Shown here in pieces: positions 1 to 64,000 of a stretch of 64,000 nucleotides of DNA (position 1 is its first letter; every line of letters starts with the position of its first letter). The stretch is from Macrostomum hystrix. Taxonomy: Eukaryota > Animalia > Platyhelminthes. The DNA is taken from positions 1,116,001 through 1,180,000 of the forward strand of contig CATNEN010000011.1 of NCBI GenBank assembly GCA_950097015.1. Reading direction: 5' to 3'. The notes beneath the pieces were generated by a model that worked only from the letters and a program-made list of their open reading frames with translations, did not search any database and was not told the origin of the DNA. The translations under genes were made by a program, and so were the position numbers.

Positions 1-204
1 GGCATTAGCAGACCTAAATAATTGGTTAAGACTCTATTGTTTCAGATGGTTTAAAATACAATAGATTTCTCATTAAAAGTTAAAGCAATTCAAATACCTA
101 TTAGCGCTAGAAAAGCTTCAAAGAGGAATGACTTTATTATCAATTCAACGAAATTGGCTGTATTGACCAAAGAAGCTAATGCATAGCATTTTGAGTTGGT
201 TCTG

Positions 205-2060
205 AGACAATCTAGACAGGATTCTAAAATGTTAGACTGAATTCTATGGTGTTAGACAGGATACTAAGGTGTTAGACAGGAATCTAAGGTGTTAGAAAGG
301 ATTCTAAGGTGTTAGACAGGAATCTAAGGTGCTAGACAGGAATCTAAGGTGTTAGGTAGGAATCTAAGGTGTTAGACAGGATTCTAAAGTGTTAGACAGG
401 AATCTAAGGTGTTAGGTAGGAATCTAAGGTGTTAGACAGGATTCTAAAGTGTTAGACAGGAATCTAAGGTGTTAGGTAGGAATCTAAGGTGTTAGACAGG
501 ATTCTATGGTGTTAGACAGAATTCTATGGTGTTAGACAGGATTCTATGGTGCTAGACAGGATTCTATGGTGCTAGACAGGATTCTATGGTGCTAGACAGA
601 ATTCTATGGTGTTAGACAGGATTCTATGGTGCTAGACAGGATTCTATGGTGTTAGACAGGATTCTATGGTGCTAGACAGGATTCTATGGTGCTAGACAGA
701 ATTCTATAGTGCTAGACAGGATTCTAACGTGTTAGACAGGATTCTATGGTGTTAGACAGGATTCTAAGGTGTTAGAAAAGATTCTATGGTGTTAGACAGG
801 ATTCTATGGTGTTAGACAGGATTCTATGGTGTTAGACAGGATTCTATGGTGTTAGACAGGATTCTAAGGTGTTAGACAGGATTCTCAGGTGCTAGACAGA
901 ATTCTATAGTGCTAGACAGGATTCTAACGTGTTAGACAGGATTCTATGGTGTTAGACAGGATTCTAAGGTGTTAGACAGGATTCTATGGTGTTAGACAGG
1001 ATTCTATGGTGTTGGATAGGATTCTAACGTGTTAGACAGGAATCTAAGGTGTTAGAAAGGATTTTAAGGTGTTAGACAGGAATCTAAGGTGTTAGAAAGG
1101 ATTCTAAGGTGTTAGACAGGAATCTAAGGTGCTAGACAGGATTCTAAAGTGTTAGACAGGATTCTTAGATGTTCGACTGAATTTTCAGGTGTAAGACAGG
1201 ATTCTATCGGGTTTGACAGGATACTAAAATGTTAGACTGAATTCTATGTTGTTAGACAGGATCCTATAGTGTTAGACAGGAATCTAAGGTGTTAGATAGG
1301 ATTTTAAGGTGTTAGACAGGAATCTAAGGTGCTAGACAGGATTCTAAGGTGTTAGACAGGATTCTATGGTGTTAGACAGGATTCTATGGTGTTAGACAGG
1401 ATTCTATGGTGTTAGACAGAATTCTATGGTGTTAGACAGGATTCTATGGTGCTAGACAGGATTCTATGGTGCTAGACAGAATTCTATGGTGTTAGACAGG
1501 ATTCTATGATGTTAGACAGGATTCTATGGTGCTAGACAGGATTCTATGGTGCTAGACAGAATTCTATAGTGCTAGACAGGATTCTAACGTGTTAGACAGG
1601 ATTCTATGGTGTTAGACAGGATTCTAAGGTGTTAGAAAAGATTCTATGGTGTTAGACAGGATTCTATGGTGTTAGACAGGATTCTATGGTGTTAGACAGG
1701 ATTCTATGGTGCTAGACAGGATTCTATAGTGCTAGACAGGATTCTCAGGTGTTAGACAGGATTCTAAGGTGTTAGACAGGATTCTCAGGTGCTAGACAGG
1801 ATTCTATGGTGTTAGACAGGATTCTATGGTGCTAGACAGGATTCTATGGTGCTAGACAGGATTCTATGGTGCTAGACAGGATTCTCAGGTGTTAGATAGG
1901 ATTCTACTAATTAGTCTGTAAGGTGTTAGAAAGGATTCTCAGATGTTAGACAGGATTTTAACGTGTTAGACAGGATTCTATGGTGCTAGACGGGATTCTA
2001 AAGTGTCAGACAGGATTCCATAGTATGAGACAAGATTCTATCGTGTTATACAGGATTCTA
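205..2060 (+). repeat. 20-bp minisatellite (GTTAGACAGGATTCTAWGGT)n, HCN intron
   Basis: Direct tandem units; the same unit occurs at 7085-7320. Confidence 0.97.
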
Positions 2061-2164
2061 ACGGGATTCTAACAGATCACACGTCAGCATGTGAGACAGG
2101 ATTCCAACAAGCGACAAGCGCAATCATCGAATTAATCATAAACAATCAAAAAACGAATTTTTAG

Positions 2165-5100
2165 ATTTTACTGGGACCTGTTAATGCTGATTCTGCTCAT
2201 CACCAACCTGGTTGTCCTGCCAGTGGCGATTTCATTTTTCAACGACGACCTCAGCTCGCATTGGATAATTTTCAATTGCGTTTCGGACACCATCTTTCTG
2301 AGCGACATTGCTGTCAATTTTAGAACAGGTTTGCTAATTGGTTGTCTTTTAAATATACCCACTATTTTATTTTTCCAGTATCTCTGACAGACTAATAGAA
2401 GCTTCCCTTAACTTTCCTCAGGTGTCATCACAAACGACTTTGCCGACGAAATCATCCTAGACCCGAAGCTAATCGCGCAACACTACCTGAAGTCCTGGTT
2501 TTTTCTAGACCTGGTCTCCTCCATTCCAATGGACTATATTTTCCTGGCACTCAATCAGCGAAATAACGTCAGCCAGTTGGTTCACGCTGGTAAAGGGCTT
2601 AATTTTCTAAAATAATACTTGCACAGAAATTAAAAGTGTTTCATTGCGAATGAAAAATTTCCATCAGGTCGCGCGCTGCGTATTCTTCGCCTAGCCAAAC
2701 TGCTCAGCCTGTTGAGGCTGCTGAGACTGTCGCGATTGGTCCGCTACGTCAGCCAATGGGAAGAGGTGAGGTGGCTTTTATGAGTTTGTTTTGTTAGGAA
2801 AATGATATCTATGTTTATTTATCTACTTAATTATGAGAAAAAAGGGAAATTTTTTTTGAGACTATTTTGTTATGTCTTATTTTCACAGAACAAATTTTGA
2901 AAATATTTGAATTCGCGCTAAAAAGCTAATTAGTAAAACAAAACAAATAATTATTAACAAACGAACTCTGATGCATGACGAAAAAAAAATTGACTTAGAA
3001 AATGTAACATAGTACATTTTGAAAAAAAAATTATTCAGCTTTCTCTAAACATATTTGCTTTATCATTTCGCGCGAATTCAAATTTTAAGCTTTTGATTTA
3101 AATGTAGATGCTATTTTCTGCTTTGAATTCCGCGTTTGATTTACAACATTTGGCAGTCCAAATCGATATAGTGCAGATCGTTCTAAGCCGCCATCCATTC
3201 GCGCACAAGGTTTCCAGGAATTAGAAACCGTTTAAACCGAAATTAATATAATATTATTTTTTCAGTTCTTGCAAGTAGCCACAAAGTGTCTCGGCATAGT
3301 CAAGCTGATTCTCATCATGCTACTCCTTGGCCACTGGAATGCCTGCTTCCAATTCTTGGTGCCCTTTCTCAACGACTTCCCGTCCGATTCCTGGGTGACC
3401 AAGGAAGGCCTGAAGGTGAAATATACAGTCTTTTTAAGTAAAAATTGGTCCAACAGGTTTGCCGTGATGTCGAATTGAACTAATTATTTTAATTCATATC
3501 GGAAAGTTACTATTAAAATATTATTCTGCACGCTTGCTTTAGTGAGTGAGTTCAGAAATCTTTTGTGAGCCCGTTTGCGTTTTTTACAAGTTTCTTATAA
3601 GACATGAAATTTAATTCATCCGTGTAAGTCACTTTTTGTGTCTGCATTAATAAAAATCGGTACTAAACCTTTGACGTAATTTTTGGAATAATTAGATATT
3701 GTTAAAGTAGTTAATGATTTTTAGCTGTACATAGTATCTAATCAAAGTGAAACACTTCTAAAATATTCGCTAACCTAACTTGGACTAAACTTAAGACATC
3801 AATTAAATTTAAAAGGTAGAAACCTTGTATAGCAGGCAGAAACACTTTTCTAATAGGTAGACACCCCTGTCTAAAAGGTGGACACCCTTGTCTGAAAGGT
3901 GGACACCCTTGTCTAACAGGTAGACACCCTTGTCTAACAGGTAGACACCCTCATCTAAAATGTAGATACCCTAATCTAACAGGTAGACACCCTTGTATAG
4001 CAGGTAGCACCCTCATCTAACAGGTAGACAACCTCATCTAGAAGGTAGACACCCTTGTATAGCAGGTAGCACCCTCATCTAACAGGTAGACAACCTCATC
4101 TAGAAGGTAGACACCCTTGTATAGCAGGTAGACACCCTCATCTAACAGGTAGACAGCCCCATCTAAAATGTAGATACCCTAATCTAACAGGTAGACACCC
4201 TTGTATAGCAGGTAGACACCCTCATCTAACAGGTAGCACCCTCATCTAACAGGTAGACACCCTCATCTAACAGGTAGACACCCTCATCTAAAAGGTAGAC
4301 ACCCTCATCTAACAGGTAGACACCCTCATCTAAAAGGTAGACACCCTCATCTAACAGGTAGACACCCTTGTATAGCCGGTAGACACCCTCATCTAACAGG
4401 TAGCATCCTCATCTAACAGGTAGACACCCTCATCTAACAGGTAGACACCCTCATCTAAAAGGTAGACACCCTCATCTAACAGGTAGACACCCTCATCTAA
4501 AAGGTAGACACCCTCATCTAACAGGTAGACACCCTTGTATAGCCGGTAGACACCCTCATCTAACAGGTAGCACCCTCATCTAACAGGTAGACAACCTCAT
4601 CTAAAAGGTAGACACCCTCATCTAACAGGTAGACACCCTCATCTAACAGGTAGACTCCCTTGTCTAACATGCAGACACCCATGTCTAACAGGTAGACACG
4701 CTTTTGTAACAGGTAGAAACCCATTTCCAACAGGGTGAAACCCATGTCAAACAGGTAGACACCTTTGTCTAACAGGTAGACACCCATGTCGAACAGGTAG
4801 AAACACCCTTGTCTAACAGGAGGATACCCTTGTCTAACAGGTTGAAATCCATGTCAAAAAGGTAGAAACACCCTTGTCTAACAGGTGGACACCTTTTTCA
4901 AACAGGTAGAAACACCCTTGTCTAACAGGTGGACACCTTTTTCAAACAGGTAGAAACACCCTTGTCTAACAGGTGGACACCCTTGTCTAACAGGTTGACA
5001 TCCATGTCAAAAAGGTAGAAACACCCTTGTCTAACAGGTGGACACCCTTGTCTAACAGGTTGACATCCATGTCAAAAAGGTAGAAACAGCCTTGTCTAAC

Positions 5101-8100
5101 AGGTGGACACCCTTGTCTAACAGGTTGACATCCATGTCAAAAAGGTAGAAACAGCCTTGTCTAACAGGTGGACACCCTTGTCTAACAGGTTGACATCCAT
5201 GTCAAAAAGGTATAAACAGCCTTGTCTAACAGGTGGACACCTTTGTCTAACAGGTATTACAAAAATGCAATAGCATCGATAATGATTGGCGCAACAACTG
5301 CAGGCATTCCCTAAATTTCAAATAACGCAAAACCGCACCTGCAGTTGCTCAACATAGCAAGCAAATTCATGGGCATATTTAACCTAGTGCTGCTAATGCT
5401 GCTGCTGGGACACTGGAACGCCTGCTTGCAGTTTCTCATACCGATGCTGCAGGACTTTCCCAGCCAGTCCTGGGTTTCAGTCTGCGGACTGAAGGTGACT
5501 GTACAGTGTCGGAGGAAATTTAAATATGCGTTAACCCGATAGATGGTGTCCGATGCTTTCCCAGAGTTAGATAGTGAAGCTACCTTATTTTAAGCATAGG
5601 ATTCTTTATTTCCGTTTTTAATATCCCTAGCAAATCGGACATTTTTAAAAATCCTATTAATTTGTTAATTCAGTTTTTTTTTCAAAACGATTTTATTATC
5701 TGTCAGATAAACTAATTTAATAAGCTAGGAACGCGTTTCTTTCTGCCAAAATCATCAACTTTTAATCGACACGAGAAAGCTAGCTCGTGATTAAATATTG
5801 TTACCTTTTTAACTTTAGTACATGCAGGCATTGGAAAAAAATTATCATTAGGATAAGTCACGAATTTCGAGTAGCCACTAAAAGGTTCTCATATCTTCTC
5901 TGTCTTCTATGTCTCGTGTCTCATCTCTCCCGTGTCTCATCTCTTTTGTATCTAATCTCTCACCTGTCTCATCTCTCCCGTGTCTCATCTCTCCCGTGTC
6001 TCACCTCTCCCGTGTATCATCTCTCCCGTGTCTTATCTCTCCCGTGTCTCACCTCTCCCGTGTATCATCTCTCCCGTGTCTCATCCCTGCCGTGTCTCAC
6101 CTGTCCCGTGTCTTATCTGTCCCGTGTCTCATCTCTCCCGTGTCTCATCTCTCCCGTGTCTCATCTCTCCCGTGTCTCATCTCTCCCGTGTCTCATCTCT
6201 CCCGTGTCTCATCTCTCCCGTGTCTCATCTCTCCCGTGTATCATCTCTCCCGTGTCTCATCTCTCCCGTGTCTCATCTCTCCCGTGTCTCATCTCTCCCG
6301 TGTCTCATCTCTCCCGTGTCTCATCTCTCCCGTGTCTCATCTCTCCCGTGTCTCATCTCTCCCGTGTCTCATCTCTCCCGTGTCTCATCTCTCCCGTGTA
6401 TCATCTCTCCCGTGTCTCATCTGTACCGTGTCTCATCTCTCCCGCGCCTAATCCTCCTCTTACGTAGTAACTTTCGCAATCATGACATTGTAACTTTCTC
6501 GTGTCGATCGCAACAAACATAATTGAAACACCTCGCAGCATGGACAATGTTAAGGCAGTTTTCTAGGCGTTAAACGAAATGAAACATTCAACAATACATA
6601 ATTCTGCGCTTTTTCTATTGCTAAATGCCACACTGCAATGCACATCAAAATCAATAACACAAACGCACCGAATGTGAAAAAAGACAGTCTACTAAAAATA
6701 GTTGGGATAATAACAAAGCAGCAACGCAGATTAATTAACTAACTGACACCCATTTCAGCTGTTAAATGTAGCTTCCGTGTTCATTCGTGTTGTAAACCTG
6801 GTCTGCCTCATGCTGCTGCTGGCACATTGGAATGGCTGCTTGCAATTCCTTGTGCCAGCTATTCAGGACTTTCCTAAGGATTCGTGGGTTAGGAAACTCA
6901 ATATTCAGGTACAGCAAAGTGAAGTCCGCTTTTTTCAATCAATTCTGCTTTCAGTTTGTTTTGAAGACATTTTAGTGCTTAAATATAGTTTAGGTTTTAA
7001 TTTAGTTTCCAGTTCGCTTTGAATTGCTTGGAACAATGTCAAAGATAAGTCGTATATTATAATAAACCAGAAGAGGATTCAAAAGTGTTAGACAGGATTC
7101 TAAGGTGTTAGACAGGATTCTAAGGTGTTAGACAGGATTCTAAGGTGTTAGACAGGATTCTAAGGTGTTAGACACGATACTAACATGTTAGACAGGATTC
7201 TAACGTGTTAGACAGGGTTCTAAGGTGTTAGACACGATACTAACGTGTTGGACAGGATTCTAAGGTGTTAGACAGGATTCTAAGGTGTTGGACAGGAATC
7301 TAAGGTGTTAGACAGGATACTTTTTATGAGATTGCTGTCACTAATTTAATTTATTTCCTCTATAAATGATTATACAAGCGAATTTCTATTTACTGAATCC
7401 TAATACAAGCACAATGCGCGTTGGTTAGATTCATGATTTTTTAGCTTTTCAGTTTAAGCGTGGCAGGTATGGCGAATTGCTAAAAAATTGGAAATTTTCA
7501 CAGTCAGGTAGAGAATGTGAGAGAGCAGAGAATGATGAGGTCCGACTTTAGGGCTGAGAAAGATTGTTATATTGAGAAGATTAGAAACGTGAATTAATGA
7601 TGCTGTTTTTCACTTTTAATTGAAATCTTAGACCTACAAATGCTTATTGAATGCTTAGCGCGTCAAAAAATTTCCCCTAATTATTAGAAAATAGAATTTC
7701 CATCTTTCAAGCACTTATAATTGACACGATTTACAGACAGCACTGCGCGTAATTTACTGTCTTGCGCAAAAAGCTTGTTTTTTAACCGTTGTGACCATGC
7801 ACTCGCTTTGAATATTTTTTCTTTGTTTTTTAGTACACATTACCAAAAGTCTATAATTTTACTGATCTAATCGATTCAAAGAATATAGAAAATTTAACTA
7901 GAACGACGTTGGCAAGAAACACGATTGTTTAGATTGTAATAAACGGAGGACTTTTGTAATTTTCAAAATTATTATTAAAAAATTAAATCCAACACGAAAC
8001 ACGCAGGACGCTCACTGGTTTCGTCAGTACACGTGGGCTCTGTTCAAGGCCATGAGTCATATGCTGAGCATAGGCTATGGCCAGCATCCGCCAACTAGCA

Positions 8101-11100
8101 TTAGCGAGGCCTGGATCACCATTGTCAGCATGATGACCGGCTCCTCCTGCTACGCCCTGTTTGTTGGACACGCTGCCGCCCTGATTCAAAGCTTCGACAC
8201 TTCAAAACGACTGTATCGAGAGAAGGTGAGACTCAGTACGGTGTGGGTTCAGTGCGGTGGATGTCCTGGTGTGGCATGTGTTCAGAGCGTTGGATGTCCT
8301 GGTGTGGCATGTGTTCAGAGCGGTGTATGTCCTGGTGTGGTTTGTGTTCAGTGTGGTGGATATCCTAGTGTGGTTCATGTTCAGTGCGGTGGATGTCATG
8401 GTGTGGTTCATGTTCAGTGCGGTGTATGTCCTGGTGTGGTTTGTGTTCAGTGCGGTGGATGTCATGGTGTGGTTCATGTTCAGTGCGGTGTATGTCCTGG
8501 TGTGGTTTGTGTTCAGTGCGGTGTATGTCCTGGTGTGGTTTGTGTTCAGAGCGGTGTATGTCCTGGTGTGGTTTGTGTTCAGTGCGGTGTATGTCCTAGT
8601 GTGGTTCATGTTCAGTGCGGTGTATGTCCTGGTGTGGTTTGTGTTCAGTGCGGTGTATGTCCTGGTGTGGTTTGTGTTCAGTGCGGTGGATGTCCTCCTG
8701 GTGTGGTTTGTGTTCAGAGCGGTGTATGTCCTGGTACGGTTTGTGTTCAGTGCGGTGTATGTCCTAGTGTGGTTCATGTTCAGTGCGGTGTAAGTCCTGG
8801 TGTGGTTTGTGTTCAGTGCGGTGTATGTCCTGGTGCGGTTTGTGTTCAGTGCGGTGTATGTCCTGGTGTGGTTTGTGTTCAGTGCGGTGGATGTCCTCCT
8901 GGTGTGGTTTGTGTTCAGAGCGGTGTATGTCCTGGTGCGGTTTGTGTTCAGTGCGGTGTATGTCCTAGTGTGGTTCATGTTCAGTGCGGTGTATGTCCTG
9001 GTGTGGTTTGTGTTCAGAGCGGTGTATGTCCTGGTGCGGTTTGTGTTCAGTGCGGTGTATGTCCTAGTGTGGTTCATGTTCAGTGCGGTGTATGTCCTGG
9101 TGTGGTTTGTGTTCAGTGCGGTGTATGTCCTGGTGCGGTTTGTGTTCAGTGCGGTGTATGTCCTCCTGGTGTGGTTTGTGTTCAGTGAGGTGTATGTCCT
9201 GGTGTGGTTTGTGTTCAGTGCGGTGGATGTCCTCCTGGTGTGGTTTGTGTTCAGAGCGGTGTATGTCCTGGTGCGGTTTGTGTTCAGAGCGGTGTATGTC
9301 CTGGTGCGGTTTGTGTTCAGTGCGGTGTATGTCCTAGTGTGGTTCATGTTCAGTGCGGTGTATGTCCTGGTGTGGTTTGTGTTCAGAGCGGTGTATGTCC
9401 TGGTGCGGTTTGTGTTCAGTGCGGTGTATGTCCTAGTGTGGTTCATGTTCAGTGCGGTGTATGTCCTGGTGTGGTTTGTGTTCAGTGCGGTGTATGTCCT
9501 GGTGCGGTTTGTGTTCAGTGCGGTGTATGTCCTCCTGGTGTGGTTTGTGTTCAGTGCGGTGTATGTCCTGGTGTGGTTTGTGTTCAGTGCGGTGGATGTC
9601 CTCCTGGTGTGGTTTGTGTTCAGAGCGGTGTATGTCCTGGTGCGGTTTGTGTTCAGAGCGGTGTATGTCCTGGTGCGGTTTGTGTTCAGTGCGGTGTATG
9701 TCCTAGTGTGGTTCATGTTCAGTGCGGTGTATGTCCTGGTGCGGTTTGTGTTCAGTGCGGTGTATGTCCTAGTGTGGTTCATGTTCAGTGCGGTGTATGT
9801 CCTGGTGCGGTTTGTGTTCAGTGCGGTGTATGTCCTGGTGTGGTTTGTGTTCAGTGCGGTGGATGTCCTCCTGGTGTGGTTTGTGTTCAGAGCGGTGTAT
9901 GTCCTGGTGCGGTTTGTGTTCAGAGCGGTGTATGTCCTGGTGCGGTTTGTGTTCAGTGCGGTGTATGTCCTAGTGTGGTTCATGTTCAGTGCGGTGTATG
10001 TCCTGGTGCGGTTTGTGTTCAGTGCGGTGTATGTCCTGGTGTGGTTCATGTTCAGTGCTGTATGCACACATTTTGTGTACATCGGCCTTGACTTTTTAAT
10101 TTTTTGTAAATGTAAATTCTCACCGTGTCTTTGGGGTTGGCTCTCATTCGGCTGAAGTACATGACAAGCCTCCAAATCAAATTGAGGCCGCATGTGAATT
10201 CTAACTCAGGAAATTTTGAAGCGAGAAGCTGAAGCTTTGCTGATGCACCTGTCGCTTTGTGTTATGTGAGGTGTTCTTGTGGGTATCGTAGGACTATGAT
10301 TGTCATAGTAGATAATTGGAGGAGGTATTGTATCATTCAGTAATCAGTCACCTAAAGCGTTAGAAATTTGTGATTTATAATTAAGGATGGAGCACACACT
10401 AGTTTGTGATTAATCAGTGCCTAACAATTGGGTCACCTTCTGAATAAAGGTGGTTAATTAAGCCGTGGGAACGGAAATTAAAGCCGTTAGGATTGCTGGA
10501 GATCAAAAGACGCCTGTCTTTCACAAATTTTCATTTAAAAATATTTGTTTTAATTAGCACCATGGAAGTAACGTTTAATTTAAATTTCGCGCGCAGTTTA
10601 AACAGGTGGAGGAGTACATGGCCTACAGGAAGCTGCCCAGAGCTTTGCGTCAGAGAATCGCCAACTATTATGAGCACCGGTATCAGGGCAAGATGTTCAA
10701 CGAGAATGACATCCTTAGCGAGCTGTCCGAGTGTCTCAGAGAGGTTGGTGCAACTTGTGCAACATGATAAACATCACGGACGATAAATATCACATATGAT
10801 AAACATCACACATGATAAAAATCACAGATAATAAGCAACAAAGATAGAAAACATCACACATGATAAACATCACACATGATAAACATCACAGATAATAAGC
10901 ATATCACAAATAATAAAAATCACAGATAATAAACAACACAAATAGTAAAAATCACAGATAACAAACATAACAGATGATAAATATCCCAGATAACAAACAT
11001 AACAGATGATAAACATCCCAGATAATAAACATCACAGATGATAAACATCACACTTGATAAACATCACAGATAATAAACATCACACATGATAAACATCACA

Positions 11101-13429
11101 GATAATAAACATCACAGAATATATACTCCAGAACGATAAACTTAATATAATGACGCAGTAGACTTTTGAAAACGAAATTGCCAACCCTTCGTCAGCAAAT
11201 CATCAACTACAACTGTCGAGCGCTGGTCGCGGCAGTACCATTCTTTACCTACGCCGATCAGGACTTTGTCTCTGAGGTGGTCACCAAACTAAAATACGAA
11301 GTGTTCCAGCCAGGCGATCTGATCATCAAGGAGGGCACAATTGGCACTAAGATGTACTTCATTCAGGAGGGCATTGTGGACATCATTACTAAAGACGGAG
11401 AGGTGGCGACCAGCCTGTCTGATGGATCCTATTTTGGAGGTATTTTTTTATGTTTTCTTGCAAATCTGATCGATGAGTTCATATTATTACAACTGGTAGA
11501 ATGACGGGGGAGAAATTAAGTGGGAGAGATAAGGATACAAGGATAAGGAGACGGAGATGAGATGAGAGATAAGGGAAGAGAGATATGGGAGAGAGATAAG
11601 TATTTAAATGGGAAAGAAATAAAGGGAAAGAGTTAATGGGAAGAGATAAGGGGAGAGAGATAATGGGAAGAGATAAGGGGAAAGAGAGATAAGGGTAGAG
11701 TGGTGAAGATCATAGGAGACATTTCTAAAGATTAAAATATAAATTTTGAGTAAGTTTTTTTTGTCTCCATTCACAACTCCATGTAGCTTTTTCACAAAAA
11801 GTCCCCACAGAGTACAATTCGCAGTTAACAGGCCTGAGAAAAATATCAATACTTTCGTCCACAATTGTGTTTCTGCTATTTCATCGGTCACGTTTGACCT
11901 CAGATTTTGGGACGTGACGCGAGACAATTAAAACTAATAAATTAATGATCATAATAGGTCCCCCAGAAGTGAACAATAAAAGTGTGTGAGTGAATTCACC
12001 AACAAATACCATTCACTTCTAGATTGATTAGAAAATTCGCATCGTATCGTTTGATCAGAAATTATACTCGCAGACGAAATCCCATTCTACAAAATCCCTA
12101 ACTCGACGAAAGACATCTTTTTCGGCAAAATCTCATTTATTTACAAAATCCCGTTTTGCGAAATCATTTTTTAACGAAAAATCCCATTGTTTGCAAAAAT
12201 CCTATTTTTTACAGAATCCTACTTTTACAGAATCCCATTTCTTACAAATTCGTTTTTTACAAAATCCTGTTTTTACTAAATTACTTTTTTTACAAAATCC
12301 CATTAACAAAAATCCCATATTTCGACGCAATTTCCTTGAAATCCCAACTCAATCCCAATCTCTCCATGCAGAGATCTGCCTGCTCACGAACGCCAGGCGT
12401 GTGGCCAGCGTACGCGCTGAGACCTACTGCAACCTGTACTCCCTGGAGCGCGAGAACTTCCTATCTGTGCTGGACAATTATCCCCTGATGCGTCGCACAA
12501 TGGAATCGGTGGCAGCCGAGAGGCTGAGCAAGATCGGGCAGAACCCGCAGCTGGTCAGCAACCGAGCTGATCTCAAGGAGGACCTGAACCTGGTCAAGGA
12601 GATTGTCGATCAGGCCGCGGCGGCGGCCGCCGAAGAGGCCGATGGCACCAGCGACAGCAGCGACGACGGCGACGGAGGCCATTCGGCGTCGTCCTCACAG
12701 AATCGTCGGGCCCGGACGCCGACTCAACAGCAACTGACTCCGTCCTGGGAGTCAACGGGAGGCACAGAGCGACGAAAATCGGTGGTTCGACTCGGACTGG
12801 AGAAGCTCGGCATCGCCAGGTGATCTTGAGGGATTCGGAATGTCTTTATCAACTTCTGTGCTGTTTTACTTGATTAAGTTTTCAAACTGGTGCCAAAATG
12901 AGATCAGTGACTCATCTCTCCCGTGTCTCATCTCTCCCGTGTCTCACCTCTCCCGTGTCTCATCTCTCCCGCGTCTCATCTCTCCCGTGTCTTATCTCTC
13001 CCGTGTCTCATCTCTTCCGTGTCTCATCTCTCCCGTGTCTCATCTCTCCCGCGTCTCATCTCTCCCGTGTCTCATCTCTCCCGTGTATCATCTCTCCCGT
13101 GTCTCACCTCTCCCGTGTCTCACCTCTCCCGTGTCTCATCTCTCCCGCGTCTCATCTCTCCCGTGTCTCATCTCTCCCGTGTCTCATCTCTTCCGTGTCT
13201 CATCTCTCCCGTGTCTCATCTCTCCCGTGTCTCATCTCTCCTGTGTCTCATCTTTTCCGTGTCTCATCTCTCCCGCGTCTTATCTCTCCCGTGTCTCATC
13301 TCTCACGTGTCTCACCTCTTCCTTGTCTCATCTCTCCCGTGAATAATAACGAATAATAATGACACGTACCGGTCCCGAAATTTTGATAGGACCAGACTAA
13401 GCGGTCGCCGTCGGCATCATCATCATCAT

Positions 13430-13461
<32 letters not shown>

Positions 13462-13588
13462 TCAGCCGGAAGAAGCTGAACAGACAGCAGATCAGCCAAG
13501 CCAGGAGGTGTTGCTGCAGCCGATGCCTCCGCCGCCAGCGTACTGTTCATCAACTGCCGTTTGCCGAGTTGAAATTAGTCACGAATAA
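2165..13588 (+). CDS. HCN: HCN (Ih) hyperpolarization-activated cyclic-nucleotide-gated channel, multi-exon, N-terminus outside window
   Basis: Phase-consistent GT-AG exons: 2165-2328 (S1-S2, RFYWDLLML), 2422-2589 (S3), 2668-2765 (S4, [32 protein letters not shown]), one of 3266-3415/5345-5494/6759-6908 (S5), 8007-8225 (pore SIGYG, S6), 10597-10743 (C-linker), 11196-11439 and 12372-12819 (CNBD, FGEICLL...RRVASVRA), probable last exon 13390-13588. The unspliced alternative stops at 12823. Confidence 0.97.
3266..3415 (+). CDS. HCN: HCN S5 alternative exon A
   Basis: ttcag|TTC...AAG|gtgaaa, 150 nt, phase 0-0; [50 protein letters not shown]. Confidence 0.9.
3830..5255 (+). repeat. ~21-bp minisatellite (CTAACAGGTAGACACCCTCAT / CCTTGTCTAACAGG variants) between HCN exons A and B
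   Basis: Tandem units visible directly. Confidence 0.95.
5345..5494 (+). CDS. HCN: HCN S5 alternative exon B
   Basis: ctgcag|TTG...AAG|gtgact, 150 nt, phase 0-0; [50 protein letters not shown]. Confidence 0.92.
5900..6445 (+). repeat. 16-bp minisatellite (GTGTCTCATCTCTCCC)n between HCN exons B and C
   Basis: Tandem units; the same family occurs at 12905-13342 and 48860-49270. Confidence 0.95.
6759..6908 (+). CDS. HCN: HCN S5 alternative exon C (closest to the canonical HCN sequence)
   Basis: tttcag|CTG...CAG|gtacag, 150 nt, phase 0-0; [50 protein letters not shown]. Confidence 0.92.
7085..7320 (+). repeat. 20-bp GTTAGACAGG minisatellite downstream of HCN exon C
   Basis: About 12 units like those at 205-2060. 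Confidence 0.93.
8240..10060 (+). repeat. 33-bp (and 36-bp variant) GT-rich minisatellite, HCN intron
   Basis: Unit gtgtatgtcctggtgtggtttgtgttcagtgcg; source of the 300-660 aa artefactual ORFs. Confidence 0.97.
10765..11120 (+). repeat. A-rich degenerate minisatellite (ataaacatcacagata-like), HCN intron
   Basis: Tandem imperfect units. Confidence 0.85.
12905..13342 (+). repeat. 16-bp minisatellite in the last HCN intron
   Basis: Same unit as 5900-6445. Confidence 0.93.
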
Positions 13589-13854
13589 AATTAGATTAAT
13601 GCTCGCGTGTTTTTTAGTTAGTCGATGGTTGTTCAAAAAAAAGAAAAACTAAGTACTTAAAAAGTTTATGATTTTCATATTACTTCATTTTGGATTATAT
13701 CACTTAGTTTTTCATTTTACAAGAAAAAGAGCTATACAGACTACTTATGTGGAGCGATCAGTAGTGAGCTAAAAAAAGAAATTAAGAAATAATAATAATA
13801 ATAATAATAACCATTATATACGTCTACATTTAAAATCAAATTATAAATAAATAA

Positions 13855-13937
13855 AATTCCGGGGCCTTGCCGCGGAATCGAACGTAGGGACCTTGTTGCG
13901 AGAGGCAAACGCGTTAACCGCTCTGCCACCGACACCC
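13855..13937 (-). mobile_element. Isolated tRNA-like head of SINE family 2 (not a functional tRNA)
   Basis: gggtgtcggtggcagagcggttaacgcg...gttcgattccgcggcaaggcccc; the acceptor stem is imperfect and the sequence matches the SINE2 heads. Confidence 0.6.
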
Positions 13938-14319
13938 AAATAAATACATAAACAAATTACGAGTACAAACGTGAAAGATTCTTTAGTGCTGGGTCATTGA
14001 TACTTGATTCATGCATATTTTGTTCTGTTCTTTTGTTTAAAATTACTTCAGCAATCGTTAATATTAGGCTTGTTCATTTAGCGAACAATTTTGTGTTGAA
14101 GTTTTTCACTTTACATGCAGAATACGGTAGTAAAATACCTTTCTTTAAAAACGAATATTTTAAATGTCTTTTTTTCTACCTAACTACCTAACTTAACTTA
14201 AATTACAACTTTTCCTAATCATTACTTATGAATTCACAATCAAGCAGCTACGTTTATGTTTAAACAGTAATGTTTATATCGAACAGTTTCGGATTCTGTC
14301 TAACACTTTCTAAAAATGC

Positions 14320-14600
14320 CTAACAGTTAGGTTACTGTCCTGTCTAACAGTTAGGTTCCTGTCTAACAGTTAGGTTCTAGCTAACAGTTAGGGTCCTAAC
14401 TGTAAGTTTCCTGTCTAACAGTTAGGTTTCTGTCCTACAGTTAGGTTCCTGTCTAACACTTAGGTTTGTGTCTAACACTTAGGTTCCTGTCTAACACTTA
14501 GGTTTGTGTCTAACAGTTAGGTTTCTGTCTAACACTTAGGTTTATGTCTAACACTTAGGTTCCTGTCTAACAGTTAGGTTCCTGTCTAATAGTAAGGTTC
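14320..14600 (+). repeat. ~20-bp minisatellite (CTGTCTAACAGTTAGGTTC)n
   Basis: Tandem units sharing the TGTCTAACA core. Confidence 0.88.
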
Positions 14601-15589
14601 ATGTGTAACCGTTATAGGTTCTTATATTTTCAGCAAAAGTAAAATTTCATTTTAAATTTCATTTAAAATTTCAATTGCTTTGGTTATAATTCTAAAAGCA
14701 GAATTATAAACCGTGAAACTGATTAAAATATGGATGTGTTATTACTTAGAATTAGAAAAATGTAAAAGTGCATACAATTAAGTGCGTCCGATTAAGGGCT
14801 CTTCGTATAACAGGTTAAACATTTTGCTTAACAGATTCGACATTCTTCTAACAAGATTAGTTAATCCGTTAAATATAACTTAGGCTGCAGAGGGCTAAAA
14901 CGAGGTAAAACGTTTCACCTCGTTTCAGCCCGAGCAGCCTATCCATATTAGTGTTGTAGTTAGCGGGCGTGAAACGCGTTTCACGGCCCGCCCGCAGTGC
15001 ATATCTATGGAATTCGACCATAGACAACAGCAGAGGGCGGGCTGTCGTTAGTTTCAACCTCGTTTCAACACGCGTAGGCGTGTTTATTGTAGTTATAGTA
15101 GTTACTAATTATTTTATTTTTCATATTACTTTGTATATAACAAAATGTCCATTTCATTTTTATGTCTTTATCCCAAACGAATCTAAAACCTATACAATCT
15201 GAAATGTGATCACGTTTTAGTATCATGTACAACTATCACTATGATTCCATTCCCACAAAAAGTTCTATATTTTGGCTTGTTTTACACTAACTCTTGTAGG
15301 TTTATTCTGTCCTAATTATGCTTCGAACAAACAAAAAAGCAGTAAAAAGTCAGATGTACTGCTAGACTGTTCGCCCCTGTCTAGTACTGTTTCAACAATA
15401 GAGGCAAGCCTTTTTATTTTTGTTTGTTATTTCGAATACGGATACCCTTTTCTGCACCTCCCAAAAATTCGACCAATCGCCTCGTCGGGGTGCCTGGGGG
15501 GAGGCAGACTACCAATTTCGTCATGTACCAATGTCAACTGTTATTGTTGACCATATTGTATTGTTTATTTTATGTGTATGGTGGACCTT

Positions 15590-15725
15590 TGAAGGACCGA
15601 ACACGGACCTCCCTGACTGGCCCCGCGCCATCGGCCGACTGCGGGTCTTTCAGGGATTAGCGGAATGGGCGACTCCCGCCTCCCCGCTGTGTCCATCGGA
15701 CCGCCCTGCAGATAAGTCAAGGACC
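15590..15725 (+). repeat. Second copy of the structured GC-rich element seen at 51895-52030
   Basis: Shared blocks ccctgac.ggccccgcgcc, ttagcgg.atgggcga, cgcctccccgctgtgtccat and ccctgcag.taagtcaag. Confidence 0.7.
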
Positions 15726-17528
15726 TTTGCTAAAATGGGTCATTCGGTTTAGGAACTATCGTGATGTAGGTCGTGGGCAATTGACATACCCTGTGGTCTT
15801 TACCCCAGGGGAAAATAGTGTGGCATTTCTGCTTTCTGTTTTGATTGGTCCGGTAAAAATTGAACAGAGGGGCAGGCTGGAAGGCCCTACCCCATTGTCG
15901 CTTTCTGATTGGCTGCCTAGATTCGTGGCGTGAGGTGGTCCGTTAAATATAAACAAACATGTGTCAAGTATGTACACTGTTTGTCAATAATCCTTTTTAA
16001 AATCGCATTTCACCTAATTATTAGGTAGGCTGTATAAACGTATCTATTTATTCTTGCAAATAACATCAGAAAGCAAGATGAGAGCTTTTATAGGGTTTAA
16101 CAGAGTAAAAGACGTAGATAAAAACTCAAAGAGACACAGCAAGACTAAGACGTCAAGATGATTAAAATTCCACCTGTGTGCTCAACAAATAATATAATTC
16201 TAATAGAGGCATAATGAATGTTAGACCTAAAATATAATAGTTCTCATGCAAAGCATAGCAGATTGGGCATGCTTAGGCGGTGGAAATGATCAGCATCCAG
16301 CATTCGAAGTGAATAGTAAGATTTTTAAATACACATAAGGTAAAAAAGCAAAGATATATTGGGATGAAACACAGTCACTAGGCAACTTTGATAACAATAT
16401 TCTAATAGGAAAAGTATCAGATATTACTTTTTGTAAGTAGTGGCTGTTGCGTTTTTGTAAATATTTGAAACTCACTTAATAACGTATTTATCGGTTAAAG
16501 TATATTTTAGTGGACGTTTAGGACTACTGAAATGTATTTCGAGTGAGTATGTCGACTCTGCCACATTGGCTGACGCTCCTGACCAATCAGAATTTAGTAT
16601 AAGGGAAGGAATATTTGAGGGGTGGCGCAGCTACAGCCTCATGGCGCATCATTCGAATTTTACCATTGAGGGCTTTTAAAAGCATTGAAAAAGAAATGCG
16701 CTTTCATATGGAATTTTTATAAATCTACAGCATATTATCAGTTGCCAAGTGACCATACATATCATACAAACCAAAAGCAATATAAAACACAAAAGGCTGT
16801 CGCAGAAAAAGACGGAAAATAATGTAAAACTATTGGGACAACAAACAAAAGAAGAAAGAAAGATCAGTATGAACTAGAAGAAAAATGCCGTATTATGAGA
16901 CAAACAACAAGCGAACTGCAAATCATAATATTTCTCGCAAATTCAACTGACTAAAACAAAATACTCAGAAAGAGTGCCGCTATTATATTAAAACAAAATA
17001 CTAAATCTTAGTCATTCAAAATGATAAACTTAAGAAGCTTAGAAGTCCGTATATAATTATTTATCCACATTTATATACTCTCAAAATTGAATATGTAAAA
17101 CTATTCTTAAAATTAACTTGAATTGACGTTATATAAATAATTTTATTAATTAATACGAGCGTATCGTATAATGAACGCACGTACCGTGTGTACAAAAAAG
17201 CTTCTAACAAGCATATGGTGCTGAATCTAAGATTAAAGAAACAAATTAATGAGTGGATCAAGCGCAACAGCCTATCAAAGTCTAAATAAAACAATTAGAA
17301 AGTGTATTCTCATCTTGCGATGCTTGTTGTCAGAATAAACAAGAATAATAAACGGCCAAGTGTGACCAAATTATTGTTTGGTGGAGAAGCTGCACTCCAC
17401 AAGGGAGAACCTGCCGGATTGGTTCAGCGATCGACAGCTGTGCAACTGCACTCGCCTGCTAGCACTGATCACCGAGCCAGGATTCGCACTGATTGGCAGC
17501 CGGAGCCGCAGGGTTCCAGCTGAGCGAT

Positions 17529-17622
17529 CTATGCTGACTGGCTTGGACATAAGCGGCGCGCACAGCCTGGGCATGATTCGGATGGTGATAATTCAATGTA
17601 CTTTTGACTTTGACGCCAAAAT
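17529..17622 (-). CDS. Possible additional terminal exon of the fibrillin-like gene
   Basis: A donor ct|gtgagc at 18061/18060 (overlapping the stop) and an acceptor cctag|a at 17622 are both phase 2, giving FWRQSQKYIELSPSESCPGCARRLCPSQSA*. The intervening DNA holds a 59-bp array, like other introns here. Confidence 0.35.
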
Positions 17623-17624
17623 CT

Positions 17625-18010
17625 AGGCTTATCTGGTTTGGGTGTTTGTGCTGTGCTTGGGGAAGGGTTCGACCCCAGAATAGTCTAGGCTTATCTGGTT
17701 TGGGTGTTTGTACTGTGCTTGGGGAAGGGTTCGACCCCAGAATAGTCTAGGCTTATCTGGTTTGGGTGTTTGTACTGTGCTTGGGGAAGGGTTCGACGTC
17801 AGAATAGTCTAGGCTTATCTGGTTTGGGTGTTTGTACTGTGCTTGGGGAAGGGTTCGACCCCAGAATAGTCTAGGCTTATCTGGTTTGGGTGTTTGTACT
17901 GTGCTTGGGGAAGGGTTCGACGCCAGAATAGTCTAGGCTTATTTGGTTTGGGTGTTTGTACTGTGCTTGGGGAAGGGTTCGACCCCAGAATAGTCTAGGC
18001 TTATCTGGTT
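17625..18010 (+). repeat. 59-bp tandem array, about 6.5 units
   Basis: tctaggcttatctggtttgggtgtttgtactgtgcttggggaagggttcgaccccagaatag repeated. Confidence 0.95.
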
Positions 18011-18056
18011 AGGCAGTGTTGTGCATGAGGAAAAAGACACGTGATCGAGGCAATGC

Positions 18057-21000
18057 TCACAGGTTGAACAGGTTTGTCTCAAGCAACGAGCACAGGCAAG
18101 CCTCCCGTTGACTAGAACGGCAGCCAAAAATGCAGTCTGGACAGCCTGGTTGGCTGATCGAAACCGAAATGCTGAACTCCGGCATGCAGGCCAGTCGGCT
18201 TTCGTTGCTAGGCTGAAATTTCGCATGGCAACGGCACTCGTAGCTTCCCCACATATTCAGGCACTCACCGTTTGGACGGCAGAGATTAGGATCTTCGATA
18301 CATTCGTTGCGATCTGGGAATGAGTAAATTATTAATGATATAATTTATTTGATTTAGCCTCCATTGGCATGAAATTGTTACTATTGAAGCCACTCACCGC
18401 GGCACAGCTTTGTTCTGGAGTCAAGAATGAATCCTGGGCGACAACGGCAAGTGTACGAGCCCACCGTGTTCACGCAATCGCCCATCAGGCACAGATCCTT
18501 GCCAATCAGAGTACATTCGTCAATATCTTCAAGTGGAGCAAAATAAATTTAACGCGTGCATTTTAGCATCGCAAGCATCGCAATCATAGTTTTTTAAATC
18601 GTCCCGAACGTTTTTCGAAAAAATCCTCACCAATGCAGCTCTTCCCATCGGCGCTCCGCTTGAAGCCGATGAAGCAGGCGCACTCAAAATCTCGACCTTT
18701 CTCAACACAGCGGCCGTGCTGACACGGTCCCTCGGCGCCATCAATGCTGAGGGTCTCGCATGCGCCCCCACCGCCACCCAAACTCGCATACTGACCGTCC
18801 ACATCTCGACGACTAGACGGACCGCCAGACTTCAGCACCGTGATGCTGCCTTCAATGCTGTATTCAAAAGCCGACTTGTCCGGACTGCCTAGCATTGCAT
18901 AGGAGCCGCCGCTGCCGCTGCTGCTGCCGCTGCCGGAGCTGCTGCCGCTGTTGTAGACGCTGCCGCCGCCACCGCCGCCAAGGCCGTGAATGATGACCTT
19001 GTTAGTGTCTGTTGAATGCGGCAGGAGATGCAGCGGAGTGGTACTTTGTGAGCCAACAGTGAGAGCATACACTGCCCAACGATGAGAAAATTAAGACACT
19101 CGTGTTTGAGTGTGCACATTCGTTAGTATTACTGTACGTGTTTATGAACTGGACAGCGGCTATGAGCGACTACAAGGGATTGTAGCCAAGTAGTTAGAGA
19201 GTCGGACCCACGACTTGAAGGTCGGGTTTTCGATTCCCGACTCCATGGAAAAATTTGTGTCATTTAGCAAGACACTTAACTCTGCATTGTTTTAGTTCAC
19301 CCAGCTGTTAAATGGGTACCAGCATCAGCTGGGGTAATTGAGGGTCAGTGTGGTGTTTCCCCAGTCCATGGACTAAACAGCCGTACACAGCCTTCAGAAG
19401 CGCCGCGCACATATGGCCCAATTGGGGCAGGTGTAATCAATTATTATTATTATGTAGGTGTGGTACGTCACCGACCTGCATTGTAGTCATACGGCTGGCA
19501 GCGACGTCCCAGCGAGTCGACATTCTTGAATCCCGGATAGCAGAAGCACTTATAGAGTCCGGTGGCGGGCGAGTTCACGCAGTGGCCCGTGCCGCCGCAG
19601 ACTCCTGGGTGCTGGGCGCAGTATCCAGTCTCGCGCCTGCTGGCCCTCAAGCAGAAGCGCTTGTCGAACGACTGTCGATAGCCGGCGGCGCAAGAGCAGG
19701 TGAACTGGTGAGAACCGTTCTCATCAAGACATCGACCCGCGCCGCACACGTACGCAAACTTCTGGCAGTAGGTCTTGTGAAACAGGCGCTGAAGCGGGTT
19801 GTATGGAGCCGGGAATCTGGTTGGCACAACGCCAGTCTCCGGGGCGCCCACTGGCCGACACGAGCGTCGATCTGTCGACAGCTGGTAGCCGGAGTTACAG
19901 GTGCAGCTGAAAGATGTTTGACTGCCCCGATCAACGCAGACACCGTTGGGGCCGCATGCATCAGGATTGCGTCCGCAATAGGCTGCAGGTGGCGTCGAAG
20001 GGCGGCAATTCTGCTGGTCCCCGGTCAGTTCAAAGCCGTGGTAGCACATGCATTGAAACCGGCCAGAGCCAAGGTTCAGGCAGGCACCGTTGCGGCAGAT
20101 ATCGAAAATTTGGCAGGGACTGGTGTCTGCAAATTTGACGCATGGATTTAGATTCAAGGTTGATCAACCTTTATCGGTCGATTATATATTATTTTCACTA
20201 GATTTTTGCTTTCTCCATTCTTTAACTAATTTATGACACCTTCTCTAATAGGACCAGATGTCTAGCTGACAGCGCAGCTATTGATCGGCACATCTGAAGG
20301 CTGCGTACGGCTGTTCAGTCCATGGACTGGGGGGACGCCACACCCACCCTCAATTATCCCAGATAATGCTGGTACCCATTTAACAGCTGGGTGAACTGAA
20401 GCAATGCAGAGTCAAATGTCTAGCTAAAGGACACAAATTGTTCCAGTGGAGTCGGGAATCGAACCCCCAACCTTCAAGTTGTAAGTCCGAGGACCTAAAA
20501 GATAGGCTACAAACTCTTTGGTAGATACTTTGATCAGTGTTAAATTTAATGTATTAAGACGTTAGGCTTACGACTTATATTTGTATTAGAATTTTTTGAT
20601 ATTTTACGAGTAAAATAGATTTTATGCAAGTAAAAAATGTGCTATCCCCAAAGTGTATTTCTTTACGAAAACCGGCCTCCGTCCGTGTACTCCTATAGTG
20701 GTCCCTTTTAGTACATTTTTTTAGAATCAAGAGTAGCCGAAAAAAGATTACGAAATTCTGTGTGGTTACTAAAAGCAATCGACAATTTATGCCTCTAACC
20801 TACCAGCGTCCATTCGTTTTCTTTGGCACGATTTCATATCTTCAGCCGGACTGTACCCAGTTGCACAAGCGCAATAATAATCTGTGGTCGACAAGCTGAC
20901 ACACCGGCCGTACGGCTGACACGTTAAAGACCGCCTGTAGCTGTCGCTGTCGCAGTAGGGCGTCGGCGACGTGGTCGGAGGTGGCGGCGGCGGTTGCGGG

Positions 21001-22537
21001 GCGTCACCCAGGTGAGCGGGCAAGCAGGACCGGCCGTCTGCGGAGGGCTTGTGGTCCGCGTTGCGGCACAAGCAGATGTAGGTGTCGTCGCTGGGTCCAG
21101 TTCCGACAGCGATGCATTCGCCGATGTCGTTTGGGCAGGTGCGCTGTCGTGTGCAGGCGTCCCCAATCGGGAGAGTCGTCGTAGGCGGCGGCGGCGCGGT
21201 TGTTGGTTGAACAACCGGCAGGCAGTCCAGACCGTCTGGGCTAACGCGGTAGCCGCGGTGGCAGCTGCAGTAGTAATTGCGATCGCCGAATGGCACGCAG
21301 ACACCGCCGGGGCTGCAGGCTCGTGGGTTCGACTTGCAGTAGGTCTGGGGCCGTTGAAGGACGCAGCTCCGACCATCTGTTGCCAAATCGTAGCCGGTGT
21401 AACAGTGACAGCGATAGTCTGGAGTGCCCGCGCTGCTGACTGTGCTAATGCAGCTGCCGTGACTGCAGAGACCGCTGCGGCTGCTGCAGAGGTCCGTGAC
21501 CCGCTCTGCGGATTCATGATTAAAAAAGACCGTCATTGTTAGGAACCACGAAGCTAATTTAAGACAGTCCTCGAGCAACTCGCTCTATTTAATCTCGACG
21601 ATGCTGATATCGGACGGCTTTGAAAGTTATGGTGGATTTTGACGAAGTGGGTTGTGGGTATTTATATATATGGGGATTACCTAGTTTTAGAGTACATAAC
21701 CAATTTACCTGAACAATTTCTTCCATCCCAACTCAGATCGTATCCGGGGAAGCAGCTACAGTGGAACCTGTCCGGGCCTTCGCTAACGCAGGTGCCACCA
21801 ACACCGCAGATGCCAACATGGGCGTCGCAATAACCTGAAGTTTTCGGAGTTAAATAGGGCTTGGGGTGAAGCCTAACAAGCTTATTCAGGTAAGGTTAAA
21901 TTTGATTTCAGAAATTATGATATGATTTTAATTCAACCTACAAAACATCTTTCAATGTTGTCCACATCAATAGCTGCAATGGTACAAGGAAATCTACCGT
22001 ACTTTTTAGAGTTTGCTGACAATTTAGGGCTGTTCTGAAAGTATGATCTGCCAGACTTGTACAGCAGCAGCAGCAGCTTTCGCATTCTATTAGGCTTAAG
22101 TCATGTGAGACAGTTGCACATCTGCGAAAACGTTCAAGATAAAAGCAACTAATGCAGCACACAGCTATAAGTGATTCATTGCGCTGTGTTAATATAGAAA
22201 GCACCAATTATCTGGCCTGGCTGGAAGTGAAGATGGTGAAGAACTTTAGTCTGTCGGTATTTCGAGACTTCTGTTCGGATAGATAGTTCCGTAAACAGGA
22301 AAAGTACAAGTGTTTCCATGGTTACAGGCTCAGTTCTGCAACTAATTGGCTGCCGAAATTCGACCAACAAGTTAAGTTTTCCGTCTTAATTATAAGGTGT
22401 TTCAGCCTCTTAATCTCTTAATACTCGTAGATAGATAGATAGATAGATAGATAGATACATAGATAGATACATAGATAGATACATAGATAGATAGATTAGA
22501 TAGATACATAGATAGATACATAGATAGATAAATAGAT

Positions 22538-22602
<65 letters not shown>

Positions 22603-25600
22603 AAAACTTACTTTTTTGCCTTTCGCACCGCCTTTTCACTTTATTGTAGACCAGTCCACTTTGACAAAGGCATCTGCAAATTAGCCGCAGTCAATGTTAA
22701 TAAGATACAGGCTAGCAATCCAACGAATGCACTTTTGAAGGCGACTCGACTCACGTGATGTCGGAATCGCCGTCAGGAATGCAATCCGAACCGCCGCAGA
22801 TTCCCGGTATGCGACAGAAGTTCATTTCTAGAGTTGTGTAGTTGAGAAAATTACTCATTTTGTTGTTATCTATGAACTCGTTAAATAAATAAAAATAAAA
22901 AAAAATCCCTACACTCCATTTCCCAGATCCCCCTCCTAAACTCCCCTCTCCCCCATTTCCCCTTCCTAATCTCCCACTCTCCCATTCCTCAATCTTCCAC
23001 TCTCCCAATCCCCACTCCCCCATTACCGAATCTCCCACTCTCCCATTCCCTATTCTCCCACTCTTCCATTCCCCAATCTTCCACTATCCCATTCTTCAAT
23101 CTCCCACTCTCCCATTCCCCACTCCCCCATTACCGAATCTCCCACTCTCCCATTCCCTATTCTCCCACTCTTCCATTCCCCAATCTCCCACTCTCCCATT
23201 CCACACTCCCCCATTACCGAATCTCCCACTCTCCCATGCTCTGATCTCCCATTCTCCCATTCCCTATTCTCCCACTCTCCCATTCCCTAATCTCCATTCT
23301 CCCATTCCCCATATCCCGCACTCTCATTCGCCAAAATCCCATTTCCGAATATCTAAATCTCCCATTGCTCTCCTCCTTTTTGAGTAACTGACCCTTTCCA
23401 ATTCCTAATCCTCCGCTCCTCTCCAGCAGAATGCAACAAAATGATTTGAAATTCTGTAAAAAACATAATCGATAAAAAAATATGATCTTTCATTTTATAC
23501 TTATTTTTCACTTTCATTTCCGGTGTTACCAGAAAAACAAAGTTTCTTCTTTATGTTGTAGCTTTTAAACTAGAGTTTTGTGCAGGCATTTTGTCTATAT
23601 ACTGCTTTTAATCTACTATCATAAGAGCTATCACCTGGGCGCATCAGTTAATTTGTTTGTTATTAGTATCTAGAATCTGCACTTAACTTTATACAGGTAA
23701 TAATAGGGCGTACTAAAACTTACAAGTAAAATACTCCGAATTTTTTCTAGTCAAAATGCAAGCTTAGAATTCGTTGCTATGCATGACAGCGTGCAATTGT
23801 AATATAATTTGCTTTATACAGTGCTTTTGACAAGTTGGATGTTCGGTTTTAATTAAATCTGCTGAGTTTGGGTCCGTCAGTCAGGTAGTCTGTAAAAGTT
23901 TGTCGTTAATTTAGTTTTAAGACTAGACTCTCGTAGAAATTTCTTGTTAATAAGAACTCACTCAGATCTAAGATAATTTTACAGAACCTCACCCTGTCCC
24001 ACTTTCTGTCTCACTCCTGTCTCACTCTGTCTCACTCTCTGTCTCACTCTCTGTCTTACTCTGTCTCACTCCTGTCTCACTCTGTCTCACTCTCTGTCTC
24101 ACTCTGTCTGACTCTGTCTCGCTCTCTGTCTCACTCCTGTCTCACTCTGTCTCACTCCTGTCTCACTCTGTCTCACTCTCTGTCTCACTCCTGTCTCACT
24201 CTGTCTCACTCCTGTCTGACTCTGTCTCACTCTCTGTCTCACTCCTGTCTCACTCTGTCTCACTCTCTGTCTCACTCTGTCTGACTCTGTCTCACTCCTG
24301 TCTCACTCTGTCTCACTCTCTGTCTCACTCTCTGTCTCACTCTGTCTCACTCTGTCTCACTCTGTCTCACTCTGTCTCACTCCTGTCTCACTCTGTCTCA
24401 CTCTCTGTCTCACTCCTGTCTCACTCTGTCTCACTCTGTCTCACTCTGTCTCACTCCTGTCTCACTCTGTCTCACTCTCTGTCTCACTCTCTGTCTTACT
24501 CTGTCTCACTCCTGTCTCACTCTGTCTCATTCTCTGTCTCACTCTGTCTCACTCTGTCTCACTCCTGTCTCACTCTGTCTCACTCTCTGTCTCACTCCTG
24601 TCTCACTCTGTCTCATTCTCTGTCTCACTCTGTCTCACTCTGTCTCACTCCTGTCTCACTCTGTCTCACTCTCTGTCTCACTCTGTCTCACTCTGTCTCA
24701 CTCCTGTCTCACTCCTGTCTCACTCTGTCTCACTCCTGTCTCACTCTGTCTCACTCTGTCTCACTCTGTCTCACTCCTGTCTCACTCTGTCTCACTCTCT
24801 GTCTCACTCTCTGTCTTACTCTGTCTCACTCCTGTCTCACTCCTGTCTCACTCTGTCTCACTCTCTGTCTCACTCTGTCTCACTCTGTCTCACTCTCTGT
24901 CTGACTCTGTCTGACTCTGTCTCACTCTCTGTCTCACTCCTGTCTCACTCTGTCTCACTCTCTGTCTCACTCTGTCTGACTCTGTCTCACTCTCTGTCTG
25001 ACTCTGTCTGACTCTGTCTCACTCTCTGTCTCACTCCTGTCTCACTCTGTCTCACTCTCTGTCTCACTCTGTCTGACTCTGTCTCACTCTGTCTCACTCT
25101 GTCTCACTCTGTCTCACTCTGTCTCACTCTGTCTGACTCTGTCTCACTCTGTCTGACTCTGTCTCACTCTGTCTCACTCTGTCTGACTCTGTCTCACTCT
25201 GTCTGACTCTGTCTCACTCTCTGTCTCACTCTGTCTGACTCTGTCTCACTCTCTGTCTCACTCTGTCTCACTCTGTCTCACTCTGTCTCACTCTGTCTGA
25301 CTCTTTCTCACTCTGTCTCACTCTGTCTGACTCTGTCTCACTCTCTGTCTCCCTCTGTCTCACTCTGTCTCACTCTGTCTCACTCTCTGTCTCACTCTGT
25401 CTCACTCTGTCTCACTCTCTGTCTCACTGTCTGTCTCACTCATCATGTATTTGTTGAAAATGAATGTTACAATTTAAATGTGTCTTACAGCTGCGGTTTT
25501 CAACCCAAACCAATGACGCATTCTTCCTCACTAAATGCATTATTTTATTTGGCTCTGTCCAACGTACCAAGATTTCTTATTGTATGAAACTGTGGAATTT

Positions 25601-28600
25601 CGCAGGACAGTAAAATGAAATTTAGCTAAAATGGAAACGCGTACAGCATAGCAACTAAACTATACTCCGCCTTGTTAATTTTCATTGCGGGTCGCTTGTT
25701 GTTCAGGGCGTAGAAAATGCACAATCACACTGAGTTTACAACACTCAATTCGCAAATTAAGTGCCAATTAATTTGCTTGGAATTTGCAAGCAATAGAACA
25801 CATTGCTAAGGATTGAGGTCGTTCAGTTCAATGGGTTATTCTTACAGGATTCAGTATAAATTATGAAGCAATTACCGGACTGGAAATTTAATTTAAATAA
25901 CAGATCAATATCCCTTTAAAGCCAGTTCAACTCACTGACGCAGGCGCGACCTTCGCTGACTCGGCCGAAGCCGCATCCGCCGACGCCGCCGTTCGGGCAG
26001 GGCCGACAGTCGAAGCCCCAGGCCCGGCCGAAGCTGTTGCAGCACTCCTGGCGGCTGATGTACATGGAGGTGAGAAGCGCAGTGCAACTGCCGGACTGCG
26101 CGTTCGTGTAGCAGGGGCCCTTATCAACCACTGGAATGTTGAAGTTCTGCTACAAAACCTTCCCACTTCTTAATCCCGTAATAGGGATCTCATTTCTAAT
26201 TTCCCATTTCTAACTTCCCATATTTATAACATTTCTAACGTCCCATATTTATCCCATTTCTAACTTCCCATATTTATCCCATTTCTAACTTCCCATATTT
26301 ATCACATTTCTAACGTTCCATATTTATCCCATTTCTAACTTCCCATATTTATCACATTTCTAACGTTCCATATTTATCCCATTTCTAACGTTCCATATTT
26401 ATCACATTTCTAACGTTCCATATTTATCCCATTTCTAACGTTCCATATTTATCACATTTCTAACGTTCCATATTTATCCCATTTCTAACTTCCCATATTT
26501 ATCACATTTCTAGCGTTCCATATTTATCCCATTTCTAACGTTCCATATTTATCCCATTTCTAACGTTCCATATTTATCACATTTCTAACGTTCCATATTT
26601 ATCCCATTTCTAACGTTCCATATTTATCACATTTCTAACGTTCCATATTTATCCCATTTCTAACGTTCTATATTTATCCCCTCTCTAACGTTACATGTTT
26701 ATCCCATTTCTATAGGTTAATATATTTATCCTATTTCTGCCTGTTCATAGTTATCTCACTTCTAATCACTTCTATTTCTGATCCCAATCCCACACAGCTA
26801 ACGACATTCCAGATCAACTCACCGTCGCAGGCAGAACCGCTGAAGCCCTCCTCGCAGCTGCAGACACCGGTAGATAGACAGCGACCTTTGCCAGAGCAAG
26901 AATTCGGGCAAGTAGCTGAAACAAGCAGGAAGTCCAGTATGAGCCACAGTGGATTCCAATATGAGCCACAGTGGATTCCAGTATGAGTCACAGTGGATTC
27001 CAGTATGAGCCACAGTGGATTCCAATATGAGCCACAGTGGATTCCAATATGAGCCACAGTGGATTCCAAAATGAGCCACAATGGATTCCAAAATGAGCCA
27101 CAATGGATTCCAGTATGAGCCACAGTAGATTCCAGTATGAGCCACAGTGGATTCCACCATGAGCCACAGTGGATTCCAAAATGAGCCACAATGGATTCCA
27201 GTATGAGCCACAATGGATTCCAGTATGAGCCACAGTGGATTCCACCATGAGCCACAGTGGATTCCAAAATGAGCCACAATGGATTCCAGTATGAGCCACA
27301 ATGGATTCCAGTATGAGCCACAATGGATTCCAGTATGAGCCACAGTGGATTCCAGTATGAGCCACAATGGATTCCAGTATGAGCCACAATGGATTCCAAC
27401 ATGAGCCACAATGGATTCCAGTATGAGCCACAGTGGATTCCAGTATGAGCCACAATGGATTCCAGTATGAGCCACAATGGATTCCAGTATGAGCCACAAT
27501 GGATTCCAGTATGAGCCACAATGGATTCCAGTATGAGCCACAATGGATTCCAGTATGAGCCACAATGGATTCCAACATGAGCCACAATGGATTCCAGTAT
27601 GAGCCACAATGGATTCCAGTATGAGCCACAGTGGATTCTAGTATGAGCCACAGTGGATTCCAGTATGAGCCACAATGGATTCTAATATGAGCCACAATGG
27701 ATTCTCATATGAGCCACAATTGACAGTCATTCGACTCACCAAACTGGCAGGCGCTGCCGCTGAAGCCAGACGGGCATTGGCAGATGCCACCAGGCCCGCA
27801 GTGACCGCCATTCTCGCACGGCCTCGGGCACGCAGCTTGCGCCGCTGAAACGTTGGTGAAGACGGCCGCATTAGCCGTGGAAGACAATTGAACTGGAGCC
27901 AAAAATCCCACAAAAATCAACGCCAATCCAAGCAGTCTGATGATGAGCGCAGTAATTTTTGAATTTTCCCGGACAATCATTATGCGGGGCCTTCTTTTTT
28001 TAACTTCTTCAAAGGCGGTAACTCGAAACAGAATCAAGCTAAAAGAGTCACTTGTGTCGGCAACTTTCAAGCCATATTGGGCGAGCGTCTGATATTTATG
28101 CGCGTTTGGCTTTGTCATCGGAGGCTGCCAGGACAGCAACCCCAACCTCCGCAGACTGCATCCCACTTCCGTCAATTTGGAGAAAGTGTGAGAGAAAGAG
28201 AGAGCAAAGTGACGAAAATCACATCGCTACCCTGACTATTTGAGGCTTAGATGATTAATTATAGTCCTTACTTATCTGACTGTCTAAACGGGAAATCTAA
28301 TTATTCGAGAGTCTGTCAAAGTGATTTTTGGTTTATTTTTTTTCTATTCCTTATATAGATTGCACCGCCATTGCCTTAACTAATATACTATTTGTTTGTC
28401 TTTGCATCTGATGATGGACCTTTCTAGGATCTGACCTTTGACTATTTCGTTAGATAACTAAACTATAGTCTGATGTTTATTGATGTTTACAGCCAGTGCC
28501 ACCACTACTATAATATTTATTTATTAAGTGCAGCCACAGATATTAATCAGCTGTTCAGTCCATGGACTGGGGGTGACACCACAACCACCCTTAATTAAGT

Positions 28601-31034
28601 TAATTACCCCAGCTGACCCATTTAACAGCTGGAGGAATTTAGCATTTAGCACTTGGTGACCGCGCGGTGGGGATGGATAGCACGTGCTTGGGAGAATGCG
28701 GTGGTCTCCTAGTCCATGGACTGAAACGTTGTGCATACACTTTGAAAGCGCTGCGCAATAGCTACGGCTGTGTACATCTGACCCAACCTGGCTAGATGTG
28801 ACTTGAAACACATCTGGGCATTGTCGATTTCTAAATTATAATTCGATACAAACAAACAATGTACCTGCGCCACCAGAACTCCAGCCTCCACCATCCTGAC
28901 CGCCGCCGCTTCCGCCTCCGCCGAAGCCGCAGCTGTATTGCACAACGCCATCAGGACAGTAGCACAAGTTGGGCCCAACACAATGACCATCCGAACCACA
29001 GCCACTGTCGCACACGGCTGAAACAAAATGATACGGCTCGTAAGTGTCGTTAATTCTAAGAAAATAGATTTTTAAATCCCCCGAAAAAAAGTTTTTGGTG
29101 TTAAATAAAAGGCGGTAAATTTTTCCCCGTCGTGAAATTGAACGATGTTTTTAGCGTTTCTAGGGCTGACTTTTTAACAACGGCTTTACCGTTACGCACC
29201 CGATTTCTTCAGTCACAAAACTGCATTGGAATGCTTAACAAATCCTCCGCAATTTGTTGCCGCGTGCCTCTAGAAGTTCCCCTCCCACACAAGCACTCCA
29301 TCAGTCTTCTGGGCCAAGAACAGAAGAGAAAACTAAAAATGGATTGTAAGGCTTATCGGGGAATAATTTGAAAGAAAATTTGGACGCAAGAAATAAATGA
29401 CCGCCAAAACCCACCCTGGTCCAGTCCGACGGGCAGCCATTAACTCTGGTGCAAAAAATCCCAAGCGAACCAGGTCTTGGCTGCACTTATAAAATAGGAC
29501 TTTTTCATAAGACAAGGGAGGATATGCAAATAATAGAGTAAAATTTTATTTTCCTGCAAAAAATATTTCCATTTCATTTCCGACGGTCTAGAAGTAACCC
29601 GAAACGATGTAGTGAGGCAGTGAATCGTGGCGAAAAGCGTTGATTAATGAAGGTGTCTGGACTTATAGTCAAGCAGTTGTGCATATTATCGTTTGGCTCA
29701 GCATTGCCAGACACTTCAAAGAAGTGAGCCATTGTATCGAGTTTTAATTCAGATACGCTTCTAATTATGGATTTTCAGGCCGCTCGGGTCTGCAGAAATT
29801 GCAGTTTGACTGCTATTTTGCCCACAAATACGAGCGCGTAGTAACCACATCACTAAACAGGGGTTCTCTCAGTTTGGTTCCTGTGCAAACAGCCCAACAC
29901 TACCAACAGTTCGTGGACAAACAGACGTTGAGAACAATTTTTGTAACTAAAATAGGAGTAAAACACAGAGTTCTCTCTAACTTTTTTTTCGATTCCTGGA
30001 ATGAAAAAAATGAACCCGGCTGTTCCGATATGCAAACATTTCATGCACGCAAAACACAAAAAATCTAAAGTTTGACAATTTAAACTGTAGCAGATGGGTA
30101 TGAAGAGACAGGCGTGGTTTATAATGTATAGCCCTGCTTTCCAAATATACCCTGGCCACCCACGCACGCAGCTGGGAAAGTTAGTATGATAGACTAGCAA
30201 AGTGATCCCCCTAAGTGCATTTGTGTCGGATAACAGGCAAATTGCGCAGCAGAATTTCAATGGGCGGAGCAGTGCATCGATTTTAATTGAATCAAGTGAG
30301 CCCTATAATTACAAACAGATCTAATATGAAATTATTTGCAGTCATTTAATTAGGTTCCATTGACTCACGAATTGAGCACTTGTTTGCCGCGTCTCTTCTC
30401 CAGCCGGGGCAACAATCTGTCCGGGACCCGATCACGCACATGTTGTCCCCGATGCTGCGTTGATGAGAAGTTAATAATAATAATTATAAGTTTGGGTGCT
30501 GAGTGCCAGAGCGGTTAGCGCGTTTGTCTCTAGCAAATTCCGATTCCGCGGCGAGGCCATATTCATTTGGGGCGCAGCTGTGGAGAGAAGGCTTGGGAAC
30601 TTGTCGTGCAATTTACGTCATTAGGGGCCAACCTCCATGGCACAGTGAGAGTGCACACTGCCTGACGATGAGAAAGTCAGGGCAGATGAGCATACGCTAG
30701 GCATGTGATCGTATGCTTGCGTAACGGTATCTGTGTGCGTGTGTGGGTCTAGCTGTGGCGCTGGCTGTGGGTCTAGTGTCACCAAATGATGTTCCAGTGC
30801 CCAAAGCTCTCCTGCAAAAATAATAATAATTAATGATTGCTTAAGGTAATTTTTTTGTTGGCTCTATACAACTTATCAAGTGGATATGCATAAACAATAG
30901 ATAGACAGAGATTAATATATTTTTTAATTCTGTTGCGATACTCACCTATACGCATCGGAGTTCAGCAATTGCATAGAGACAACGATTATGATCGCGAAAA
31001 CACCGATCGGTGGACGTTTTCGAGCTGCTAACAT
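18057..31034 (-). CDS. Short fibrillin-like secreted EGF-repeat protein (~1030 aa)
   Basis: Phase-consistent exons: 31034-30946 (signal peptide MLAARKRPPIGVFAIIIVVSM), 30454-30369 (FUN-like GDNMC...CCPGW), 29017-28865, 27844-27740, 26915-26823 (EGF1-3), 26130-25936 (hybrid/TB, GPCY...CCNSFGRAWGFDCRPCP), 22827-22755, 22673-22612, 21834-21709, 21505-20804, 20126-19476, 19008 (or 19071)-18631, 18526-18398 (DIDEC cbEGF), 18313-18057 (DRNEC cbEGF and tail). The lengths sum to 3099 nt, in frame. Confidence 0.88.
19176..19453 (+). mobile_element. tRNA-derived SINE family 1
   Basis: A-box/B-box head (tgtagccaagtagttag...ttcgattcccgac), core gcaagacacttaactctgcattg...cacccagctgttaaatgggtacc, agtccatggact palindrome and (ATT)n tail. 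Confidence 0.85.
20260..20517 (-). mobile_element. SINE family 1 copy
   Basis: Reverse complement of the same head and core. Confidence 0.85.
22430..22600 (+). repeat. (GATA)n microsatellite
   Basis: Direct observation; abuts the donor of the 62-nt fibrillin-like exon. Confidence 0.97.
22915..23320 (+). repeat. C/T-rich minisatellite (ctcccactctcccattccc-like)
   Basis: Tandem imperfect units. Confidence 0.88.
23990..25440 (+). repeat. 10-12-bp minisatellite (CTCTGTCTCA)n
   Basis: Direct observation. Confidence 0.97.
26190..26710 (+). repeat. 25-bp minisatellite (atttctaacgttccatatttatccc)n
   Basis: Direct observation. Confidence 0.95.
26930..27720 (+). repeat. 22-bp minisatellite (ccacaatggattccagtatgag)n filling a fibrillin-like intron
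   Basis: Direct observation; source of three overlapping artefactual ORFs. Confidence 0.97.
28545..28650 (-). mobile_element. SINE family 1 partial copy
   Basis: cagctgttcagtccatggactgggg...cccatttaacagctgg. Confidence 0.7.
30500..30830 (+). mobile_element. tRNA-derived SINE family 2
   Basis: Head tgccagagcggttagcgcg...ccgattccgcggcgaggcc, body cttgtcgtgcaatttacg...cctgacgatgag and (AAT)n tail. Related pieces at 13855-13937 (-), ~36980-37090, ~51440-51690, ~59030-59200 (-) and 60940-61265. Confidence 0.75.
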
Positions 31035-32537
31035 TTCTAGTCTGAACAGTAGTGCCAGAATATTAGCGAGACCACACTGATTGCTGATGGTGAAAAAGTG
31101 TTCTCTCGTTCTGGTTCTTCTATTTGGAAAAGAGCTTTCACTTTTCTTATTCGTCCGAATTGAGCCTTCGCTGAGGCAGCGTCCGCCTTGGGCCGGAAAA
31201 TTTGATTCACAGCGGGGATACAAAGATTAGTCTCGGCCTAATCTTGTTTCTTTAAATGAGAAGCAGCTCAAGGACCTGCGCAGTTGTTCGGTGGGGATCG
31301 AAGTAAGTTCTTTTTCAACGAAATTTAGACGCTTAAAAATGCCTGGAATGCAGCAGCAGTATAGTGGTGCAGTACCAACTAAAAAGCTATAAGAGACACT
31401 CAAGAGCAATAAACCAAGCCCTAAAGTGGTCTAGATTCCCTTGGCCAAAGCAGCTAGGTATTGTTGTGCATACACACTCTCTCCTAGATGAAGCTCGGCT
31501 GCCAACAAAGTGTCCTCAAAGACACATTCCTTTGCTCAAGTTTTGGCTATGGGGGGGAGGTTAGGCTAAAAAAAGTTTTTTTCCAAAGCCAGCGGAGAAA
31601 CTGTCCGAGTACGCCAGGAAACCAGCTCAGCCTGGCCTGGAGAAGAATGCTGAGTTCGTGGGAATGGCAGCAAGGCCAGGTATTAAATAAGCTCTGCGCG
31701 TGTGTGGCTCACTTGCTCACAGAACCACCGTCTGAGCTGCCAGAGTAGATATTGTTTGTTGCTCGGAAAGTGAGCATAAGAGCGTGTCGATGTATAATTA
31801 GGAATTTGCTTTTCTATATGTTTATGGCTGTTACGGCTGCGCAGTCCTAAAACAGAATGCTCAAGCAGTGACTCAGGGTTTTACCATCGGAGTTTTTCTC
31901 TTTTTCTTCTTCTTTCGTTTCTTTCTCGTCTGTCGCTTACCTTGTTTGGCCAATTTACTAAAAACGAATCGACGCGTTCGAAGATGTGGCGTTGCAAGTC
32001 AAAACTGACCAATAGCGGTCAGTTGCAAACAGTGTACAGTCCAATTTATCTTCTTTTTACACTCAGCAGACCAAGCATTTAAAAATAGCGCATGACACGG
32101 ACGATAGCCTATTTTAGTATTTCACAAATATTTTTGTAAAATAATTAATTGTTTGAAACGCATTTACTGTTGGGCCATAAATTATACTGCATGCAGCTTT
32201 ACGAGTACATTTTGCTACCTTTCACTAGACTGGAATGTCAGTAAATTCTTTAAGAGAGATGCCAACACTTCATATAGAGCGAAATAAGTAACATTTTGTC
32301 CTTAAGATCGTATAAAAATGTACACAGTTTGTATGTGAAGTATATTAAACAAAGCCTGATACCTTTGAATAATGATATTTGACTAAATTCAGCGCAAAAT
32401 TTGTGTTGAGGCAATCCTGATCAACTGATCACACTCTAGACAGTATTACATTTGTCGAGAATTTTTCACCGTCAAACTTCTCTGCAGTCGTGGCTTGTCT
32501 CGCAGGCTCTGCCAATTAAGGAACTAATTCGACATAA

Positions 32538-32850
32538 TAATAATTAATAATAATAATTGATTACACCTGCCCCAATTGGGTCAGATGTGCAGCCGACAGC
32601 ACAGCCGCAGCTAATGCGCGGCGCATCTGAAGGCTGCGTACAGCTGTTCAGTCCATGGACTGGGGGGACGCCACACCCACCTTCAATTATCCCAGCTGAT
32701 GCTGGTACCCATTTAACAGCTGGGTGAACTGAAGCAATGCAGAGTTAAGTGTCTTGCTAAAAGACACAAATTGTTCAGGGTAGTCGGGAATCGAACCCCC
32801 GACCTTCGAGTCGTGAGTCCGACGCCCTAACCAATAGGCTACAACCTCTC
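32538..32850 (-). mobile_element. SINE family 1, near full-length copy
   Basis: Tail, core and tRNA-like head all present. Confidence 0.88.
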
Positions 32851-33423
32851 AGAGGATTCTTAACTCAGAGAATTAATTCGACAACAACCCTTGAACTTTC
32901 TAGAAAAAGTCAATACGATGACGCATTCATTCATAGAATCATATATAGACTACTGAGGTGCATTTATATGATTCAATCAGTGTTAAAGCTTTTAACTCGT
33001 TAACGAGAGCTGTCCTGAGTTCAAATCTCAACGAAAGGGGGCGCATTTCCATTTTTAATTGTACCAACAATAGCTGGATTAGATACGAGTATTTGAGTGG
33101 GTTTGGCGGCTGTAAGAAAAGGCTTTAAATATGGCCCAACTAGGTCTTAATATAATTTTAATATTAAGCTGGGCTACTTTAAGTAGCAAAATGTTGAAAG
33201 AGAAAGCGTTTTTTGAGCATCAGAAAGAAAATTTCTCTCAAGCAAAAATCTCATCGCAAATTTCATGAAAAAAAATTGACATTTGATTTATTTTATTTTA
33301 TTTCATTTTCAACGCACCTTAAAGTTTGTTTATTGTAAGTATGATTATATTCATTATATTCAAGGACGAAAATTGTGAAAAAAAACAGTGATTATCTTAA
33401 ATACCCACGTCGTCTTCCTTCTG

Positions 33424-34740
33424 TTAATCCTCATTTTCACTTTCAGAAGCAGAGTCCGCATCGTTTTCACTGTCGTTCAGGTGCGCATTTTTGAAGTACT
33501 CCGGATCGATCTTGGCTAGTCTAGCCAGCCACTCTGCCCGGCTGAGTGTCAGGTAGAACTGGTGGGCCTCCGGTGTCTGGGTGGCGTCGATCACCTGTAG
33601 GCCGCAGCCGCGCTTCGTGTCCTCCAGGTGGGCGTAGAATCGTTCCATCTTGCTCGGCAGCGGCGTCCGTGCTCGATGTCTTTGTCGCCGGCTGCGGCTT
33701 CGACGGCGACGCCTCTGACCCGAAGCAGCAGCAGCAGCAGTTTTAGTTGCAGTCGTGTCCGCGAATGTCTTGGCGCGCTCAAGTTTAAGGGTGGCATCGA
33801 TGTCAGCAGGCATGTTGGCGAATGGGTTAGCGGTGTGCTGGCGTCTGAGAACTGGCTGGACAGCTGCGGGCTCCGGGGACTGGCGAGCGGACTGGGATCC
33901 CGACTTGGATTTGACTGCCGTCGGGTCATCGAGCGGCTGTCGGCCGCGTCTGTAACTGCCGCTCTTCGGCGCTGGGCCGAGAAATCTGCAGTTCGATCGA
34001 GTTTTAAGAACGATCTCAACTTCAAATGCGGCTTAAGGACTGCTGAGTACGTTAGTCATGTCAGAAAGCTTTGTAGATGTTGAGTCCGTGGACTAAAAAG
34101 CCATGCATGTACAGATCTTCTGTCCATGGACTATAAAGCCATGCACAGATGTTCAGTCCATGGACTAAACATATATCTTCAGATGTTCAGTCCATGGAAT
34201 AAACATTTATCTTCAGATGTTCAGTCCATGGACTAAAAAGCTACGTACAGATGTTTAGTCCGTGAACAAAAATGCTACGTACAGATGTTTAGTCCGTGAA
34301 CAAAAATGCTACGTACAGATGTTTAGTCCGTGAACAAAAATGCTACGTACAGATGTTTAGTCCGTGAAATAAAATGCTACGTACAGATGTTTAGTCCGTG
34401 GACTAAAATGCTGCGTACAGATGTTTAGTCCGTGGACTAAAATGTTATTTACAGATGCATGTTCAGACATTCTCTCCGACTTCTCTCCGCCGCTGACGGC
34501 CTACTCTCTCCTACGATTTAATATGCTCAATGCAACAAAAACTCTTCCTTACTTAATCGACAGCGCCTCGTGATCTGACGGGCACTTCCTGACAGACTTC
34601 AACAATCTGGCGGTGTCCAGTTTTTGATGCTCCAAGTGAGCCAAACTGGACACGTGCTGCCTGTAGAACTCGTCAATTCGACTGCGACAGGCCACGTCTA
34701 GGCGATTGTTCAAAGCTTGAACATTCTTTGTGGAGGCCAT
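33424..34740 (-). CDS. Hypothetical protein (~250 aa), family not recognised
   Basis: Exon 34740-34553 (MASTKNVQ...EALSI, donor aa|gtaagg) joins in phase 2 to exon 33985-33424 (ctgcag|A; KFLGPAPKSGSYRRGRQP...SESENED*). An upstream phase-1 exon 35287-35227 could extend the N-terminus. Confidence 0.65.
34085..34455 (+). repeat. ~34-bp minisatellite containing agtccrtggact
   Basis: Units such as agtccgtggactaaaatgctacgtacagatgttt. Confidence 0.88.
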
Positions 34741-35056
34741 TTCTTAGATTGCGATCCGGCGCTTAGATACCAAGGCAACACTCAAAGGTTATCTTAATAT
34801 AGGCGACCAGAATTGAAAGGCAATAAAAGGTAAGATAGCATAGAAAATAAGGCGTTCTTAAAGAGACAGCAGAAATTTAGCTGTCTTACAACGGCTAGAA
34901 GACTCTAGAGCTTAGAAAATAAAAATGAGTTCAATTTATATTACGGGATAGAGTTTGCACGCGTTGCTTGCGTCAAAAATGATGAGGCGTTTGCATCTGC
35001 CAGTCCTTTAATTGTCTCGCTGTGTTTCACATTAAAACTGCCGCATAGTAATAAAA

Positions 35057-35087
<31 letters not shown>

Positions 35088-35424
35088 CAACCATTTAAAC
35101 TGCAGGGGCCCAGCGATTGTTGCACACGAAGCAGAGATGCTTCTTCTCTGAGAGGCTGCACAGAAGCATAGGAAAATTCTAAACTCAACGAACAATTAGA
35201 GATCATTAATAATTTTAAAAAAATACCAGCCAGTTTGAAAAATTTTATAATTTGTCTAGACAAGCGTCCTCTTGTTAAGCGCGCCATTATGCTCTGCGTT
35301 GGCAAATGACTTGATGTAGAATTAATAAAACTAACAATGTCTTGTTGTCTTTTAGTTGACGAAAACGTGCAAGTATAACAAAGAAAAGCAGACCGTTTAG
35401 CAACTTCTAAAAATGACTAATTTT

Positions 35425-36306
35425 AGAGGATCTGGGACAGTAGATAGTGATCCCAAACCTGAGGATCTGTGGCAGTGGAAGTGATCCCAAACCTGAGGAT
35501 CTGTGACAGTAGATAGTGATCCCAAACATGAGGATCTGGGACAGTAGATAGTGATCCCAAACCTGAGGATCTGGGACAGTAGATAGTGATCCCAAACATG
35601 AGGATCTGGCACAGTGGAAGTGATCCCAAACCTGAGGATCTGGGACAGTGGAAAGTGATCCCAAACCTGAGGATCTGGGACAGTAGATAGTGATCCCAAA
35701 CATGAGGATCTGGGACAGTAGATAGTGATCCCAAACCTGAGGATCTGGGACAGTAGATAGTGATCCCAAACATGAGGATCTGGCACAGTGGATAGTGATC
35801 CCAAACCTGAGGATCTGGCACAGTGGAAAGTGATACCAAACCTGAGGATCTGGGACAGTAGATAGTGATACCAAACCTGAGGATCTGGGACAGTGGAAAG
35901 TGATCCCAAACCTGAGGATCTGGGACAGTGGAAAGTGATCCCAAACCTGAGGATCTGGGACAGTAGATAGTGATCCCAAACCTGAGGATCTGGGACAGTG
36001 GAAAGTGATCCCAAACCTGAGGATCTGGGACAGTGGAAAGTGATACCAAACCTGAGGATCTGGGACAGTGGATAGTAATCCCAAACCTGAGGATCTGGGA
36101 CAGTAGATACTGATCCCAAACCTGAGGATCTGGGACAGTAGATAGTGATCCTAAACCTGAGGATCTGGGACAGTGGATAGTGATCCCAAACCTGAGGATC
36201 TGGGACAGTAGATAGTGATCCCAAACCTGAGGATCTGGGACAGTGGATAGTGATCCCAAACCTGAGGATCTGGGACAGTAGATAGTGATCCCAAACCTGA
36301 GGATCT
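35425..36306 (+). repeat. 35-bp minisatellite (tgatcccaaacctgaggatctgggacagtagatag)n
   Basis: Direct observation; the ORF periodicity of 35 aa equals three units. Confidence 0.97.
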
Positions 36307-36518
36307 GATTGAGTTGATAAGTGATCTGACAACTTTTGAAATTCCTGAAGGCAAGTTAAAACAATCAGCTATAAAAGACAATCCATAATAACAGCATTGA
36401 AACTGTTTATATCACGCAAGAAATAGATAATTATCGTATAAGGTTGTTCAACAAGACCAATTTTAATTCTATCAAGGCAAGTGAAAAAGAAGCCGAGAAA
36501 TGCTAGGAAAATGGTGAA

Positions 36519-37423
36519 CTAGTACTTCTTGCGATACATCAGCACAATGCTAACATCAGGAGGCAGTTCGCTTTCGTCAAAGTATTCAGACAGCGTCACC
36601 GCCTCCCAATGAAGAAAATCGCCGACCCGCTGAAGGAATTCCGTCCACACATTGGAATATCGATCTTCGTAGGCGTGCAAAATCAATGGCGATTGGCTCT
36701 CGGAGCAGAAGATATCCCGCAAACTCTGACTGAGCAGCTCCACGTACTCAAACTGATACAGACAGTCGGACATTACTAGCAGATGGACAGGAAAATGATG
36801 CATCGGAGGCGGTTGGCCCCAAACGTAGACGTCGGCAACAATTGAGCAGTGCTCAAGCAGGTTGGCATTCTGAGTCAGGTTGACAGCTAGCTGCGGCATC
36901 ACGCCCGGCAAGTCCGTTAGAATCGACTGCGGAAACGGTTTTTTGAGAAATATTCAACGACTCTCGTTGTTGACTATCTGGTGCCAGACAATGAGAAAGT
37001 CAGGGCAGATGTACACACCTGTGTGAGCGTGTGCTGTGCGTTTGTACTCAGGACTCAGCGAACAGGGCAGAATTGCCTTCTCGCTGACTACTGTCCCCAA
37101 ATCAATCTCCTATTCACAGTATAACAAACAACAAGCATGTAAACGTAAGCTACCTTGCAGCCAATCATAGCGAGCTGCATGCCAACTAGGCCCGTGCCAC
37201 TGCCCAGCTCGAGGGCTGTCACGCTGCTAAACTTAGTGGACTCAGGCTGCGGCTCAGATTTGGCCATGATAGTCGTGAGCAGCCTGTCAGAGAATTCCGG
37301 CACTAGCAGCAGCCGGCTGAGCAGCAGCCCGCAGTCCCAGGCGACGCCACCGATGCCAGATGACAGGCCAGTCTGTGACACTGTCAAACTGTAGCCATCC
37401 ACCGTCTCTATTAGTAAGTCCAT
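36519..37423 (-). CDS. VCPKMT: METTL21-family protein-lysine methyltransferase, most like VCPKMT/METTL21D (225 aa)
   Basis: Exons 37423-37154 and 36926-36519 (phase 0). Motifs GIGGVAWDCGLLLS, SAM-binding LELGSGTG, ILTDL, post-II SDCLY and C-terminal RKK. Confidence 0.85.
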
Positions 37424-37569
37424 CGAGATTGACTTGCGCCTACGGCCAGATTTTGCGGCTGAATAGTTTAGCGAAAACACTTACTGCTGTACTGTGAGTA
37501 GCATTAAACAGTTCTTAAGCTATTTATTACCATTTTCGAAAACAATGTAAACACTCAGCTGACACTTAA

Positions 37570-37830
37570 TTTCAGAAACTGGCTGTAAACTGAAATTCGG
37601 AAACTGACAGTAAACTGAAAATCGGGAAATGACGGTAAACTAAATTTCGGGAAATGGCAGTAAACTGAATTTCGGGAAAGGACAGTAAACTGAATTTCGG
37701 GAAAGGACAGTAAACTGAATTTCGGGAAAGGACAGTAAACAGAATTTCGGAAACTGACAGTAAACTGAATTTCGGGAAATGACAATAAATTGAATTTCTG
37801 GAAATGACAGTAAACAAAATTTCGGGAAGT
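37570..37830 (+). repeat. 25-bp minisatellite (gacagtaaactgaatttcgggaaag)n
   Basis: Direct observation. Confidence 0.9.
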
Positions 37831-38233
37831 TCTAGTATGAAAGGTGAGTAAAGAATGTTAACAAACAGCTAAAACTACTGTTTTAACATATATTTATTTT
37901 GCTTACAGTGATTTTTGCCTGTCTACTTTAGAAATAGAAAAAAAGAAGACAATTGCAGTAAAAAACTAAGGAAATGTAAATGCAAACATTTAAATTGAGC
38001 AGTTAAACAAATAGGATCCGTTTGGCTACCATTTATAGAGTGATGAAATATGGAAAAACACGAATATTGAATGAAAATTAATCAGCTGTTATCTTATCAT
38101 AGAAATGATGTAACACTAATTAGATAGCGAGGAATATATTTAGAGCGTAGTTTACTCTGTTGATTTACCAAGACAATTCAGTCACTTTTAAACAGGAAAT
38201 GTCGTGGAAACTCAATTAGAAATAATTTTTGGC

Positions 38234-40239
38234 CTATTTAGAGCCGCTATGCGAGGCGGCCCATTTCTGTTTGGCCTGCATCAAGCGACTGTTTAGCTCA
38301 GTCAAACGTTGCCGATTAGGATTGGCCGAGTTGCTATCGGGTGCCTGCTCAAACTCAGTCAGTAGATCCTTGGCCGTTGCTAGCGCCTGTCCTGCGAATT
38401 CAACAAGATTATTTGGCGATGCCTTCCTAGTCTCGAGCGTCACTGAGCCGACATTCGATGTGTCCATCTCTAGGCGAGCTCTTAGTCGGCTTAATCGATC
38501 CAAATAATTTGACAGACGAGAATCGTCAGTATCGACAATGATCACAGCAGAGCCTTTAGACGATGAATGCTGAGCTTCTAGACGATCTTCGGCTATTTGC
38601 CGGCGACCGGATTCAACCAGACTGCGCAATCGTCTCAGCCTGGCTAGCTCGGCCTCCTGGCCATTCAGCAGCTGCTCGTGCAGTCGACGCCTCCGCTGCA
38701 ACAGGTCCAACAGGCGAGACTGCCTATCTGCCAGGTGCTTCAATTGAGCCAAGCGGCGATCCAATCTACGCTGCTCCAGCTGGCCGGCTAGCACTGAAGA
38801 CGCGGTGGCTGCGGCAGATTCCAGCGTGGTGGAATCCGGGGCGTCGCAATTGGCTGCCAGGCTGTGCTCGGATTGTTTCTTGGCTTCGAGCAGCCAGGTC
38901 TTGGCCATAGAGAGAGTTCGCTCCGGATCGTCCAGATGAGCTCGAAGGCGCCGAATTCGGTCAGCCAGCTGGGCTGAGCGACCGGCTAGACGGCCGCGTT
39001 CAACCAGAACTCGGCGATGCAAATCTCTCACCCGCTGCAGTTCAGTCAACCATTTCAAATCGTTGTCATCTTCGCCGGGGTCGGCGGCATCATTCTCCTG
39101 ATCGTCCTGGCTAGCATTGTTGAATAGTCGATCTGCCAGGCCTACCAGAGCTCCGTCCAGAGCCGCTTCAGCTTTGGTGAGTGAGTCGGCTGGTTGAGCA
39201 CAGAGCAGCTGATGCTGTGCCGCTCCGTCGCCCTGCAGTTGAAGTCGCAAATGAAGGCCGCGCACCTGCATCGAGTTAACAGCCAGCGAGATCAACCATG
39301 AGTGCTCACTTTTTAATGCTGCTGACAGAACATCCGCAGCTGCGTACGGCTGTACAGTCCATGGACTGGGGGGACACCACACCCTCCTTTAATTACCCCA
39401 GCTAATGCTGTTACACATTTAGTAGCTGGGTTAACTGAAGCAGTGGAGTCGGGAATCGAACACCCGACCTTCAAGTCATAAGCCTGACGCAACAAGGCTA
39501 CAACCACAACAAACGCCATGTACAGACACTGACAAAATTTATATCGAGTTTGATTGGCCAAGGAGGCTTATTCGAACTTTATCCCTATTTTCCCCTTTAG
39601 ACCGCTGGTGGAGCTTCGGACTTCTGTCTGAGAGGTTATGAGTTCGAATCTCAGTAATTTGGATGGGTCATTTGGATCAGTCCATAGACTGAACATTTGT
39701 ACACAATATTTGATAGCTGCAAGATCTACCATTCGCTGTGGATCTAATCCAATTAGTAAAAGGTTTATTGTTTATCAATTGTTGACATTTGATTGACAAA
39801 GGAAGTAGGGGCGGTCTCTAATTATTATTATTACCTGTTCAACAAAGCACTCCAAGGCTTCACGATATTCTTGTTCGACGTTAGCATTTTCCTGAGCGTC
39901 ATCGTCCAGCTGCTGCTGCTGCTGAGAATCATCCGCAAGTGTTTCTAACCTTCTAGGCAAACAATTTTTGATGCTTTCGAAAGCCTCCAACTGACTGGCC
40001 AGAGTGGAACAGTGGGCCAATTCTAGCAGGCCTAGCAGGACTTGCCTAGCAGTGCCAGCAGCGCTACGGCTGTGGATACCGCTGGCTCGCCAGATCAGCG
40101 GCAATTCGTCAATGCTGCGTCTAAGATGCTGCAGATTGATGTCATCGGTGGCATTGTTGTAGGCTCTGGCTAGTACATCAGCTTGGCTAGCTGCTATTGA
40201 CACACCAGTGGACTCGATTAGGCGAAGGAAAGCATCCAT
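38234..40239 (-). CDS. Coiled-coil protein (467 aa), weakly resembling HAUS augmin-like complex subunit 3
   Basis: Exons 40239-39835 (donor cag|gtaata) and 39232-38234 (ctgcag|GGC), phase 0, open to the stop. Segments AQHQL, LADRQSRLLDLL...EAELARLR and IVDTDD recall HAUS3 from memory. The gene model is firmer than the family call. Confidence 0.6.
39330..39510 (-). mobile_element. SINE family 1 copy with internal deletion, in the intron of the coiled-coil gene
   Basis: cagtccatggactgggg...gggaatcgaacacccgaccttcaag. Confidence 0.8.
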
Positions 40240-40343
40240 TATTAAATTTAATAAAAAGACTGAAAATGTATGGATGATGATTATTTTTAAAGAATATTAG
40301 TTTAGTTTCCTAATTCCCCTAGTATTACACTTGTATAGCAATA

Positions 40344-40873
40344 GGGTAATGTATCATCAACCAAACAAGAATGTGTATTTTTTTAACTTCAAACCTAAGC
40401 TACAGATTTTCTATTTAAGATATGATGATAAATCAAAAGCCAAGTTATAGAAAACAGTTACATCTTTCTAAAAAGTATCTGCTTTTGCTATTTTATCAAA
40501 TAGAAAAAAAGTTATTCCTGCTTTTTTATCCAAAACCGAACAATGATTTTCATGTATCTTCAAACCAAATGGAGAATTTGATGTTCAGTTTTACAATTTG
40601 AGTGAGTGGTTTAATCTTATATTAAGGAGTGAACTATCATGAATTATGTTATTTGAAAGCATTTTTCATGCTCTATAAATAACTACATTTATGGTCATTT
40701 AATTGGCAAGCAACCACATACAATCTTCGTCTAAAGTACAAACTGAAAAAATGTTGTTAAAAAGTATGCTTTTGCAATAAAAATTTCTACTGAAACATCA
40801 ATCTTTCTTTCTTTCTTTCTTTATCTTATCTTTCTTATCTTATCTTATCTTTCTCTTTCCTCTTATCTTTCTT

Positions 40874-40907
<34 letters not shown>

Positions 40908-41087
40908 TCTTTCCTCTTAATGCTTCATTGCACATCATGCCTCAGCTTGTAGATAATTTCTTAAACTTTCAAATTAGTTGTTCTGTGAAACACAATAGCT
41001 TGTTTCTGTCTTGCACGAGACCAAGGAAGAAGTCAAAATTCTTGTTCGGTTTTGAAGATACACTGTTCGGTTGATGATACATTACCC
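40344..41087. mobile_element. MITE / non-autonomous DNA transposon with TA target duplication
   Basis: Perfect 21-bp inverted repeat tagggtaatgtatcatcaacc (40342-40362) / ggttgatgatacattacccta (41069-41089), including the flanking TA; no coding capacity. Confidence 0.75.
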
Positions 41088-42766
41088 TACACTTAACTCA
41101 ATACTGCTTCAGTTTAGCTAGCTATAAAATAAGTAGTTAGAGACAGGGAAAATGGTTTCACATTTGCTGCAGTGTACTTTTATATTTTTTAGCCTTCATT
41201 CTTTCCAACCATCAGTATCAGCATTAGATGTGACAGCTGATTGAGCACTAGTGTGGTACTCTATGGACTAAGCAGACATGCTCCAGAATAGTTAAAGCAA
41301 TGCTGATTACTATAAATCTGCAAAATGATGGCATACTTCATTAAAAATTATAACTATCTTATTTTCTTATCTATGACTGAAAGAAAGGCATAAAAAGGGA
41401 CTTTTCAGCAAGAAATTAATTTCATTATAGCTTTCAAAGATATTTTCTTTTGCCAAAAGAATAATATAGTAACATCATAGTAGAAAGAGGGCTTAAGCAT
41501 AAGATTTTGACCCTGATACTAATTTAGTAATATTGCAATTTTCAATTGCCTATAATTGCTACACTAGTATAAATGTATGCTCTAAGTAAATGAATGAATT
41601 ATGATATACGAACTATGAAATATGAACTAGCTAAGTAACATAGTATCAGGCCATACCTATAGGCCTAACAGTTAGTTTTTAGTTATGATCTAGCTATACT
41701 GTAACAATTATATTTTTTATAAATAATAACATAGCTTGACACCATTTTGGAAATTTTATCAGACTCTGAAAAAAGGCTAATAGGCCTAGGCTTTTATTTT
41801 TTATGGGTTTGGTTATTTAATTAGGTCTATGTTGGGTTCTGGTCTCTTTGTCTGATGCCATCTTGTCTATCAACAGACAAGTTGACTTTGGCAAACTTGA
41901 CCTTAACTGAAATCAGAAGAAATAAATCACCTTGCTTGCATTCCAGTGCAATGCTAGTGTCTGATTAGAATAGAAGCTGACTATTTATTAATTGGACTAG
42001 TTTGAACAGATTTGTACATTAGTTTTGTTATATGTAAATGAAAGGAAAGGTCAACTTGCTGCTTAAATATAGGCCTACCAAATTTGTTTATATACATAAC
42101 AGTTTGTGTCTGTGTTTATGATATCTTACAATTGCTTTCATGTCACTATATGATAAATAGTAGGCTTATATAATTATTTTGTGGCAATAAAAGTCATTGC
42201 AGACAATTTTGTTTTAATTGTCTTAAAGGCAATCGAGTTTGTGCAAAGCTTCTTTTACCGATAAGTTAATAGCCAAAGAGATGGCGGCAGATGAAAACCA
42301 TATAAGTCTTCTGCATGGATTAAATATTAGGTTGGGCCAAGCAAGTTAGCAACAACTACAAATATCACTGATTTCACTGAAGCTCCAACACTAAATCAAT
42401 AACAGTATATACTGTTGCTTATTTTAATTAGAATCCATTTCCCTTTGGCTGGTAGGTTGCTATACGACCCCTTATGCAATGGGGCATGTCCAGCACGCAC
42501 GTCAGCCATCGCCCATCCTGATAGGCATAGGCTCTTGCGCGGCCCTTATATTTTAGGAAAAGTGAATCGTGATATTTTTATTAATATATTATTTATTTTG
42601 GATAGTGTCATTTATATAATAGAAAAGCTAGAGTATATTTAAAAGGACCACTAAAAGTTATTACAATTATCTGCCAATGTGCCATAAAAAATATAGCATT
42701 AAAGATGCAATTCAGAGCTAACAGATATAGTTTTCTAAGAAACTGTGATGTTTTGAAAGCATGCGC

Positions 42767-43192
42767 CAGTGGCGTATCTAGGATTTTAAAATGGGGGGGG
42801 GTAAATTTGCTGTTTCAACTATCAGAGAAAATGAGTCGCATGCTGCTGCTAAAAACTGAAATAACCTTTTGTAGTCCATTTGCAGACAACGATTTCGCTA
42901 CCTTTTTAATTACTTTGTTATACATTTCGAGAGTCAGAGACTCAAAATCAGAGTCATCAGAGACGTCACCGTCTTTAAATGTCACTGAGAGACGAGACGG
43001 CGAGACACAGACGAGACGAGACAGAGATAGTTCAGATTCAGATTCAGAATATCATTGTGCCGAATAACGACATTACGACTATGACATTCCGCCATAACGT
43101 TCGTCTTCGACTTTTCGTGGGTTGGTGACACTCTTCGGTCGGCGAAATGGGGGAAATATCCCCGTATCCCCCCCTAGATACGCCGGCCGCTG
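42767..43192. mobile_element. hAT-type MITE
   Basis: Termini cagtggcgtatctagg / cctagatacgccggccgctg, flanked by an 8-bp near-perfect duplication gcatgcgc / gtatgcgc. Confidence 0.72.
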
Positions 43193-43949
43193 GTATGCGC
43201 TAATTGGTAACAATTTTTAAATAAAGTAACTAATTTTACGTCTATTTATAAACATAACTTCTTTAATGTAACGTTTTGAATCATTGCCTTGTTTCTGTTC
43301 TTCGACAGTAACTATAGTATTTAAGCAAATTAAATCGTATTTTCTTTATTCAAACTCATATTGGCTTTAAACAGGCTGGTGGGGGTTTGCCTGCGTCATT
43401 AGTAAATTATATACGTATTGGTAATCAGTGCAAGGCATAATGTATTCGTTAATATATATTTTTTCTGCCATAATACACGTACTCACTAAGTCGCATGAGG
43501 TTTATTGTGAGCTTATGCTTACAATTAAGTGGTCAAGAGTGCAAGAAGTCAGTTATGTTTTAATGATGGTTGAGTGACGGAGCTGACACACGTCAGCCAT
43601 GTGAATCCCAGGACCATTAAATCAGTTCTTCGAATTCCTCGAATTTCATCGAATTTCATCTTCTATTATCGGGGGTGAGGCCCTCGTGCAATACTTTCTC
43701 GTACGATCCTAGTGAACCAGCTTTTGTGAGTTGCGTTTTTTACAACCACTTGCACACAACATTATTCAAGTTAGATCAATGTATAGCTCTACTGACCGTA
43801 AAGAACTAGTTGACAATGACTATACAATACTGTCGACGACAATTGGCTGTGAGAAACCAGAGCTTAGAAATTTAAGAAATTGAGCAATTGATTGCTAACC
43901 CTAAACGCTTATTGAAAGTTAATTTTTATTATCACGCAATATACTCGTA

Positions 43950-45436
43950 CAAGGGGTGCTAGCTGGGATAGTACATCGTTTGGACATAAATTGCGATTTC
44001 ACTTGCTGCGGAAGACAGGTCGCAAATCTCAGTCAATCCTGCAATCCCTCTGCTTAATCAGTCTTTAAGCAAATCAGTTCAACAGTTGGCACAAGTTAAC
44101 CGTTCAGCAGGCTGAATATTGCTAAAAAACACAAGATGGCATCAGATTCAAAGCAAGACCTCAAACCAGCAATGCGTGGCGTCATTCGCTTCTGGATCGA
44201 CAGCGGATGCACAAATGCGGCTGACATGCACGCAGAGCTTGTTGCGACATATGGAGAGGCCGTGCCAAGCGAACCGACTGTCCGACGGTGGGTTTGCGAG
44301 TTCAAAGAGGGCCGTACCTCCCTTGACGACATCGCGCCTGGCCCATCTGGCTCCACGCCGGCGCAGGTGCACGCCCGTCTGCAAAGCGTTCTCGCTGTTA
44401 AAGCTGCTGTAAAAGCTGCGCCTAAGAGCTCACTTCGCAGGCTTTCTGCTACTGTTGGCCTTTCAAATCCATATGTGCACGAGATTCTCAAGACCGATCT
44501 TGGGCTGTCCCGCCTCTCCTGTCGATGATGGATTCCGCGCATCCTCACGCCAAAGCAGAAGAGTCGACGTGTCGAAGTTGCGCACGCGCTACCAGCGCGT
44601 GCGCAACCGAGGGTCAGCCTTTCCTTGACAAGATCATAACGTGCGACGAGACGTGGCTGCCCTTTTTGAGTCGGCTGGCAAGCAGAAAGACGATGAGTGA
44701 TGTGTGCGAGGCTCAAACTCGCCTACGAAGCCTAGGCAGAAGTGGAAAAAGAAGATCATGATCTCTCTCTTCTTCGATGGCCAAGGTCCCCTGCTGGTCG
44801 ACTTTCTGCCGGATGGCAAGACCGTCAACTCAGTGCACTACCAGAAACAGCTTGAGCGCCTTAAAGTGGCTGTTATTGCGAATCGACGCGGCACGTGGCG
44901 AAGCGGTCGTAGCGAGTATTTAGCGCATTCAAGCAGCTCATGCAGGGTCGAGTGCTTGGCAGCGACCGCGCGCAAGTGGAGGCCGAGGCGATGCGCGGGC
45001 TTCGCTCGCAGGAATTCCGCTCCGTTTATTGGCACGCCATCAACGAGCTCCCGAAGAAGTGGGCAAAGGTGATCGCCGTCAAGGGCGAGTACATTAATGA
45101 GGGAATGAAGGAGGAGGATTGCGATGATTGTGATGACATTTGATTCTTTTGCTTGAGATTTTTGAACAACGGTTGTGTCCCCGTTTCACCCCTGACCCTC
45201 CAATCCTAGTGGCTTTAAACTTTTATCTTTCAGCAGCTGGTGAAAATCGCAATTTATGTCCGTGGATATCTACACTCGAGGGGCCATAACTCAGCTAATA
45301 AAAGTGCTAGAGAAAAAAGTCAACACTCATCTAGACCATTGATAGTGTTTCTTTAAGCTAACTGCTGCTTTAGGCAATTTAGATGGTGTTGTAGAAAGTA
45401 GTGCCCAGACGATCACTATCCCAGCTAGCACCCCTA
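43950..45436 (+). mobile_element. Degenerate Tc1/mariner DNA transposon
   Basis: Left TIR after TA: caaggggtgctagctgggatagtacatcgtttggaca; right TIR tgcccagacgatcactatcccagctagcacccct. Internal transposase remnants. Confidence 0.88.
44136..45144 (+). pseudogene. Mariner transposase pseudogene
   Basis: HTH region (PTVRRWVCEFKEGR), in-frame stop before WIPRILT, frameshifts around IITCDETW and KIMISLFFD; the HDNA and YSPDL catalytic segments are missing; C-terminal LPKKWAKVIAVKGEY. Confidence 0.85.
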
Positions 45437-46440
45437 GCTGGGATCTATAGCAAATATATTCATATTTGTAATTATAAATATGAGGACGAGTATATTTTCC
45501 AAATTATCAGCTGACTTATAGAATTTCGTTCGAGACTGCGGTGTGTTTAGAAAAGCTTGTTATCATTGTCAATCAAATAATAAAAAAATTTCTATTGTCC
45601 TCAAATAAAATTTACCGGTGGTGTCATATTGAGAGGACTTTAAAATCCTATTCAATATGAAATCGGACAGACTGTACCTACCAACCAATACTAATGAGCA
45701 CTTGATGGAATAACTGGGGTCAAATCATGCCTATAAACGGAACTTTGAGTTGTTAATCTAAGGCAGCTATTGTCAATAAATCTGTAAAAAATAAGTAGTT
45801 CAAAAATTAGGTACAGCTCAATACTGGCTACATTTTTTAACAATTAAGAAAGTTCATGCAGGGGACATTCAGTGTCAGAGTGATAAAATATCCAACTCTT
45901 ACATCTAGAGGTCCCAGAGCTCGAATCCACAGCTGAATAGAAGACTTTTGAGCTAGCTGTACAATACACACAGCTTGCCACCCATGAGAGCCAACCCTCC
46001 TAGGCATCTGCATTGGCGGATGTGTGAGTGTGTGCCTGCGTAATTATCCTGCGTTGTTGTGTGTCCAGGGTCAGGGGAATGGGCTGAAGTACTTCATCTC
46101 CATGGCTACGAGTCGACTCTTGCTATTAATACGTATTGAATATTTAACAGACAAATGTTACAATAAGTACATGTATTAGCGCTATGATTGAGCAGAAAAA
46201 GTTAAAGCAAAACCGAATTCGAGAGTTGAAAAAACCTCTATCAAAGTTGCTTAACAATGTTTTTAAGCTAAATATTTGAAATCGGCTAGGTAATCTTGCT
46301 TAGATTGGCTTGGATAAATTGGCTCAGTTAAAAATGACACCCGAGCAGTATTGGCTTTGCTTTACGTCAACTCTATACGCTGTCAAGGAAACAGCAGTGG
46401 AAAATGTTTAATTATCACACAGAAATAGTTCATGTTCGCA

Positions 46441-49400
46441 TCAGAACCTGGCGATCTCCTGCTCAGCCGCTGCCAGCTTCTCCATGCGGTCAGCCATGTA
46501 ACGCCGTCTGGCACCGATCAGGGGATTCTCCTCGCGCAGCTTGTCAAACAGCGGCTGCGGGTCGGTGACGAGAATGATGAGCGACTCGCGCAGCTTCTCA
46601 GCCATCTTGTGCAGCATGTAGTGCATGACGGTCAGGGTGACTGTGTCCTGCAGGCGCCGGACAGACACCCGGATGTAGGCCTCGGCTCCGTCTAGAACTC
46701 GACGCGTGTTACGCTCGACAATATCCTGGATGGTCATCATCGGCTGCTGCTCGTTGCTAATGCGACCCTCGCTGTCATTTCTTGTTGGATCCTCACTATG
46801 CTGCGGCAGCCGAAGCTTGTTGTTGTAAGGCCTTTTTGAAGTTTGTTGTAAAGTATAGTAAATCTTCTTTATCTATAGTATTCCGTAAGCCTGGAGTCTA
46901 GGTGCTAGACTTGTAACAATATCGACTGTAATCTCTCTTGCTGCAGGGCGTCACATTTTCACATCACATCACATGAAAAGTGGCCAAAGTTATGTTACTT
47001 ACGTATGCAAGTAGCTATCGTGCAAAATTGTTTCATAAACAGTGCTCCACTGTAATACTTTAGTCAGTTAAGCAAGCTGAGAACTCTATTACAAAGAGCT
47101 ATGACCTAGTTGTAACGTAACCTTAATTACCATATTTTTTATTTGCTTGCTGGCTTTTCTGATTGTAAACAAAAACACTCTCTCACTTCTCTTTTTCCAT
47201 CAAAAATATCCTGTCTTGCGTGAAGACGAACTCTTCCTCTGTGAAGATGTTCTTGATTTGCTCCCTGGCCAGATCGACTTGGCTCGTCCTGATGCCTTCG
47301 CACACCTCCTTGATGAACTGGTTGAAGGACGGGTAGTCGCTGAAAACAAGGTCGGCCAGGTTCCGAACCGTCTCGTCGACCTCCTGGTTGACGGAGACCA
47401 AGAAGGCACTGCAGGGCTCGCGCACCAGCTTGAGGAAGTGGTTGCGCACGAGCCGCTCGACCACCGGGTACACGTTGTCGAAGCCCGGCAGCTCGCAGCC
47501 TCTCTGCTGTTCGATGTCCTGCCTGGCGGCCTCCCACATCGCTGTCACTGAAATCATGGAATTCACGAACAGAGTGCGACTGCGCAAATGTAGCTACACT
47601 AGCTGATGTGATAAGCGCTTCGATAGCTTTCAATACTTTGGCGGGAGCAAACCTTCAGTCCTTTCGGAGAAGGCGCACATCTCGATCTCGTCGGCCAGCG
47701 TCTCCCAGTGCTTGCGGCAGCGGCCGAACAGCCTGTCTGGCTCGTGACGGTGCGTTCCCGTGGCCACGTTGGAGAAGTCCGTGGTGAACTTGTTCAGCAT
47801 CCTGGCTAGTAGGCGCTTCATCTCGTCGTCATTCTCCGGCGGTCCGGTTCCAATGCTTTCCAGCTGTTTGCACATTTCTTCTCTCTTTACCTATTTCGGG
47901 AATTTTTATGCTTAGAATAGTTAGCAAGGGCATACGTGGCTCTGTACTTTGTATCGTCTCTCGTATCACTCGTTAAGAATTCCAGCTGCTCGGGCAAGTA
48001 CAATTTCGACATTAAAAAATCACCTGAATCTCCCTCATCAGCTCGGGAATATTGTGCTTGATCGCTTCGTAAAGCTCGCTGCTCAGCTTCACTGCCAGAG
48101 TCTTTGTTCCGTACTCGAACTTATCAAGAGCTCGAAAGTGCCTGTGAGTGCGGAAGAACACTTCCTCCTCCTTGCTAGCCTGCTGCAGGCTCATGTTGTC
48201 CTTCAGCTGCTGCGCTGTGCGACACCTCACGGAGACGTAGCCCTTCTTTAACGGAATCCTCTGGTTACGCATCAGCGCCAGAACTTCCGACTCTGAGCCC
48301 GGGTTGACCAGATCCGGACAGGTGAGAACACCGATTGTCCGCTTCGACTCCGGGTCCACCTCCTTCGCTAGAGACAGAGCTTCGACAGTCTCGATGTCAA
48401 CGTGGCAGGGAATGACGACCAGAATGATGACCTCCGGTTTCTGAATGTAGCTCAGAATGAGAGACTTTGTTAGGCCAGCAACTGAGCAGCCGCCTTCGAT
48501 TGAGAATCTAAAAGTAAAGGTATCGTTTGATGTAGTATCAAAACTCTCTAATCAACTTTAATAAAAAAACTTACCTGGCTATGCCTGGCAGATCAATAAG
48601 GGTCAGGTCAGGCGAATCCGGGCTCTCAACCCACAGTTCGATGATGTGCTCAGAGATCTCTCCAGGCGAGCTGGTCATCTCATTCTGAGCCTCCCTGATG
48701 GCTGACCCGATCTCGTTCGACGCTTTAAGAGTTTTCTCCCGATCCTCACCGCTTTTAGTTTTGTATCTGCACGGGAATTTCGAGACATCAAGCTAGATCA
48801 GGGGTCGGGCCAGATGAGGCCTCGAAGTCCGGTCTGTTGCTCCTTCCGACACCTACAGTATCCTGTCTCATCTCTCCGCTGCCTTATCTCTCCAGTGTCT
48901 CATCTCTCCAGTGTCTCATCTCTCACGTGTCTCATCTCTCCAGTGTCTCATCTCTCCCGTTTCTCATCTCTCCCGTGTCTCATCTCTCCCGTGTCTCATC
49001 TCTCCCGTTTCTCATCTCTCCCGTGTCTCATCTCTCCCGTGTCTCATCTCTCCCGTTTCACAACTCTCCCGTGTCTCATCTCTCCCGTGTCTAATCTCTC
49101 CCGGGTCTCATCTCTCCCGTGTCTAATCTCTCCTGTGTCTCATCTCTACCGTGTATCATCTCTCCCGTGTCTCATCTCTCTGCTACCTCATCTCTCCTGT
49201 GTCCTGTCTCCTCATCTCTTCTCATCTCCCCCTTGTCATCTCTTCTGTCTCATCTCTCCCCGATCTCATATTTCTACAGTCAATGCGGCCTGCTGTCGTC
49301 TTTTAGACTCTCTCTTTGATAGGCTAGCTATAATAAGTTTGCCGACCCATGCGCTAGAGTTTAAATTCTACTCGAATTAGTCTGTTTGCGAGTCAAACAA

Positions 49401-50995
49401 ACAAGGCATTCGTGAAATTTATTATGAAGTCATTGAAATATGACGTTACTTGTGTTATAATGATCATTTAAATTCAATTAAGGTTTACACGTAGTTTGGT
49501 GCACTTGTGGTCAAACGAAAATATACCATCTGGAGAGATGGTGCCAATTTAATTCGAAACGTGAAAAGGCTCAGTTTTGTTCTGACCAGCTATTGCATCC
49601 GGTCATGCAGTCAACTTACAGACCCTTATCGATCAGTCACAGCTAATTGTGTTGCTACATCTACGAGTATCTGCCTGAAGATCATCGGTTGTAACTTGCT
49701 ACCACAGGTATCAGGTATATGTACAGGCATTTGCCCGCTAGATTTCTTCATCGAGTATAAAATTGCTGTTTACAAACTACTGTTCAAAGAGCTTGGCTTC
49801 GCAATCAACCTGTCTCTCCCCCCATCTCTCTCTAAAGACTTTGCACATCGCTCGATGCTGTTCGAAAACTTTTTGTAAACATTAAATTGCCAATGCGATT
49901 AAGTAAACATGTGTGTTGCTACTAAACTGTATATTTTTTCTCGATATCCTTTGCATAAATAATACTGCAAAACTGAATAAACCTGGTTAAAACTTAAAGT
50001 TAAAGCAGACAAAATTGTACAACCTATTTGACAACCAACTGAAGCACAGGGCCTCACTTGCGTCATTCAAGGTGTCTTAGGCAAAAAAGTGTCTAATTGA
50101 GGCACGAAAGTGTCTTCTAATGAGGTACGAAAGCGTCCTCTAATGAGGCACTAAAATGTCCTCTAACGAGGTACCAAAGTGTACTCTACCTTTATAAGGT
50201 ACATTGTTACAATTGTTATATTGTTACAGTTATAAGGTATTATAATGAGGCTTAGGCTAACTCTTCTAAAGTAGTCTTTTACGATCGTAATGAAGGGGCC
50301 AATAAGTATTAGAAGACGCCAGAACGGACTGAGGGAGGAGCGCTGATCACTGGATTTCGGGGTCTTGGACGCCTATACTTACGCCCTTGCAAATTTTCAC
50401 AATGCTCACGATCATAAAGGCAAAACTGAATAACTAAAAGCTTTTCTTTATATCATCGAAAGTGAATTGAACAGTTCAGGGAAAGGCGTACTTAAAATTC
50501 AACTTACTTTATCCTCGCCGACCAACCAGCATCATCCCTGCTACGCATGCTGAGCATCAGAGGGCATCGGGTGACAATGCCCGAGCCTCGGGGCAGCTCA
50601 ACGCCAGAAATGGCTTCCAAGACGGACGACTTGCCAACGGATTGGTCGCCGACAACTGCGATAGCCGGCAACCGGATGTCCTTCTGAAGGCCCTGGGCTC
50701 GAAGAAGATCAATGGCATTGAGGCAGGGCTTTAGCCGCTCTCGGAATGCTCGGCTTAGCGCGGGAGCGAATGAATCGCCCGGTTCCAAAGTGTTTTGATC
50801 GGAACGCATAGGCGACATTTTCGATTGGCTGCCATAGCCGCTGGAATTTTGACCATTTTCAAAGTCGTCGAGTTCTGACGTATTCGGTTTAGACACAAAG
50901 CTCCTACTATCGTCATCGAATGGAGGTCGCTTAGGCTGCTGCTGCTGTTGAGCAAAGGATGGCTGGCTGCCGCTTCTCTGCGGCTCGTTCGGCAT
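46441..50995 (-). CDS. MX: Mx-like dynamin-superfamily large GTPase (~733 aa)
   Basis: Exons 50995-50508, 48766-48575, 48507-48024, 47890-47637, 47579-47187 and ~46831-46441 (last acceptor least certain). Motifs [38 protein letters not shown] (G1/G2), LIDLPGI (G3), TCPD (G4), RGCELPGF (stalk) and a C-terminal GED. Confidence 0.92.
48860..49270 (+). repeat. 16-bp minisatellite in Mx intron 1
   Basis: Same unit as the HCN 16-mers. Confidence 0.92.
50090..50190 (+). repeat. Short ~23-bp tandem repeat (taatgaggcacgaaagtgtcctc-like)
   Basis: Four to five imperfect units. Confidence 0.7.
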
Positions 50996-51699
50996 GGTTT
51001 TAATTTACGCGGTTAGCGAGTTTTCTTTCATTAGAGAACTTTCTAGGCCAGTTGTCAGGTATCCACGCGAGCAGATGGACCAGATCAACTATTTGTAGCA
51101 ATGCAAGGACTAGCTGTAGCCACGACCACGCTCTGTTTACGTGTAAACTGGATATAGCCGGGGCTTTGATTTTAAGCAGTGCGTGGAAAAATTATACAAT
51201 TACTTGTATATCACAGGAAGATGCTCGCAACTGATACCACGCCGATAGGACGTCATTATACGCTTGGTCGCTGGATGTCCGACTGCGTTTTAAACGAAAT
51301 ATAAAAATACGCGCCTGTGTCATACAAGTATCTCTTATCCGACAGTGCAAATGGAAAAAATGGTCTAGCTCTTTACTGCTACGATTTTTATATCGCACGA
51401 ATCACGGCAGCTTTTTTATGTAGGACGTGAGTGGTGCCATCTCATCTGATCGACTGTCGCAGCAAGGTCCGGCGAGCTTGAATCCGTAGCGAGGCCACAT
51501 TCATTTTGTGCGCAGCCCCGAAGAAAGGCTAATTGTGCGTGGCTATTGTCGCAAAATTCAAAACCTTGAGGGCCAATTCCATGGGGGCACAGTGCCAACT
51601 CTATGAGGACAATAAGAAGGTCAGGTCAGATTCACCGGCCACCTGTGTGAGTGTGTGCCTGTGTGCCTGGATTTTGCTGCACCTGACTCGGGTGTTTAC

Positions 51700-52030
51700 T
51701 GTTGTGTTGTGAGACAACGAAGATGCTGAGCACTTTGTGTGTCACTGTCCCTTCTTTAACAGAGACCGGCTACGCTACCTAATTGGGCCCAACCCGTCTA
51801 TGGACGAGATCTGCCAGCGCGACAGCATTCCACGGCTCGTCCAGTTCCTCCGGGCAACAAGACGAGCCACGTTCTTCCCTACGGAAGACAACGCTGCAGG
51901 ACGGACCGGCGGACCACCCTGACCGGCCCCGCGCCCTCGCCTGTCTGTGGGCCTACAGGGGTTAGCGGTATGGGCGATCCTCGCCTCCCCGCTGTGTCCA
52001 TGGACCACCCTGCAGCTAAGTCAAGTTGTG
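51700..52030 (+). mobile_element. 3' remnant of a non-LTR retrotransposon (C-terminal zinc-knuckle region and structured 3' UTR)
   Basis: Frame EDAEHFVCHCPFFNRDRLRYLIG...LVQFLRATRR resembles the end of LINE ORF2. The GC-rich tail recurs at 15590-15725. Confidence 0.55.
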
Positions 52031-55000
52031 TCGTGACTTGTTCAAGTGCTTTAACAGTCCTTCTTAGGGGCACCGTTTTGATGTGCTGCGCTTTATTATT
52101 AGTTTATGCACGCGTATGCTGGCTACTGCTAGTTGACTAGTCCCTTGTGCTGCTTATTTCTAAATATTGTATTGTTTCCAAATTATCGATCCACTAGCTA
52201 CTATCTTTCCACGCAGTTGCACCCAGGCCAGAGATCTTAGGCCGCTAGCCGTTGACGCTTAGATAGTGCTGCTAAAACGGTATAAATGATAAGGCAGCGT
52301 CTCTGCAAGCTCCCGACTTTCTTGGGCCCTAATCGGCGGATCGCGTGTCTCTGTAGCTCTTCTGACCCTTCGCTTTCCGGCCTTGAGTGCGCATGGAGCG
52401 ACCAATGTCCGCCTAAATTTGAGTTAAGTCTGAAATCGACTAACGCTGGCCTAAGTTGAACTCGAGCAGCTTTCCTGGGCAGACTGCAGAGCGCTGCGAC
52501 TCCGGCTCTGGACCAGTCGGCTAACTTGTTAACCACTGTTGTTTCAAACGCAGCGGCCGTCCTATCAAAGCAGAAAGCTTATCAACCGAAGACAACGACT
52601 CGGAAGTTGTCTGGGCAAGGCAGCAGGTGCACACACGGATGAGACAGCGACCGCAGGCGTGCGCGTTTCGACGACTGCCGCCTTCCCGCGGCGGACCTGT
52701 CCCGCTTCATCTGGACTGGAGTCTCTGCAAAGAAGTTCCTCGCGCATCGTCTGGTTTTTCCTCACATTTGCTTCTGAGAGCTCGAGACATTAAAGCGAAA
52801 ACCGGGCCCGCCTGGCAAGGACCAGCCGAGCAACGGCAAAACCGAACAGACCTGGTCCGCGAAAGATTCCTTCTCCGGACAGAACCCTGCGCGACTTGAT
52901 GGAGGCGTCAGCCATTTGCATCCAGGTCAAAAAGGCTTTCACGGCCTATACTGATCTTGCGCTCGAGCAACCAACGCCCCCTTAAATCGGCAGCCGGGGC
53001 TGACGCGTTGGTGCACGGGGAACTAAACACCATTACAGATAAAATGCTTATCTTTTATTTTTTGAGTACAGAATTTTAAGACAGTTTATTTAGGGCACTG
53101 CAGAACATACTGCAGATACTCGCCGACTTCTTAAGTGTATACAGCTCAAGGGTATCTCACAGTGAAGTGATGCTTTGTTGCCTCTTTGTTCCGCGCCCAT
53201 GCGTTTTCAATTGAGCTTATGTTTGTATTTAGTTGGCACAGATCGATGAAGTACTCCTAGATCCCGAGTAGGATCCTGTTGGAATACGAAGTACAAAGTT
53301 TTCGCCATGCTCAAAGGTGCCAACATTAGCACGCGCTTGTGCATCGATCAAAGTAAAGTATTCCATATAAAAGCTTCTATAGTCAAACCGCCCAGAGCCA
53401 AATAGTGCCAAACCTTTTCTTATTTTTACACATGCAGCTATACCGCAACCCTAAATTAATTGAAATTATTAACTATTATCTATGTATTTAAAGCTTTTTA
53501 TTTTATTACTGATAACATGTTTCATGTAAAATCAGTTTGTAATTTTCTATTCTAATTTTAACCAATTGCAACCGAGCTTGCCTACGATTACGACAATGGC
53601 CCCTATCTAGAAATCGTTCCTGATTCTGACGTCGTAATACTAATCCATGTCGGTAATAAGCACAGCAGATTCACCTTCGACTGTTGTCGAACAAAAGACT
53701 GTCACCCTGGTCGACAAAAAGTAGCTATAAAACGAATATTGGTGTTGGACTCGACGACTATACTGACTCGACGACTAACGTACATATTTGTCAAATCATA
53801 TTTTACATAAAATATGCAATCTGTTATAATCTAAAATTATTATTATACATAGATATTACATAATAATTTTAATTTTTGGTTGCGCCGGATAGGTTGGTCA
53901 GGATTTGGCACTTGCGGGCAGAAAAGGTGGCAGACGAAAAGGGGGCAGACGAAATGACGAGCTTTGCTCTGGAATGTTTTAGAATACCGGAAGCTAAGAT
54001 CCTCAAGAATATAAATTACACTGTATGATAATATATATTATTACAGTCAGAATAACTTTCACCATACTAAAAAGACTGCACAAGCAAACAGCTGAGAATG
54101 ACTCTGAAAAGATTTGTTATACTGTAAAAAATTTTACTTTTATATTTTGTCATTTTTTAAATGTAGAATAGTTACAATTTTATATTATGTAGAATATCTA
54201 TATACTTTATCTTATAACTGTGATACTGACACACTATTACGTTGTATTACAACAGCTACTGCACATACCTAGTGCAGGTTACATATGTTATCTAAAGCTT
54301 AGTAGCTAAGTGCTTCATAAATGCTACTAGGTAGGCCTAGGCTGGTTTGGTTTGTGCATGTGTTCTAGTGCTAGTGCGAGTGTATCTATCACCAATTACT
54401 TGCTTTCTACGAGAAATTTTATAAGCTAGTAATAATCATGGATGACAGATATTGGCAGTTTATTAATATATATTATTAAATTAATTAAAAATAACTATTT
54501 AGGCCTATCTAAAATTGTTATTTAATTTTATTAGCTTGCTGCATTGCTTATTGACATTGTGAAGGCCTAGGCCTAGCTACATAGTACATAATAGCTAGCA
54601 TAACTAAGCCTAGCTATCAAGCTATCATAGTATTACTATTATCTTGTGTTGATTCCTGTCTGTCTGTCTTTATGAAATCAAGATATAACTCAAGCTAGCT
54701 ACTGACCATTTGTATTTTTCAGTTCCATGCAAAGGCAAAGCTAGGCCTATTAGGCCCTATCATTGATTGGCAATAACCAATAAGCAGTTATAATTTATAG
54801 GTCTAGCATTGGCCATTGTAACTAAGCCTTTAATAAGCAAAATATATTTAGCTAAACCATGTCTGTACCTTTTGAGTCTTTAATATGAACAATTGCCTAA
54901 TTGACTAGGCCTAGTTGACAAAGTGACCAATTATAGGGATGAGTCCAATAAATAACTATTTGAAAAAATGGCAGTACTTGACAAAGTGACCAGCACCCAC

Positions 55001-57224
55001 TAGCTAATACAGTCCCAGGTCATTTCGGTGACAAGACATTTCGGTGACATTGTTTCGGTGACAAAATGGGTCAGTTCGGTGACAACTATTCTTGCACCTG
55101 AATATGCTTAGGAAACAGCCTTCCAGTTCCATGTGCTTAGAAAACAGCCTTCCATGTGAACTACGCACACCTATTAAGTATTATTAAATAATGATGAATA
55201 ATAATACTCTAGCTAGTATAGCTATAGGCCTACCTATATAAAATTGGCTCAGCTACTTTAGAAAGCTATCAAAGTAGCAATTGGAGCCAGGTCAGTATAT
55301 TAATATATAGCAAAATTTCAGGCCTAAAATGTTTATTAAGGCCTATCTAATTATTTATTTTTTTTCATATTAAATTAGAAATATTAAAGACTCAAAGACT
55401 CAGTTTGGTTTGGGTATCGATTTGGTTTAGGTGAGGTTTAGATAATAGAAACCCTACATGTCAACTCTTGATTATGATATAGGCCTACCTTAAATGTGTA
55501 GTGTTTAACGCTAAGCAAATGGCAAACAATAATTTGGCAAACAACAATAATTTGTTTTTCTATTTCTAAAAGTACTTAAAATCGAAAAATATTAGAGTGC
55601 TGACAATCCTATGGCTAGCTAATTTTTTTTAAGTAGGCTAAGTTCTAGTAAATATAAAATGCTACAATTTGGTGGGGACACCACAATGCTATAAATAGTA
55701 TTTGCCTTTGTTTCTTTCTTCTATGCATTTGTTTTTATTCTGTACTTTAAATACTAATAAATGCTGAATAATAAATAAATATAGCATATTAAACTTGTAA
55801 AAAAGTAAGAAGACTGATACATTTTGCTTTTTTGAAACTTGAGACTAGAGATGCTCAAATCATATAGATTATTAGTTATAACCATTATATTGATTATTTA
55901 CATTATGTAATTTTCATACTCTATGTCTCAGAGTCTGCAATATCTAGCTTAAAATGAGCTTTAGGCATTTGGCCACTAGGTCATGCGTTTGAATCTCAAT
56001 CCTTGCAAAACAGATTGTTCTTTGTCCATGAGCAAGGTGCCTAATTTTGCATTGCTTTTGGTCAGCTGTAGTAGTCTATGTAGCGATCTCTTTCGTCCAT
56101 AGCTGTTACTTAGCCTTTAGTAGTTTCGTGTGTAGCAGACCTTTCAGCTCTCTCTCTATTTGTTGGATTTGGGATTGGTGAGCTGAGTATTTGGGGGGCT
56201 GGTAGCGTAAGTTATGAGGGTGACAATAGGTATTTTCCATGCTGTTCGGGTTATACCTAAGGTAGCGCTAATGCCCGAGTGGCAAGACACTAGCTACTAA
56301 CAATGGGAGAAGAATCGACTGTTGCTGGCACAAGGGCTTAGGTCACTGATCTGGGGCACACAGTCCGTGGGGTGTATCAGGATGGATCAAAGTTGTCTGG
56401 TGTACATCCTTTGCACTCTCACTTACTTTCCTCTATGGGGTCTGGAATTCGTACAGTTTCATTAGGGGGTTAAAGGTGGAGTTTTGGGACTTCAGGGGGG
56501 TATTTAGGGAACCTTAGGTGGACTTCAGATAGACTTCAGGTGGACTTTTAGATGGGATTTTAGGGCGGTATATTGGGGTTTCAAAGGGGTCATATAATAG
56601 GGTGGATTTGGGTGAAGAATGCCAATGAGAGATAAATGGGAGAGGATTGGGCTGAGGTAAAGGGATCTGTTTTACTCCTATTAGGAAAATAACTAAGGAA
56701 CTTGGTTCATTTAATAGCAAAACAGGGAAAGAGGTAGGAAGTGGAATGGCTTATATTTAGTATAGGTTGTATCGAACGTAGAGCTAAACGTTGAGAACGT
56801 AAAGCAGGTCAAACAGGTAAAGATTGCATTATATTCTTCTCTGTATATATATACCAAAATATATAGTATATTCCATACTATTAGGGTGGGTGCATGTCCC
56901 ACTTGAGTGCACACACACAACAAACAAAGAGAGCTGAGTGAGGTTACGACAAATAGATAGTGAGTGAGAAAAATTGGCGGGAATTCAAAATGAATAAGTG
57001 TCCTAATTATTCACTGCCTCAGGTGAAATAGCTATGGCTATGAATCTATTCCTACTAGTACTATATGTATTTTTTCTATTTCTATGGAATGAATATGATT
57101 CAAAGTAACACATGTTTGACCTTATTACTAAAATGTAAAAGTTTTTAGTAGTATATACAATAAATGTTTATTATTGATTATCGTTTTGTTTTTAAGAATC
57201 ATTTCCAAGAAGCCATTTTGAGTC

Positions 57225-58577
57225 ATGAGCAGCCAACAGCTGACAATGTCCATTGTTCTGGCGCCAAATGCTACAGAGCCTCGCCTAGTCCTGATCCCCG
57301 TTGATCGCAGTCGGAATAGCGAACGGGCCTTAGCTTGGTGCGCCGGCAATTTGGCACAGCGGCGCGACCAAGTGGTGTTTGTCAATGTATCAGAGCCGCC
57401 CGAGGTGAGCAGCGCTGCTCAAACTGGCCTAGCAGGTGCTCAGGATGTCTATCAGCGAGCTATCGGTAGTGCCATTGAGAAGGGACGAGAATTAGCGGAA
57501 CAGGTTTGGCTGGCTCTATTTTATTCTAGCGGTTATCTACTATTCGTTATTGATTTTTATCCTGCAAGCCCGTCATCTATTATTTTTACAGGGGCAGTTT
57601 TAAGTATTAACTACCTGTTATTAGTTGTTCATTGTCACAGAAACACGTCCGCTTTCACTTGTTCTTTCCAAAACCCCAAATATTTCTTTTCTTCAAAATC
57701 CTTCCTAATGTCCATATAGTCTATCAGCTGTTATCCAGGAATTCCCCAAGCAGGTCAATCATTATCTCCAAATCCCCAATCTGTCAGTTTTTCATCCCGA
57801 ACCCCCTAAGCATGTTGTGTATGATCTATAATCTGTCAAATGTTATTAAAAAATCATTACCCAGTCTTTTTTTATCTCAAAATTCTTCTCTTTCAGTTGT
57901 TATCAATTAATCACCAAAGCATTAATCCTATGCCTAAATGCCTAAATCCCCAATCTGTCAGTTGCTATCCCTTAAATTCCCTTTAGTCATGTCAATCATT
58001 ATCCCTAAATTCCTAATCTGTCAGTTGCTATCCCTTAAATCCCCAAAGCATGTCAATTATTATCCCTAAATTCCTAATCTCTCAGTTGCTATCCCTTAAA
58101 TCCCCAAAGCATGTCAATTATTATCCCTAAATTCCTAATTTCTCAGTTGCTATCCCTTAAATCCCAATGCATGTCAATCATTATCCCTAAATCCCCAATC
58201 TGTCAGTTGCTATCCCTTAAATCCTCAATGCTTGTCAATCATTATCCCCAAATCCCCACTGTTGTCAGGTCCGCCGCCGCTGGATGGAATTCGGCATGCA
58301 TCGCGCATTCAAAGAGCCTAGATTTCTGGAGCGCCTATCAAAAGATCCCGGCCCGGCCATCTGTCAGGTGGCCAAAGACGAGGGCGCCAATCTCATTGTG
58401 ATTGGCAGTCGCGGCATGAGCCGACTCAAACGGACCTTCCTAGGCTCGGTGTCCGAGTATGTGCTGCACCACGCCAAGGTACCGATCGCTATTGTGCCAC
58501 CGCCGAAGCATCAGCAGGGCTTGGAAGCTATTCGACAGTCTAGCCAGGATACGGTCTCGGCCGATGGGCAGGATTAG
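57225..58577 (+). CDS. Universal stress protein (UspA-like domain, 195 aa)
   Basis: Exons 57225-57503 and 58269-58577 (phase 0). N-terminal VLIPVDRS..SERAL and ATP-binding G-2x-G-9x-GS motif (GSRGMSRLKRTFLGSVSEYVLHHAKVPIAIV). Confidence 0.92.
57935..58265 (+). repeat. ~60-bp tandem array at the 3' end of the USP intron
   Basis: About five units of ctgtcagttgctatcccttaaatccccaaagcatgtcaattattatccctaaattcctaat. Confidence 0.9.
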
Positions 58578-59838
58578 ATGGTTTGATTGATTGATTGACA
58601 AAAGGATGACGGGTTTGATTAAAAAACTTACTGAAGTTCCTGCTCAACACGAATTATGAAAGCACTGTTATAACCCTGAAAATTTTGTTTGATTTTTGTA
58701 TCGATCTAAGAACCGACAATTCAAAATCTAGTCTAGTTTTTTAATCTTGTTTTTAAGTCTCATTTGTTGTTTCCATTCTCCTAGTCTTTAGATCAGCTTT
58801 TTTAGTTATTAATTTCGTTAAAATGCTTTTCTTTGCTGCAATCTGTGATTTTGTTTTTGCTTTTTCAAAGAAGTAGTATCTACGGTGTCTTATTTTCCTA
58901 TGTACTTTTCAAGGGAACTTTGTGGCCTAGTATTAATTATAATAATAATTTCAGGAGGGCAGCGGGCAATATTGCATCAATTGGTGACGCTAGAACCGCA
59001 GCCCATTTCGCTGACTCCTGAGCACGCACGCACACAGGTACCGTACGCAGCCACACGCTCACACAGGTGTGTACATCTGTCTTGACATTGTCAGTCAGTG
59101 TACACTCTCACTGTGCCCCAAGCGTTCTCTCCGCGTAATCGAGCTCAGGGAACTTTGGTGTGACAGGCAAACCCGTTAACCGCTCTGGCTCTCACTCCCT
59201 TGAAGTTAGCTGCCTATTGCTTGTACCATTGGCTGTAGTTTATTAAATAGAATTTTATTTTAGTGTAGCCATAAACACACAATATATATATTGATTCTTC
59301 CAGATTATTAATAAATTTAATATTTCTGCGCATCTCTGTCTTGTATTTGAGACATCATCTTTTTTATTAGACTGTTTTGCACATTTTATCGAAAAAATCG
59401 AAATAAACTGACCTACTTTTTATTAGTTTAAACTGTGCACTCTTTAACACGGTTAACAGTGGTTTTAAGCTGTCATTCTTTTATTTACTTCTATTCAGGA
59501 AATGTACATTTTGTTTAGCCAAGTCGAAAATGAGATAATTAAATTCAGACTAGTGTGCCTTCCCAAAAAGTTAATATATTTTATTAGCTAATGTAATTTT
59601 CTTATGGTCATTTGTCCATTTGTCTTATCCTGGGATTATTATACAATTTTTAATCAAGGGATAATCAAAAGGAATAAGCCTATTAAAAATGTTTTATTTT
59701 GAGGGCACTACTCGTAGTTGTTTTTAGGGCCAAAAAATTATCACGTTTTTTCTTATTTTATTCATTCATAATAAATTATTCTTAGTCAATTCTTTTACTT
59801 TAGAAATATAAAAATTGCGCAGGGCCGTCACACAGCTA

Positions 59839-61280
59839 AGGTGGTTGTAGCCTAGTGGTTAGAGCGCCCGACTCACGACTTGAAGGTCGGGGGTTCGATT
59901 CTCGACTCCATTGGAACAATTTGTGTCATTTAACTCTGCATTGCTTCAGTTCACCCAGCTTTTACGAGGGGCGATCAAAAAGTTCTGCAAGCTGCGTTAT
60001 TACAAAGTCCAGAGAAAACTGGAGCACACATTCAGTGTCGCATTCCCTCAAAGTACTTCCCCTCAGCTTCAATGCACCGTTGCATTCGCATCCGCCAGGC
60101 CTGGAACTGGAAGCAGCTGAGGTACTCTGATGTTGGTAGTCTCTCGAGTTCTGATTTGACTGCTCGTGCCAGGTCCTGAATGCAAAAAAGACCATGTTGG
60201 ACTGCTTGTCCTTCATCGAGAAGAAGGAAATCCAACATTCGTCTCCTGTCACGACGTCAGACAGCCTCCAGCCACAGCTCCAGCTCCAGCCACAGGCGGC
60301 AGATTCGCATGCGCTCAGCGCACTGTTCCACTGTGAGCAGGTGCGGCACCCAGCGGGCGCAGGTCTTGGAGCGGCCCAGCTGCTCATGCATGATGGTGTG
60401 GGCGCTTCCATAGTTGACACCGAACTCGTAGGCAAGGAATCTCAGTGTCACACCGCAATCCTCGCGCACAATTGTGTCCGCGCGGGCCACTGATGCCTCG
60501 GTCACGGATGTCCGGGGTCGTCCAGACTGACTCTCGTCTTTGGAGCTCGTTCGTCCATCGGTAAAGTGGCGCATCCAGCGTGCGACAGTGTCATATGACG
60601 GCGCAGCTTCAGCCAACACTGAAACTAAGTCGCTGTGAATTTCCACAGCTTTTTTCCCAGATGCATGCGCATATAGATGTAGAAGCGAATGTTGTCTTTT
60701 GACGATTCCATGTACAGGCTTAAAACTGGAGTTGGTTGGTGTCTAGTTAAACTGAAACTGATTCTCGAAATCAACTGAAACTTACAAGGAAGGAGAAAAC
60801 TAAATTTTGAACAACTCCAGCAAATTTCACTTTTTTTGGTGCAGCAGAAGTGGCTACAGGACAGTTGGTTGCAGAACTTTTTGATCACCCCTTGTAAATG
60901 GGCACCAGCATTGGCTGGGGTAATTGAGAGGGCAGGTGTTCTCGCAACACGGTCCCAAAGTTCGATTCCATGGCGAGGCCACATTTGTTTAGGTCGCAGC
61001 CGCGGAGAAACAACTTAAGGCTTGTCGTGCAATTTACGCCCTTGAGGGCCAACCTCCAAGGCACAGTAAAGTGTACACTGCCTGACGATGAGCAAGACGG
61101 GGCTGATGAGCGTATGCCTGCGTACAGTATCTGTGTGAGTTTGTGCTCAGGAGTCAGCGAAATGTGCAGAATTGCCCCCGCGCTGGCTGCGCGTCTAGTG
61201 TCACTAAATGATGTGCCACTGCCCGCAGCCCTCCTGCAATTAATAATAATAATATTATTATTATTAGGGCAGGTGTAATG
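59839..61280 (+). mobile_element. SINE family 1 copy interrupted by a mariner and by a SINE family 2 fragment
   Basis: Head at 59839-59910; the core is split at cccagcttt|TA|aatgggcacc by the mariner; agggcaggtgt is duplicated at 60929-60939 and 61266-61276. Confidence 0.85.
59965..60894 (-). mobile_element. Internally deleted mariner element inserted in a SINE
   Basis: 26-bp TIRs cgaggggcgatcaaaaagttctgcaa / ttgcagaactttttgatcaccccttg with TA on both sides. Transposase remnants SGRPRTS, CARWVPHLLT, VTGDECW and RCIEAEGKYFE. Confidence 0.92.
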
Positions 61281-61396
61281 AGCTATATTTATATTACTTA
61301 AACAAAAAAATGAGTCATGATTTTTCGTATGTTCTACTATAAGCGGTATTGTTCAGTTTTTGTTCAAATTTACCTTTCAGCCAGCAGTAATAAATC

Positions 61397-63327
61397 ATGG
61401 GAGTTCCAGCTTTCTTTCGTTGGCTTAGCCGCAAATTTCCATCCATTGTTGTCCATTGCGTCGAAGAGAAACAACGCGAAGTGAATGGCGAATCGGTGCC
61501 CGTTGACACTAGCAAACCGAATCCTAATAATTACGAATTCGATAATCTCTACCTGGACATGAACGGCATCATTCATCCGTGCACTCATCCGGAGGATCGG
61601 CCGGCGCCTCGCAACGAAGCCGAAATGTTCGCCGCAATCTTTGACTACATGGATAGAATCTTTGCCATTGTCCGGCCGCGCCGGGTTCTCTACATGGCCA
61701 TCGACGGAGTGGCTCCGCGCGCCAAGATGAACCAGCAGAGGTCGCGTCGATTCCGGGCCGCTAAAGAAGCCAAAGAGAAGGCCAACGAGTTGGAACGACT
61801 CAGGGCCGACCTGACTGCTCAGGGCATGCCGCTGCCGCCGCCGAAAGCTCCTGAGGAGCATTTTGATAGCAATTGCATCACCCCGGGTACTCCGTTTATG
61901 GCTAGACTGGCTGTGGCGCTGCGCTATTATATTCACGACAGGCTGCACAATGATCCAGGATGGCGCAATCTACAGGTCTTCCTGTCTGACGCCAATGTGC
62001 CTGGTGAGAATTGATTTTATTTTCATTCTTGGTTGGGTTAAACCTAAAAGTAGAATTTTTTCTGGGGTCTATTTAGAGTCTTGTAAGGTCTTTTTAAAGT
62101 CTTCAGGACTCTCTTCAGTATCTTCAGGGGTCTCTTCAGAGTCTTCAGGGCTCTATTCAGAGTCTTCAGGACTCTATTCAGAGTCTTCAGTGCTCAATTC
62201 AGAGTCTTCAGGGCTCAATTCAGAGTCTTCAGGGCTCTATTCAGAATCTGCAGAGGTCTGTTCAGAGTCTCCTAGGGTCTATTCAGTGTCTTCAGGGCTC
62301 TATTCAGAGTCTTCAGTGCTTTATTCAGAGTTTTCAGGGCTCAATTCAGAGTCTTCAGGGCTCAATTCAGAGTCTGCAGAGGTCTGTTCAGAGTCTCCTA
62401 GGGTCTATTCAGAGTCTTCAGGGCTCTATTCAGAGTCTGCAGAGGTCTGTTCAGAGTCTCCTAGGGTCTATTCAGAGTCTTCAGGGCTCTATTCAGAGTC
62501 TTCAGTGCTTTATTCAGAGTCTTCAGGGCTTTATTCAGAGTCTTCAGGGCTCAATTCAGAGTCTTCAGGGCTCAATTCAGAGTCTTCAGGGCTCAATTCA
62601 GAGTCTTCAGGGCTCTATTCAGAGTCTGCAGAGGTCTGTTTAGAGTCTCCTAGGGTCTATTCAGAGTCTTCAGGGCTCTATTCAGAGTTTTCAGGGTTCT
62701 ACTTGGATGCTTCTAGACAGATTTTTAATCATTTATGGCTCATGGCTGCGATATTTCTGTTCTTCAATATCGAACACTCACGGTTTATTTATCAACCGCC
62801 CGTGTACTAATAAACCCTCAGGCGAGGGCGAGCATAAGATCATGGACTTCATCCGGCGTCAGCGTGCTCAGCCGGCTCACGATCCGAACACTCGGCACTG
62901 CCTGTGCGGCGCTGACGCCGACCTCATCATGCTGGGCCTGGCTACTCACGAGCCGCATTTCACCATCATTCGAGAGGAATTCGTGCCTAACAAACCCAGG
63001 CCCTGCGATCTGTGCGGCCAGCTGGGTCACGAAGCCAAGGACTGTCAGGGCCTGCCTAGGGATCAAGCTGCTGCCGAAGCTCCGCCTGTTCTAGCCTCCG
63101 AGGCTGACTTTATCTTCATCCGATTGCACATACTTCGCGAGTATCTTCAGAAGGAGCTGCGAATGGACGGCCTACCGTTCGGCTACGATTTCGAGAGGGC
63201 GCTGGACGATTGGGTGTTTATGTGCTTCTTTGTTGGCAACGACTTCCTGCCTCATCTACCTAGCTTAGAGATTCGCGAGGGAGCTATCGACCGGCTGGTT
63301 GGCATTTATAAGCGGGCTGTGTACCAG
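61397..63327 (+). CDS. XRN2: 5'-3' exoribonuclease 2 (XRN2/Rat1), 5' part; continues beyond the window
   Basis: Exons 61397-62003 ([15 protein letters not shown]...[14 protein letters not shown]...[17 protein letters not shown]) and 62822-63327 ([36 protein letters not shown] knuckle, [12 protein letters not shown]), phase 1 junction. Confidence 0.97.
62095..62700 (+). repeat. 21-bp minisatellite (ttcagagtcttcagggctcta)n in XRN2 intron 1
   Basis: Direct observation; source of the Ser-rich artefactual ORF. Confidence 0.93.
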
Positions 63328-63770
63328 GTGAGGCCGGTTTTATGTGTCTAAGGGGCTGTGTACCAGGTGAGGCCGGTTTTATGTGTCTAAGGGGCTGTGT
63401 ACCAGGTGAGGCCGGTTTTATGTGTCTAAGGGGCTGTGTACCAGGTGAGGCCGGTTTTATGTGTCTAAGGGGCTGTGTACCAGGTGAGACCAATTCTAAG
63501 TGTCTAAGGGGGCTGTGTACCAGGTGAGACCGATTCTAAGTGTCTAAGGGGGCTGTGTACCAGGTGAGACCGATTCTAAGTGTCTAAGGGGGCTGTGTAC
63601 CAGGTGAGACCGATTCTAAGTGTCTAAGGGGGCTGTGTACCAGGTGAGTTTTATTTATTGGGGGCTGTGTACCATGTGAGGCCGATTTTTTAAGTGTCTA
63701 AGCGGGCTGTGTACCAGGTGTGACTGATCTTAAATATCTGAGGGGGGCTGTAAGGACTGTACCTGGTGAG
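63313..63770 (+). repeat. 39/40-bp tandem array built from the XRN2 exon-2 end plus its 5' splice site
   Basis: gggctgtgtaccag|gtgaggccggttttatgtgtctaag repeated. Confidence 0.95.
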
Positions 63771-64000
63771 GCTGATTTTAAGTGTCAACGATTTCAATCG
63801 TCTTGGATAACTGTGTATCAAGAAAAGGCAGTTAAAATTTACAGTTATATATCCTTATCTGTTAGATGACTGCTCAGAAAAATATTTTTAGTTGTATTTA
63901 AGCATTATTTACTTAGCATGCTACTGACTTACAATTAATAAGTAGTATAAAAAAGAACAACCAAAAATTGCCCACCAGACCGGCGGCTGGCTAACCGACT

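What the first reader, a model, noticed from the sequence alone, without database searches (positions are those of the whole stretch)
3266..3304. Exons A and B replace the gating-critical S5 Arg, and exon A also the Asn
Ungapped alignment from the QWE Trp: A = [14 protein letters not shown] = [14 protein letters not shown] = [13 protein letters not shown]. Established, numbering from memory: the Arg here (spHCN R367, HCN2 R339) couples to the C-linker Asp (kept here in QSFD), and the Asn (spHCN N370) pairs with the S4 Trp (W355) to hold the gate shut. Exon C keeps both. B has Arg to Gly. A has Arg to Gly and Asn to Lys (codon 3302-3304). A and B gain a Lys three residues before the lost Arg. 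Inference: splicing could switch the channel between canonical hyperpolarization gating and leaky, shifted or altered-polarity gating.
Basis: partly seen in the sequence, partly recalled or inferred. Interest (0 to 1): 0.8.

Follow-up and report, generated by a model that had tools for sequence, protein, structure and literature searches.

The report
Swappable gate-latch exon in flatworm HCN
A free-living flatworm's pacemaker-channel (HCN) gene has three interchangeable, conserved versions of one exon, and two of them lack the arginine that holds the channel shut in mammals. All 35 parasitic-flatworm HCN proteins examined carry only that arginine-less version, so whether and how these channels stay closed is a directly testable question.

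Summary
Window 3266-3415 (A), 5345-5494 (B) and 6759-6908 (C) are three tandem 150-nt, phase-0 exons for helix S5 of an HCN channel gene from a Macrostomum-type flatworm.

- **Residue positions.** Ungapped alignment to solved HCN1, HCN3 and HCN4 puts Gly of A and B at hHCN1 R297 (= mHCN2 R339 by my offset arithmetic, = spHCN R367). Lys of A sits at N300 (= spHCN N370). C keeps Arg and Asn. The partner Asp (QSFD) is kept.
- **RNA.** RNA-derived contigs join the S4 exon to A, to C, and directly to the pore exon. B was not seen in RNA.
- **Selection.** All three exons recur in M. lignano under strong purifying selection (dN/dS 0.03-0.09), while the introns are unalignable.
- **New context.** The B type (Lys-x-x-Gly) is the S5 of all 35 parasitic-flatworm HCN proteins examined. 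It is the only S5 exon in one cestode and one fluke locus. C is the ancestral type and A is a Macrostomum offshoot of B.

Conservation of B and the Lys one helical turn earlier argue for tuned gating rather than broken gating.

The scan also noted the same exon triplet in a paralogous HCN gene elsewhere in this genome.

The parts
2160..2325 (+). HCN exon (S1-S2 region)
   Evidence: RNA contigs cover it and skip 2326-2418 with GT..AG. tblastn to flatworm HCN proteins.
2419..2588 (+). HCN exon (S2-S3 region)
   Evidence: RNA contigs, intron 2589-2666 skipped with GT..AG. tblastn.
2667..2765 (+). S4 exon, ends ...RYVSQWEE. Its donor GT at 2766 is the branch point for the alternative exons.
   Evidence: Sequence. 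RNA contigs end here and continue into A, into C, or into the pore exon.
3266..3415 (+). S5 exon A: Lys 3284-3286 (at -3), Gly 3293-3295 (Arg site), Lys 3302-3304 (Asn site)
   Evidence: Joint 2765->3266 in both RNA runs, and a 153-nt contig bounded by the exon borders. Orthologous exon in M. lignano has dN/dS about 0.08. M. lignano protein P0176 uses it.
5345..5494 (+). S5 exon B: Lys 5363-5365 (at -3), Gly 5372-5374 (Arg site), Asn 5381-5383
   Evidence: Conserved in M. lignano with dN/dS about 0.06. Same type as all neodermatan HCN S5. No RNA junction seen (contigs show presence only).
6759..6908 (+). S5 exon C, canonical: Val 6777-6779, Arg 6786-6788, Asn 6795-6797
   Evidence: The loose end at 2765 in both RNA runs reads the start of exon C. 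dN/dS about 0.03. M. lignano P0137 uses it.
8007..8225 (+). Pore helix, SIGYG filter and S6 exon. QSFD at 8187-8198, with the partner Asp codon at 8196-8198.
   Evidence: The loose end at 2766 in run X2 reads its first bases, giving an in-frame form that lacks all S5 exons.
3810..5256 (+). 21-nt minisatellite in the A->B intron, partly complementary to the array at 7074-7318
   Evidence: 202 complementary seeds of 9 nt or more. Duplex energies -33 to -37 kcal/mol for 36-nt windows. Its role in exon choice is speculative.
7074..7318 (+). 20-nt minisatellite in the C->pore intron, complementary core GTTAGACA

Best explanation
**What it is.** A flatworm (Macrostomum-type) HCN gene encodes helix S5 in three mutually exclusive 150-nt exons, so it can make three channel subunits.
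- C is the ancestral animal form. It carries the Arg that, in mammalian HCN2, salt-bridges to the Asp at the end of S6 of the neighbouring subunit and latches the gate shut. It also carries the Asn that faces the QWE motif of S4.
- B is the flatworm-wide form. The Arg is Gly, and a Lys sits one helical turn nearer the cytoplasm.
- A is a Macrostomum-specific derivative of B that also turns the Asn into Lys.

**How it most likely works (inferred).** In B the positive charge has been relocated rather than lost. The closed-state latch would then be re-registered or weakened, not abolished. In A the new Lys could pair with the Glu of QWE.

The isoforms should therefore differ in closed-state stability: minimum open probability, voltage midpoint and cAMP leverage. 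Because the bridge runs between subunits, mixed tetramers could carry zero to four canonical latches.

**Shown:** the exons, the residue equivalence, use of A and C in RNA, conservation and selection, and the phylogenetic distribution.
**Inferred:** every functional consequence.
For: - Exon anatomy and splice sites.
- Ungapped equivalence to hHCN1 R297 and N300.
- RNA junctions S4->A and S4->C. The A contig ends at a base shared with the pore exon and with the intron, but not with B or C.
- Same triplet in M. lignano loci L001 and L002 and in paralogues P0178 and P0179.
- dN/dS of 0.03-0.09 with saturated dS. Only exons are alignable between the species.
- The B type is universal in 35 neodermatan proteins. 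It is the sole S5 exon in Anoplocephala and Opisthorchis.
- Tree: all flatworm Gly-type exons form one clade (support 94/90). A and B group together within it (96/78). C lies outside.
- Mutational literature on the Arg and the Asn.
- The bridge is inter-subunit.
Against: - No electrophysiology exists for any flatworm HCN (one search found none).
- Exon B was not seen in the two small RNA runs.
- Whether Lys at -3 can reach the Asp could not be measured, because the tools give no coordinates.
- Lys at -3 also co-occurs with Arg in molluscs and annelids. It may simply be ancestral rather than compensatory.
- The tree rests on 50 columns.
Confidence: 0.55

Rival explanations
1. Strong switch: A and B subunits have lost the closed-state latch. 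They give leaky, strongly shifted or polarity-altered channels, and splicing toggles between a true pacemaker channel (C) and a leak-like channel.
For: - R339E in HCN2 raises minimum open probability to about 43%, and R367E in spHCN gives ohmic current.
- Mutants of HCN2 Y331 and R339 gave complete constitutive conductance.
- N370W leaves 25% conductance, and W355N/N370W reverses polarity.
- A combines both changes. That combination occurs in none of 162 S5 segments from other animals.
Against: - The Gly type is the only S5 in the parasitic-flatworm loci examined and is almost invariant across them.
- Lys at -3 accompanies Gly in all 35 flatworm proteins examined.
- The tested mutants were charge reversals or bulky swaps, not Gly plus a nearby Lys.
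Confidence: 0.2
2. Compensated equivalence: the three S5 versions gate alike. They are kept for another reason, such as tissue-specific expression, assembly preference, lipid or PIP2 sensitivity, trafficking or drug sensitivity.
For: - The charge is conserved in the region: Lys7 in A and B against Arg10 in C.
- About 20 other residues differ between the exons.
- Tandem S5 exons that both keep Arg and Asn exist in a snail and a copepod, so S5 exon duplication does not require a change at these sites.
Against: - The changes fall exactly on two of the few residues with large known gating effects.
- HCN coupling energy is small, and a loss of 1.2 kcal/mol already has a drastic effect. Exact equivalence is therefore unlikely.
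Confidence: 0.2
3. A and B are decaying duplicate exons or annotation artefacts that are not used in real protein.
For: - B has no RNA junction.
- B has the weakest polypyrimidine tract of the three.
Against: - A is spliced on both sides in RNA.
- All three exons have intact frames and splice sites and dN/dS below 0.1 across saturated synonymous divergence. Introns are not alignable.
- The B type is the constitutive exon in Neodermata.
Confidence: 0.03

Closest known systems
Vertebrate and sea-urchin HCN channels (HCN1-4, spHCN): S5 Arg to S6 Asp closed-state latch, and S5 Asn facing the QWE motif
   Same: Exon C keeps the Arg, the Asn, QWE and the QS[FL]D Asp in the same register. The rest of the gene is 50-90% identical to HCN proteins across S1 to the CNBD.
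   Different: Exons A and B put Gly at the Arg site and Lys three residues earlier, and A puts Lys at the Asn site. The S4-S5 linker is four residues shorter than in hHCN1, as in other protostome HCNs. The filter reads SIGYG, not CIGYG.
Parasitic-flatworm (Neodermata) HCN proteins, as annotated in Schistosoma, Opisthorchis, Fasciola, Echinococcus, Taenia and others
   Same: Their S5 is the B type, [SN]KF[MI]GI[FC]N, and is 70-82% identical to window exon B.
   Different: They have a single constitutive S5 exon in the two loci examined. No canonical Arg-bearing alternative was found.
Arthropod Ih gene splicing (Drosophila DMIH, lobster PIIH). From memory and from citations only: Gisselmann 2005 and Ouyang 2007 were not readable here.
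   Same: One HCN gene is diversified by alternative splicing. Tandem S5 exons are present in copepod, insect-like and snail sequences, often concatenated in gene models.
   Different: I could not verify that S5 exon choice has been described or tested there. Those tandem exons mostly keep the Arg, and the variants are Arg->Asn/Lys/Gln or Asn->Lys, not Gly plus Lys.
Mutually exclusive exon clusters chosen by docking-site/selector RNA pairing (Dscam exon 4 and 9 layout, 14-3-3 xi; from established knowledge)
   Same: In M. lignano, one site in the intron before the pore exon is complementary to a site after exon A (19 nt, 89%) and to a site after exon B (16 nt, 94%). This is the layout with a downstream docking site.
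   Different: That motif is absent from the window. Here only two partly complementary minisatellites occupy the corresponding introns. The pairing is not shown to act.

Membership tests
[quoted passage not shown] | S4 with a run of spaced basic residues ending in QWE, a GYG pore, a C-linker and a CNBD | tested here: met
   Translations. Exons align to HCN1, HCN3 and HCN4 structures at E 1e-10 to 1e-15. tblastn to HCN proteins across all exons. Homologues carry Pfam Ion_trans_N, Ion_trans and cNMP_binding.
HCN channel gene | Activation by hyperpolarization | not testable with these tools
   Needs electrophysiology. No flatworm HCN recording was found in the literature search.
Canonical HCN closed-state latch | Arg at the start of S5 (hHCN1 R297, HCN2 R339, spHCN R367) | tested here: not met
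   Gly in exons A and B. The feature is met only by exon C.
Canonical HCN closed-state latch | Partner Asp at the end of S6 (HCN2 D443, spHCN D471) | tested here: met
   QSFD at 8187-8198 in the shared pore/S6 exon.
Canonical HCN closed-state latch | Asn one helical turn above the Arg (spHCN N370, hHCN1 N300) | tested here: not met
   Lys in exon A (codon 3302-3304). Asn is kept in B and C.
Mutually exclusive exon cluster | Tandem homologous exons of equal length and phase, each with its own splice sites | tested here: met
   Three 150-nt phase-0 exons with AG/GT borders, 52-64% amino-acid identity to each other.
Mutually exclusive exon cluster | Exactly one of the exons in each mRNA | tested here: inconclusive
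   S4->A and S4->C junctions were seen. The A contig ends on a base compatible with the pore exon or the intron but not with B or C. No B junction was seen. An in-frame form lacking all three exons also exists. These are short contigs, not full-length reads.
Mutually exclusive exon cluster | Every copy kept by selection | tested here: met
   dN/dS of 0.03-0.09 against M. lignano. Exons are the only alignable islands.
Docking-site/selector RNA switch | One intronic site complementary to a site beside each alternative exon, conserved between species | tested here: inconclusive
   Present in M. lignano L001 and L002 for A and B. The motif is absent from the window. The window has only complementary minisatellites.

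The most novel reading that the evidence does not exclude
Flatworm HCN channels with the Gly-type S5 truly lack the inter-subunit Arg-Asp latch, so they have a large standing (voltage-independent) conductance or altered polarity. On this reading the parasitic flatworms examined run on latch-less HCN only. Macrostomum uses mutually exclusive splicing to dial the number of latches per tetramer from zero to four. That would be a natural version of the R339 and N370 mutants used to explain why HCN channels open on hyperpolarization.
Probability: 0.2. Interest if true: 0.8.

Novelty: new variant of a known kind. Interest (0 to 1): 0.62.

Why it matters
HCN channels open on hyperpolarization because of a weak, easily disturbed coupling. 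The S5 Arg and Asn are among the few residues known to set it.

This gene swaps exactly those residues by exon choice, and a whole parasitic clade has fixed the Arg-less version. That supplies three ready-made, selection-tested S5 variants in one otherwise identical channel. It is a clean natural experiment on electromechanical coupling.

It also shows that 'gating-critical' R339 is not universal in working HCN genes. It marks a consistent difference between host and parasitic-flatworm HCN channels at a functional site.

As a practical point, several public gene models concatenate the alternative exons and need correction.

Tried and rejected
- **Missing micro-exon.** I suspected one because QWEE joins S5 four residues earlier than in hHCN1. 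Rejected: RNA junctions confirm the join, and all protostome HCNs retrieved show the same junction.
- **Insect origin.** This was my first guess. Rejected by tblastn and by cluster names: the gene is a flatworm gene, nearest to Macrostomum lignano.
- **Short fragments with exon B as query.** This gave only 4 hits and no spliced B fragment.
- **Ancient origin of the Gly type.** Rejected for now: the Gly-type exon of the nemertean-like locus L004 does not group with the flatworm Gly clade. It looks like a convergent change.
- **Docking/selector pairing in the window.** There are no unique pairs, the M. lignano motif is absent, and duplex-energy scans are dominated by minisatellites with a high background.
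- **Primary papers on arthropod Ih splicing.** Not held in the library.
- **Structure prediction.** Not run, because the tool returns no coordinates. The Lys-Asp distance, which is the only useful output, could not be read.

Full report
**1. What is at the coordinates**

The + strand of window 2160-13000 carries an HCN (Ih) channel gene. The S4 exon (2667-2765) ends in ...RYVSQWEE and is followed by a GTGAGG donor.

Three homologous exons follow, each 150 nt, phase 0, and bounded by AG and GT:
- A: 3266-3415
- B: 5345-5494
- C: 6759-6908

They encode the end of the S4-S5 linker, helix S5 and the start of the turret. The finding's span, 3266-3304, is the first 13 codons of exon A. Gly is at 3293-3295, and Lys is at 3284-3286 and 3302-3304.

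The next exon (8007-8225) holds the pore helix, an SIGYG filter, S6 and QSFD.

**2. Are the positions equivalent to the gating residues?**

phmmer of each exon against all PDB chains aligns it without gaps to human HCN1, HCN3 or HCN4 over 41-45 residues. Residue 10 falls on hHCN1 R297 and residue 13 on hHCN1 N300.

By the fixed 42-residue offset between mouse HCN2 and human HCN1 (my arithmetic from established numbering), R297 is HCN2 R339.

The literature read here says the following:
- Ramentol et al. 2020 (PMC7078272): in spHCN, R367 bridges to D471 in S6. N370 lies one helical turn above it and is faced by E356 of the QWE motif. W355 points to an S1 Phe. N370W or W355N leave 25% conductance at depolarised voltages, and the double swap reverses polarity.
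- PMC11050684: HCN2 R339E has a minimum open probability of about 43% and loses 1.2 kcal/mol of coupling. spHCN R367E is likewise leaky.
- PMC9085832: the R339-D443 bridge runs between neighbouring subunits.

The only imprecision is that the modelled contact of the Asn is with the Glu of QWE, not the Trp.

**3. Are the exons used?**

The two public runs that hold this stretch are listed with unknown kind. Their contigs skip three introns with GT..AG borders and are at least 99% identical to the window, so they derive from RNA of this species.

One search shows:
- Both runs contain the joint 2765->3266 (S4 to A).
- Both contain a contig that leaves 2765 and reads the first 28 bases of exon C.
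- Run X2 also has a contig that goes from the S4 exon straight into the pore exon. This is an in-frame form without any S5 and is presumably non-functional.
- The exon-A contig is 153 nt. It runs from the AG shared by the S4 exon end and the acceptor to a single G shared by the pore exon and the intron. B starts with T and C with C, so no A-B or A-C join is indicated.

No B junction was seen.

**4. Whose gene is it, and are the exons conserved?**

The closest full-length proteins are flatworm HCNs, at 84-93% identity in the pore, C-linker and CNBD exons. The closest of all are from Macrostomum lignano.

- Both M. lignano loci fetched (L001, L002) have the same A, B, C order with Gly/Lys, Gly/Asn and Arg/Asn.
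- Two further M. lignano paralogues show the same triplet (P0178, P0179).
- M. lignano protein P0176 uses exon A, and P0137 uses exon C.
- Models P0177-P0179 wrongly string A, B and C together.

Between the window and L001, synonymous sites are saturated (dS about 1.4-1.8). dN/dS is 0.08-0.09 for A, 0.06 for B and 0.03 for C. In a blastn of the whole cluster, only the exons align. All three exons are therefore under strong purifying selection, B included.

**5. The wider picture**

A search of 1.84 billion representative proteins with exon A, together with a region search, gave these results:
- All 35 cestode, trematode and monogenean HCN proteins retrieved, belonging to at least two paralogue types, have the B-type S5: Lys or Arg, two residues, then Gly, with the Asn kept. 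It is almost invariant.
- In the cestode Anoplocephala locus (L003) and the fluke Opisthorchis locus (L005) there is one S5 exon only, of B type. No A- or C-like exon was found even with a permissive tblastn.
- Non-flatworm spiralians (brachiopod, nemerteans, leech, molluscs) have Arg and Asn. They also have the same QWEE|F.. junction, so the short S4-S5 linker is normal for protostomes.
- A C-type S5 was found in no flatworm other than Macrostomum.

A maximum-likelihood tree of 44 S5 exons (50 columns, so low resolution) gave three results:
- All flatworm Gly-type exons fall in one clade (support 94/90), with Macrostomum A and B together inside it (96/78).
- The C exons lie outside it.
- The Gly-type exon of a nemertean-like locus (L004) falls away from the flatworm clade, so that change looks convergent.

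The simplest history is this. C is ancestral. A duplicate became the Gly type early in flatworms. Macrostomum kept both and duplicated B again to give A. The parasites kept only B.

**6. Mechanism**

Shown: one gene gives at least an A subunit and a C subunit, and the B exon is selected.

Inferred: the subunits differ in how firmly the closed gate is held when S4 is up. I prefer tuning over loss for three reasons:
- The B type is the only HCN S5 of a large clade and is extremely conserved.
- In A and B a basic residue sits three positions (one helical turn) before the Gly, while C has Val there. Each exon thus has one basic residue near the S6 Asp.
- In A the new Lys stands where the Asn faces the Glu of QWE, so a new S4-S5 salt bridge is conceivable.

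There are counterpoints. Lys at -3 also co-occurs with Arg in molluscs and annelids, so it may be ancestral rather than compensatory. HCN coupling is so weak that small changes have large effects.

Because the bridge is inter-subunit, mixed tetramers could carry zero to four canonical latches.

Among 162 S5 segments from other animals, Arg/Asn is the rule (117). Arg/Lys occurs 19 times and Gly/Asn 15 times. The Gly/Lys combination of exon A never occurs.

**7. How one exon might be chosen**

Double inclusion or complete skipping stays in frame, so nonsense-mediated decay cannot police the choice.

In M. lignano, one site in the intron before the pore exon is complementary to a site downstream of A (19 nt, 89%) and to one downstream of B (16 nt, 94%), in both loci. 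This is the downstream docking-site layout known from Dscam exons 4 and 9 (established knowledge).

The motif is not in the window. Here the corresponding introns hold two partly complementary minisatellites. Whether they act is unknown.

**8. Known or new**

Mutually exclusive exons in ion-channel genes are well known, and so is alternative splicing of arthropod Ih genes. I could not read the primary papers on the latter. I found no paper on flatworm HCN channels or on S5 exon choice in HCN.

Tandem S5 exons also occur in a copepod, in insect-like sequences, in a snail and in a nemertean-like genome, and are often mis-annotated.

I class this as a new variant of a known kind. The new element is that the swap hits the two S5 residues central to current models of reversed gating, and that the Arg-less form is fixed in parasitic flatworms.

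**9. Limits**

- The scan's notes show the same triplet in a paralogous HCN gene on another piece of this genome. I did not examine that piece.

Noticed in passing
window 2765/2766 -> 8007: Run X2 has an RNA contig that joins the S4 exon directly to the pore exon and skips all three S5 exons. The form is in frame and would encode a channel without S5, so it is probably a splicing by-product.
   Followed up: partly
window 3109-3293 and 3204-3293: RNA contigs run from the intron upstream of exon A into exon A. This is either an unspliced precursor or retention of that intron.
   Followed up: no
window 3810-5256, 5915-6444, 7074-7318, 8240-10058, 10764-11118, 12907-13341: Nearly every intron of the HCN gene holds a long minisatellite with a 16-33 nt unit. 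The 16-nt unit at 5915-6444 recurs at 12907-13341, and the same peptide-like repeat appears at about 48814-49380. The arrays at 3810-5256 and 7074-7318 are partly complementary to each other.
   Followed up: partly
L001 17730-17748, 18328-18343, 20785-20803 (the same in L002): In M. lignano, one site in the intron before the pore exon is complementary to sites downstream of exon A and of exon B. This is a docking-site/selector-like layout.
   Followed up: partly
P0177, P0178, P0179 (M. lignano), P0215 (Bulinus truncatus), P0216 (Tigriopus californicus): These public gene models concatenate two or three alternative S5 exons into one protein, which is an annotation error. They also show that tandem S5 exons exist in a snail and a copepod.
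   Followed up: partly
L004 10130-10279 and 12729-12878: A nemertean-like contig has two tandem S5 exons. The first has Gly at the Arg site and Arg at -3, and the second is canonical. By the tree this is an independent origin.
   Followed up: partly
P0002, P0006, P0007, P0012, P0022, P0041, P0073 (insect- or arthropod-like ORFs): The second S5 exons of arthropod-like genomes carry Arg->Asn, Gln, Ala or Lys, or Asn->Lys. Variation at these two sites by exon duplication therefore seems recurrent.
   Followed up: no
window 8067-8081 and flatworm homologues: The selectivity filter reads SIGYG in flatworm HCNs, where other animals have CIGYG.
   Followed up: no
P0074: This is an HCN-like fragment of unknown origin with a flatworm-like HWNAC signature. 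It has Gly at the Arg site and Arg at -3, and it reads QHLQE where QWEE should be, so it lacks the S4 Trp.
   Followed up: no
window 18500-21600 (-), 50504-50995 (-), 61397-63351 (+): Other genes in the window are an EGF-repeat protein, a dynamin/Mx-like GTPase N-terminus and an XRN-type 5'-3' exoribonuclease N-terminus. I judged these from the ORF translations only.
   Followed up: no
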